Positions 1 through 64,000 of a DNA stretch of 64,000 nt are shown here, piece by piece (the stretch's first letter is position 1; each line of letters starts with the position of its first letter). The position numbers were made by a program, and so were the translations under genes. The stretch comes from Dicyema japonicum. Its lineage: Eukaryota > Animalia > Dicyemida. Location of the stretch: assembly GCA_011109175.1 (NCBI GenBank), contig RDEW01000032.1, positions 403,334-467,333 of the forward strand. The letters are read 5' to 3'. The notes below the pieces were generated by a model that saw nothing but the letters and a program-made list of their open reading frames with translations, was not told the DNA's origin and did no database searches.

Positions 1-174
1 AAATTAGTTGTTCAAAGAATTTTGATAAAAAAGGAAAATAAAATAAATCTATAAAGTTTGAATATATCAAATAAAAAAAAAGTAAGATAAAAAGAATTGA
101 TGTCTAGAAAATAATCATTAATTTTATGATGTAAATAAAGAAACCATTTTATTACCAAACAAAGAACCACTGAA

Positions 175-2305
175 TCAAACTAATTAATATTATCGATCGA
201 TACACCTTCTGTCTTTAATGTAGTAGTAGAGGCTAGAGCTATGATTAGTAATGAAACCTGCTGTTGTCGACTGAGTAATAGAAGCTAGGGAAATGACAAG
301 TCACTATACCATCATTAAATGGAGTGGTAGAAGCTAACGTTAATGAAAAATCATCATACCTGCATTCGTCGACGAAGTAATAGAAGCTAAAGAAATGACT
401 AGTCATTATACATTCAACCAATGGAAAAAAAAAAGCTGAGGTTTATGAAAAATCATTTTACCTTTTAGTGTCGTCAGAGTAGTAGAAGCTAGGGAAATGA
501 CAAGTCACTATACCATTTGTCAATTTAATGGTAGAAGCTAACGTTAATAAAAAGTCATTATACCTGCTGTCGTCGAAGGAGTTGTAGAAGCTAGGGAAAT
601 GACTAGTCACTATACCATTAATCAATTTAGTGGTAGAAGCTAACGTTAATGATAAGTCATTATACCTGCAATCGTTGACGGAGTAGTGGAAGCTAGGGAA
701 ATGACAAGTCACTATACCATTAGTCAATTGAGTGGTAGAAGCTAACGTTAATAAAAAGTCATTATACCTGCTGTCGTCGAAGGAGTTGTAGAAGCTAGGG
801 AAATGACTAGTCACTATACCATTAGTCAAATTAGTGGTAGAAGCTAACGTTAATGAAAAGTCATTATACCTGCTGTCGTCGAAGGAGTTGTAGAAGCTAG
901 GGAAATGACTAGTCACTATACCATTAGTCAAATTAGTGGTAGAAGCTAACGTTAATGAAAAGTCATTATACCTGCTGTCGTCGAAGGAGTTGTAGAAGCT
1001 AGGGAAATGACTAGTCACTATACCATTAGTCAAATTAGTGGTAGAAGCTAACGTTAATGAAAAGTCATTATACCTGCTGTCGTCGAAGGAGTTGTAGAAG
1101 CTAGGGAAATGACTAGTCACTATACCATTAGTCAATTTAGTGGTAGAAGATAACGTTAATGATAAGTCATTATACCTGCAATCGTCGACGTAGTAGTAGA
1201 TGCTAGAAAAATGAATAGTGATTATACCATCAGTCAATGGAGTGGTGGAATCTAACGTTAATGAAAAATCATCATACCTGCTGTTGTCGACTGAGTAATA
1301 GAAGCTGGGGAAATGACTAGTCACTATACCATCTGTCAATGGAGTGGTAGAAGCTAACGTTAATGATAAGTCATTATACCTGCAATCGTCGATTGAGTAG
1401 TAGAAGCTAGGGAAATGAAAAGTCATTAAACCATTAGTAAATAGAGTGGTAGAAGCTAATGTTAATAAACAGTCACTATACCTGCAGTCATCGACGGAGT
1501 AGTAGAATCTAGAGAATTGACTAGTCACTATACCATTAGTCAAATTAGTGGTAGAAGCTAACGTTAATGAAAAGTCATTATACCTGCTGTCGTCGAAGGA
1601 GTTGTAGAAGCTAGGGAAATGACTAGTCACTATACCATTAGTCAAATTAGTGGTAGAAGCTAACGTTAATGAAAAGTCATTATACCTGCTGTCGTCGAAG
1701 GAGTTGTAGAAGCTAGGGAAATGACTAGTCACTATACCATTAGTCAAATTAGTGGTAGAAGCTAACGTTAATGAAAAGTCATTATACCTGCTGTCGTCGA
1801 AGGAGTTGTAGAAGCTAGGGAAATGACTAGTCACTATACCATTAGTCAATTTAGTGGTAGAAACTAACGTTAATAAAAAGTCATTATACCTGCGGTCGAC
1901 GAAGGAGTAATAGAAGCTAGGGAAATGACTAGTCACTATACCATTAGTCAAATTAGTGGTAGAAGCTAACGTTAATGATAAATCATTATACCTGATTTCG
2001 TCGACGAATTAATAGAAGCTAAAGAAATGACTAGTCATCATACATTCAGCCAATGGAAAAATAAAAGCTGAGGTTTTGAAAAATCATTTTACCTCTTAGT
2101 GTCGACAGAGTAGTAGAAGCTAGGGAAATGTCTAGTCATTATACCTGTTGTCGTCGACGGTGTAGTAGAATCTTTATCGTCTATTAATTAAAATTTACAT
2201 TACTTTTTGCTACCAAACGTAATCCAATCTCTAATAATCAAAATTTACAATTTACTGGAAAATATATCGAAGAATAACAAAAGACTGACTAATATCATTC
2301 AACAT
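175..2305 (-). CDS. Ser/Thr-rich mucin-like glycoprotein encoded by tandem micro-exons (24/27 nt) separated by 25/26-nt introns; N- and C-terminal exons uncertain
   Basis: Between 180 and 2144, 39 regularly spaced GT...AG blocks of 25-26 nt (e.g. 285-309 GTATAGTGACTTGTCATTTCCCTAG, 334-359 GTATGATGATTTTTCATTAACGTTAG) alternate with 24- or 27-nt exons, all phase 1. Removing them gives a stop-free (ASTTNLTN ASTTPSTTA)-type repeat with NLT/NAS sequons. One acceptor (1150) is mutated. ATG at 2305 and stop at 177-175 are my best guess. Confidence 0.85.
180..2144. repeat. Tandem repeat with a 102-bp period made of two ~51-bp exon+intron subunits
   Basis: aggagttgta recurs at 781 and 883 (102 bp apart). 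Near-identical units span 742-1125 and 1534-1863, with more diverged units at 1150-1530 and at both ends. Confidence 0.98.
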
Positions 2306-2812
2306 TTCCGTCTGTGTTCGATTATAAATGTTCATCAAAGAATTTGACCTTATTTATTGTGAGTCCGACTGAATTCCATACACCTAAAAAGATATTTGCT
2401 TATATCTCGATTTAATTTCTTCCTCTCACTAATCTCACTTCACGTAATGAAAACGTTCTTTTTTATCTCTGATGACATCAAAAAAATTTTTGTCTAAGGA
2501 GAAAATAACAATCAAAACTAACTTCACAATCATATTTGTTCACAAAAGAGACTCCTGACAAACACCACAGATTTTAACATTACCCTATAAGACGTTATGA
2601 GAAAGACGATAAGACGTTATGTACATATTTTCAATAAACAATGTTATGAGAAATAAACGTGTCAATCAATTTATGTGCTATTATAAAAATAAGGATTAAC
2701 GATATATCAATGCAATATTAGCGCATTCCCACACAGCCCAGAGCCAAATTCGTTCATCTGTGATCGCATTCAATAAATTTATCGTTGGCTTCATTGACCT
2801 TAATATAGAAAA

Positions 2813-4804
2813 TTAAAAATAATACATATCGAAATCAAAGTCGTACTCAAAATCATGATATTTAATAAACTGAAATATTTTTTCTAGAATGGGTTCGTAT
2901 GGATTCAAATCGCTAAAATCTGAATTCATAAAAATAGGGAAAATATCATTTGGATCAATTAATATCTGGCATAGACAACTTAAAATAGAATAGCCAAAAA
3001 TTAGATATTTAGAGTAGTCCATATTTCTTTTCAATAAAACAAAAATTTTACAATATAAAATTTATTAGACCATATGCTGATATTAAATATCTGGTGTTTA
3101 AGCCTATAGCTATATTCTCGACAATTTTAATTACGGCAACTCTTATATATTTGAAATCACATTGAGATACATTATATCTTTCGAAAAAATAATAAATATA
3201 ATGAATTCCATTATAATCGAGAAACAAATTCATATTCTTTTCATTTTCGTCTAAATAAAATATATTTTAAATACCTATAAGAAAATTCAACAAAAAAAAT
3301 TTGCCTGTAATACTTTGATCTCCTGTTTTAAGATGTTCAACACAAGACTAAAATTATATTGTCATATGAACTTCGACAAGTCTTTCAGAATAGGCAATAT
3401 AGGCTAGAAGGTCTGTACTCTTATTTTTTATGATTAATTTAATTTCATGTGAATTAAAGGTATACCAGCATTTAAGATTTATCAATATAATTGATAGTGC
3501 AGGTAACTAAAATAAGAATTAACTAACAAAAGATATTTTCTGCGGTTTAAATTTTAGTACATGCTTAATACAATCGTATAAATCAAATATCAATATATTG
3601 TATAATTCATTGTCATTGGATATAATATCAAGAAAAACATCTAAAATAAAGCTATGGATGATTTTTACTAATACCAACTAATGCCATATGAAATAGAATT
3701 TTGTCTGATTATTTTGAATATAATAATTTTGAAAAATCTATTAACATACAGGTACCGACAAATCAACTAAATTTATATTTTAAAATACTTTCAAAAATGG
3801 TTTTACTAATTTATTTCCAATTTCCACTTCACTATGAATAATCTTGCGAATAGCATAGGACAAAAGTTTGAATTTATTATGCAAGTGTTGAGTAAACGAG
3901 GCTAAGTTATTTATAATTGATTGCAGATCAATCTATATTCTTTTATAAATATACAGAATTGCTTATACTTTTACTGAAATGTAAAACTTTGCTATGGTGA
4001 AATTTTACAAATCCTTTTTTTCTTATTCGTCTAAATTTATTAAAATCATAACTTTGATAACTTTTTTAATACTTTTCCTTTAATAAAATATCCAGTTAAA
4101 TTTACGCAAGTTAGATTATTGGCTTTTTTGAATATAGAAAAGAAATTAAAGTCATATCCTTTCAAATTCCTATCACTTGTATGAATGAAATATCTAAATT
4201 TAATGTAAATAAACCTTAAAGAGTCTGGATTGTTAAAGCTTTCTGTAAATTCCTCAAAATCAGTAATTAAGACATTGTGAAAATTTATGCGTTCCAGTTT
4301 GTCAATTATTTTTAGTGTATTTCTATAAATAGTCGTACCGCTATTGAGTCCAAGTAGGTTGAGTATCCTTATTTTTCTAAAACCAGTCATAAATAGCTGA
4401 TGTAGCAAATCTGGGTCATCATACTCCAATAGTGTGAATGATTTGATCTCATTTGAAAAAAATGGAAGAAAAAGATTCTTTTCTGATGAAATAATCCTTC
4501 TTATTGTAATATTTGATAAGTTTGGATAAAATTGAATCATCTTAACAACGTCCATAACTTCAACATCTTCACGGGTCAATTCAAGGCAAAAAATGTCCTT
4601 CTGTACTTCTTCTGGAATCCTATAAAAACTTGAAAATGTAGAAGATTGATCTTTCTCAGGACGTGAATTCAAATATTTAAGTTCATTAAGGATTCTATTG
4701 GAAAACATTTTTTTAGACTTGCTGTTTAATTTTATATATTTTTGTCCATTCAAGTGTCTTCTAATATTATTAATGCAAAATGCATATAATGATGGTGTAT
4801 CCAT
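2813..4804 (-). CDS. ZYG11: ZYG-11/ZER1-family protein (Cullin2-ElonginBC substrate receptor: BC-box, LRRs, ARM-like C-terminus), 10 exons, 595 aa
   Basis: Hand splicing of GT-AG introns at 4031-4052, 3933-3954, 3767-3788, 3652-3674, 3540-3560, 3507-3527, 3348-3371, 3251-3274 and 3027-3051 joins track ORFs 4046-4804, 3048-3233 and 2813-3034 into one stop-free 1788-nt frame. It has an N-terminal BC-box-like PSLYAFCINNI and LRR-like segments. The C-terminal LLNFLIDE...FLDYNGIHYIYYFFERY...AVIKIVENIA resembles ZYG11 LWNLTDE...FIENQGLELFMRVLESF...KVLGLLNNIA as I recall it. The 12-nt exon 3528-3539 is the least certain part. Confidence 0.75.
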
Positions 4805-5239
4805 TTATCAACTTGAATATATTTTGATGACCTCAATATAAATTTTTATATTTTATATTTGAATTTCATAAAATTTTATTATTTTTATGATAAATAATAC
4901 ATTTTTCGAATTTATCAAAGAAAGCATTTATAAGGAAATTAAATACCTACCGAACATTAGAACTAGTTGATGTAATTTCTTTTGCAACTTCATTCTCAAA
5001 ATTCAGATCAATTCACTATATTTCTTGAATAGGTAGCATGTACATAAACGGATGGTATCCGATGATTGATTTACATAGAAATTACGAGATTATATATAAA
5101 ATAGACACGTGCCTCAGTATCCTGTGTAAGTTATACATTCGTATGAATAGATTTCATACCGTTTTTGTGTCAGTCAGCATGATTTCGAACTCATTTTCAA
5201 TACAACGTATTGAATTAAGGACTCGTTGACTTATTCATC

Positions 5240-5560
5240 GGATAATGATCCATAAACCTTTTGAAAAAAATCTTCAAAGAAGCGTGCTCATAGAGGCGTT
5301 TAGCCACGAGAGTATTCTACATCTTCGTGAGGAAGAACTGTGAGCTTAGGGTGGACATGAGGCTATTTCATACCATATAAGTTTTATCTTTGGAAGAATG
5401 AATTAATCTTCATTCAACATTTTTGTAGTTTATAATTAAAATAGACATTCTATCGAAGGACTATTTTCCTCTGAAAGTTATGAGATTGAAATTATGGTTA
5501 CTTGTAGTGTCTTAGAACACAGTCCAATTGGTATAGCGGCAATTTTAAAGGTAACAAGCT
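5240..5560 (+). mobile_element. Possible degraded RLE-type (R4-like) non-LTR fragment
   Basis: Broken frames give NCELRVDMRL and EIMVTC, resembling the IEIRVDT...IEVGIT stretch of the better copy at 18900-19532. Confidence 0.25.
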
Positions 5561-6379
5561 TAAGTTTTTTTGGGACTTGTTAAAATTGGCTTTTCTAAAA
5601 GCAATTAACTTTTCCGACTTAAAGGTAACTTAAACAAGGTACTTTCCTACCTCAGTTTTTTGGTAGATATCGTGTCTACCTATAAACTGAGTTCATATAA
5701 TTCTCAGGATATTTTCTGATAAGTCTTAACTTTTTCAGTGACCTTCTTGATCGAACACAGCTTTGTAGTAGTAACAATTTATTTTTTTATTTAAACACAA
5801 AGACTACCAAGAAAGAAAAGTTAAACCCACTAATTGGGTAATCCCAGTCTCCAACATCTCCGAGTTCTTCTTGAATGTTTCACCAGCGACCCAACTGCTC
5901 CGGAAGTTTTTTCTTTTTTGTCTGGAAAGGAATTCTATTGGGGAGCACTTTTTATGGCAGATCAGAATTCTTCTGGATGAGTTACCATATCTCTGAATGG
6001 TTTTCCTAACTCATTACAAAAGCAAAAGAATCCCTGCCAATTCTCAGCGACTCTATTTAGAAAGGAGACTGGTGATGAATGAACTCTGCTTGCATGAGCC
6101 ATAACAATTGACAAATATTTTATTTTAAAATTTTAAGCATTAAAAAAATTAATAAAAATTTTGACTTTATCGACTTTAAAATTAAATATTAACGGAACTT
6201 TACACTACAAATTTTTTGATTTTTTACCACATAGCGCCAAAGTTAGTGTGGTGCTATGTGGCTACATGAATTAAAGATTACTTGTTTGATTCTTCCGTTC
6301 CTCCTCTTTTCCATTGGCTTCAGTTAGCTTCAATTGCTATCGTGAGTCATGGTTTACCATCTCTGGTGTCGCCAGATTT

Positions 6380-8505
6380 CCATAAATAACCATTAGTCAA
6401 CAACCACCTAAAGGAGTTCCCCCTGGACGGAATCTTCCTCAAGTCCAAGCATGTAAAGACTGCTGAGGGATACAGTTACTTAGAAGAAAGATGGATTGCT
6501 CATAACAAGCTTTATGCGGCGTCAGACATAACACTCGAAGTAAGATCCTTGATGTGACAGGGACGGATACTACCGCTGCTGCGGCTAAAAGTATAAATGG
6601 AACAATTGACTTTATATTCCATACACAAAATTCAGTTTCAGTGGTCATCATGTTTACATGAAAGCAGAGTAGCGACTTTGCCTGCCCGGTCTTGACGGGT
6701 AGGCGTTGAAACTCACGTGATGACAAATGCGGAAGTATGTCAGGTTTATATGAATATCAAAAGGAAAAGAAGATTAGCAAGATATCGATGCGAGGTGGAT
6801 GGCGACCAAGAACTTAAACTCAAGTCTTCAGATCGCATTCTTAGACGCCCAGTCGTGTAATAAAAAAGGAGTTTTATCAAGAGTATTGGTTCCAGGTTAA
6901 ACTGACGACGGTCAGTTGTAAACATAAGAATTTAATAGATTATGGTATTCAAGTGTTCTTGAAAGAATGTAGAAGCAATGGTGATATGATGACGTGACGT
7001 AGTAATGTATTCTCGTTAGTCCGCAACTTGACAAATATAGGTTAAAAAGTGCCGAGAGAACTGAGCCTTAATGAATTCCATCATGTAGGAGGCATCCGTA
7101 ACGTGAGTTAGAAGAAATCATGATGGAACGTCCAAGACGGTCAGATAGGAACGTGAACAGCCACGACTTTATCCGATAAGGAATCTCTGTGTCGAGAATC
7201 TTGTTTCTCAATACGCAACTGGATGTTCTGTCGAAAACTTTATCTGCAGAATTATGAACATATTGTCTCTTACAATGAAATCCTTTCATAGTAGGGAGCT
7301 GGCTTATCTTCGCATGACCATTAATAAGTTGGCCTCGGAATGATGACACACTTGAGAGACTAGTTGAGTGAGATTCACCTGAAATTGCAAGCCTTAGTAA
7401 CCTGATGCTGTTATTGCTTGAAAAAGGTACATCGTGCTAATAGGAAAATTCTCTCAGATATATATTCCAGATAGCAGCTCCAAAAACTGCGAATGTTTTC
7501 TGCGAGAAGCATTTGCCACGTTGTATTGACGATAAGGAGGAAATTGAGATTCCATCAGCTGATGTGTCTAACATCTAGACATTTAAAGGAAGACCATTGG
7601 ATAAACGGGCAAGTTATAGAGTCTATTGACTGTCTGGGATATATTTTGTAGTACGTAAGAGCTATGGTGGATTTTTGTATTATTAATATTACCTTTCGAT
7701 ATATGCGGAGTCGAAAGAGCACTTTCAAAACCAATTCTCTTGATCGCCAAAACTGATGAAAACAAAAGTTCAGGGCTAAAATTTAGGAAGTCTTAAAAAA
7801 CACTCATTTTGTGGTCTCAGCGATATGGTATTACAAAAATAAGGTATTACAAAAATAAGTCTCAATAAAAAGTGTGAAACATAATCAGGCCGACCCACAA
7901 CATTACTTTTAGTAATCGTACAAATTTTTATCCAACATTTTAATAATAAACGGATTCAACGGTGGTTTAAACTCACTCAATAGGAACATAAAAATGTCGA
8001 AAAGTGACTAAGCAATACCCCCAAAGTATAAAAGCAGGAACACATTCCTTCAATGTGCTATTCATCTTCATAATCAGCAATGAAATGGCACTAAATACAA
8101 CCAAACGGTCTACAAGTGCTAAAAAGTATCTTTCAGTTATTCTCTACTTTTAAATTTTCAATCCTCCCGGACAAATTCTGTGACTCCAATTTCCTGACAC
8201 GGTTCAGTTTCTGTGTATATATAGTTGTCAAATTTTGAATAACAGTCAAGTGCCTAATGATGTACTCGTTGTTTAAATCTTTGATCTTCTTGTTCATTTC
8301 CTTGTTCTCTTCGTCGGCATTTTTATTATAATCTTTCATGGAAAATTGAAGTCGCGCAAACTATCATTAAATGTGAATTATTAATTTAAAAAAATGTAAT
8401 AAATAATAAAATTTTAAATTTGAATTTTATTTTAAAAACTGTGTTTATTCTCATTGGGCTTTTTAAAGTAAAAAAAGAATAACCTTGTAGTAGGCCCTAG
8501 TAACA
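6380..8505 (-). mobile_element. Degraded, internally deleted CR1/L2-like LINE (coiled-coil ORF1 remnant plus RT remnant)
   Basis: Coiled-coil ORF 8133-8339. RT-like KVFDR...LRNKILD...IPYRIKSWLFTFLSDR at 7068-7349. A homologous copy lies at 42068-43780. Confidence 0.65.
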
Positions 8506-10830
8506 TACATGTATTGGGATACCAGTGTCACAAAATTGATATTGCCATGCTACAGGAATCGAAACTATCAAGAAAGTCAACGCTTCCACACTGCCATGAT
8601 CGACCGATTCAACCAGAGGAGGCGGTGTTCTCATATTCATACACAAATCTATTTCATTCCCCGATTATTCCGTTCAGACACAAGCTTTGTTTGAAAGATA
8701 ACGATCACATCGAACTACTTCGTGTTAGTGAAATAAACCACACAAGGTATACATTTGTAAATATTTACATCCCGCCACCAAGTTCCGGTATGAAACATTA
8801 CTCCCCAAAACTAACCGAATTGCAAAAGATTGAAAATGTGATAATCTGCGGAGACCTAAATGCAAAAGATCCTCTCTGGATAATTGGCCAAAAGAGTAAT
8901 GAGAAGGGGTTTCATATCCTTTCTCAACTAGAACAATTATCCTCATTGACAGGAAATCATACACTCGAACAGTTACCAGACATGGAGACTCTAATACATT
9001 ACCCGACCATACACTATGTTTTCCATCACTATCTTCGGCGATATCTTGGAGAATTGTAAATACCTACACTCGGACCATAATCCAATTTTACTGTCAATCG
9101 AACTACTCTCGCCTATTGAATAACGAATTTCAAACGTGCGAAATGGGATTCATTCAGAGAAAAAACAGAAAAATTTCTATCCGACCTTTTTCGTTGAGAA
9201 TTTCAAATCGCTTGACACCGCATTGAAATTTTTTAATGAGTTTATCCTTAGTGCTGACAAGAAATACATTCCAAGAGGACTCATTGCAGATTATATTCCC
9301 AATTTCACTAAGGAAATTATTGAAAAGATTCATACAAGACGTCGACTCAAAAAATCAAGAATTTATTCGGAGACGAACTATCCAACCTTAATAGCGAAAT
9401 TACAGAATTAATCAATAAGAAAAAATTGGAACGTTGAACAATTTCATCAGAAAATTAACCACCGAACAAAACTAAAGAATTTTTAGGCACTTTACGTGGA
9501 ATTTAGTCGAAACAAAATAGAATAAAGACAAGCCACGCCTCCAATATTGACAAACATCAAACACCACGTTATTTCACTTATCAGGCAGATGTCATAATGG
9601 TCCACTACGCAAAAGTGGGTCTCATAGATATGAACAAATGCTCTCGTCCATGCAAATTAAAAAACGTTCAAACTCCTCAAGGAAAACCGATTAAAATCAG
9701 TACGTCGGATGTCGAAAACTCATCAAAATCGCCAAAAACTCTCCTGCCAAAGGGCTTGATGGAATCTACATTTAAACACCTGGGAGCGCAAGGACTCTGC
9801 CAAAGGGCTTGATGGAATCTGCATTTAAACACCTGGAGCGCAAGGACTCAAAGCAATAACAGACATAATTTCTGTTTCCATCAACATTTGCAGAATTCTT
9901 GTACTATGGAAAAAATTCAAAATAATCCCAATCTTGAGCCCAAGAAGATCCTTCGGATCCGGGATCTATCAGACCAATTTCACTACTATTTGTCGTATCG
10001 AAAATTTTTGAATGTGTTGTACTGAAACTAATATAGAAGTATCTTCCTCGATTTTCAACATGGCTTTCGTCATCAATACACAACATTAACACATCTCTCT
10101 ACCCTTACTCAATATATCGCTGATGGTTTAACAATTATAATCCTCCCAAACGGAATATCCTGTATCGATCGAACATCAAAACGCGTGTTAAGTAACAAAA
10201 TTCTTGTATCTGGAATTCCTCCATGTCTACAGAATTGGTTAACAAATTTCCTTTCTGGAAAAATTGGTCGAGGTGAAATTACGTCATCTCTATCCCAATA
10301 AAGACTTTTCCAAGTGGAGTTCCCCAAGGCTCCGTTTTATCACCCACCTTATTTAACTTACATTTAAGCGACATTCCAATCAATTCCAAGACACTTCTAC
10401 TATTGTATGTGGATGACATGATTGTGGCCTCTACAGACAAAGACGTTAACGAAGCAACAAAAATGTTCAGATCCACTTGAACACTCTTGAAGAGTGGCTT
10501 GGAGCAAACCACCTATCCCCCTCTCCATCTAAATCCACCGTCACTGTATTCACTATCAACCGCCGTCAACTAAATTTTCACTCAATTTTAACAATTTATG
10601 GACAACCACTCACCGTTACGAAACATCCTAAAATACATAGAGTTATTTATGACCAACTACTAACTTTCTCTAAACATGTGAAGGAACAATTACAAAGGCC
10701 TCTCACAATATCAACATACTTGAATCTGTGTCAAATCATTCCTTTGGCCAAAGCAAAAAAATCTCTAACCACCATATATAGACAATTCATTCAAACAACT
10801 ATTAACTAAGATATCTTGCCATGGTCTCCA
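8505..10830 (+). mobile_element. Jockey/I-like LINE, endonuclease plus RT, heavily frameshifted
   Basis: EEP endonuclease motifs IAMLQESKL, FVNIYIPP and IICGDLNAK (8514-9059). RT motifs GVPQGSVLSPTLFNLHLSDIP (~10315-10380) and YVDDMIVA (~10405). Confidence 0.85.
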
Positions 10831-11029
10831 ATGAATGTCATTGAATAAATAAAAAACTGGATAAAAAAATAATGAACTTTCCGAACATAGTCTACTTGTA
10901 TCTCAGACATGGACAAAAGTGGAGTTATACAGAGATCAATCCTCAGTCACCCGCTGTTCAACATTGTCATGGTAAACTTTCCTATGACAAATTTTCCAAG
11001 CTCGAGAATATTAATTTACTCAGCAAGAC

Positions 11030-12300
11030 GCGATTTTTTTAAAGTCAAAAACAATATCCGAAAGACGATTTGCTGTATAAATAGAAGAGACGTTTCTCAT
11101 TGTCTCTTCATAAGTGCTAATACCGTCTTGATCTACGACAGGGTTAAGGAGATTTGGAAACTGGCTGCCCTAGCGTATGGTTCGGACAGCACAGTTGTCT
11201 TCGAAGATAATATTGTGTGTTCTCATGCCAGTTTGCAACATGGGGACCCGCTTGGAGCACTCATGATGTCGCATGGAATGTGCTTTCCCTTTTCAACGTA
11301 TGGTATATAGATGACGCAGAGTCCTTTATGACTCTGTCTTGAAAGACCTCCATGTAATTGACAACTCCAAGGAGTTTTTGATATCAAATCTCTATGTCCG
11401 GCCAAGATTTAGTTTTCACTGCAGAAGCTTTAGAAATCAATTTACGGAAAAAGAATCGTAGTGGGTGATATGCATTGGTAGCGACGGAAGAGCTCTTTCT
11501 CAAAAGACTCTCTTCTACACTCTATATCCGAGAAACACTTAGGATTTAGGATGTCCCTATGCCAACGATCCTTGATTTACACATGGTGTTCTTCCTGACG
11601 AAAAATTGTCTTTCTTACTCTTCGTTCTGAGATGTTAGTCATCTTTCAAGCACAGCGACATTCTAAACGTCATCAACTCTAAAATCCTTAGTGGAGGGAG
11701 TCCTTAATCTTTAACTCAACGATCTAGCCTGGAGGCGGTGCAAACTCATGATCTTTAAAAATGGCCTCGGCCTTAGATCTTCAGCCGACATTACGCTCCT
11801 TGTTTTTTTAATGTGCTTTGTGTGTTTTCCTGTAGTCGAGATTTTACTCAACACTTTAAGATCTTTCCTTGAAAGTTTATCTCTAATTGAGTTTTTAATA
11901 AAAACTAGAATTTCATTACAATTCCTTGGTTTATCAGTAAGTTTAAAGTAGTAGAACTAGTTACGTGGCATCCATATAGCCGATCTATTACGGATAGATT
12001 CGTAGTGGTGAACAATTAAGAAAAGCTGATGAGAAAATTCGTGATTTATTCTCAAACTGAGAGAGCTACAGGGCAGATGGAATTATCATCTTTCATTCTC
12101 GACTGGGAAGCTCCAAATATGAGATATCCAGTGCAACCTCCCTCAGAATTTTGCCAATACCGAAAAATTAAATTGGTGGAAGTATGCTGACCTCCTTGGT
12201 GGAATGACGTTTGTTCCTCTTACTATGAAAACCTTTGGAGCTCTAAAATACTCATCCTATGATTTCTTCAAAAAACTCGTAAACATAATTTTAGTCAGTT
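11030..12300 (+). mobile_element. Degraded CRE-clade non-LTR retrotransposon (RT to restriction-like endonuclease)
   Basis: LAYGSDSTVVFEDNIVCSHASLQHGDPLG (CRE-type RT), NGLGLRSSADITL (thumb), and KYADLLGGMTFVPLTMKTFG (RLE end). Confidence 0.7.
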
Positions 12301-12717
12301 CAGGAGTCAGGACTGATTTTTTTGTTTTTGCTTTTTATTAAACAAAATAATTCGAAATTAATGATTCTAAACAAGGAGGTAGGATTTTATGAAATGATCG
12401 AAGAACTTTAAGTCAAAATTTAAAAATCTAGGGGCCAGGAACTATATGAGCATAGTTAGTATGCTTTTTAATTATAATGAGATTTAGAGAAACTATCATA
12501 TAACCCCACTAACAATAATTTTAACATGGCCTTCAAAAGATCGTCTAAATCTCATGCCACTATCAGCACCATAGTGAAAGCCATGATACTTTTAGCTCCG
12601 CAAGTACTTTATTTTAGAGTAAGGACACACAGTTATTTGAACTAGCCGTTGAAAATGGGGTAAGCCACGCTCTTAACTTTCTCCTTTTGATGGATGTGAC
12701 CCCTTGTACATAATCTG

Positions 12718-12900
12718 GTACCGAGTGAGGTATCACTGATGATGACGTCCCTTGTCAATTTAAAAACCATCATAGATGACTTGGAATTTCAATCAAACAG
12801 GTGATCTCCAGAGTTCTTTCAATTTTGGGCTGGACGAGGTTCGAACCGAATTTTGGATTTTTTATGTCGTTTGAGTCCGTCGCTTAGTCAATTGTTTCTC
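12718..12900 (-). mobile_element. tRNA-derived SINE copy (family also at 15811, 29700, 46300, 61600)
   Basis: B-box-like CGGTTCGAACCTCG on the minus strand and a shared body, catcagtgatacctcac. Confidence 0.55.
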
Positions 12901-12995
12901 ACTTTTTTGTATCTCGCCTATAAAAAAATGTTCTCCCCTGTCAATAATTTATTGCCCCGTAATAAAATAGATATTAATGCTATATTTTTTTAATT

Positions 12996-13620
12996 TTAAA
13001 AGTTATTATGGAAAAAAGTGAGAAAATGGTTCCTGACTGTGTGAGTATTCCCTTTAAAGGTGGCTAGTGAGATTCGCTCTAATAACCAGCAGCGCTCACG
13101 GGGATCTCTTGATCGTGTAAAAGTTTGATTCACTAGACGACTCAAGAATTTTAGTGTTGCAGATGCAAGGGAACCAGACGTCTCAGCGGCGAATAAAATA
13201 GACAAAAATCATTGGGTAAGACGCGTACTTTTCTCGTTTCTACCGACCGGCCTTCTCTGAGACAGAAAAGGCTCCAGTGACACTCTGAGTTAGATCAAGA
13301 ACCGGCCTCCCTGACAAGAGGTTCCCCAATTTTAAAAGGTAAGGTGGTCATCTATCTAGTCGTTTCCCGTCACGCCTGCAAAGACCTACTGGTTCGAGTA
13401 TGGATGGATGTCCGGCTGGGTCTAAACCTCGTCTTACGACTTCGTTAAAGGCCATGTGTCTTGGAGATCTACCTGCTCTATTCCTGCTTGATAGAGGGTG
13501 TAGGTCAAAACAGTCGATCTGATCGCCACGAATGCGGCACACGGAATTTTAATCCCATTCTTAATGAGATGCCATACGGACGTATTCATCATCTAGAAAG
13601 GTACCTAAAAGTCTATTGGG
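12996..13620 (-). mobile_element. CRE-clade 3' fragment (zinc knuckle remnant, RLE, C-terminus)
   Basis: RHMAFNEVVRRGLDPAGHPSILEPVGLCRRDGKR and ETSGSLASATLKFL...WLLERISLATFKGN. Confidence 0.85.
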
Positions 13621-14529
13621 AATGGCGTTAAGCCAGACACCGCTCTCTTAAGACGCCCTCGACAACATACATGCACGGCGATGTGGTTATGTGACAGATC
13701 TTCAATGCTATAATTAATTAGTAATTTTGATTAAAAAACCCTTGACCTAGGTGAAGGTTAACCAGATACTTTTTATTTTGGCTTATTTTAGTAAGACCTA
13801 TTCTGATGTATTTTGCAGATACTCAAATTATTAGACTTCTTTATCATCATTTTGTTTTGTTCACCCTGTGCAACAGAATATTCATAGAAAAACGATCGCA
13901 AGTCCTATTTCGTTTAATTTTATAAATTATTTTATTACAATATTTATATTTTCATGAGTTAAACCGATAAATTATCTCTTTAAATTGTAACCTAGTTAAA
14001 TACTATGCATAAATATTGCATTTGGTTTTTTTGTTTTAAAAATTAATAAATTCACAATATTTGCATATTGTCAATTTTCCATATATATTGTCAATTCTTC
14101 TTAGCAATGCATTGTTGCAGCATGTAATTGTTTTAGTAATCGGAAGATCCCCTTTGAGGAATTTATAGACATATCTACGTATGGAAGATTACACTATCGA
14201 CAATAAAGGTTGTATAAATAAAAAACAAGTATCGGCGACAATTTATGCAACTTTATGTTAATAAAAATCCTGAATAGTTTGCGGATTTGCAATACAGTAA
14301 ACTCTAATTTAAAGAATAATAAACAAAACTCTCCAATAATATCCAATAAAACCTACACTCTCACTAACAATTCATTTTCATGCATCGTACGTCCCACCTG
14401 AAAATCGTTGCATATCCTCATTTTCCTTAGTTGGAAAGACTGGTCATAAAACAAAAATAAACATTTCCATAAAAATAATGCGAGCCACCTAATTGAATAA
14501 ATTAAATTCATTAAATTGAACAAAAACAA

Positions 14530-15340
14530 CTATCCTTTGATAACTGCAATTGGAAGAAATTTGATACAGTTTATAATAATATTAGGTAGATGACATGTCT
14601 CCACTACTTCGGAAACATCTCTATATGACTGGAGAGCCTCTTTCATTATCAACTTGGGAGAAGATACTCTGATAGAGATTACCTTCTGTTTTATTGCTTC
14701 CAACACATTTTCAAAAACGAGGGATCGTGGAATTCGGCTAATCAGGACCAATTTGAGCGAGAAGCCTTCGCTCGCGAAAGATCCCTTCCAGCTCCTGATA
14801 CGTGTTCCAAATAACTCAGAAAATCCTAGTTAGCACATAAATTCACGTGCCCATCGTCCTGGAGTGGCCAATCAACTACAAATATAAACTCTAGCAAACT
14901 TCGTAATCAACAGGGGGTCAAAGGATGATGAGGCGGAAAGGGTCGGGTTGATCTCATCCGTCTCCCATCAAACTCAAGTATCAAACCGTTTGTAAAGGGC
15001 CATCAAATGAGTATGGACAAAACCTGCAGGTAAAGAATGGTCATCGAGTACCGGTTCACCAATGGATAGTGGGCCGCTCCAGCAATCGCTTTAAATAGTT
15101 CTGGCCATCTTCTGAACTGATCCTTGCACATGCCAGTTGAGGGTATTTCACATAAATGGAGAAACCCTTCATAGGAAAGAAGGTAAGTGAATAGCAACAT
15201 ACCAGGAAACATACTTGCTAAATTCTGCCAAGCGTATGATTTATTCATCAGCAATGCTGCCTGCATGCAGCAACTCGACTACTTGCGACTAGAGACCCTG
15301 GAGGGGATAACGCTGCTGTTAGTTTCTCTGTTTACACGTG
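14530..15340 (-). pseudogene. RTCB: RtcB tRNA-splicing ligase, C-terminal half, disrupted; retains a 24-nt intron
   Basis: SYAWQNLASM, TRPFPPHHPLTPVDYE|LIG, TMGT..YVLT, GAGRDLSRAKASR and ISIRVSSPKLIMKEALQSYRDVSEVVETCH...PIAVIKG* match the RTCB C-terminus in order. Frameshifts and deletions are present. GT-AG block 14876-14899 removes cleanly in phase 0. Confidence 0.9.
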
Positions 15341-15810
15341 CTTTGCTATGACTGTGACATAGCGAAAGTTCATTAATAATATAATTCACATACTCTAAGT
15401 TATGGTATCGTCAGAAGGCCTCCAATGTACCTAGAAATAAGACCATTCTCACTTCACCGCCTAGAGACAACTCACTTGGGACGTATTCCATTTTTTCCTC
15501 AGCTTCCTTGAAAATACCATCATACCAAAAATAAAAAGAAAACGGGATCAATAGTAGGGTCTCGATCTACGTGCATATCTGATAAAGGTATGCTTGACAT
15601 GTTTCAAGACTTAAAACTCATAATTGACCCTATTATCTTATTACTGGGGACTGACTAAGCAAAAAGACGTGGTGGTTGCCTGCTTACCCCGTTCCAGAAA
15701 GGGCTAAATGTGTAGAGATCTCATGAAGAACATTTTTAGGAGACGGAAATGTTGTATATTTATTGGATATTAATTTGAAACCCTAAATTGAAAATATTTA
15801 TCGTAACAAA

Positions 15811-15950
15811 CGTGCCTTTAATGATGACGGCACTACTCGTCGACCAGAAGATCGTAGATGCGTGGAACCTTCAATCGAATAGACAGCAGCGAGATTCTAA
15901 CGCAGAACCTCTATATTTTGGTCCGGAATCTATTAAACTGCGCTATACTT
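15811..15950 (-). mobile_element. tRNA-derived SINE copy
   Basis: A-box-like TAGCGCAGTTT and B-box-like GCGTTAGAATCTC. Body ccacgcatctacgat...gacgagtagtgccgtcatca is shared with the 29700 copy. Confidence 0.65.
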
Positions 15951-16769
15951 TAGAACTGCTGATAGTAATAATTGCAATTTTGATTATTTATTGAACTTTT
16001 GGCCCATTTAAAAATGTTCATTAGCTTTGATCTCTCTCGATGAGCGCGTAGCCGTCATCAAACGGGAAAGCTAGAAATTCATGTCCTTGCGTAACGTAAC
16101 ACGTCTGCCTTTGCCAATTACTCGTATAGAAGTGAAAACTTCTCTGTGCATCGAAGTTAAAACTTCTGACTGCATTCATTATTAAGCTATTTCCCATGAC
16201 GATTGGAAGGAAATGCGTTCAATAAGCTAGCTCCTTTCTCTCCTATCATTTGTCATGTTAGCGATCCGATTCTGTTTAGCGTTTCTCAGGAAGCGAAGCG
16301 ATTTTACACTTATTTCTACAGTTGTCTCGATCACAATAGGATAGAAAATGAACAGATCGTACAATGTTTCATATTTGTTTCCTTTGCTTTCATTGTTTTT
16401 TCCGCGGCATACAGTGTGTGCATCGCGCTCCAGGCAATGTTGGATGGGCGACCTTTGTCTTATTAATAAAAAATGACTCTTGTCTCTCGAGTTGGTAATG
16501 AAAATGACATTAATGGCAAAAGTTGCCCTACTCATTACTCACTTTCGATATCATTGACCCAAGCGATCTTAGAAAAGAGACCATCTTGTACCCAAAGACT
16601 CCGCTTGTCTCTACGACAACGGGTTGTACATGAAATCTGGTGGCGAGACTGTCGCATTTTTTATCATGAAATTCTTGAAAGTCAATCACTCTTTCCAGCT
16701 TTCAACTTGGAACAGGTAAATCTCGACTGGGAAAAAGTTTCGGTGCAGGTCCCATCCTAAATGGAGCAT

Positions 16770-17050
16770 TTCTCAGTAAAAGGGGAAGACAATTACCCCG
16801 TCCGGGCGCTTTCCATCTCCACGATCCAATCCCACCGGTTCCAGAGATAACGTGAATCCAGCCACCTCAAGAGAGAGCAACACAACCCCATTGATAGAGT
16901 CATGCCTCGAGAACCGGCAACTGCTGAGACGGCTTAAAAACGGGTGAAGTCTTTTGTGGTCCACAAAAGACATACAACGGCATGGATGAGGCTGGCACTG
17001 GTCAATCCCGAGACGGGTAAATATCCTTTACGGAAAGCGTCCCCTTCGAG
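16770..17050 (-). mobile_element. CRE-clade fragment (zinc knuckle plus RLE start)
   Basis: SRHDSING...AGFTLSLEPVGLDRGDGKRPDGVIVFPF. Confidence 0.85.
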
Positions 17051-18159
17051 AAGGAAACCAATTAGCGATGATTACATAACATTACATAAGAGACACGTGT
17101 ACACAAATGAATTCATATAATTAATAACAAATTTAAAGGTTAACGTGTCCTTTTTTAACGCTTCAAACAAACTGGAAGGAGAAACTGGGCTGTTGTTATG
17201 AACGCCTTCCTCGTGGAGAAGGCTAGAATAACGAAATAAGTCATTGGTTGATTCTCTTCCCTTTATAAATTCAGAGAGGGCTTTTTAGGTTTTTGAAATG
17301 AAATGGTACTTCGTGATTCCAATTTGATCTTTCTAACAATTACCGAGATTGATTATCACCAGCACCTGTAAATCCCCAAACCTATATATCATTATCGATT
17401 TTCTCAGTTCTTTCTCCTCTACCGTCATTCAGGTAAATGAGCACTTACTAACATAATTGTGATGTTATATCGTATCATTTAGTTTTGTTCGCCAATAAAA
17501 AAATGTTATAATTTTAATATTAGAAAATATATTATAAAAATAATAATATTTATGAACATCAGGTTCCCAGTTTCTTATATGTTAGCGAAACTGGGATTTA
17601 TAATTTAATTTAACGTCAGCTTGTAGTAAATCGAGTTTAATTTTTTTCATTTTTTTTAAATTTTAATAATTTCATTTATTTTAATCGTTGACTTTATTCA
17701 AATTAATTTTCAAATATATATCCTAATTTATGACTATTTTTAATTTTTAATAAATTTTGTGATTAATTTTATTAGCTTCCACTTGTTTCTATGAGTCTGA
17801 TTCTCTTAAATCTCAGGAGAATCTTATTAAACAGACGACTGAAGGTCAGTTCCAAGGAAAGCTAAACATAAAATTTGGGAGAATTGGTTGAGGTCTTTTG
17901 CCAATTTAACCATTCCATACTACTTCTCGTCCTTCGCAAGCTGCCGTGTCTTATCCAACTCAATTTTATGTTTCTGCCACGGATTGAGTCTAGCACCTGT
18001 ACTTGAAGCGGTTGTCCAGCAGTGAATTGTAAACGGGTTTGGTGTCTCGGAGTACTATATCTCTCAAAAGAACTAGGATGAAATCCTTGTTTAAAAAAAG
18101 CTAGATGAACTTGGAAGGCCAGCGGATACGATTTGTCGCACATATCTGAATGCAGCTTC

Positions 18160-18440
18160 TTCTGAGAATTCAGAGTCCTGGCTCAATGCCTTCCATGTAC
18201 TGGCATTTAGTGCTCTGCTTGGCGGGAATACAATCCGTGTTGGAGCTGCTCTTTGGCTAAACCTTCCTTTAACATCGATGCCAATGTAGTGGGAATTTTG
18301 ACAGGAAATGACTCACCTGCTGTCATTCAGATGAAGGTCCAGGAGATTCTCTCGTCATATCATGTTAAACTTGACAGTCATGAGAGCTATAGAAGACGCC
18401 GGGTATACTTGCATTCTGGAACCCGTCGGTCTTGACAAAG
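18160..18440 (+). mobile_element. CRE-clade fragment
   Basis: SWLNAFHVLAFSALLGGNTIRVGAAL, followed by a remnant ending in AGYTCILEPVGLD. Confidence 0.6.
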
Positions 18441-18899
18441 ATGTCGGTTAAAATCAAGCTTTTTTTCAAAAGTTAATTTATACTAAAAAAGTACGACAGT
18501 GAGAGTTCCCAAACACCAAGCCAATACTTACACAGCCTATAACTGCTTAACTTCCTTGGTCGACTGAGAACGGCTGCTTACGGCCAAGTATGATAGTTCT
18601 TTAGATTTTTGTAATAGTTGTTTACTGTTGTTTTTATCAGTATCCGAGTTAATATTATTTTTTAAGACAATAACGAGTAAATCAACTAATTTCAACTAAT
18701 TAAGCGTATTTTAATCCAGATTGTTGGAAATCCCTCTTCTTCTCTTAGAAGAAGAATGTGCCATAACCTCTCTGCTACTCCGAATCTCCACATCAGATTC
18801 AGTCAAAATATCTCCGTTAGAGTCCAGTGGGCTGTCCTCACGGCACGCCAGTTCCACAAGTTGGAAGTAGCAAAGGCCTACTCTTCACCGTATACCTTC

Positions 18900-19532
18900 A
18901 TCCCATGCTAATGTTCAATGAGCATACTTTCGAGCGTTCTCTTCAGCACAACCGATTGGATGTAATTCGTCGTTGATTCTTCAATAGATAATTTATCCAT
19001 ATGATTCTTGAAGCATCTTGAGACAACTCCATCCATGTCAAAACCACTGGAATAATTTTCATTTGGCATTCATAGAGTAGAAAGTTCATTTGCTAGAAGT
19101 CATATTTGTGAATTTTCTCAACTTCAACTTGCTTTAGTCGTCTTGTGAGGTAATCCCCACTTCAATTAAAATTACTTCCTTCTTTGTTTAGTCATACACA
19201 AAAATATCAGGTTTATTGTATTGGACTTTGTTTCTGTTATAATCGACGTGTCAACTCTAATTTCGATATTTTGATTCGTCAATATTGACTGAACCGAATG
19301 TCCTTTCAATTTCCGGCTTCATTTGATTCCATAAATTTGACAAAGATGAAGATGGGTGCACTTTTCACTTCATTATGTCTTCGGAGATAATCACTATTTA
19401 GCATTTTACCACAGAGTGGCCAAATAATCAACAGTTTTCTTGCATTTTTTACAATGATTGCATAATAGATTAGTGCCATAATCTTTAAGAATTTTAGCCT
19501 ATAAATTAATATTCCATTAAACTTTAACTCCA
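18900..19532 (-). mobile_element. R4/NeSL-like RLE-type non-LTR retrotransposon 3' part, interrupted by the CRE insertion
   Basis: CKKCKKTVDYLATLCGKMLNSDYLRRHNEV (CCHC knuckle), NKPDIFVYD, VILIEVGITSQD, EKIHKYD.LANEL, IIPVVLTW and YIQSVVLKRTLES, read across frameshifts. Confidence 0.75.
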
Positions 19533-19535
19533 ATC

Positions 19536-19574
<39 letters not shown>

Positions 19575-20305
19575 TTTTTGATAAAAAAATATTTTAAATA
19601 TTTAAATAATTAATGGTATTTATAACAATAAAATCGTTCTAAAGTCCAGCGGATATGATCGAGTGGCTGTTACCTCTGCCATCAGACTTGGATTGAAAGT
19701 TTGTCAACCCCATGAGTGCCGATGCGGCCGGAAGGTCGACTGCTATGGACATCATGCCCTTTCTTGTCGAAAAAGCGCAGGTCGATTCGCTAGACACAAG
19801 GCTATAAATGAAGTGTGAAGCGCGCCCTCGAGTTGGCGGGATACCCATCCATTCTAGAGCCAACGGGCTTGAGTAGGGATGATGGGAAGCGACCCGATGG
19901 AATTACTGTCTTCCCCTTCTCTCGGGGCAAATGCTTAATTTGGGATGCTGCCTGTACTGACAGCTTTTCCCAGTCGAAACTTTTGAGGTCGGCAATGAAA
20001 GCGGGAGAGGCTGCCCGTTTATATGAAAACTCGAAGATAAAGAAATACAGCAGCCTCATAAACCGTTTTCATATACAGCCAGTGGTCGTCGAGACGAGCG
20101 GAGTCTTTGGCCCAAGACGGTCTCTTTCCTTAGAGCACTTGGGTGTCTATTGACCAAAGCCTCGAGGAGCGTCGGGAAACCGAGTGGCTTTTCCAAAGGA
20201 TATCCCTGGCAGTAGTCAGAGGTAACAGCCACTCGATCATATCCGCTGGACTTTAGAACGATTTTATTGTTATAAATACCATTAATTATTTAAATATCTG
20301 AAATT
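19533..20305. mobile_element. 5'-truncated CRE-clade insertion with poly(A) tail, 10-bp TSD and internal inversion
   Basis: TSD ATCTGAAATT at 19533-19542 and 20296-20305. T33 at 19541-19573. The minus-oriented 3' end runs to 19678. The plus-oriented segment 19679-20297 encodes PHECRCG...HALSC and EPTGLSRDDGKRPDGITVFPF...WDA...VETSG. Confidence 0.92.
19598..20297. repeat. Perfect 81-bp inverted repeat (19598-19678 / 20217-20297)
   Basis: Base-by-base comparison of the left arm with the reverse complement of the right arm shows no mismatch. Confidence 0.95.
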
Positions 20306-20499
20306 CATATTTCGAAGTATGCACAGACATTTTTTTTCTTCGATAATATATACTATTTTATTCACAGGTTGAAAATTAAATTTATCTATAAATTAAATGA
20401 AAAATTTTAAACAATTGGATGTCTTATATCTTTTACCTTACTTAATTCTGTAAGTTTTTTTTAGAAAGTAATTATTTAACGGTCATGTCTCGATAAGTA

Positions 20500-21350
20500 T
20501 TAATGGCAACTTGAATCAGATATTTTAAATTTTTTGCAAATAATGAAATATTTTTCAGCTTTCATCTAACATTGGTCAGGTCCTTGTGTAAAACCTCTGG
20601 CAAAGTTTTGCAAAATGATCCACGGAACGAGGTATTCACTTCTGGGCAGAAATAGTTCTCCATTGCTAATTTAGCAGGCATCATTTTGCTCATCCGAAGG
20701 ATGTGACCAAATAGACGCCATCTTGATTCAAGGATATCACAAAATCTATAACTGAACCCGCCTTTTAATATTTATTTATAGTATTAAATTAATTAAATTA
20801 TTCCAAAGACCAATGATAAAGTCAAACTATTTTTTTCATTTCAAAACCAAACTATCTAATTTCTTAACCTGACGCGTTCCAGTAGAACCCTAGTCTAGCA
20901 CAGTGATACAGAGGACTATTCCCAACTGTTAGCTAAATATTTTCTCTGTTATTTGACATATTCAATTTCTAAGAGGCGTTTTCGGCTCTAACTCAAGAAA
21001 CGCCAAGTGTATAGCAGGTACCAAAAAATGAATACTTCTATTCCATACTACGTCGTCAGCATACGCATTAATTTTCACCCAGTATCGGTTTCGATTCCCG
21101 TAGAGCAGCTTCAAGGTATATGACAAAAAGAATAGATGTGCCAACAGTCGTTTCAAATCGGCGAGACAATGCTCCCAGACTCATACAGTGAGCCAAGTAT
21201 CAGCTAGGAAGGTGATGACTATTCTGACAGTGGAAGCGTATAGGAAACTCCCAGAACCAGTATTTGCTTCTGTCTGTCGACAGAGTCGAAGACCCTCGAA
21301 ATGTCGATTCCGGGATGATTGTAGACATTTTGAACTTTTGAACGACCGCA
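20500..21350 (-). mobile_element. Degraded RTE-like LINE, same family as 56970-59990
   Basis: GIDISRVFDSVDR, LFVIYLEAALRE, YADD and SRWRLFGHILRM..PAKLAMENY match the intact copy. Confidence 0.8.
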
Positions 21351-24300
21351 GTCATGATTAATAATTTATTAAATAAACTGTTGAATAAATAACTAAAATT
21401 AAAAAAAATTAATTGAATTCACATGGTATTCCGATGTTAATAATTTTACCATAAAGTTAAATAAATTTGTCAATCGGATGCGATATATATCGCGTTCAAA
21501 CAACCAGTCCTATTATATAATTCAGGAACATGGGTATCATCATTACTTTTTCAACTACACACATTTCAAAAAAACTGACTTTGACAGACTAGACACATTT
21601 TATAGACATAATTAGAAAAATTGTGGGAATAAAATTGCAACAGATTATCAAAAACGACATTCTACAAATTATGTAAATGCAAACCGATAAACTAAATTTA
21701 TATTTTAAATTACTTTCAAAAATTGTTTAGTAATTCATTTTCAAATTTAAAATCAACTTTATAATGAGATAAATTATTTATAATCATTAAAATAACATTT
21801 TTAATTATATTTTGCAAAAATTTTTATAATATTTTTATGAAATAAATAATCTTTCCAACTCAGGAAGTTTCCATCAGATAATTCGTTCTACTCGTCTTGT
21901 TTCTTTTACCAATTTTTTAATCAACAGGGAATCATTCAGTTCCATATATTGTGTAAAAAATACTATTAAATGTAATCTAAAGATAATTTAAATCTAGTAT
22001 AATTTATATTTACAATTATTTATTATTCATATTTTTTGATTCAATATTATATTATTATGCAATTTTCATAAATTTCGACAATATTTTTCACATTAAAACG
22101 TGGTGTCATGTGGTCTACCAGTTATGAAGTTCTGGAGACGCTCTGGGTGCACTTAATGCATCGCGGAAAATAACCATCAACTACCTCCCATCCGTAAAAA
22201 GATTTTCAAAATGTGGTCAATTTGCGAGGGTCGAGTGTATAAAGATTTCATGAAGACAACGGTATTTCTGGTAAATGCAATATTTTTAAACAGAGGGCGT
22301 TGCCTGAAAATAATTTTTGCTGTTTTTACAAGGCATTTCTTAATGGAATCCTTATCGCAATATGATTTTCCAACATTGCAAGCATTCTGTTGATTTCATA
22401 GATTGCAGTAATTGATGCAGTACTTCGATTATGTTTTTTGTGAAATGAGTCTGTAATTTTTTTCCAATTCATTTAGCTTTGAAATATGCATTGGATCTTC
22501 TTTGGATGGAACCTGCAATGACACTTTCCCCTTTTGTTATGCACGTAAGAACTCACGTTTCAGGAAAATCGGAGCCACAAGTTCTGATAAACTACAAGAT
22601 TCTCCTTCCTGATATGGATATAGAAAGACGTGTGGTTCAGGCATCAACATCTCTACAATCACCGACCAAGAAAGCTGGATAAATTGGTTTTTCATAAACT
22701 CAGATCCACGAATATCAGAAAATTCAGAATAGTCTTTAAGAAATCAAAAGCTGTTCGAATAGCAAGTATTCTAGTAAAATCTCCCAGAAGTCTCGATTAA
22801 GGACTCAATCATACGGATATTCTTGTCTTGAAGATATAGATGCGGCATTCTAAACAACTTAAACATTGATAACGTTATTCTTCGTTCAACGAAGGCTGAA
22901 CCTCATTAATGTACTTTTTGAAAATTGTTCAGTTCAATTCTAGACTCTGTAAATAATCAATACATTATACAAGCAATCAGTTACTAATTTGTAATAACGT
23001 ATATAAAACATGAAAGATTTCCAAGCCACATCTAACAAAAACTATACAGAATTTTTCATATATTTAAAAAAAATAAAATCATATTTGAATTAAAAATAAT
23101 AATTTATTAAATGCTTTTAAGTTGCTTAAGTATTCTAATCAGCCAGAGTTACCGGTTCTTCTCTCAAAACGGTTCTCTTAGTCTTATGAATGTATGGATC
23201 TTTGATTTTCCTAAACCGTCTATACGATGTTCCACAATCCTTCTAATTGGTACTACCAGCAAATTTCTTCCTCGCTTAGACCATCACTCTTCTTATTGTT
23301 TAGGGAGAGCTTAATTGCAGGGCTCCTTGATTTCCCTAAGAGTAATACGATTTCTGTAACAAAAAAATCAAAGCTTGTCGATACCAAGATTTTTAATGAA
23401 ATTATATAATCACAGTCGAGGATCAGTTCGGATAATGAGTGGCATCTATTTTCGGAAAATGCAATTTTGCTTCCAAGGGTTCTTATTATCATCCTGTTAT
23501 TTTTATTGAGTGCCATTGATTGTAAAATGAATGGTCTGGAGATTTAAATCTAAAGAATCGAAGGTCGAGCATGAGAGTGATCATCGAGTACTTTTGACTC
23601 CCATGCATTTAGTTGATTGGAGCGGTTTCAAGTCAGTCGGTAATTGTCCTTGGGAGAATTTTGAAACCTCTGTCATTTTTAGAGATTTTTTATTTATATA
23701 CAAAAACCCAGGTAAATACTAGTAATTCAACGTCATTCGGATAAACTTTTTGTAAAAATCTATTATGATCATCTTGCTCTTCTCAAAATATGTATCTACC
23801 ATTAGTTGGCCGATGACCTTAGTTTTTATGCAGTTTCAGTCACTTTTCTTCAAGAGACTTAGCTAAATAAAGATGTAGGACAATTTTAATTAAACCAACA
23901 TGTTTGTGTTGACACTATGGATAAGAATATGCCAACATCATATGTCAATATAAGATTGCTGTACTAATTTAGTTGCTGTTACTGGGTCCCAAAAGTAATA
24001 TGATTACATATTGGTGCTATATTGAATTAACTATGGTATTACTATGTAGTAACTCCAACAAACTCAAAGAATAAATGGCTGATATCCACAATTCACGTGA
24101 TCTAACTAGGTCTCTAGCTTTCATTTCTATAGTATAAATCGATGTTGAAAAATCAAAAAACAAAATCCATTGGATTTTGTTTTTATACTCTTGGTGATTT
24201 TGGGATGTTTAAACATAGGGATTCTAACAAGGGAAAATCCTGCTTTTTGTCGTAAAATACGGCAGATCCTCGGTAAAAACTTAAAAGTCCACATTTGGGC

Positions 24301-25099
24301 TACAAAATGATCTGATTCAGCGATGTCATTAAGTTGAACGGCTTTTTTAGTACGATAAACCCAAAATCCTCCTTTTGTCAGGTATTGTTCTTCTCAACAA
24401 GTTCAAGGCAGGTGCACAGCTTCGACAAAATGCAGAACAACCACGTCGTAGTTGTATTCTGTAACGGAAAACCTTCGAAGATTTAGTTAGTTGGATATGT
24501 CAAGGTTATTCTCTCGACGATATCTACTTCGTTTTTTAAAATGTCTGAAAATTTGTAGATTAATAGATGCATATTAGACACCTTCTGGAAACATTTAGGG
24601 TAGCTTTCCTTTTTTTCCGTTTGCTCCAGAACCAACGTCGACAAGATCATTAATTCACATTTCTGCCCAAAATCAACTAAAATGTTGAGGAAAGATTGGT
24701 CCACTACAAAACTAGACCTCTACCCAGTTCTGCAGAAAATAAGTTGAATTTTATAAATGTTGCTTTACTAGGTACAGAACAGCAGATAAAGCATGTCACG
24801 TGTGTGAAGATCCACAGTTTGGAAAAAATTGACCTTCTCTTAGATATATTTTCGTTCAATATGATTTCCCACAGAAAATTCATGAAAATGGGGTTAGCTT
24901 AAATTGTAATAATTAGTGAGTTGGCTTCCAACTTAACTCCCAATGTAAGGGAAAATAGACATTTATAGAATTAAAAAAAGTTTTCATTGAAATAAATAAT
25001 TCATGTTGAAGCTCTCATGTTATTATCATTCGTGACAGTCAGGGGATCATTTTGCGATAGCAATAACTTCCTTTTGTGTCAAGAGGTGGCATGTTAGTC

Positions 25100-25930
25100 G
25101 TTGGGAGTGATTATCTTTCATATTCCATTATCATCTTATTGGTGGGAAATCGGGAAGAAACCAAATATCAACATCAAATAATCCAACAAATACCCTGTCC
25201 CGAATTAACAAAGTTAACATAATGTTCACTACCTGATCGGTGATGAAATAATTCCTGGAAAACATGGGAATGAGTTTGTGTGTCAACCCAAGTACAGAAT
25301 GAAGTTAAGAATGACTTTATATCGATGTTTCTATCAATCATACTGCAGACCGAACCTACCTCGAAAACTGGTGGCTTCATCTTGCGAAAAAAAGTCTTTT
25401 ATTGGAAAATATGTTTCCTATTAAAAGAAATTAAACTTAAAGTTGTCTTTTCACTAAAAGCATTTTCTAGAAGCAATGAACGAGGAGAAAACTGTTATTT
25501 ATCCATAAAACAAGCAGCCATGTACTCTATAAATACACTAATGGTAATCTTCCAGCCTGAATGCGCTTTCAGATCGGGGATTAAATCTTTAATCTTCTGA
25601 CAGGATGATGTTTTTGAATAAAATTTTTGCTAGAATTCAACTTTGACGCTTGGACCTGCTTAATGTTGAATGTGACCATAAAATCGGAAAGACAAAGTAC
25701 ATCGTCATGTGGTTTATCGTTAGTGGTTTCAGGAGGATTATTAAAAAACAGTTTCTATTTTATTTAAATGATTTTATATAGAAATACGGACTACCTCACA
25801 TGAATGAAGAAATTAAATGGAGAAATATGATTATATGGGACATACTTCACATGAATGAGGAATTAACTGAGGGAATATGTTGGTTAAACATACTTTAGGG
25901 TTTGAACAGTTCATGCTTCCCTATCGTGTA
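25100..25930 (-). mobile_element. Probable Ty3/Gypsy pol remnant (RNase H to integrase)
   Basis: Weak, ordered remnants: KP..MFNQHIP, VHGCLFYG, RKMK...MIDRNID and HYVNFVNSGQGICWII. Confidence 0.4.
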
Positions 25931-27419
25931 GGTTGAGACGGGGACAAATGCTGTTGTTTTGATTGATCTTCTCCAAAAAATCCAGAGAAATCTCAAGCCG
26001 TTTGTTTAAAAATTTAATGTGTAATTTGTTTGACTACATTTAGATCCTCAAATTCATACTTCTGCAAAAATAGTTTGGCCTAAATAAAGAGAAATATTAA
26101 AGATTCAAAGCAGAAATTAAAGATCTCTTCAATAAAACAGATATTATCCATTGCGGAATCAACCGAGCGTAAATATTTGACTGAAAAGTCTGAAAGCATC
26201 ACTTAAATTCTTGTTTAAATTTTGATCATAATTAGTGCTTGTAATTAATGAAGGTCTTTTTTTCCGAATTAACTTCGATTGAATCTACGACCTACCATAA
26301 TATTAGGTTGTTGGTGAAGTATAGTTATACATCACCGACTGGGAAATCTAGAAAAAGATGCTCCGAGAGAAATAAAGTTTCTGGGAGTGGTGTTAGATTC
26401 GTTTTGTCTTAAAACTGTGCATATTTGTAGGAGAGGGTTATTTAGAATGACGAGGAATTAAATCTCTAACTAGACACACTCCCCTCGTTTATACAATTTA
26501 CCATCGGTAGATCAACCAAATTCTTGTCATTTAAATCCCCGTACACGATCACCTTCTTCAGAGTCAAGATCCAAGAAAGATTAGGTTAGTATCCTTTCGA
26601 CCATCTAGGTTACTTAATTATTTATTTAAATCCCTAGACTACCAAAAAAGTATTAACTCAATAATTTGGTGATCCCAGCCTCAACATCTCTCGAATACTC
26701 TTCGAATTCTCCCAGCGATTTAACTGCACAACAGAAGTATTTTCTTTTATGTCTGCAGATAACTTCTATTGGATTCTATAAGTTTTTGGAAGCTAAAATT
26801 TTTCCACTTCAATCTAAGAATAATATATGAGGATGACCTGGATTTTGTTTTCTAGGAAATCAATGGTATCAGAATTGCAAGTAACTCTTTCTCCTCTATT
26901 AATTGCGATTTCTGATTTGCGTAGTCGTTAATTGATACGTCCTTACAAATGTTCATGTCTTCTGATGGTGACATAGATATGTTTAGTTCAGAATAAGAGT
27001 TAATCATGGTATCCAAATAAAAAGGAAGACAAATGTGAGCTCAATTCTATTTCTGATGTTACAGAATGACTTATTAACAGTTGCTAGAATACTTAGTAAT
27101 AGAAAAGTACAGGTATATCACTTTAACAGCTGACCTAATTTCACTATTCCGATTAGATTGTAGATTATATTCATTACAACATGATGAATTGGAGGTTAAA
27201 AGATAAATTTTCAGTTTTCTATGAAAGTTTATCAGACATTGTTTCCAAGAATTCTCTTTTTTTACCACAAGATCACCAGATTAGAAATAGTTAAAAGTTA
27301 ACTACTAACTAAATATCCCGGTTTTCCGTGTTTTGGCTCTCGTTCGGGTCCTCAAAGTTCCAACAGAATTAATAAAAACGGGGACGGTCTCATTCTCCAT
27401 AGATTCCCCTCATTTTCTA

Positions 27420-27983
27420 GATATTTGACAAAGCTATTAATTTGCTACGTCCCAGTAGTGCTTGTGGTCCCGACGGTGTTTGCACTATTCACCTCAAACA
27501 CCTTTGACCTCAGGCACGGGCCATCTATCAAGACTGTACAACAAATCTATCAACTACCATACGGTACCTAAATATATGGAAAAACTCTCTGATTACGCCA
27601 ATTCTAAAGCCTTGAAAACCAAAAGACGTTCCCTCTTCTTACCGCCCATCTCAATTACTTGTGTTTTATCAAAAGTGCTGGAAAAGCTTGTATTAATGCG
27701 CATCTCTCCTGTTCTACATCTACCAGAATTTCAACATGGTTTCAGAACAGACAATTCTACAGCGATTCATTTGGGTTCTATCTCTCAGTTTACTACTGAC
27801 AGCTTTAACATGAGAACACAGTTACGGACGGCCCTAAAATCTATCGATTTACAGAAGGCCTATGATTCTGTTTCGAAGAAACTCATAACGCAAAAAATTT
27901 TTAATTCCAACTTACATCCGAACATCAAGCTATGGCTGGAAAAATTAATACAAAATTACTTCAAAAGGTCACCAAAATTTTGA
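27420..27983 (+). mobile_element. Jockey-like RT fragment
   Basis: PISITCVLSKVLEKLV...FQHGFR...IDLQKAYDSV (ORF 27462-27983). Confidence 0.85.
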
Positions 27984-28679
27984 AACAAAGATTAAAAATA
28001 GTGCTAGTAAATGCTTGATCGCTAAGGAAAAGGCATAATGAACTAGTATTACTTTCTAGTGCCTCCAAGACCGACATCTTGGTGGTCAATGAGATGAAAT
28101 AAAGAAATCGAAGTGTATAAATTGACGGGATACAATTCCGTGGACGTTTTATGGAAGGCTTGAGCAGTTTCTGTAGGGGAAGGTATATTATCTACCGCGA
28201 CTGCCTCAGAATTCGTAATCCAAAAGTCCTTTGTCATTTATTGTGTGATTTTGTTTCAGGGTGTTGATCCGTGGAGTTTGACACCGGATAACAAAAGAAG
28301 TTATGGCAATACATTTAAATACTCCGACAAGGAATATTCTTAAGAAATTTGGACGCTTGACTCTCTCAAAGACAATTGTGTTCATATAATTGAATTCCTT
28401 GAATATCTTGAGAAAGAACTAAGTGACAATTATATGGACAGGGATCAAAACTAAATAAATTAATTGGGATAATGCTCACGTCATTCATAAATCTAAGGAA
28501 ACCTATCCGTTCTTTACAACCCACAATATTCGATTCATTTCCTATTCGTTTTTTTTAAATAAAATTATTCTTTCCGAGTCAAGAGTAGAGATGTGTGATT
28601 CAGTTGGCCAACCAGGAAATTATTATCATAATAAATTTGAATTAATTAAAACCAATTTTTATTTCCGAAAAAGAACCGA

Positions 28680-29500
28680 TTAAGTTAGTAAAATGTTAGT
28701 AACTCCGCAAAAGCCCATTACATTGTACTTGTTCGCAATGGCACTGCAGTCTGAAATAACATTATTAATTACATGTTTTACTTTTCTGCTTGCCGTATCG
28801 TCTAAATATATTACTTTCGAACATATACATGTTATTATTTTGGCAGAAACATGTATTATATAAGTATTGATACCTATGATAAATATAATATCATACGCCT
28901 CTGCATCACCGAATGAATCCATGCACACAATGACACTACATTATTATTAAAAATACTTATTAATTCAGCATAATCGGAACTAATTCTAAATTCTTGAATA
29001 ACCTCTATTCTCTGTGGAAAGACACTACATAAATTAAAAAAAATTACATTCGTGAAGTGATGTTAAATGTTCGGCAAAATCAATTGCGATGTATAGAGGG
29101 AATTGCATCGTCCCAAATACCTATTAATTTAATAATATATATAACAAAGAATAAATAGTAGATGGAAAAGTATTATTGACTACATATTTTAAACTTTCTT
29201 CCAACAGTAACTATAATAAGTAATATTTAATACAAATCCTTCACTTTCGATCGTATAATAGAAAAATTGAAACCATGTTCAAATGTAATGTTTTGAGTTT
29301 GTAAAAATATTATTTTAGAATCAACTTGTAGGCCAGAAAATGTACAGTTAATCAAATATCTCAATAATTAATATATAATACAGAAATCGCACCTGATTTA
29401 TTTCTTGACAATTTTTCTGTGTCAAAATCCCAAATGGAAGGTATAAGATGATGAAATTGAACATCTATAGGATTAAATACAAAAATGATGAATATACTAG
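28680..29500 (-). pseudogene. Probable intron-dense host gene or pseudogene, product unknown
   Basis: At least eight AT-rich 21-27 nt GT-AG blocks separate short coding-like segments. The 3' part splices in frame (VFPQRIEVIQEFRISSDYAELI/MSLCAWIHSVMQR/RINTYIIHVSAKIIT/YDTASRKVKH/TAVPLRTSTM*). The upstream part needs a 15-nt intron and still contains a TGA. Confidence 0.45.
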
Positions 29501-29699
29501 TAACCACAAGAAATTAAAATTATTACATGATTTACAGTCGTCATAATTAATTTTAATTTTATTAAAATATAATAAATAATAAAGCCTTTTCACGAGAGCC
29601 ATAGTATTTATATAGCTCCGCATAGGCAGGACACACACTTTATTTAAGTAAGAACAGTTAATTTTAACTAATCGTAGAACCAAGGAATGTCTTCACTTC

Positions 29700-29892
29700 T
29701 TTTTTTTTTTTTTCTTGTGTGAGTGTCCTTTTCTAGACAAATCCAGTTCCGCAGTGAGTATCACTGATGACGGCGTCACTCGTCAACCATTTCTGCATCG
29801 TAGATGCGTGAACCTTCCACCAGTGAACAGCAGCAGATTCGAACTCGTAGCCTAAGCCACTTAAGCCGACATCTAACCTAAGCACCCGGCTT
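29700..29892 (-). mobile_element. tRNA-derived SINE, best-preserved copy with poly(A) tail
   Basis: B-box GAGTTCGAATC, shared body (gcatctacgatg...gacgagtgacgccgtcatcagtgatac), and an A14 tail (T-run 29700-29713). Confidence 0.75.
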
Positions 29893-30199
29893 ATTAAATA
29901 AAGTGTTGATTAAATAATAAAATTAAAAAATAATTTAATTAAATTCACACAATTAACATGGTTTTCCGATTTGTTTAATAATTTTACTATAAAATTAAAT
30001 AAATTTGTCAAAAATGTCTAATAACTTTGCCTTAATGTTTAGTAACTTTATCAAATGTTAAAAATTGTGTCAAAAGTTTAATAGCTTTTGAATAATGTTT
30101 AATTACAGGTCAATTTGCGCGAAAATCAAATTTTAAGTGAATCTGAAAAGAGGCTACACACATTGACACTTCAGAAGGTGACTCACAATAACTAATCCT

Positions 30200-31450
30200 C
30201 TTGTTGTTTATCTGAAGCTTCTCTTCGTAATCTGAGAGCTAAAAATTGTCTACTTCTATCTAGGAAATAAGATATGCGGATGACCTCGATTTTGGTTTTG
30301 AAGTATGATGATATCTAATTCTTTTTTAGACAAGAGTACTGCAGGGTAATTGAAATTATTTTTTCAGACAAGAGTACTGCAATGTAATTTAATTGGTCTA
30401 ATTTTGGAAGATTATACGTGAAGTTAACACAAAGCAGTATGAAGTAGTTAGCCTGAGTATGATGGGAGAATCTTTTGCCTCTTTTAGAATCAAATAGATG
30501 ATATTGTTCTAAGTAACGAATTATCATCATTCGCATTCTCGAATTGGTTTTATGTGAAATATAAAAAGTGATCTTTTGATGACAAAATTATTTTTCTGTG
30601 CGATTTTGGCTACAGATTGATCTATCAGGACTGAAAGATTTTCAACCTCCGATGTTCTTTTACTTGAAAATAAAAAATAGGTCATATTTCTCCTTGACAG
30701 TAAAATTAGGTCAACTGTTAAGTAATTTAACTATATTTGATGACTATATATGCTATTAGTATCCTTACTCTTATTTGCAACCAAATGTGTATTCCATAGT
30801 TTATACTGACCTTATCCCTCACTTTTATTTCTGGATCTGTGGACGTTAAAAAGGATATTTCCTTAATGATCTAAATGACCGAATTAATCTGAAAACTCAT
30901 TAAGATTTGTTTTTGAAAAAGAAAGATTTTCTTGAGAGCAATATGATGTTAGAAGGTCTGCTTCAAAACGACTAAAAATTACTCAACAAATGCTTGGTTG
31001 AATGTTTATCAATGTAGTAAAATTGGCAACGTTTTGACAACGAGGCAGTGAGAAAGCTGCCTCGCTCTGTTTTGACCTAAATTTTGTGTTAATGAAAATG
31101 CATTTGTGAACGCTGAATCGATGATTATCATCCTTTTAGCAAATTTAGCAGGTCCCCTACATGATGTCACACTTGACATTAAAAATGCACTTTCTATGCT
31201 GGCCACAACTAGTTTCTTCTTTGAGATGGCAACGCCCCGAAGGAATAACAATATTCCCATTCGATAATGGTCGAAACATGGCTTAGTACGTTACACATGT
31301 TAAAAAAGACTCTCCAACAAATTTGGGTGATTTTCATTTATGACAACGAAGATCATTAATATCGCCTAGGATCTCGTGGGACTGATTGTTTTGAGATCGT
31401 ATCTTGAAAGGTAAAATACCTGGCTATTGAAGTCGCTCAATATAATAATT
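30200..31450 (+). repeat. Composite block, copy 1: RTE RT snippet, unidentified segment, CRE 3' end
   Basis: YADDLDF-type snippet at ~30270 and RPEGITIFPFDNG at ~31235. It is homologous along its length to 31915-33025. Confidence 0.85.
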
Positions 31451-31914
31451 AATTTTACTAATTGAAGTTATGATTTGCTAAAATGCCGACAATTAAAAAT
31501 TCATGGGACAATACTGCAGGGAGATTCTTTATCTCGTAAACTTGATGCGTTCGGGTAACTCATGATTCTACTAATGAACATGAAATCTATGTTGATTTTT
31601 GTCATATTTCTATCAGCCTTGAAGTTGGGTTCGTTAGATTCCTCATGGGAGTTGTTCAGATTCAATACTGTCTGAAAAGTAAATAGAGGGAAGGAATTCT
31701 GTCTTATCTGTATTTTTATTTAAAATTTGACTCCAGTAGAGAAACAAAATAATAAAATTGTCATTGTCAGGTTTTTGTCTGATAATGATTAGGGTCATAC
31801 TTTGGAATATATCTTAGATATATTATAGTTGAAAGCAACTCATGTAAAAATGGACCGAGTAACTCCCGTTTGATATTTTTTGCCTTTCTCAATTTTATCA
31901 ACACCAATCCTTTT

Positions 31915-33025
31915 GTTGTCTATCTGGAAGCTGTTCTTGTAATTTTAGAGCTAAAGATTGTCCTACTTCTATCTAGGAATTAAATATGCGGATGACCTGG
32001 ATTTTGGTTTTGAAGTATGATGATATCTAATTCTTTTTCAAACAAGAGTACTGAGGGTAATTGAAATTATTTTTTTATGGCAAGAGTACTGCAAGGTAAT
32101 TTAATTGGTCTAATTTTGGAGGATTAGACGTGAAATTAACACAAAGCAGTATGAAGTAGTTAGCCTGAGTATGATAAGAGAATCTTTTGCCTTCTTTAGA
32201 ATCAAATAGATGATATTGTTCTAAGTAACGAATGACCAACATTCGCTCTCTCAAATTGATTTTTATGTGAAATATTAAAAAATCGAATAAATTGATCGTT
32301 TGATGATAAAATTATTTTTCTGTGCGATTTTTGCTACAGATTGATCTATCAGGACCAAAAGATTTTCAACATCCTATGTTCTTTTCTATTTGACAAGGAG
32401 AAATAGGTCATATTTTCTTGACAGTAAAATTAGGTCAACTGTTAAAGTAATTTTAAATATATTTGATGACTATATATGCTATTAGTATCCTTACTCTTAT
32501 TTGCAACCAAATGTGGATTCCATAATATATTGACCTTACCTTCATTCTTATTTCTAAATCTGTGGACGTTAAAAAGGATATTTCCTTAATGATCTAAATG
32601 ACCGAATTATTCTGAAATCTCATTAAGATGTGTTTTGAAAAAGAAAGAGTTTCTTGAGAGCAATATGATGCTAGAAGGTCTGCTTCAAGATGACATAAAT
32701 TATTCAATAAATGCTTGTTTGAATGTATATTCATGTGATAAAATTAGCAACCTTCTGACGACGAAGCAGTGAGAATAGCTGCCTCGCTCTGTCTTAACCT
32801 AAATTTTGTGTTAAATGAAAATATCCTCGAGGACGGTGGATCGATGGTTATCATCTTTTAAACTAATTCATGGCTGTTCCCCTACATGATGTCACAAGTT
32901 GACATTAAAAATGCACTTTCTATGCTGGCCACAACTAGTTTCTTTTTTGCGATGGCAACTCCTCGAAGAGATAACAATATTCCCATTCGATAATGGTGGA
33001 AACAAAGATTGGTGCGTTACACGTG
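31915..33025 (+). repeat. Composite block, copy 2 (diverged direct repeat of 30200-31290)
   Basis: Long colinear shared strings, e.g. gatatctaattctttt, gcagtatgaagtagttagcctgagtatgat and aaaaatgcactttctatgctggccacaactagtttc. Confidence 0.9.
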
Positions 33026-33039
33026 TTAAAAACACTGTA

Positions 33040-33950
33040 AAAAACGAATAATCATCGAAGACAAAAATGGCAAGATATTACTGAATGCTGAATTGCAAGC
33101 GGAGGTAATTGCAACACATAATGCACTCCATTCACCTCCGACCGTCGGTCCAAAGAAGGACCATAAATCTTCACCGGACATACTCGAATACCTGTCAAAG
33201 GAAAACCCTCAATCCTAAAAATGACTTACGACAGGCAGCTTAATTTTACCTACCATGCCAAAAAAGTTCTCGCCAAAGGACTGCAGAAAATAAATGTCAC
33301 ACGGCTCTTAGCCAGAAGACCCCAGTAAATATAAATGAAACAATCGGAATTATATATCGTCAGACAATTGCACATAGACCGAGTTTCCGCGTCACCGACA
33401 TATTACACTTCCAAAAACACTTGATGTAGATCTAAAGCTTATGAAAAAAAGTCCAAAAGTGGAAACGATTTGGCAAGTTGAGAAACTGTCCTACGATCGA
33501 AGAAATTAGAAAGAAGTTAGTTCGGAAGATTGTCTCGAGTGTTGCACGAGTGTACTTTCATGTCATAGAATTGCAACATGAAAAAGTAAACAGCAGCGTA
33601 CCCTCCTTTACTGTCCCTGTTGCAACAAACTCTGATAGTCCATTTAATCGTCTCCCCCTCTAAGACAACTCCCAATCTATGTCTCCGTTGAATGTTCCAT
33701 GGTTGTCAGGGAAATCGGTAAAAAAACTAACTACTGGACTAAAAATCACCGAATTTACATATGAAAGCAAATCTAACAAAATCACCAAGAAACTAATCGT
33801 CATTCAATAAAAACTCCAGTTTCTCAATACAATTTTCAAGGTCAATATATGACCATTATTATCACTGAGTTCAAGCGAATTCTAGGTGATCACAAAGACA
33901 GCCTGAGAGGCTATTTCCACCACCTCATTTACTTCATTGTCAGAAGGTTG
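33040..33950 (+). mobile_element. Degraded jockey-like LINE segment
   Basis: Weak similarity only (DSPFN, RGY.P.S-like remnants), with many stops. Confidence 0.3.
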
Positions 33951-34489
33951 GCATTCTGTAGTATATTTGTCGCCTTCTTTATCACACGGGAGGGCCACGT
34001 GGTTGGGGATCGTAAAATTGACGAAATTGAGTTCATAGGTAACAGAATTGTAAAAAATGATCGAAAAATGAAGTCGTCCATTGACTCAATAAATTTGTTG
34101 TAGGCATTCTCGATAAAGCCAGTCCAATCCTTCTCGCAAATGTTCTTATTCGGTTACTTTGATTAAGTACCTCTTTTCTAATGGGGGAGTAAGTTATTTT
34201 TCTGGTTATCGGGTTCTTCTATCGTTATTTGAACCGCTATTAGGGTAAGAAATCAAATTTACCTTCTTTCATGAGATCTATGGGGATAAATCCGAAGAAC
34301 CTATGTTCATATATATTAAAGTTGTCATACAAATTTCGATTAATGAAAAGACAACAAAAGACAATAAATTAAATAAACTCTCGCTAATTTATTTTCGATA
34401 TTAATTATTAATTTATAAATAATAATTTTAATTTTTTTATAAGGATTTCGGATTTATTGCTATTCTCAAAGATTGTGACCAGAAGCAAT

Positions 34490-34900
34490 AGGCAAGGTTT
34501 TCTGCTTTAATGTAAGGAACCGGGAAGTGCACTCTTTATTTCATGCAAGCACGTACCTGTAACATATGCATACCCTTCTCCGTCTTTGAAGCGATCACCA
34601 TGTAGCTTATCATCTTCGAATATCCACAAAGCGTTTTCTCCGTCTTAGCCGGTTATACTTTCTTTCACCTCCTTGATCCTCTGTCCTGTCGATCTCCAAA
34701 AGTTTTCGATCAGGACCTCAGTATTCTTTATTTCCTGGGGAGTAGATTTCACTTCCCACCATAGCACAATATAGGACTTTTTCCGAGCTCCAGAGCTATT
34801 GCTATGGCGATATCGGATTTACCAGTTCCAGGGGATAAGCCAGGAGCACTGCTCGACCACTAATTTCCTTACTTTGATTGTATCGACAATGATCTTTCAT
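34490..34900 (-). pseudogene. RUVBL1: RuvB-like 1 (pontin) AAA+ fragment, frameshifted
   Basis: IVDTIK..K.SGRAVLLA.PPGTGKSDIAIAIALELG.KVLYCAMVGSEIYS.EIKNTEVLIENFWRSTGQRIKEVKE...GYSKMISYMVIASKTEKG matches RUVBL1 Walker A and the downstream region, with several frameshifts. Confidence 0.88.
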
Positions 34901-37900
34901 GCCTGAGTTATTTAAAAATAGTTACTTCACGTGCTTACGTCTACCCAAAGAGAGCCGGAATAGATTCAATAGCATTTCAGGGATCTCCACGAATAATAAT
35001 GGTCATGGAATCTTGATTACCCGTGGTCAACTGTTTTTTTGCCAACAGGAGCTCGATTTGTTGTTGTTTTATATTTCACAATACAAATTAGATTTACATG
35101 ACATTTCATTCAAAAATGAAACCAAAGGTACTCAACTTGTTTTTTTAAATTCTAACAATATTCCCATTTCTCCTTGATATGATGATCTTCGAGTTATCTC
35201 TGGCGAGTTATCACAGATCTCCGGCGTACGTGTAGCTCTAGTTTTAATCTTACATTTAACAATACAAGAGCAAAGATGATTACTTCCAAAAACATGAATT
35301 TCCAATAACAACTGAGGTTCCGTTTTTTTGCAAAAACTAGAATTGTTGCGATTGAAAAGTCGATAAAATGTCCCTCAAAGTCATAACTGCGAAAATGAGT
35401 ATTCAACTCTCAATACTGTGTAAGATGGGAGTGCATTGAATTAGCAGTATTTAAAGACAAAAAATTTTACGCATTCTAACTTACCTAGATAACAGAATAG
35501 AGTTTAGTTAGGAAACAGAATATATAGCATGATTAGCCATCTATTTGACACTTTTATTGAAATTATGAGTTATTATTATAAAAGTGTAAGTTTTGTCGTG
35601 AAATATATTTTACAAGTGTTACTTAGAAAGCTTAACCAATTATTTGGACGATATGTAGAATCATATTCTATCATCTTATACTATCTCTGGAACCTGTGGG
35701 TCTTGATGCTGGTTACGGATTACTTGTCTGCATTGGTAAGTCTTTGTTTCTGTGATATTAGGAACTGGATACAATCACTTAGTGAATTGTTAACTTTCTC
35801 TTTGTATCCAGAGTACTAATAATTTCAACTTTTTAATCGATAGGAACTCTATCCTGTCAATATGAAAGTCATTGAACTTGGTGCCGATTTTGAAACCAGG
35901 ACGCCCAAAGGAGTTTCGACTTCGTTCAGATCGATATCTTCATTTGTGTTTGAAAAAAATCATAAAAAAGCCGATTCTTGAACAAAGAAACCTTACTATC
36001 AGTTGTATCTTTCCAAAACGTGTAAAATTTATATGCAAAAATTTTTGTGGATGAGTGGTTACTCAAGTTAGGATCGTTTGAAACAAATTTAAAATACAAG
36101 ATATTCAATATATGAAGTCTTTAGTTCTGCGAACGTGTCTTAAAATAACTATAATGGTGAGTTGGACTTTAAGTGCTGTTGATCGATACTCATTGATTAA
36201 GGACTGTTCATGGATTATATTTGGCAGGTACTCGTTTCATGATGAAAGTGGGAAAAAATTCCAGCGGCATTGATATTCCTCATGGTGACTCACATTTAAA
36301 TGGACGAGGAATCTTTGACTATATTATTTTTCTGTAGATGTTAAAAGAGGGAGTTTATAAGAGTAATGGAAAGAGTTTACGAAAAATCGAGACTGTTGAT
36401 TAAAGGTTTGTGTTATTCATATTGTTAGTTGTATTGATAGGTTGACAGGGGAGTAATTGTGGTTTTTTCAGTTGCCAGATTGAAACTGGTACAAAATTAT
36501 GACAACGTGAATTATTAATTTATAAACCCCGGGATCATCGAGAAAGAAAGACAAAGTAAAGTCAACTAGTTAGGTGATCCCAGTTCCTGCAACCAAACGT
36601 GCCATCCTAAGCTTGTGCGTCTCCATTGTTCCTACTGTCGAACGAAAATGCATTCTTTGATCCTTGTAGAGGAAGCCGATTGGGGGAGGAAATTTCTTAG
36701 CCAACCGATTTTATTTTGCGTGGAACAGTGAGAGCCTTAGTGGGTGTCCATCTTCCTCGTAAATCCGTAGAAATCCGTTACCACATCTACGAGTTGTAGA
36801 TTGAATGGTTAACGTGGTGTCACTTATTCCGGAAAGGAACGAGAGTCAATAACTTCTCCCCACCTCTTGGGGGTTCCCGCAAGCTACTTGGAATATTGAT
36901 GTGGATTATTGACTTTTTGAACAAAATTTTAATATTTTTAAATTTTTTTTATTTTAATAGAATTAAATGTTAGGATTTTAAATATTTTTATTTCAATAAT
37001 CTATAAGTTACTATGTCTGACGATCTGGAAAGTAAAATGAATCAAAATAGAATCACAAAATATTAAGTACGTGTGTAATTAATACCAGCAAGTAGTTGTG
37101 GTTTTTCCCTTGTCTCGATCAAACTCAAACAAGGCGCTAACAAATTAGTTCTAAAGTCGAGGAAATAAAATAAGTGATTTATAATTAAAATTGATTTAAT
37201 CAATCAGTCCAGACGGTATTCAAATCTCAGCACGAGACCCGACGCAATCGAGGCCTTTACACAACACTTCAATTAATCGGAACACCATCCCTACCGACCT
37301 AAAATTTTCCAATGTTGTCCCTATCGTGAAACATGGGGGATCATAGGATTCTGTAGAAAGTCGTATAAATGCTTATTTCGAGCTACCTATGCTGACGAAA
37401 AAGAATGTTCTTATCAAAATCTTTCGTGTCAGTCTCTGTTATCACACTGTCACCTAATATTTTCAAATTATCCCTTTCAGCCATACGAAGTCGACGAAAT
37501 ACCTTTATTTATCTACAGTGGCTGAATTTTGCATTCAGGATCAATGCTCATAGACAACCATACTTGAAGATCTGTTAGAATTTTTAAACACGTGCTTATA
37601 ACCTTTTTGACTACAAGCTTTGAAAAATCATGCACACTCTCTTCACGTCGAAAGAAATCCCGCTGAAGTATTTAGAACTCCATTAGAATATTGGGAGTTA
37701 TTCTGCTACTAATGACTTATGAACAACACGTGAATAATTTGTTTTTTGCCATAAAACTCAACTTTTGAAGGTTCTCATTCAAAAATACAATAGCTCTCTC
37801 TTCTAAACGTTAGATTCCTTATATGATCAGTATATTGAGTCAATCGTCAACTACTGTGGTGTCCATGGAGTACTAACTTTGCAAAAATGTCCCTAAAAGA

Positions 37901-38560
37901 ATCAAGGACTTCAATTCCTCATTAATGGGAACTCTTAAAAAGTTAACTTTTTCCATAGTAGACTTTAACTTCTAATACTTTTGATTCGAAATAATGAAGG
38001 AATTCAAAAAAACAGTTTATAACTGAAATTATATTGCTTTTTTCCTTCCAGAGCAATGAGAACTTAAATAAGTGGTATCGAAGAAAAGTCATAACAATAT
38101 AAATTGCCGGAATACTATGATGACGAGTTTTCGAAGATCACCAATCACACGTATATCAAAACATTGGTCAATACTCCGTTTTGGAAAGTATTCTCATTAC
38201 TCTGGTGTGTTTTCAAAAATGGAGGTAGTATTATTAGAATGCTATTAGCCTAAAAATTTGAGGGAGTATCTACGAGGAAATAAAATTGTCACTAAACTAA
38301 ATTAAAAAATTATGAACATTTGGCTTCTATTTGACTACGAATAAGTCCACGAATACAAAATCGTATGTCCTATGTGAAATTGTAAGTATGGGTCCACGTA
38401 CGCCTAAGGGGTTGAGTTGAGTGCTCCTTAAATAGAGTAGAAAATTATTTTTTGTTTTCAAAGTTTAGTGACCGCGAAAGATCACAATAAAGGTCAGAAA
38501 GAATACAGTATACTTTTTAAATTTGGAAAATTATAAGAAATTTTTATAGAAATAAAAAAT

Positions 38561-38607
38561 ATCTTGCAGTTAACAGCCGCACGCGCTAACCATTGCGCCA
38601 TGGAGGC
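38561..38607 (-). pseudogene. 5' half of tRNA-Asn(GTT), truncated after the anticodon arm
   Basis: GCCTCCATGGCGCAATGGTTAGCGCGTGCGGCTGTTAACTGCAAG has a D-arm and an anticodon stem TGCGG/CTGCA with loop CT-GTT-AA. There is no T-arm or 3' acceptor strand. Confidence 0.75.
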
Positions 38608-41087
38608 ATTAATTGTGCATAAGTTTCTATTTAGAATTTGAAATTATAACAGTTAAGATTAATAATCTTCTTAGATTAATAGATTGGATATTTATAAACG
38701 TTAATTGAATCGGTCCTCAAATTATTATAATTATAAAAAAGAGTTTTACAAATACAAGTAATAGTCCAAAAAGACTATTAGTCAAAAAACATATTGGCGC
38801 CAGATATAATCCTAAAATATATCCAAAAAGACTATTAATCAACAACCATCCATAGGACTTCCACCTGGACGGCACTTTTCAAGTCCGAGCATACAAAGAC
38901 AGTTAAGGGAGGGCAGGATCACCTGATTTTTTTTCATTATGGCTATGATAGTGTTTTTGGTTCAATAAATTTAAATTTAAAGAAGAAATAACGATTATCC
39001 TAAAGTTCAATATCGCTAGGTAGAGATTTATGAATATTGTAAAGTTTAAGATACTTGGCTTGAATGACAATCCAATAATTTAGATTGTTTAGCTATTTTA
39101 TTTGTTTTAACAATATGTATGCAACAGAGAGACCAGTTAACGAAGCTGTTAAACGCTCGGACGATCAGTTGGCAGTCCACTAAAACATTGCTTTGGCATG
39201 CTAAATGTCATCATCTCCTGGATAAACATTGCTTTGGCATGCTAAATGTCATCATCTTTCTAGCTCCTGTTCTTTATGTACTTAGAAACCAAAAGTTTTG
39301 AAATAAAAAAACCATCAGATATGCCAGTCGGAGTTCTAATCATGTCTGACAAACATCGGCAGGTCTACCTTATGGGGGAACAAGGGAACTACTAGTTAGT
39401 CGCCAATTCCCAATGTTCTCATTAATATAAAGGGAAAGTACTAACATGATAATTTTTACCAGTTTCAACGTGGTTAAGCTAAGTTTAACATGAAATTGTC
39501 GTCGAAAAATAAACATTTTTCAGTTCTTTGAATTCAAATAACCACTTTATCCAAGATAAGTTTAGAAAAATTCAAGGATTAGCAGCTTCCCCATAGTTTT
39601 CTTGTAGCGCAAGCCTTCAATTTTTATATATTTAAATACATCAATTTGAGAAAGCACTGTGTGTCTACTAAATCGGATTTTGAACTATTCAAGGAGTGTT
39701 TTGTCTACTTTGAATGTTCTTCACTATTTTCATATTGACTCATTTCTACGAGTTAGATAATGGAGATGTTATGACATCTACTGCCTCATTATCGAACTAA
39801 TATCGTTTATACTATGTCTCTTAATTCAATTATTCCGTCATATACAAGAGGAAGAGGCATACATCATCATAAACTGATAACGTCAATTAACTATGATTTT
39901 TTACTAAAAAACCAATTAATAACCAGTCCTTAGCAGATTTATCAATACTTTACCAACAACTCTAATTTTGCATGTATTTAATTTTTAACCCCCGATACAC
40001 TGAAAAAAGTAAGAGTTAATGTCTAAAATGTTTTTAGTTACCATGGTCACACTATATTCCTGGCTCTTCTCAACAATGGTGTTTATCGACATCAACACTT
40101 TAGGAACCGCACCAGTGTATGAGGAAGCTATATTTCCTTTGGATGCCGACTGTTCACTAAGCTTCTGCTGAGACATGAGAATCACTTGATTCTACTTAGG
40201 ATTTGAAGAAGTTACAGAGCAGAAAGGAGTCCTTAGACGCTTCATTTCAAACATCACGTTCATCCACATCCCCAATTGTGGAAATCTCTCTAGTGGATTA
40301 GATAAACTAGAGATCCTTTCTGGATACTGACCAGCTATTGGCCTTTTCTCAAATAGGTGGTTAACTAGATGCCCCTTAGGATTTGACGTAAACAAAGAGA
40401 GAAAGAAATTTCTTCGACAAGGTAAACAGCGGAAAACATTTAATAATAAAAAAACACGAAAAAATCTTACTGACATTTTGGACATACATTTTTGTAATAT
40501 AATATTAATTATCTATTATTTAAATAAATTTTTATTAAATTATTTAAAATGTGTTTTGTTGCATCTAGTGACGTTCTTAAAGTAATAAACATTGTTGTTA
40601 ATTAGCTTTTATTAACTAACTATTTGTTTTTATTTTACCATTTATAATATGAAATTGCACAAATAGAGATTCTGAGTAAAGTTTCAGAAGTTCTACATAC
40701 TTGCATAAAATTTTTAAGTGCATATCGCTTTTCGGACATTTTTCTATTTCGGAAAGCAAGGATCATTAATTATTTCCTATTTGATCATATCTAACTATAT
40801 AATACTAACCACGTGGCAAATAATGTGTTAGGCTCTACTTTTTTATACGAATGAGTGATCGTCACCTTCTTTCCTGTTTCAGATTTGCATTAAACAGAGC
40901 ATCATTGGACAGTGAATACCTCTGCAGTTTCGGCATCGAATAGGAGATAGTGGAAGAGAAACTAATTTAAAAAATAATTAAAAAAATAATCCTCAAAAGG
41001 GATATCAAACATAAAGGTATATTATTCAATTCGGTTAACCGACAGCTATGTTGTTCAGCTTATTCTTTAGACTGTATTTGTTGTGCT

Positions 41088-41161
41088 GTATTTCTAAGTG
41101 CACTGATTATCACGTTCGCCTAACACGCGAAAGTTTCTTGGTTCAAATCCCAGTCTGAGTA
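41088..41161 (+). pseudogene. tRNA-Val(AAC)-derived pseudogene or SINE head
   Basis: Perfect anticodon arm TTCGC-CT-AAC-AC-GCGAA and T-loop GGTTCAAATCC, followed by a T-run. The acceptor stem does not pair. Confidence 0.75.
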
Positions 41162-41264
41162 ATTTTTCAACATTTTCATATATTGAAATTTTATTGTTTC
41201 CATACTTTTGTGAATAATGTCATTTTTTTCAATCGTTTTTAAAAACAAAAATATTTAAAAACAA

Positions 41265-41830
41265 TTATATTCTTTGCTGTAGACACCCAATAGATACGTC
41301 GTATCTCTCCAGGTCATCACAGAGAATCTTCCTCGACCAGGTCGTAGATAAGCCTCTAGCATTGAACGTAAGGACTTTTAGACGAGATGCATCCCTTTGT
41401 ATCCATTGCCTTTTAGACATTTTTCTCAATTGCGATCCAATCAAGAAACGAGGCACGTCACCACCTCACCAAAAAAACGCAACGCATTCTCCAGAGACGC
41501 AGCCGACCAAGCGGAGGCCAAAAAGATCCGTAAATATGAATCCCTTGACCAATACCATTTCACCCCCTTGCTGTAGATACAATTTGAACCGTGGGTGCGA
41601 AGACGGACGCCTTTCTTTTTTAATATTGGAAGAAAACTCGCCTCAAAAAGTGTGAACCACGGGAGAAGCTCTAATTGAGGCAGAGGCTCGAAATGGCGAT
41701 TATCAGAGGTGGCAACAGTAGAAGGAAAATGTCGAAGGGCAGCCCATGTATCACACTCCAAGAAAAGTCAATCCGTTCTCTGAAACCTGAGTTCAGTGTC
41801 GGGCGAGGACCAAGGTTTGGCTAAGCTGAG
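41265..41830 (-). mobile_element. 5' end (UTR plus endonuclease start) of an RTE-like LINE
   Basis: LKVLTFNARGLS...LCDDLERYDVSIGCLQ parallels LGSLNCRGLN...LARDLSKYNISVCCLQE of the copy starting at 59961. Confidence 0.7.
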
Positions 41831-42067
41831 AACAAAGTAAATTCCGAAATTACAACCCATGTAACACCACAACAGGCAAAGTTTAATTTTATTTTTTTTA
41901 TTTACCCCAACTGCATTCAAGTGGAGGAAATCAGTTGCTTAAAAACGTGACTACTAATGACGGACGTTTCCAGAGATCCCAAAAGTTGATCCCATGGGGA
42001 AGTACCAGAAGGCGGGAGAGGACACGAGAAAAGGTATCTGTTTCGTGATTATCATGTGTACATAATG

Positions 42068-43780
42068 GTATGTCAGGTTTATCTCAATATCACAAGGAAA
42101 AGAAGATTCGCAAGAGATCGATGCGCGGTGGAGGACGACCAAGAACTTAAACTCAAGTCTTCAGATCGCATTCTTAGACGCCCAGTCGTGTTATTAGAAG
42201 AGGAATTTTATCAAGAGCATTGTTCCAGTTTCAGTTGTAAACGGAAGAATTTAATAGATTATGGTATTAAGATGTTCTTGAAGGAATGTAGAAGCAATGG
42301 TGATATGATGACGTGATGCAAACATCGACGTAGTAGTGTATCCTCGTTAGTCTGCAGATTGATAAATCTCCAAGACGGTCAGATAGGAACGTGAACAACC
42401 ACGACTTTCTCCGATAAGGGATCTCTGTGTTGAGGATCTTGTTTGTCAATTCGTAATTTTGTGTTCTGTCAAAAACTTTATCTACATTTATCTACATAAC
42501 ATTTTCTCTCTTCAACGGAGTCCTTTCATAGTAGGGAGCTGGCTTATCTTCGCATGGCCATAAATAGGTTGGCCTCGAAAAATAAACAACTGAGAGATCA
42601 GTTGAGTGAGATTCACATGAAACTGCTAACCTTGGTGATCTGATGTTGTTATTGCTTGAGGAAGGTACAATCTTGCCAAGAGGAAATTTCTCTTAGAAAC
42701 ATATTCCGAATAACACCTCAAAAAATGCGAATGTTTTCAGCGAGGAGCATTTACCACGTTGTATAGACGATAAGGAGGGAATTGAAATTCGATTAGGTTA
42801 TGTATCTAATATAACTAAAATAAACGTTTAAAGGAAGACCATTGGATTAATGGGCAAGTTATAGCGTGTACTGACGGTCTGGGATATATTTTGTATAACG
42901 TAAGTACTATGGTGGATTTTGTATTATTAATATTACCTTTCGATATAACGAGAGTCGAAAGAGCACTTTCAAAAACCAATTCACTTGATCGCCAAAACTG
43001 ATGGAAACAAAAGTTCAGGGTTAAAACTTAGCAATTTTCAAAATAATCATTCATTTTGTGTCCTCAGCCGACATATAAGGAATTATAAATAAGTCACAAT
43101 AAAAAGTGTAAAACATAATCAAGCGACCCCCAACATTACTTTTAGTAATCTTACAAATTTTCATATCATCCAACAGTTGAATAATAAACGGATTCAACGG
43201 TGGTTCAAACTCACTCAATAGGGCACATGAAAATGTCGAAAAGTGACTAAGCAATACCCCCAAAGTATCATATCAGGAACACATTCCTTCAATGTGGTAT
43301 TTATTTTCATAATCAGCAATGAAATGAAACTAAATACAACCAAACGGTCTACAAGTGCTAAAATGTATATTTCAGTTATTCTCTCAATTATGCGTAAGTC
43401 TGCTTTTTAAATTTTCAATCCTCCTGGACAAATTCTGTGACTTTAATTTCCTGACACGGTTCAATTTCTATGCATACATAGTTGTCAAATTTTGAAGATT
43501 AGTCAAGTGCTTGACGATAAGTCACACGTCTTACATGATGTACTCGTTGTTTAAATCTTTGATATTCTCGTTCATTTCTTTACTCTCCTCGTCGGAGTTT
43601 TTGTTAAAATCTTTAATGGAGAATTCAAGTCGCGCAAACTAAAATTTAATGTGAATTATAAATTTAAAAAATTTAATAAACAATTAATTTTGAATTTCAA
43701 TTTTAAAAACTGTGTTTTCATTCTTATTGGGCTATCCAAAGTCAAGAAAAGAATAACCCTGTAGTAGGCCCTAGTGAAAT
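42068..43780 (-). mobile_element. Second copy of the deleted CR1/L2-like element at 6735-8505
   Basis: Colinear shared strings from gtatgtcaggtttat (6736/42068) to gtagtaggccctagt (~8490/~43765), including gaccaagaacttaaactcaagtcttcagatcgcattcttagacgcccagtcgtg. Confidence 0.88.
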
Positions 43781-43852
43781 ACACGTGGATATTAGAAGCC
43801 TTGAGCAACATATACTGAATACTGGATTTGAAGCAATCACCTAATCTCTTAC

Positions 43853-44081
43853 CTAGTGAGGAAACCACTATGACTGAGGAAACCACTATAAATAAATAAA
43901 TCTCCTACCTAGTGAGGAAACCATTATGACTGAGGAAACCAATATAAATAAATAAATCTCCTACCTAGTGAAGAAACAACTATAAATAAATAAATCTCCT
44001 ACCTAGTGAAGAAACACCTATGACTGAGGAAACCATTATAAATAAATTAATTTCCTATCTACTGAGGAAACCACTATGACT
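43853..44081. repeat. Short tandem array, 56-bp unit (33 nt + 23 nt), one unit with an 18-nt deletion
   Basis: Units start at 43853, 43909, 43965 (38 bp) and 44003, with a partial fifth. Confidence 0.92.
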
Positions 44082-46299
44082 TGGGTTGCCTTAAGGAATA
44101 ATTTGGCATCAACTATATTCGATACTCGACCATTAACGACAGGATTTGTGTTCTATTACTCAAAGTGAATAACTATTGTCGCCATGCACCTAAAAGTGAT
44201 GGATTGATATTGAAGTCAAAAAATTGACGATTTCTACACTGCACCCAGAGGTATATAGTGAGCATGAACATTCTTCGTTGATTTTCATTGCTAGTTATCT
44301 GAATGCCAGTTTGCATTCGCATCTGTGTAGAAGAAACGTTTATGTGAAGACACTGCAGGGGAAAAAAACTTTCTAGGAACTCCATCTTTTACGAGCGAAA
44401 AAATATAAATTGGAGTCGATCACTTAGTAGAAAGTATCATGGGACATCTTTCAAGAAGGATTAGTAAAGGACCTCTAGATCTGTAACAAGTAACCCATGA
44501 ACAATTGATCAACTTACATTTTCATAAATATTTTTCATGATTAGATTCTGTCTATTATGGGCTTCCGCTATAGAAAAGAAATGGAGAGGTAGGTTCACCG
44601 TCTTCCTAATGTTTCGGAAATCACTTCATTGGTTAGCATAAGTTTTCATAATTGACAATCTTCACCTGTGGAGTCGGGCAGGGGAAAAGGTAGGAAGATC
44701 CTTTCAACAACTTTTTGTGGCAAAAAGACTCATCATTTCAGGTGCGTATAGTTAATTCTTTTCGAATCCGCAATTTTTGGGAATTTCATTAAAGTACGGA
44801 ATTGAGTGGATTATTGGTTTTATGTATAAACTATCAGAATTTTATATAATTCCACTTTATGGATGAACTAACAAAAAATTTATTTAAAATAATAATAAAT
44901 GTTTTTATTGTATTTTTTAATATGTGATCTGGACCTCGATGAACTAAGAAACGGAGAGGGCTTTGGATGCGATTGGTGCAAAGGGTGGCCGGCGCGGCAC
45001 AAGGGACCTTAATTGACTTTTGTTTTTTTATGTGTTCTCGGCAGTGCTGATAATAATAATAAGCTGGACTTCCCACAATTATGATTAGGCGACTCTTTAA
45101 TACTCATCTTTGCATGTTTGAAACAGTTTACAGTTGTCGAGTCCACGATTTTTCAATGAATGATATTTGTACGACATCTTTTCAATTGATTTCTTTGTAT
45201 GCAACATAAAGATTCTTTCCACCTCATTTTTTTGATAATATCGACGTTCTTCAGCTATTGAAATTAGACTTGAAAGCTGTAATCACGAATTGGATAAAGA
45301 ACATTTTTATTAGAATTAGCTTTTGAGATAAAATAAAATTTTTTGTTGTTAAATCTGTATTTGTGAAACGTATTCTAAGCAAATGATGTTATTTTCGCTA
45401 ATATAAAAATTTATTTTGTCTTTTTTCGATTAACTAGATTACATGCACCATCAAGACTACAATTAGTGAATAAAAATCATCTCACATTTAAGCTATATCA
45501 TTAACCACACAAATTATTCAAAATTAATACATCATCTGTCATATTATAGTGCCTGAATAAACCAAAAGTAGCAAACCTTAACAAGCCTTCAGTCTGGCTA
45601 ACGGTTTCTCATTGTTTCGGCGGCTTATTAAAACTTGTTTGTTCTGCCGGACTAAATGAGTAAATGATTGAGAGGACTGACTTAAATTTCTTCCTTTTCC
45701 AGGTCGACTATCTCCTCAGTCATGAATTGATTTGTCACATAACAAACATCACTTCCAACAAAAAAGAATGATTTAATTAATATTTAAAAATTAAAATTAT
45801 AATTATTAGAAAATATAAATTTAAATAAAAATCCCAGATCCTTGTTTTCTGTAAAGAATCAACAGTTTTCTGGCTACTATCAAGAAAGAATTTCACGTGG
45901 TTCGTCTCCAAGATGTAGCATTCGAAATGACAAAAAGAATCATCAATGATTAGAAAATTCTACAGACTTTGGTCATTTCTAAGAAGTATTGGAGTTATTC
46001 AAAAAACACACGGAAAAGTGATATGGCTGAGTGTGATTTATTTTCGCTTTTGAAATAACTCGCTAGTGCCGTATAAACAATTTTTTGCAAAGGTAGTGTA
46101 AATTAGAGAATTTGAAGTCAATCTTGGAGTTAGTAAAGATCAGGAATGCTTATGTGAGGACTCAATGACGATCGCGAGATGATGAATATAGCTCCGTATG
46201 TGAATGGTAACTATTTTTAGCGTAAAAAACATTCATGCTACCTATAGTGAAACGGAGCCTACTTTTTGTCTTTTGTAGTCAATAAGTGTTTGTAGATAA

Positions 46300-46385
46300 T
46301 CCGATTCTGCATTGAGGCATCACTAATGGCCACGTCACTCGTCAAACCGAGAATTGCAACACTGATTAGCCGGAATGGCCATAGG
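46300..46385 (-). mobile_element. Partial SINE body
   Basis: gaggcatcactaatggccacgtcactcgtcaa resembles gagtatcactgatgacggcgtcactcgtcaa at ~29756. Confidence 0.5.
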
Positions 46386-47840
46386 TTCAGTTATACGAGG
46401 GCGAAACTTGATTTTTTTATTAATGTTAAAATTCAATGTTAATTATCCAAGAGAGCAGATCCACAAGAGTATGAATAAACGATCACTAGAATTTGGAACA
46501 CTAGTAGAGTGTATTAATATTTGGATCAAAATGACGTCAGAGTTAACCAACCAGCGTCAGGTGGTATCAGTTTCTTGAAGTTATCACTGATTTCGGAGTT
46601 TTCGACTTTGCCAGTTATTGGATAATGTATTCAGGCGATTCTCTAAGTCACAAGTTTGTTAATTACCTTCAACCTCACTAACCAGTAAAGGCTGGCGGTC
46701 TTCAAGCGCTCAGATGGTGGCGGAAAGTGGACGTTATTTCTTACATAACGGAACAAGGACCCACTATTTTCCCCATTGAGATCCCAGTTACAGAATAGTA
46801 TTCAGGTTGTCCTCGCGTTGGTGTTAAGCCACTTTCATAAAACCTCTGTAAAAGATTTTTCTTGTTGAATTTTAAGACAAAATACGGCGAAGTCACAATG
46901 AAGTGTTTTGAGTCTTTGTGGATATTTTGCTCTCTAATAGAAATCCAATATGTAAGACTTGCGATGATTCTCTAGAAATCAATCTTACGAAAAAACGTCT
47001 CAAAGCCAATTGAAAAATAAAGACGAAGTAAATATACAAGTGAAACAGGTTTGATCATCAGAAGTTGAAGTCAATATTATTGTCCGTACAACATTAAGTA
47101 GCGCCATGACCATTAAAAGTGTATTATCATGATTTATCTCGACTTCAAAACCAAGATACTCTGAAGAATTTGAAGATTCATATCATCGACAACCATTAAC
47201 CAAACGAAGATAGTACCTTACTACCTTCCAAATTCAGTCCAAGTTCGGCTGTTTATCAACTTTCTTGGATGGACCTCGTTTGAGAGGGTTATCTTACTTT
47301 GGATTCAAAGATCAACGTGACTTACCACCACTTTTTGTTTTTTGAGGATGATCACCAAGACGATCAATGACGACACTCAAGATTCTAGATCCGTCTTGTT
47401 AATCCTTGGAACGTACACAGATGATTTGAACGAAGAAAATCTTAGAACAGTTATCATGAATAACCCCTCTAAGTAAAGTTGACCTAGCGACTGAGCTACA
47501 TCATTTGTGGATAGTTTACTGCCGTCTTCCAAGCCAGAACTACAAACAAGATTTACGAGTCGAAGTAAAAAATCAAAATTGGGTTCTCAGTAAAAATAAT
47601 TGTTGAATTAAAATTTCAAACTACGTCCACAATCTACTGTTTCCATCCAATTTGCTTGACTTCAAAAGCCTTGTGGTGAATTCAGTTAACTAGGAAAATT
47701 TATTCAGCTAAGAATTCCACGTTAGCTAAGAATTCCACGGAACTTCAAAAAACCCTGTAGAAATGTCACGACTGGGAAGATTTGTACGATTTAATTGGCA
47801 TTCATTATGTGTAAATCGTAAAATGAGAGCGATGGATAAC

Positions 47841-47956
47841 TCAGGGCTCTTCCCTGTATATCACCTGGAACACATCTAGACAATAAATGAAAGTCAACTC
47901 AGGGCTCTTCCCTGTACATCACTTGGGACATTTCTGGACAATGATTGAAAGTCTAC
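47841..47956. repeat. Two-copy 58-bp tandem repeat
   Basis: tcagggctcttccctgta occurs at 47841 and 47899. Confidence 0.9.
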
Positions 47957-48159
47957 AATGTTTACATAAGCTACATATGCACAAATGGGAATACAGTTTG
48001 CGTAAAATGATTTCATGTTTTCTTTTGGGGACGAAGTGCTAGAAAAAGAGCGATGAACAGGGAGATAAACGAATTTATCGACAGAGAATTTGAAAAAGCT
48101 TGATATCCTGTGTAATTTTAACCTCATAGATTGACTGTACGATCAAAAGACTTAAAAGG

Positions 48160-48420
48160 ATGATCTTCACGTGAAAGGGCTTAGGATGCTATTTATGTTG
48201 GTGCTTTTTTAGCATCCAGTCTTGCACTGACAGCTATTCGCCCGGAATCAACCTTACGTTTGAGCATGCCGGTGAGGGTAGTGTGAAAAATCTCCATTTC
48301 TCCTTCTGCTAAAAGTAGGATGATCTCTGTTAGTGAACTATGACCTCACAACTAGACATGTAAAGTTTGCAAGTGTCAAATTCGAGACGCAAGGCAATAC
48401 CGATAGGGAGATTTACGTTG
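48160..48420 (+). mobile_element. CRE-clade RLE remnant
   Basis: DAIYVGAFLASSLALTAIRPES and VKFETQG parallel WDAACTDSFSQSKLLRSAMKAGE and VVETSG. Confidence 0.45.
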
Positions 48421-48822
48421 TCCAGTAAAGTTCCGAATTTCGAGAGTGGATAAATGTTGGACCAACATCCACTCTCACAATATCGAAAACAAACAAAATG
48501 CTGCTAATTGAGTCCCTTTTTCATATCCATTTTAGAAAACCTCATTCCACGCTTTTTGATATATTTTATCCTCGAAACGTCTAAGCTAACATCATTCCGC
48601 AACTCTAAGCTTCAGATATAGCATCATTGAGCATACATCATGAACAACCAGGGCTATCCAAACTGGCGTTTAGAAACTTTTATAGTAGAATCGTATGATC
48701 CGAGGATATCAGAATGCCTGAAAGAAAGAGAACATCAGAGGATATATATGAGCTTCAGCATATGGATGTATTTTTATAAAAGAACAAACGCAACATGACT
48801 GTCAAGCAGCTTTAGTTTTCGG

Positions 48823-49797
48823 CAGGGCTGTGGAGTCGGTAAAATTTAGCACGACTTCTACTACTCAAATATTATTTCTTCGACTCATCGACTCCGTTCC
48901 GACTCCGGTTATTATATAAAAAAATTCAGATGTTGTAAGAATAACGGAAAAAAGAAAAAAACATTTAGAAAATAAATTTAACTATTTTTTTAAAATAATA
49001 TAGCTTCGACCAATTCTTCCTTCATAGAAGCTTGAAGGTCTGATTTGATAAATTTTACCCCAGAAAACAGCCTTTCTACACTGACTTGTGTAGGAGGTAG
49101 AACAAGAGATATCATAGCTGATTTTTTGATAGCTTCAGGGTAATACTCAATAAATTCATGAAGTGGTATTTGAAAAGAACGATCGTAATGAAGTATCACA
49201 TCAGCTGCGGAATCGAATTCTTGTTTTAAAAGTTGCAATTTTGAATTCAAAGGCCGGTTTTAAATCGCTTTCCTCTTTCAATTTTGTTCAAATAATTTTC
49301 AAAATCGTCATTCAACGATGAGGAACTGTGTTCAATTTGAATGTCAATATTAAATGAATATGTATCCTAAAAATTCTTCTGTTTTTTGATTCCAGACTCT
49401 TGATTTTTAGTTTAAGGTTTAATAATCCCTTTTTCGCTCTATTTACCTGTTCATCCGTTAAGAGCACTCGGTTCCTTGGATCAACATAGACAGAAGCTAA
49501 CAGGTTGTCATTGTTTACCAATTGAGCTTCATTTTTTCCATTGAAATTGCACTTAATTTTAAAATCAATCCTCCTCTTTTTTAAGTTCTATATATTTAAT
49601 TTTTCCTTTCCCATAGAAATGATCCAACTGTTAAATCTTCCGCCTGTAATTGAATTGTATGTTGGAGAAAAAGATATTAAACATATTCCAATTCTATAAG
49701 TTCTTCCGATTGCTTTTCAGTTAGTGAAATGTTTTGGTTGTCAAAATCCTCAATAAAAGACTTTAATTCAATTAATCGACGAATCATGAGGTATGTG
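48823..49797 (-). mobile_element. hAT DNA transposon, 3' half with terminal inverted repeat
   Basis: TYLMIRRLIELKSF, LLASVYVDPRNRVLLT and the dimerisation motif LPPTQVSVERLFSGVKFIKSDL. TIR-like CAGGGCTGTGGAGTCGG at 48823-48839, with subterminal GACTC repeats. Confidence 0.88.
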
Positions 49798-51720
49798 CTT
49801 CCACAGCTTGATCTCTATCACCAATAGTTTGTCCAACCATTTTCAATATTAGAGTCATTTCCTTATTATCGAATAAATTAGTTAATTTAATTCCCTCTAG
49901 CACTTCAAGACACTCTATAATTACTATTACATAACATGTTCTTAATTTTGTAAATTTTGATTCAAGTCCTTCCAATAATTAAGTAATAAGCTTAGATGGA
50001 CCAGTAATTGATAATATTTTTTGAAAATAGTGATTTACTCTGTTTACGAACATTCTCTATATATTCAGCAAACTATATATTAATAATACCTTCTCCATTA
50101 AATTTGGAATAAATAAGTATATCTCAGAATTCTTTACTGTTAAATCTGATTAATTAATATTATTTGTAAAAAATCCAATATTTTTATATGAACTGATAAA
50201 TTTGTGTCAAAATACCTCAATGATGTCCATTTAATGGTAATATTCACATTAGACACAATTTCAACACTATATTGAATAAATGACTGATATTAAACAGTAA
50301 ATAACATTAGTAATTGTTTCCAATGCTGATAAATGATGTTTAGAGTCAGAATTAAATAAATTATCAATTAGGGACTGGGAGAATGTATATTCCATAATTG
50401 TTCGAATTGATTAATTGGTTTTGAGTGGGAATTTGAAAATTCCACTTTAACAACTACAATAATACAATTGTAGTACTTTTTACAATTTTCTACAATTTAT
50501 AATAATTATTACTCTTTCACTTGACATTCTAATATGGGGAGTGAGTCTTCCTCTCGCTTGGGTTTTATGATCTATGCCACTTTTTTAGTTGGAGCTTCAG
50601 TTCTCTTTATAAGATTTTTAGATTTCTTTGTTGGTTGAGGAATATCATTGGATGTTGGCTTAATGGCAGGTTTGGCAGTTGATTTGTCATAATAATCTTT
50701 GATCTAGTGATCAGTGAATAAATAACCTTAGCGAGTTTAATATCCTCGATGTCATCCAATAAGGAAATGATTGTTTTCTCTCCATATAATTTTTCATAAG
50801 CAGCAATAATTTCAAACCTGGCTTCTCTGACATCACTTTAGAATGTGACACCAACTACAGATTAGTGATAATAATTACAGTTAATAATGCACTTATCATA
50901 ACTTTTAAGTTCTTTCTAGAAAGTGCAGGGAATGATCTAGCATCATTGAACAAAGTAAAAGTTGTTAAAGTTCAATTCTCATTTTTGGATTCTTTGATTT
51001 TAATAGTCCAAAAATATCATTAAATATATTATCAATATTAACCTGTACTAATATATGATTATAGAAAGAATCACAAGCAGTCCTTAATGCAAAGTAGTTA
51101 CTTTTCTGTCAGAGTCTAGCAAGTCCAGCAAATAAAGACTATAATTAATATAATAATGACAGTCAAATTCTTTTTAAGACCAATACATATTGAATTTAGT
51201 AATTCAACATCTTGAATTACAAGAATGACATTAGCTTCTTTTGCAACAATCTATAATAATAACCTTCTTTAAACAAGTTATGATTGGTTCATAATCATGC
51301 GAAGGATTGAGACGAATAATTGTTTTACCAACAATTCCCCCAAATCTGCCAAGGTTGAATTCTTTTCCTTCCAATTCTTATTCTACATAATAACAAATTA
51401 ACTATTAAAGAAATCACTAGGTGGTTTAGGAATTGAATCCACAAAACATTCAATATCATTATTTAATGTTGCATGCTAACAAACCTTCACAAGTCTGATC
51501 TGATTGGTCAGGTTGAATCTTAACAATCTCAGCACATTGTTTGTGTGATCTAATAAATCTCTTTGGGGAGGGTTTGTCAGATGTAACGAATTGTTTATCT
51601 AATTCTTCCACTTATAAATAAGTGATAATACTAGAGATTGTTTAACCCAGGAAAAGTGAGTTTTAAAAGGGTCTCCCACCCATTTATACATTTCCACAAG
51701 AAATTTATATATAGGTTAAT
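49798..51720 (-). pseudogene. CKAP5: XMAP215/ch-TOG (Msps/CKAP5) fragment with tiny introns, stops and frameshifts; TOG1 end, TOG2, short linker, TOG5
   Basis: In order: EMYKWVGD, PSPKRFIRSHKQ (TOG1 end); PSDFFN|NKNWKEK, IVAKEANVILV, SKNPKMR, DVREARFE, DIKLAK|IKDY (TOG2); LKWNFQIP, NLFNSDSKHHLSAL, IKWTSLRYFDTN, EGLESK...ECLE and IGDRDQAV (TOG5). It has about ten 13-24 nt GT-AG blocks, and in-frame TAA/TAG plus homopolymer frameshifts. Confidence 0.88.
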
Positions 51721-53399
51721 TCCAAATATTTTTATTATTAATAATGGTTATTGAATTAATGGACCTAAAAATAATATATCATTTTTTCACCATCGAACCA
51801 AAATAAATTTAAAAAACTAGTAGTTAAAAAACAACGGATTTCTAAAATCTAGAACGCATTCTCCTGACGATCTGCAAGGAATAAATCAATTGGTTATTCA
51901 TGGATGATGAAATTTCAAAATTGGAGACAGAAAAAAAGATTGAAAACCACTGTTTTAGAAGCATCTTCGGTTCTGAATTAGGGGAGTGTTGTTTATAAGC
52001 AGGGTTGTTTTTTAAATAAACTGATGACTTCAAATAGTGAAAATAATTGTAGACGACTTAATTGGAGAAAAACTGAGGAGATTAATTTCCATATATGAGA
52101 AAATAGTATATTCTTCGATTAGTGTCGAAACCACGTGGAATAAATTTTTTGTCGATAACAATTAGACTATTTATGAAAAACTTAACAATGTAAAGTCATT
52201 GAGAATACGTTATGTCTCATACAATTAAGAATCACATTTCTCCATTATAGTTAATAAAAGTGTACTTCTTAGATCTATGGTCTGTTTCATTATGGTCATT
52301 AAATCGTATTATGATAGGATAGCATAGAAAACGTCCCAATTTACAAGTAATATTAATATAATCCAGCTTGAGAAGACATTTAAGAATCGAGCCGCGTGGC
52401 GCTATGTGGTGCTGCGTGGTTAATTTGTTGAAGTTTTCCGCTTGCTTGTCTGTTTCTCCTCTCTTTTCCTATTAGAGTGGCTTCATGTGAATTTAAAAAT
52501 ATTAAATAAATAATAAAACATTTTTTTTTTAATAATATTGCTAATTTAATTTAATCTGGCAAATTATTGAGTAATTTCAAAATGACTCTTGCCGACGTGT
52601 AATTAAAGGTTTATGGCTTTAATTACACATAGCTTTTCAATTACATCAAGGACATATCAAATGGAGTCGTTCAAGAATGTGATAATGTCATAAATAAAGT
52701 CAATCATCTCAATCAGCAGACACAAGTACATGAATATTAACGAAAGATTGTTGACGTGTAGCTATATAACGCTGTTAATCAGCTAGATATTCTCTCAGAT
52801 TATAATTTCATCGAAAACGCACAGTTCTTGTTATTTCAGAGGGTTGAGGAGATTGAGAACTCCACTGTCTCTCAAGCCGAATATCCACCCGTACCTCCGT
52901 TCCTTATGTTCTAGGAAACAACAGAAATCGACGGTTTCGACAGACTCGGCTATTCTTGCAGTTCGCAATGCATGCAGTGGACCAGTCCTACGTTAAACTT
53001 GACCTGAATCTCTCTGTATGAAGGAGGATTTCACGGAGGACTCTTAGGATGAGATGGACGTCACCAATGCCTATGGTAATCTGGATGTATACACAACTCG
53101 ACCTTTCCGTTCGTAATTGGGACCGATGACTTTGAAAATGACTACTTTATGGTGTTTCCAACTACAACGACAATTCTAAGGAATTGGATCAATATGAATC
53201 AGTTTTTGTTCATTTAGCTGATAAAAATGCGGTTAACTTCAACGCATCAAGATCTCTGGTTGACATGTGGCTTTATCCTAGTCTTTATCCCTGGATAGAC
53301 TGATTGAGGACCAAATCTACGAGTCCAGAAAGGTTTCCGTTTATAGTCTATGTTTTGAAAACGGAATGCCTCACAGATTAGCGGAAAAACAAGGTAATT

Positions 53400-53800
53400 T
53401 TTGACGTCCAGCCTTTCACGGAGAGAATTGACTTTTGTATGCATGGGCTATACGTGATTTTTTTTCCACAGAGTTTCAATGACTCATAACCAGACTTCTG
53501 ATGGAATTAATCATCCAATGAGCAAATCAACAACATTCCAGAATTTGAAATAAAAATTGTGACTGATCGAGTCAAATGCTTTGTTTCACTACCAGAGAAG
53601 AACGTTTAGAGTTATCAAGTCATCGACTCTTAGAAAGTTAATGTTCCACAACAACTCCTCTGAAATACGCAAACTCCACACAACTCCCTTCGTGGTTCAA
53701 GTAGAAGTGCTTCAGGAAAATAAACTCAAAATTGTGACCGATGACTTTAATGGCGTTTTCTTTAATTGCGGATAACTCATGCAGGGAAGAAGAGGAAATT
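53400..53800 (-). mobile_element. Possible L1/Tx1-like RT remnant
   Basis: KAFDSISH.F motif at ~53580-53545; the rest is degraded. Confidence 0.3.
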
Positions 53801-55489
53801 ATCATTGATCCGTTTTGATGTCATGAATTGACTTAGATAGTGGAGAAGCGTATAGTATTTATTTTGAGTGTTTTTGAGATGATCTTTAGAACTGTCATTC
53901 TCCCAGTCCTGCGGCCACAGCTTTTCGGCATTTCTCGCAAAAGATCGTCCTGGGTAGAATATTACTCTCATTATGTTCTGCGTGATATTTAGGAAATGTT
54001 TAGCTTTGTGTTGTTTTACATGTAGAAGGACTTCGCTGAGATACTTTGAGTTGTAATTGAGCAGACCAATTTGATTAGAGTGTCCAACTACCTATTTGCT
54101 GCTAGATGATCATTGGCAGTGAGGACTATACCATCAGGGAAACCAGGATTATATTTTTGTCAGTAGATCGTGTCATCTCATGTTGCATGGATAGAAAGAT
54201 GACGAGGAAAGCGGAGAACCTTGGGGTATTTATTATTCAGAGAGGTGTCTTCACTAAATCGCATGACGTTCTTGTGAATCGATGTGTTGAAGGTATAGTT
54301 ATCAGTCCTAGATTCGAGGACCATCTGCTTTTGTTCCATGATGGAATCAAAATATCTTGAGTTATTGATTTATAGACTTCCGGAAGACATGATCCAACTA
54401 TTGGATCCTTTTTCTTAATTTTTTAGATCTTTGTGGTCTTGGAAAAGTTTTTGAAATGCAGAGGCATTTAATTTGATTGGAATATTTGAATGAGATAGAT
54501 CCATTTTGAAATTCAACAGTTGATCTCTTGAGAGACTTATTTTGTGTTCCCAAACTATTTCATTTAAGGATTTCAAATGAGAAGTCAAAAGGGTTATCAA
54601 TATGTCGCGTGGGAACTATTTGGATACTCAGGTTGATATTTAAAAATGTTGCCTTTCTTATCATTGGATTGTCACAGGAACTATACGGGATGATTAGCAT
54701 TAAAGTCTTTGCAAATGAACAGGTAAGGTAAGAAATATCAAATTGATGTCTTACTAAGTTTAGGATCGTGCTATTAACCTCTCTTAAATTCAGTTGAAAG
54801 ATTGGGCATGAGTTTTCACTTATATCATTGACATAGGCTCTCTTTATCATCACTCCATTTTAAAGGTTAGGGAAAGTACGTCAACACATCTGTGACACAC
54901 GTGACATTAAAATTTATTTAATAGCCACGGATATACTGGAATAAGTTAAGAGCTAATCAACGTCAATTAAAGTTTATCCAGTTTTCCTGATCGAACTAAG
55001 AAGTATCCTTTCCAAGCATCACGTTCATCCATATTCCACATCTGATGGGGTATGGAGGAAAGTGATCATTTTTTGGATGTCTAGAGGCACAAGACGTCTC
55101 CTAGACAGATGGGTGACATTACGCCTCTTAAGGCTCAGAATGAAGGGCAATCCTCAATTTCTTAACAATTAATATTTTTTGCATTTTCCTGATATTTATT
55201 GTCACCGTCCGTACGTGGAACTCCGCCATACGTGGAACTCTACAAGAATCAATCAAAATAAAAATTAGTTCTCTGAATAATTCAGATTTTTCTGAGTTTA
55301 ATAATGTAATTTTTAGTTAAAGTCGTTAATATTTAAACACATAAAGTAGCAAAAAAACAGTCACTATGAATATAGGTGTCATTAATGATATTTTATTATT
55401 CTTAATAATAACAAAAACTTTTTAAATTTAATAAAAAAAATTATTTTATTTCTGCACGTTGTTTTAAGCTTCAAGTTGAACATTGATGA

Positions 55490-56000
55490 GTTGAGTCAAA
55501 TAATCGAATATCTTGAAAATGGATAATCTTGATGCGTCGCTTTCAAGAAAGAGTATATTTTTGGAATACCAAGAGCACCATGGGTTTAAGGTCAGTTGAG
55601 AAGTATCATTTATAAAATAATGTAATAGGTTAAATCAATCTCCTAAAAAATAGTTATCATCTGTTTCTTCGCTGAAGGAATTCTGGGAAAATATCAATGC
55701 AGTCTGGGAGATATTGTATTTATCTACAATATTACCAATCATGAGACCACCATGCATGTCCATTCAAGATTTTTAATGGAGTTGATTGTCCGCCCCAAAT
55801 ATCTGATGAATGTTAAATAGATTACTACAGTATGAAGAAGATGAAGACTTATCTTTGTAGCGGGATTTTGCACGAAGGCATACTTTGGTAGCTGCAGAAA
55901 AAATGCAAAAGAAAAGAAGATGGAAAATGACGAAAGAATCGTTGAATGTAGAAAGCAGAGTCATTCTACGAAATGGACTGTGATTACAATCAAACAACGA
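55490..56000 (+). mobile_element. Integrase remnant (Gypsy/Ginger-like)
   Basis: ILKMDN, GIPRAPWV.GQ, DIVFIYNITNHETT..PFKIFNG and AAEKMQK in the expected order. Confidence 0.45.
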
Positions 56001-56189
56001 ATAGTGATCCATTATATGAGCAATTTGACACTACAGGTTATCTAGTAGTGGATATAAAAGGAATTATGGTCCACATAGATGGTGGCAACTCTGAAATAAT
56101 GATAGTCCACCATAGCCAAGTTAAAGATTATTTTAATTGATTTTCCATTCAAGAAATATTTTTTAATCATTTTGGCTTAATGTGGAGAT

Positions 56190-56455
56190 TAGATTTAGTT
56201 GTTGATTAGGAATGAGATTAGGTATTGATTATGGTTTGATGTTGAAAATTGCTTTAGGGATGAGATCACACTTAGGTATTTTTATGAAAGGATTTGAATT
56301 CGCCAACGTTATGGTTAGAATTAGACTTGGATAGTCAAGGGATAGGGTTTATGAAATTTTTAGGTTTATGAAAAAAAATTACAGTTTAAAGTTAGGGTTT
56401 ATATTTAGGGATAAGGGTTAGGCTTAGGCATTAAAGTAAGGGAATAGGGGTTTGG
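56190..56455 (+). repeat. Degenerate TTAGGG-like G-strand-biased simple repeat
   Basis: ttagggtttatatttagggataagggttaggcttaggc and many other ttagg/taggg variants, with very few C on the + strand. Confidence 0.55.
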
Positions 56456-56459
56456 GATC

Positions 56460-56590
56460 AGTACTCTCTATCTGAGACCTCAACTTGGCTCGATGCTTCT
56501 CCCTCGGCCCTCCGATGGTCCCATCATCCAGGAACCACACAAACAAGTATCGGCCGAATGATTGGAATCTATGTAGTCACGACGGCGCCT
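56460..56590 (-). mobile_element. CRE-type RT catalytic snippet (related copy at 62183-62285)
   Basis: TGG TTC CTG GAT GAT GGG ACC ATC GGA GGG encodes WFLDDGTIGG. The 62183 copy shares the flanks but lacks this core. Confidence 0.6.
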
Positions 56591-56599
56591 TCCACATTG

Positions 56600-56900
56600 G
56601 GAGAGAAAGACACTTGAATGTCAAAAGTCACTCCAAGGATTCTTTGAGATCTACTAAAATGGATAACTCCATGATTTGCATTCTGATCAACCATCCGTCT
56701 TTCCAGTCTCTTGCATGATGTAAATAGAGTTGTCGGGGATTTCTCACTGCTGGTAGCTGGAGATTCTTCGATAGCCTTTAGACGATACTGTCCAGATTTT
56801 GTGCAATATCGAAGTAGTCTGGATGTACTGATCACGTTACGTAAAAAACAATGTCGTTGGCATAAGTCAGAAAAATATCATTTTCTAGGTCCGGTGTAAG
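56600..56900 (-). mobile_element. LINE RT thumb remnant
   Basis: RILGVTFDIQVSFSPNV in ORF 56569-56835. Confidence 0.5.
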
Positions 56901-56972
56901 GGTGATCCTCCATGAATAGATTGAATAGTAATGGAGACAAAGGGATTTTTGAAATATCTTCCTCTGAATGAT

Positions 56973-59900
56973 TTATTATTATTTATTATTATTTAAAGCA
57001 CTCCCGAGAAGTCATAAAATTAATCAAGCCTCCCTTGTGCCGTATTTCTAGCCATCCTCTCTATCAGCCTTTTCCAGGACCCTCTACTTCGTGCCAGTTC
57101 CCTTAAGGTATCTAGGTCGTCTGCGGAAGTGAGCTTCAGTCCCACAGCCGACAGGTCTCCATTCAAAATAGTTGGGAGTGTGACTCTTGGTCTTCCACGG
57201 AAACCGGCTCCCGTATGCATTAGGTAGTTTTCCATGGCGATATTCGCGGGTACTTGAGCATTTAGACGTAAGATATGTCCAAAGAGACTCCATCTTGATC
57301 TGAAGATCTCCTCGGATAGTATACCAGATTTGCACTTCGAGTAGAGGTCATTGTTTGAGATCTTCTTAGGCCACTTGATCTTGATTACTGATTTCAATTG
57401 TGTCCTGTGGAAAGCGTCAAGACGGTCCATCTCTTGTTTAGAGATTCCCCAAGTGCCTGAATTGTAGGTCAGGACGGGGATGACAAAAGCCTTATATATT
57501 CTGAGTTTGGTGTTTAATCCCATCCTCTTCTTATGACCCCACATATTCGATACTTTCTTTAGTGCACACATTGCGAGGATTTTCCTCCGAGAAACATCTT
57601 CTGAGTCCCCGAGAAGCGAACCCACCTTCTTTTGCTTTCTCCAAGACTCGTCCGATCTTCGATCATTGCGTGTAAGTGTTGTGAACTCTGTTTTATCGGT
57701 GTTAACGGTTAAGAACCATTTCGAGAATACGTGTGGAAGAACGTTAAGCATGTGTTGAAGTACTTGAATATCCTCAGAAACAAAGTCCAGGTCGTCCGCG
57801 TAGATTATCTCGTTATAATTGTTGCCAACCAGGGGTCTGAACTCTCTTAGTGCGGCCTCAAGGTAGACAATAAAGAGGACCGGGGATAGTGAGTCCCCCT
57901 GTGGAACTCCACGTGAGGTCGAAAAAAAGTTAGAGGTAGAGTCACCAATTTTGACGGCAAGTTGAGTGTTCCGCATGAGTAAGTGTATTATTTTGACATC
58001 GTCAGGCAGTAGAAAACTCTCCAACACTTCCATAAGTTTTCCACGGTCCACCGAGTCGAACGCACGGGACATGTCGATACCAAGTATCTCAATAGATTTT
58101 TTGTATTTTTGGCACAGGGCACAATACCACCTGTGCCCCCATACCACGTCAGCCGTGGACCTGCCCGTCCGGAATCCACTTTGGCCGTCCGAAAGAAATA
58201 TGTTCACCCTCTCCTTTATTCGGTTTAAAGCAATGAGGGATAATGTTTTTCGTATGGAGGTTAGGAGTATAATAGGTCTGAAGTTGTGAGGGGGGCCTTT
58301 ACTTTTTCCCGGTTTTTGTAGTGGAATTAGCCACCCTTTTCCCAGTTCCAGTTCATCTGCACCCTCGAGAGACCGGTTGAAAATGTTAGTAATCATTTCA
58401 ATTAGCTCCTCCGGGCCGTATTGTAAAAGTTCTGCAGTAATGAAGTCTGGTCCGGCAGATCTTCCGGTATTTAATTTTTTAATAGCTTGTTGAGTTTCGG
58501 ATATGGTAATAGGGCTAGTTAGAGTGTACTTGTAAGACTTCCGAGATTTCATTGCTTGGTCAGCCGCGTCCTGTTTGTTGAACATAAGGTCAAAATGGGA
58601 TGCCAGAACGTTTGCTTTGTTAATGGTCCCGATAACGTCGTGACCAAGGTTGTCATGGACAGTTAACGAAATTGGACAGTTTTCTCTGCTAAGAAGCCGG
58701 ATTGCTTTGAACATTCTTGGTCCGTTCTTGTACTTTAATATGTCTGAGATTTTCTCCTCAGCTTCATTTTTGGCAAGGAATCTTTGTATTTGTTTGATCT
58801 TCGTTAAGACTCTCCCTCTCTGGGTGCGCAGTACTTTGATATCTTCCGGAGCGTTTGTGTTTTCCATCCGGAGTCTGAGCTCTTTCTGTGTTACAGAGAG
58901 TTGTCCGATATCCGGATTACATTGTTTGTGACGAGATTTGGTGATGTGACCAAGCACACTAAAGGCTGTGTTTTGGATAGCAACCACTATTTCATCCCAT
59001 AAGCTGTTTGTCGGCTGATTTTGGTTAATACTGTTGATGCTATCTCTCAGAACTGCACTATAACGACATTTGGTGGATTCTTCGTAGCGTAACCTCTCAG
59101 TGTCGAAACGTACTGAGGTAAGGCCTTTGTGTTTCCCGTGTATTCCATGGATTCTTTTAAGTACTAGCCGGGCGACCACAAGTTTATGATCGCTACTTGT
59201 TTCAAGTCCACCGTAAGATCTCGAGTCCTGTAGGAGGGCCTTCTGATGTTGCTTGCAGATAATATAGTCGATCTGATTGTATATATTGACTGTGTTTCCA
59301 GATTTGCCTTTTCTGGTACCAACCCACGTGGTCCTGTGTCTTGCCGGGTGCTTGAAACAAGTGTTGCATATGAGTAGGTTGAATGCCGTGCAAAATTGTA
59401 TTAATGCCTCTCCGGGGATGTTACGGCGGTTTCTACCGTGGGATCCAATACACGTTTCACCAGGTCTTGCTTTTCCGGCCCTGGCGTTCCAGTCCCCGGC
59501 GAAAAAAGAAAGTAAGAGGATGAAAGTGAGTTGTACACACTTGTGAGAGTAGAGTAAAACGTATCCAGTTCTTCGATATTCGTTGATACACGTGCTCCGG
59601 TTGGGGCATATACATTTATGATGGAGATCACTGAGTTGAGTTTGTTTCCGCATTTGATTTGTAACACCGCGACACGGTCAGATACTGCCCATACTCTTGA
59701 GACACAGTGAAACAAGTGCCGATGAACAGCAAATCCGAGCCCATAGTGCCTGCAGTCTGGTGTGAGGGTCAAAAGGTAAAAATTCTGAAACAGTTCTGCA
59801 GATTGTTCGGTTATTTTCGTCTCTTGCAAACAACAGACAGAGATGTTGTATTTACTCAGATCACGCGCCAATTGTTGTTTCTTGTAGCACTGATTGAGGC

Positions 59901-59990
59901 CTCGGCAGTTGAGGGATCCAAGAGTGAGGGGAGAAACTGGTAAGCAATACGAAGAAGACATAGTGCAAGTAGAGGGACGTCACCACCTCA
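56973..59990 (-). mobile_element. Near-intact RTE-like LINE: single EN-RT ORF (59961-57020) with one frameshift near 59500 and a (TAA)n-type tail
   Basis: EEP motifs LGSLNCRGL, CCLQETKI, INVYAPT, AGDWNA, NQIDYI and SDHKLV. RT motifs FRPIILL, GIDMSRAFDSV, GVPQGDSLSP, YADDLDF and RWSLFGHILRL. Tail ataataataaataataat at 56973-56995. Confidence 0.95.
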
Positions 59991-60129
59991 ACCAAAAAAA
60001 AAAGGTTGAAAGGTAAACATTATAATTTTTATTTATTTATTTTATTCTATATACACTTAATATATTAAAAAATAAATAAATATTTTGATTTTTAAACAAT
60101 TATATTTAAATAAATAAAAAATAAAGAAA

Positions 60130-61010
60130 ATTAATGGTTAGTACTGGCGAAGCTTTGACGAGGACATTTGAAACGAGAATTGATACCCTCAAGTAGATTC
60201 ATTACCCGATTTTGTTTATTATTTATCTGGGGCAGCTCTACGAGACTTGAAGCCTCAAATCGGAGAAAGAACGAGCATAATAGCATATACGGATGACGAA
60301 GACTTTATTTCGATTAACAAAGAAGGGTTAATTGGACTTTTAGAGAAAATGCCTGATAAAATGGCTGAATGGTCATTAAAAGTAAACACAAACAAAACCG
60401 AAATCACGGAGCTAAAAAGTGAGAAAAGGACCGAGGAGCAATGGCGCAGATCAAAAAACTATGACCCTTCGCTCGGTGACACCAAAATATAACACGAAGG
60501 AAGACAATAACTAACGTCACTTTCAACAAAATGAAGAAAACCTGGTTTCTGCACCCTAAAACTCGAATGAGACTATGCAATGCTCTAGTGAGGCCAACCT
60601 TATTATATAATGAAAGTACATGGACATGTAAAAGCAGGAACTCGAAAAGTTGAATTCTATTCACAGAAATCATCTCCGAGCACTCCTTTCTTGGCAAAAC
60701 TTTTTCAAACTGGTGTCCGAAATCATATACAAGAGAACAGAAACTGAGCCGATATCATGTGATATTACTGATTCAAGATGGAGGCTGTTTGGACACATAC
60801 TCCGCCACGATATGGGGACCTCTGCCAACATAGCAATGGAGGAATATTTTATCTTAGAGGCTTCGTGTTTCCGCGGCCGGCAGGGGACAACACTGCCGTG
60901 ATCCTAGATGAAGATCTCAGGAGTAAGGAAAGTGCCTTAAAGATGGGGATGATCTAGATATGCTACGAAACATGGAAACGGATCGAAAAAGATGGGCGAT
61001 GTAATTAGAT
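60130..61010 (+). mobile_element. Degraded RTE-like 3' fragment, head-to-head with the intact copy
   Basis: AALRDL...IIAYTDDEDF...WSLKVNTNKTE and SRWRLFGHILR...ANIAMEEY...FRGR. Confidence 0.85.
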
Positions 61011-61599
61011 TGTTAACTTTTCGTATTGCACATGCTTTGTCATGATCTTGGCATCGCACGTGCCTATAATAAAGAAAATTTATTGATAACGCCTTAATAT
61101 TAGTTTGTTAATAATTTTGATTAGGTATTGCACATCTTTCGTACTGCTTTAAACTATTAGATGTAGCATTCATGTTTTCATTCAATGTTGTAATTATTTG
61201 ATGAAGAAATGGAATTTGTTCACAGTTCAAGCCTACTGTAGGTTTCATTAAGTTCTTGGATTGGTCCAATGTTACATAGTAAGTATATGATTATTATATT
61301 CATTACTACACACACTCTCCATATTCAGTTTGATGCGATTAACATGAATTTAATAAATCTGTAGATTTGCTTCCATCGTGAATATTCTGACTTAAGTGAA
61401 CGGAGCTCACTCTCGCATGCTTGAAATATACTCAAAGTTACCTTGTGAGCTTGTGAGTATGTAAATTTGTGTTAACTATGAGTGAAACCAAGGTTATAAA
61501 TAAAGTCAACATCAATCCGCCAAGGTACGAGTTCTTATACATCGAACGCAACGTGTAAGCATATTTCAAAAATGTAGTCCGTTCGGAATATCAAAAAAT

Positions 61600-61720
61600 G
61601 ATTTTAAAAAGTTTCATAAGTCCTGATAGCTCCGAGTTCGAATCTCGTTGCTGAACACTTTGAATGTGTTCCACACATCTACGATGTTTTGGGTATAACG
61701 AGTGAATGCTTCACTGCCAA
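61600..61720 (+). mobile_element. tRNA-derived SINE copy
   Basis: cgagttcgaatctcgttgctg...cacacatctacgatg...acgagtga is colinear with the reverse complement of 29700-29892. Confidence 0.65.
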
Positions 61721-62369
61721 TCTGATCGTCTGTAAAGGATTCACACGCAACAACAAAAAAGTTGTTAAAGAACAGTTTCTTGCCTTCAACGATCAGTTAA
61801 TCTAACTTTATTGCTTCCATCATAAAAAAGCAGGGATCACTTAATCGGATGTGGTGGATCTTGACTTTACATCGTATTTTATAAATTTTGAGAAAGTTTG
61901 TTCATTTTTTAAGAATAACTTAAGAAAATTCAATTTTCACTAAATTGATTTACTAAAATGTTATCATTTTGTGAAAGTAAATTTCGATATCTTCTAACCT
62001 AGCAACATGTTTCTTATTGCCACAAGCCTTACTTTAATATCAATCATTTTTATTTCACGATTATGTGCATAAAATTTTCCTTATATTTACAAAAAATCAA
62101 TACTGAACACTCTTATACAGCCAATAATAATAACATCAGAGACCACAGTTGCATCAAACTAACTAATCATGTGATCCCAGAACGCCCTATCAGAGATCTC
62201 AACTTGGCCCGATGCTTTTCTTTCGAACCCCACACAAACACGTATCTGCCCGAATGACTGGATCTTTGTAGTCACGAGGCACGCTCAACGGTTCACACAT
62301 CAATTTTATATATCAATTAATTAATTTATTAATATTTTTAATATTTTTTATGAATCGACTTCATCAAAT

Positions 62370-62945
62370 GTGAATGGAGTTGATGTATGTGTCGAACACC
62401 ACTTCCGTTGTGGAGGGATCGTCGATGACAAAGGCTGCATCCGCTTTTGTGCAAAAGGAGTGCGGCAGAGCAACCCCACTACGCTGCTATGAATAACATT
62501 ATCATGTGTGCTTCAACACTGCCGGAAATCCTGCAGTGTTGGAGCCCGTGGGATTGGGACCTCGAAGACGGGAAAGACCGGATGGGCTAACAATCTTTCT
62601 TTCTTTGGAGGAAAATCGCTAGTATGGACTGCTTTGTGTGAATTCTATTCAAACTCGATGACACTCACTTCGGTGCAATCTGCGTGGATCGGCGCAGATC
62701 TTGCTGAGACAATCAAAATTAAAAATATGTGAAATTAGAGATCGCTTTTGTTTGTACCGGTTGGCAATTGAAACGTCTGGTGTCGTGGGAAGCATCACAG
62801 CTTCTTTCATGAAGGAGAAGACGGGAGAAATTGAGTATCGTAGAAAACGTGGGAAGCGATTTGGTCGAGGCAACGAATTGGGATTGCAGTTGTCCGAGGA
62901 AACGCTTCTCCGTAATGTCAGCAGCGCTCTTCCCTGCTATTGTTA
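62370..62945 (+). mobile_element. CRE-clade 3' fragment
   Basis: Knuckle remnant, EPVGLG...GKTGWANNLSF (RPDGLTIF frameshifted), LAIETSGVVG and LGIAVVRGN-like end. Confidence 0.8.
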
Positions 62946-63559
62946 ATAAATTTTTATGATCTTTAGGGAACTGGGGTTCGATTCGACGTCCCCACACAAG
63001 ACAGTCCGTCCTTGTCAGTCCATCCTTGTAGGATAGGGACAGTGTAACTCTTTCTTTAAAATGTCTCCTGTTCAGTGAGTTACGTAACATTAACCAACCA
63101 CCCACGCTCGTCCCGGCGGACCCAGGTCCCAAATTGTCGGTCTGGGATCACTTAGTTATTAACTTTATTCTTTTAACCGGTGATCTGGGACAATAATAAT
63201 AATGTTAATATAATTGAGTTTACTTGTAAAAATCACTGTGTAATAAAAATATTAATTTTTAAACAATAAACACACATTCTTCAATAATTTCTTAAAGCAT
63301 CCTTCGTAAAACATACACGATAAAAAACTAAAAACTGTCTCTTTCTTCTACCTGCATGTATGCAAACCTATCCACGAGAAATGATTTAATGAAGACAGAT
63401 TCTAGCAGTGGATTTTTGCTGAGTAATAATTACCACCCTTGCTATTTTCATCTTGTGATCATCGAGGGACCCAAGTTTACGAGAAAGTGTCTGCGCTTGT
63501 CCTACACAAGGAAGTCTATGGAGAATGGATGTCTGGGAAGATCGTTCTTTTCAAATTCT

Positions 63560-63900
63560 GCCACGGATGAACATGGAGACTTAACAAAAGAAGAGAATTA
63601 GTTCGAGAAATTGAACCGACACACATTTTATTCACTTCATACTGTCGTATGTATAGAAGAACTTGGATTTTTGATAATACCTGTAAAAATTCTGATTCAG
63701 TTAATGAAGTTACGTACGACAGTTTTGCTGATGTGGTCTCGTATTCGAAGCAAGTTTTCATTAAAGGCCTCTATTATATGAACGTTGTGCCTGCACTTGG
63801 TTCGAAAAACCGCCTTAAATTTGAAGACTCTATTGCGACCCTACCAGCAATTTGTAGAGTATGTCGCTGTTGTTTACGAATTAGCGGAATCTGAGACTAT
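63560..63900 (+). mobile_element. LINE RT C-terminal remnant
   Basis: ELGFLI and KTLLRPYQQFVEYVAVVY resemble the LY..LVRP.LEY motif. Confidence 0.4.
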
Positions 63901-64000
63901 GTTCCACAACTCATCTCCTTTTTTTCGAACAACTATTTTTACGCTGTATACACACACTAAATGTCAGATTTTACTTATGCGAAGCTACGACTGTAAATGT

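Follow-up and report, generated by a model that had tools for sequence, protein, structure and literature searches.

Several genes for repetitive proteins have grown by the tandem addition of modules made of an exon plus an intron, and among them are the fibrillar collagen genes, with their 54-bp exons, and the Balbiani-ring gene BR3 of Chironomus. The spider Flag silk gene also grew in this way, and a greater uniformity of introns than of exons has been reported both for its tandem cassettes and for those of SmPoMuc of Schistosoma mansoni (PMC2576457). In SmPoMuc, each 9-aa Ser/Thr-rich repeat is carried on its own 27-bp exon, and the exon with its flanking intron is found in tandem up to about 20 times (PMC2576457). 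Another group, the micro-exon genes (MEGs), is known from flatworms, and in schistosomes these genes combine a signal peptide and a secreted product with fast exon evolution and exon skipping that keeps the frame (PMC10526429, PMC4350168). As to intron size, the only animals for which introns of less than 30 nt have been reported are myxobolids and Dicyema japonicum (PMC13644364). The initial annotation of the locus described here assumed that the repeats of mucins usually lie within one large exon, a premise that gave the design an appearance of novelty and that overlooked both the MEGs and SmPoMuc, in which the 27-bp exons are part of a tandem genomic repeat (PMC2576457).

The locus lies in a 64-kb stretch of DNA of the octopus parasite D. 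japonicum, which is referred to below as the window. The GC content is about 35%, as compared to a published 36.7%, and LINE fragments are numerous. Superficially, its roughly 2 kb have the appearance of plain tandem-repeat DNA, and TRF reports a 102-bp unit in 18.5 copies, with 86% matches and 0% indels, between positions 256 and 2145 of the window. In minus-strand orientation, the unit divides into a 27-nt exon, a 26-nt intron, a 24-nt exon and a 25-nt intron, and there are 18 full units followed by a diverged last unit, so the exact split into two introns and two exons that had been put forward at the outset was recovered. The array is probably one protein-coding gene of the minus strand (2298..175), with micro-exons that would be joined by splicing and with a mucin-like secreted product; the features of the gene model are collected in Table 1. 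The initial annotation had likewise seen here a spliced micro-exon gene for a mucin, and this view gains support from within the sequence, through the complete frame, the partition and the variation among units.

Table 1. Features of the predicted gene, with positions in the window
Feature	Position	Strand	Description
Whole predicted gene	175..2298	minus	ATG 2298, stop TGA 177-175; 42 exons, 41 introns; model built and translated
Exon 1 (43 nt)	2256..2298	minus	start codon and hydrophobic, signal-peptide-like N-terminus M-ILVSLLLFF-DIFS
Intron 1 (25 nt)	2231..2255	minus	GTAA..TTAG, phase 1, unique sequence; required for in-frame joining of exons 1 and 2
Exon 2 (27 nt)	2204..2230	minus	unique sequence
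Intron 2 (23 nt)	2181..2203	minus	GTAA..ATAG, phase 1, unique sequence
Exon 3 (36 nt)	2145..2180	minus	3' part already repeat-like (DSTTPSTTT)
Core array	285..2144	minus	intron 3 (2144-2120), then 18 units of exon A 27, intron 26, exon B 24, intron 25 nt
Core-array numbering	285..2144	minus	exons 4-39 and introns 4-39 within the 18 units; register and splice sites
Intron 4	2068..2092	minus	25 nt in the window; 26 nt in DNA contigs of runs X2-X4
Intron 22	1150..1175	minus	sole intron with a broken acceptor; ends TAT, not TAG
Diverged last unit	180..284	minus	exons 40-41, introns 40-41
Exon 40 (27 nt)	284-258	minus	last unit
Intron 40 (25 nt)	257-233	minus	GTTT..CTAG
Exon 41 (27 nt)	232-206	minus	last unit
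Intron 41 (26 nt)	205-180	minus	GTGT..TTAG
Exon 42	175..179	minus	end of a Val codon (two bases), then stop codon TGA
AATAAA	148..153	minus	candidate poly(A) signal, 22 nt past the stop codon

The predicted gene consists of 1083 nt of coding sequence and 1041 nt of introns. All 41 predicted introns are 23-26 nt long and in phase 1, with GT donors in 41/41 and AG acceptors in 40/41. Much of this had been recognized from the start: the phase of the introns and their share of about half (1041 nt, or 49%, of the 2124 nt of the whole gene), exon lengths that are multiples of 3 (24, 27 or 36 nt for every internal exon), and, for positions 180-2144, 39 introns with GT at every donor (GTAT, GTAA, GTTT or GTGT) and YAG at 38 of 39 acceptors, including a CAG at 1305, were all found again when the model was built, and intron 22 proved to be the one exception. 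The count of 39 is right for that interval, while the whole gene has 41 introns, as two more (2255-2231 and 2203-2181) are situated in the unique 5' flank. Position 2298, and not 2305, has the start codon compatible with the frame, and an in-frame TGA stands immediately 5' of this ATG. At the other end, an AATAAA within 5-40 nt downstream of a given site in the window is met by chance in 5-7% of cases. The extra base of intron 4 is inserted behind 2076 in the contigs of three runs, and one of these contigs links the 26-nt form to the unique 5' flank (2010-2293). After intron 22, the next acceptor is at 1101, and its use would skip the 24-nt exon 23 (1149-1126) with the frame staying open.

According to the model, the locus would give a primary transcript about 2.2 kb long, and the 41 introns would be excised singly, each being recognized whole, with a 1083-nt reading frame remaining. 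The signals would be the GTA-type donors, the YAG acceptors and a conserved T-Y-A-T that precedes the YAG by about 9 nt, the latter as a possible branch site. The frame would be translated into a Ser/Thr/Ala-rich product of 360 aa, free of internal stops, in which a signal peptide is followed by alternating 9-aa and 8-aa repeats. Its composition is 32.5% Thr, 17.8% Ser and 14.2% Ala, with Ser and Thr together making up 50%, and the Pro content of 4.7% is low for a classical mucin. The putative signal peptide, judged by hydrophobicity only, has the core ILVSLLLFF after Met1, with a Kyte-Doolittle 9-residue mean of 3.19. The repeats form 17-aa doubles (ASTTPSTTA / ASTTNLTN), in which N-X-S/T sequons occur twice per 17 residues, and the whole product has 21 sequons and around 180 Ser/Thr residues as potential glycosylation sites; translation of the gene model thus returned the stop-free Ser/Thr repeats that the initial annotation had quoted. 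The C-terminus, ...TLKTEV, directly follows the repeats. Since there is neither a hydrophobic tail nor a membrane anchor, the product looks secreted, and the earlier references to a surface protein and to a stalk are not supported. The putative signal peptide, the Ser/Thr-rich repeats with their sequons and the missing anchor together make a secreted, heavily glycosylated, mucin-like protein the most likely product. The predicted protein has none of the domains of true mucins (SEA/TM, VWD, CK) and no anchor; by its sequence it is classed as mucin-like and is not assigned to any mucin gene family.

SmPoMuc is a close precedent. In every unit the 27-nt exon A codes for 9 aa inside a tandem genomic unit, SmPoMuc is a secreted glycoprotein of a parasite with a variable number of repeats and the present product is likewise predicted to be secreted, and here too the predicted introns are more conserved than the exons (0.069 versus 0.146 differences per site). 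In contrast, the genomic repeat of SmPoMuc is about 1 kb long, contains a microsatellite and has introns of about 550 bp on average, whereas the cassette here is 49-53 bp with predicted introns of 25/26 nt, which gives the gene its satellite-like look; in SmPoMuc, moreover, exons 3-15 encode a conserved C-terminal domain, which has no counterpart in the predicted gene, and no sequence homology was found. With the schistosome MEGs the locus shares a (predicted) coding sequence that lies mostly in short symmetric exons, exons 2-41 being 24, 27 or 36 nt long and flanked by phase-1 introns. However, MEG introns reach 5 kb (PMC10526429), as compared to 23-26 nt here, MEG exons are not tandem copies of each other, and MEG proteins are small and not mucin-like, and membership by homology in the MEGs is not supported. 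The Flag silk gene offers a parallel as a gene for a repetitive protein that has grown by tandem exon-plus-intron modules with introns more homogenized than exons (cited in PMC2576457). In Flag, the collagens and BR3, though, the modules measure hundreds to thousands of bases and have ordinary introns, and none comes near 41 introns in 2.1 kb. The ultra-short introns described from D. japonicum and the myxobolid myxozoans are likewise in the low twenties of nucleotides, with reduced signals (GTA ... AG) and a few A residues upstream of the AG, but they belong to ordinary unique genes, and tandem arrays of exon-intron cassettes are mentioned in neither report (PMC13644364, PMC6736024). The locus is probably a real gene and a miniature variant of a known architecture.

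The proposal that the repeat expanded by whole exon-intron cassettes, already made in the initial annotation, finds support in the anatomy of the array. Among the units, 3-5 and 10-12 are identical, and 0 and 16 have the same odd exon in common. Both introns of the unit carry a common 18-nt 5' motif, which makes the 102-bp unit itself an ancient dimer of one cassette, about 51 bp long, of exon plus intron. Growth would have occurred through unequal exchange or duplication of whole cassettes, from a unit of about 51 bp to the 102-bp dimer and then to blocks of several units, and the introns would have multiplied along with the repeats. In this process, the introns would stay near-constant as the exons drift or diversify, because a large share of the positions of a 25-nt intron may carry splicing signal. 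An interrupted palindrome, AATGA-N4-TCATT, is present in both intron types; the RNA folding energies of the introns were not significant (z-scores of -1.9, 0.0 and -1.6), and a search of the array against Rfam gave no matches. Combinatorial exon skipping is only arithmetically possible, in that the exon lengths would keep the frame: the 25-nt introns are presumably recognized whole, and skipping would create introns of 75 nt, which are unusual for this genome.

That introns of 21-24 nt are real in this genome is shown by the sequence of a neighboring unique gene (4804..3049), which yields a 532-aa frame once seven GTW..TAG introns of this size are removed; its score is 1428, whereas 8 shuffled strand runs reached no more than 527. 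The introns of the array match the features of these mini-introns, with GT..AG ends, lengths of 23-26 nt, a base composition more AT-rich than that of the exons (30.8% GC versus 40.6%) and no possibility of being read through. Their length is not a multiple of 3 in 41/41 cases and 19 contain an in-frame stop, which would make the retention of an intron detectable. Four sequencing runs of one sample cover the locus, and over positions 100-4900 they behave as genomic DNA, with even depth over intergenic DNA and contigs that continue through the introns of the control gene. No joints of 21-26 nt were seen in these runs, the control gene included. Given the genomic character of the runs, we infer transcription and splicing from the anatomy of the array, the statistics on its units and the mini-introns of the genome, in the same way as secretion and glycosylation are predicted from the translated model. 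Long joints do occur inside the array; they skip 55-1692 nt, have foreign letters between their two sides and are not multiples of 102.

Three other explanations have to be weighed. The locus might be a relic or a silent copy, that is, a micro-exon gene that was once spliced, or a copy of such a gene elsewhere in the genome, and is now unexpressed or decaying. One acceptor of the 41 has indeed been mutated (TAT at 1150), the substitutions in the exons look neutral (35 non-synonymous versus 12 synonymous, with no purifying selection), and neither the genomic-DNA-like runs nor the protein databases gave any sign of expression. On the other hand, the ATG, the signal-like start, all of the donors, 40 acceptors, the stop codon and the AATAAA are intact, and 360 codons are read without a stop or frameshift. 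The broken acceptor can be bypassed in frame through the skipping of a single symmetric exon, and the runs of identical units speak for recent turnover and not for long decay. A relic is, on this evidence, unlikely.

We regard it as quite unlikely that the array is a non-coding satellite, in which a neutral 102-bp tandem repeat would have acquired its GT..AG blocks and open frames by chance. Its head-to-tail 102-bp units, their 86% identity and the runs of identical units are certainly those of a classical satellite or minisatellite. Moreover, a repeat with a period that is a multiple of 3 is often open (with the base composition found here, the chance for a unit of 34 codons was estimated at about 40%), and a single change seldom turns a Ser/Thr/Ala codon into a stop, which makes an open frame weak evidence by itself. 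When the unit was shuffled with its dinucleotides preserved, 5.5% of the shuffled units had some two-intron open partition and 1.9% of 3000 had a symmetric one with an open spliced frame; apart from the proposed partition, the real unit allows none with introns of 19-32 nt. A satellite leaves unexplained the unique 5' flank, in which an ATG with a hydrophobic start after it and two predicted mini-introns, one of 25 nt and one of 23 nt, lead into the exact Ser/Thr frame: among 1000 dinucleotide shuffles of this flank (228 nt), 140 gave an in-frame chain from an ATG and just 2 had an equally hydrophobic start. The stop codon and AATAAA at the far end are unexplained as well. A further point is the twofold lower variation that is limited to the intron blocks, with 47 distinct variants among the units in 51 exon columns versus 23 in 51 intron columns (p = 0.006, such p-values being approximate as the units are related by descent), and the real mask of exons and introns ranks 3rd of 102 circular shifts. 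The eight GT/AG columns are near-invariant, with 1 variant versus about 3.6-5.5 expected from the mean variant rates. Lastly, in the DNA runs that cover the locus the read depth of the array is like that of the unique flanks, which means that it is not a high-copy satellite, and the 18-nt intron motif has 35 copies in the core array and none elsewhere in the 64-kb window, as compared to an expectation of 0.17. The array is thus low-copy, is surrounded by a complete gene frame and has a block-wise constraint that matches the exon/intron boundaries, whereas a non-coding satellite is of high copy number and lacks gene structure.

The unspliced array is itself open, as the initial annotation overlooked, with a minus-strand frame of 497 aa from 1951 to 458 in the standard code, and a mechanical chain finder prefers the central units in their unspliced form. 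A protein with a 34-aa repeat (FYNSFDDSRYNDFSLTLASTTNLTNGIVTSHFPS) translated from this frame is nevertheless very improbable, since the frame is without an ATG near its start, runs at either end into stops of diverged units (0, 1, 16 and the last), can be entered from the flanking ATG only through the splicing of introns identical in sequence to the "unspliced" central ones, varies in its supposedly conserved parts mostly by non-synonymous or stop changes, and returned only sub-threshold noise from Pfam and only spurious repeat matches from an exhaustive search of 1.84 billion proteins. The stops in question (TAA or TAG) fall either within putative introns or, where they lie in exon A, in its other frame, and the spliced frame is open in every unit. 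Read in the unspliced frame, the intron columns show 6 synonymous versus 17 non-synonymous or stop changes; this is not codon-like and points to a constraint at the nucleotide level, as splicing signals would give. Codon-position and synonymous/non-synonymous counts carry no purifying signal in either frame and, taken alone, cannot separate the two. Overall, the tests that are internal to the sequence favor a spliced gene over chance, an unspliced ORF and a neutral satellite.

In database searches, the unspliced ORF had no match in a word-indexed protein search, and the exhaustive search returned five weak matches of repeat upon repeat. One of these, a protein with STTNLTN and a 34-aa period (P0005, on contig L001), was set aside as a coincidence, for its contig is of metagenome origin, unrelated and richer in GC, and has another 102-bp unit that lacks GT..AG blocks. 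A protein search with residues 1-61 of the predicted spliced product gave no match. As a 252-aa exon of the neighboring gene is also not on record in the protein collections, the proteins of this organism seem to be absent from them, and the blanks of the protein searches are without weight. In the literature searched, nothing linked dicyemids to mucins or to tandem micro-exon arrays.

If the spliced micro-exon gene is processed as predicted, 41 introns would be removed for 1083 coding bases and half of the locus would be intronic, an intron density that would be, to our knowledge, among the highest. It would mean that introns can multiply simply when a cassette about 50 bp long is amplified in the manner of a satellite, and the locus would provide a test bed for how the spliceosome recognizes dozens of 25-nt introns between exons of 24-27 nt. 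It would also mean that repeat masking strips real genes from the annotations of genomes with tiny introns. The published annotation of D. japonicum has only 5,012 genes, with repeats masked before gene modeling, and the masking was applied to repeats present more than 30 times (PMC6736024/PMC13644364), which may hide such genes. The product would be a candidate secreted glycoprotein at the interface of parasite and host, with an architecture that parallels the polymorphic mucins of schistosomes. More tentatively, dicyemids could possess a hidden class of satellite-like genes for secreted or surface glycoproteins, built of cassettes some 50 bp long, interrupted by an intron at every 26 or so coding bases and masked out of annotation as repeats, in which the introns stay uniform and the exons diversify, and in which differences between individuals in repeat number, and perhaps in exon choice, might change the coat of the parasite.

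The stretch from 256 to 2145 of the window is one strong tandem array with a period of 102 bp (18.5 copies, 86% matches and 0 indels in Tandem Repeats Finder) and, read in register on the minus strand, it comprises 18 full units and a diverged last unit. Every unit consists of four blocks: 27 nt, a 26-nt GT..AG block, 24 nt and a 25-nt GT..AG block. Extension into the unique flanks of the array yielded a complete gene model, in which 42 exons sum to 1083 nt and 41 introns to 1041 nt. The modelled introns are 25 nt (n = 22), 26 nt (n = 18) or 23 nt (n = 1) in length; all are in phase 1 with a GT donor, and 40 of the 41 have an AG acceptor. The sole exception, intron 22 (1175-1150), ends in TAT, and in the model, use of the next acceptor instead would skip the 24-nt exon 23 without a change of frame. 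No intron length is divisible by 3, and 19 of the 41 introns contain an in-frame stop. Invariant among the introns are the initial GTA, a TGA at positions 7-9, the closing AG and, about 9 nt upstream of the intron end, a T-Y-A-T that may be the branch site. The initial annotation, which had described 39 tiny introns and a spliced mucin, was right in each detail that could be checked, its 39 introns being those within 180-2144.

Features of the predicted array gene, in window coordinates
Feature	Position	Strand	Remark
Start codon ATG	2298	minus	in-frame TGA immediately upstream
Exon 1	2298-2256	minus	gene model; 43 nt
Intron 1	2255-2231	minus	25 nt
Exon 2	2230-2204	minus	gene model
Intron 2	2203-2181	minus	23 nt
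Exon 3	2180-2145	minus	gene model; 36 nt
Introns 3-39 and exons 4-39	the array	minus	gene model
Exon 40	284-258	minus	last unit
Intron 40	257-233	minus	last unit
Exon 41	232-206	minus	last unit
Intron 41	205-180	minus	last unit
Exon 42	179-175	minus	ends in TGA stop
AATAAA	153-148	minus	22 nt past stop

The locus would be transcribed from the minus strand, with the 41 mini-introns removed as whole introns, and the mRNA would encode a secreted Ser/Thr-rich protein that is heavily O- and N-glycosylated. The model translation is 360 aa long and starts with a hydrophobic segment (M-ILVSLLLFF-DIFS); no C-terminal anchor was found in it. Threonine makes up 32.5% of these residues, serine 17.8%, alanine 14.2% and proline 4.7%, and repeats of ASTTPSTTA alternate with ASTTNLTN; the translation contains 21 N-X-S/T sequons. 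Units 0 and 16 carry an odd hydrophobic exon (AFIFPLAE / AFFFPLVE).

Mini-introns are present in this genome. The unique gene some 500 nt upstream on the same strand (4804..3049, minus), which served as a positive control, gives a 532-aa open frame upon removal of seven segments, each 21-24 nt long with GTW..TAG ends. Its first exon is 252 aa long, its introns in this size range number at least seven, and its chain-finder score of 1428 compares with best scores of 413-527 in eight shuffled strand runs; no Pfam family was found in the 532-aa frame. Myxobolid myxozoans and Dicyema japonicum are the only animals with reports of introns shorter than 30 nt (PMC13644364). The source is not a ciliate, since the standard code leaves the long ORFs of the window open. 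The window has a GC content of about 35% and contains many LINE reverse-transcriptase fragments; the published genome of Dicyema japonicum has 36.7% GC and 49% repeats, with LINEs prominent (PMC6736024).

Four largely independent tests set the gene model against chance, dealing with the unit, the 5' flank, the phasing of variation and the GT/AG columns. When the unit was shuffled 3000 times with dinucleotides preserved, 5.5% of the shuffles could be cut by two introns (GTW..YAG, 19-32 nt) in some way that left the spliced frame open, and in only 1.9% could this be done with both exon lengths divisible by 3; in the real unit the partition originally proposed is the sole one with introns of 19-32 nt. 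Shuffling the 228-nt 5' flank 1000 times gave an ATG-started chain into the Ser/Thr frame of the array in 140 cases, with up to 3 mini-introns permitted in between, and in only 2 cases such a chain with an N-terminus as hydrophobic as the real one. The variation from unit to unit is phased with the exon/intron partition: across 14 distinct units there are 47 distinct variants in 51 exon columns versus 23 in 51 intron columns (binomial p = 0.006, or 0.003 with CpG columns left out), and among 102 circular shifts the real mask ranks 3rd, surpassed only by the equivalent half-unit shift. The 8 GT/AG columns together hold 1 variant. For any one site in this window, the probability of an AATAAA so placed is 5-7% by chance. 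The 25/26-nt blocks are constrained at the nucleotide level while the 24/27-nt blocks change freely, as a spliced gene with tiny introns predicts, and on this sequence evidence the array is probably a real spliced gene. That it is instead a silent or decaying copy of one we consider unlikely.

A satellite that mimics a gene by chance predicts uniform variation and no gene ends, neither of which was observed, and we regard it, too, as unlikely. Array read depth in four sequencing runs of one sample, aligned to 100-4900, resembles that of the flanks, so the array is not a high-copy satellite. These runs are evidently genomic DNA, since genes and intergenic DNA are evenly covered, contigs cross the introns of the control gene unbroken, and joints of 21-26 nt occur nowhere in 100-4900, the control gene included. 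The contigs bear out both the array and its join to the unique 5' flank (e.g., a 285-nt contig over 2010-2293). They differ from the window in length at two places, both within putative introns: every contig of three runs has an additional base behind 2076, so that intron 4 measures 26 nt instead of 25, and a minor variant lacks one base at 1264, within the T-run of intron 20. At 2131 the reads carry A, in agreement with the intron consensus, in place of the T of the window. The differences at 2076 and 2131 are likely small assembly slips or alleles within the array, and the latter could also come from contigs of other units aligned there. Because all exons except the first (43 nt) and third (36 nt) are shorter than 31 nt, a spliced mRNA would contain almost no genomic 31-letter word, and word-indexed searches of runs are nearly blind to the transcript. 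Protein collections gave no match from the locus; they seem to lack the proteins of this organism, so their silence is uninformative.

Left unspliced, the array is also open in the standard code, for 497 codons (1951..458, minus strand) that encode a 34-aa repeat, a frame which the initial annotation had overlooked. Eight of the 34 codons are common to the unspliced and spliced frames. An open frame is unremarkable when the period of a repeat is divisible by 3, and we estimate the chance of some open frame in a 34-codon unit of this base composition at about 40%. Translation as a 34-aa repeat protein is very improbable: no ATG lies close to the beginning of the frame, the diverged units at the two ends of the array interrupt it with TAA/TAG stops where the spliced frame is open, the flanking ATG leads into it only by splicing introns identical in sequence to those it would retain, and its supposedly conserved parts show 17 non-synonymous or stop changes versus 6 synonymous ones, not the codon-like variation that such a protein predicts. 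No Pfam family scored above threshold for this frame, and only spurious repeat matches were found among 1.84 billion representative proteins. A 735-bp ENA metagenome contig (k141_28580) also has a 102-bp tandem repeat, whose translation has STTNLTN and a 34-aa period; as a relative it was rejected as a coincidence, as its nucleotide sequence differs and it has no GT..AG blocks.

The spliced gene would have grown by the duplication of exon-plus-intron cassettes. Both introns of the unit share an 18-nt 5' motif, with 35 occurrences in the array against 0.17 expected and none found elsewhere in the 64-kb window, which suggests that the 102-bp unit is an old dimer of a ~51-bp cassette. Units 3-5 and 10-12 are identical, and this, together with the odd exon common to units 0 and 16, points to later copying of multi-unit blocks. 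As all internal exons are symmetric, the frame would survive any exon skipping; the skipping of one exon would leave an intron of ~75 nt, unusual here, and combinatorial skipping is unlikely, with intron 22 and its broken acceptor as a possible exception. The 25-nt introns (1713-1737 and others in the array) contain a perfect palindrome of 10-14 bp, TGACTAGTCA and in some units AATGACTAGTCATT, and the 26-nt introns an interrupted one, AATGA-N4-TCATT. Folding predicted only weak, non-significant RNA hairpins from these palindromes, and the palindromes may instead act in the DNA, through recombination or by binding protein.

A second, small tandem array lies at 43843-44081, with periods of 38, 56 and 94 bp. 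On its minus strand two 23-nt GTAGGAG..TTTATAG copies separate blocks of 33 and 15 nt, both multiples of 3, and further copies of the 23-nt block lack the final AG; it may be another micro-exon/micro-intron cassette array. Outside the two genes the window mostly resembles retroelement debris, with LINE-type elements at 57020-59653 (minus) and at 8514-9059 and 27462-27983 (plus), an intact-looking LINE ORF of 877 aa with a reverse-transcriptase domain (E = 4e-32), and LINE fragments with endonuclease and reverse-transcriptase domains. A 5S rRNA match at 18488-18601 (minus; 38.9 bits against an Rfam gathering score of 38) sits amid retrotransposon fragments, and a run of 39 T, 94% pure (19541-19579), adjoins a retrotransposon insertion.

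By analogy, the nearest known system is SmPoMuc of Schistosoma mansoni, a secreted parasite glycoprotein in which a 27-bp exon encodes a 9-aa Ser/Thr-rich repeat and, along with its introns, which are more than 94% identical, recurs in as many as about 20 copies of a tandem genomic unit of ~1 kb (PMC2576457). Introns more constant than exons, the pattern of the putative introns in the array, have also been reported for SmPoMuc and the cassettes of the spider Flag silk gene (PMC2576457). Micro-exon genes also have short symmetric exons, and their products a signal peptide, which the hydrophobic start of the array product resembles, but their introns are long (PMC10526429, PMC4350168). The Flag silk gene shares the proposed growth by exon-intron modules. 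So do BR3 of Chironomus and those collagen genes whose exons measure 54 bp. No homology to SmPoMuc, micro-exon genes, Flag silk, collagen or BR3 was found, so the array gene would be an analogue of these families and not a member, and the literature search returned no paper tying dicyemids to such genes. What is new is the scale, with a cassette of ~50 bp and introns about as long as the exons; the predicted gene takes a known architecture to a new extreme, and to the eye or to a repeat masker it is indistinguishable from a satellite.
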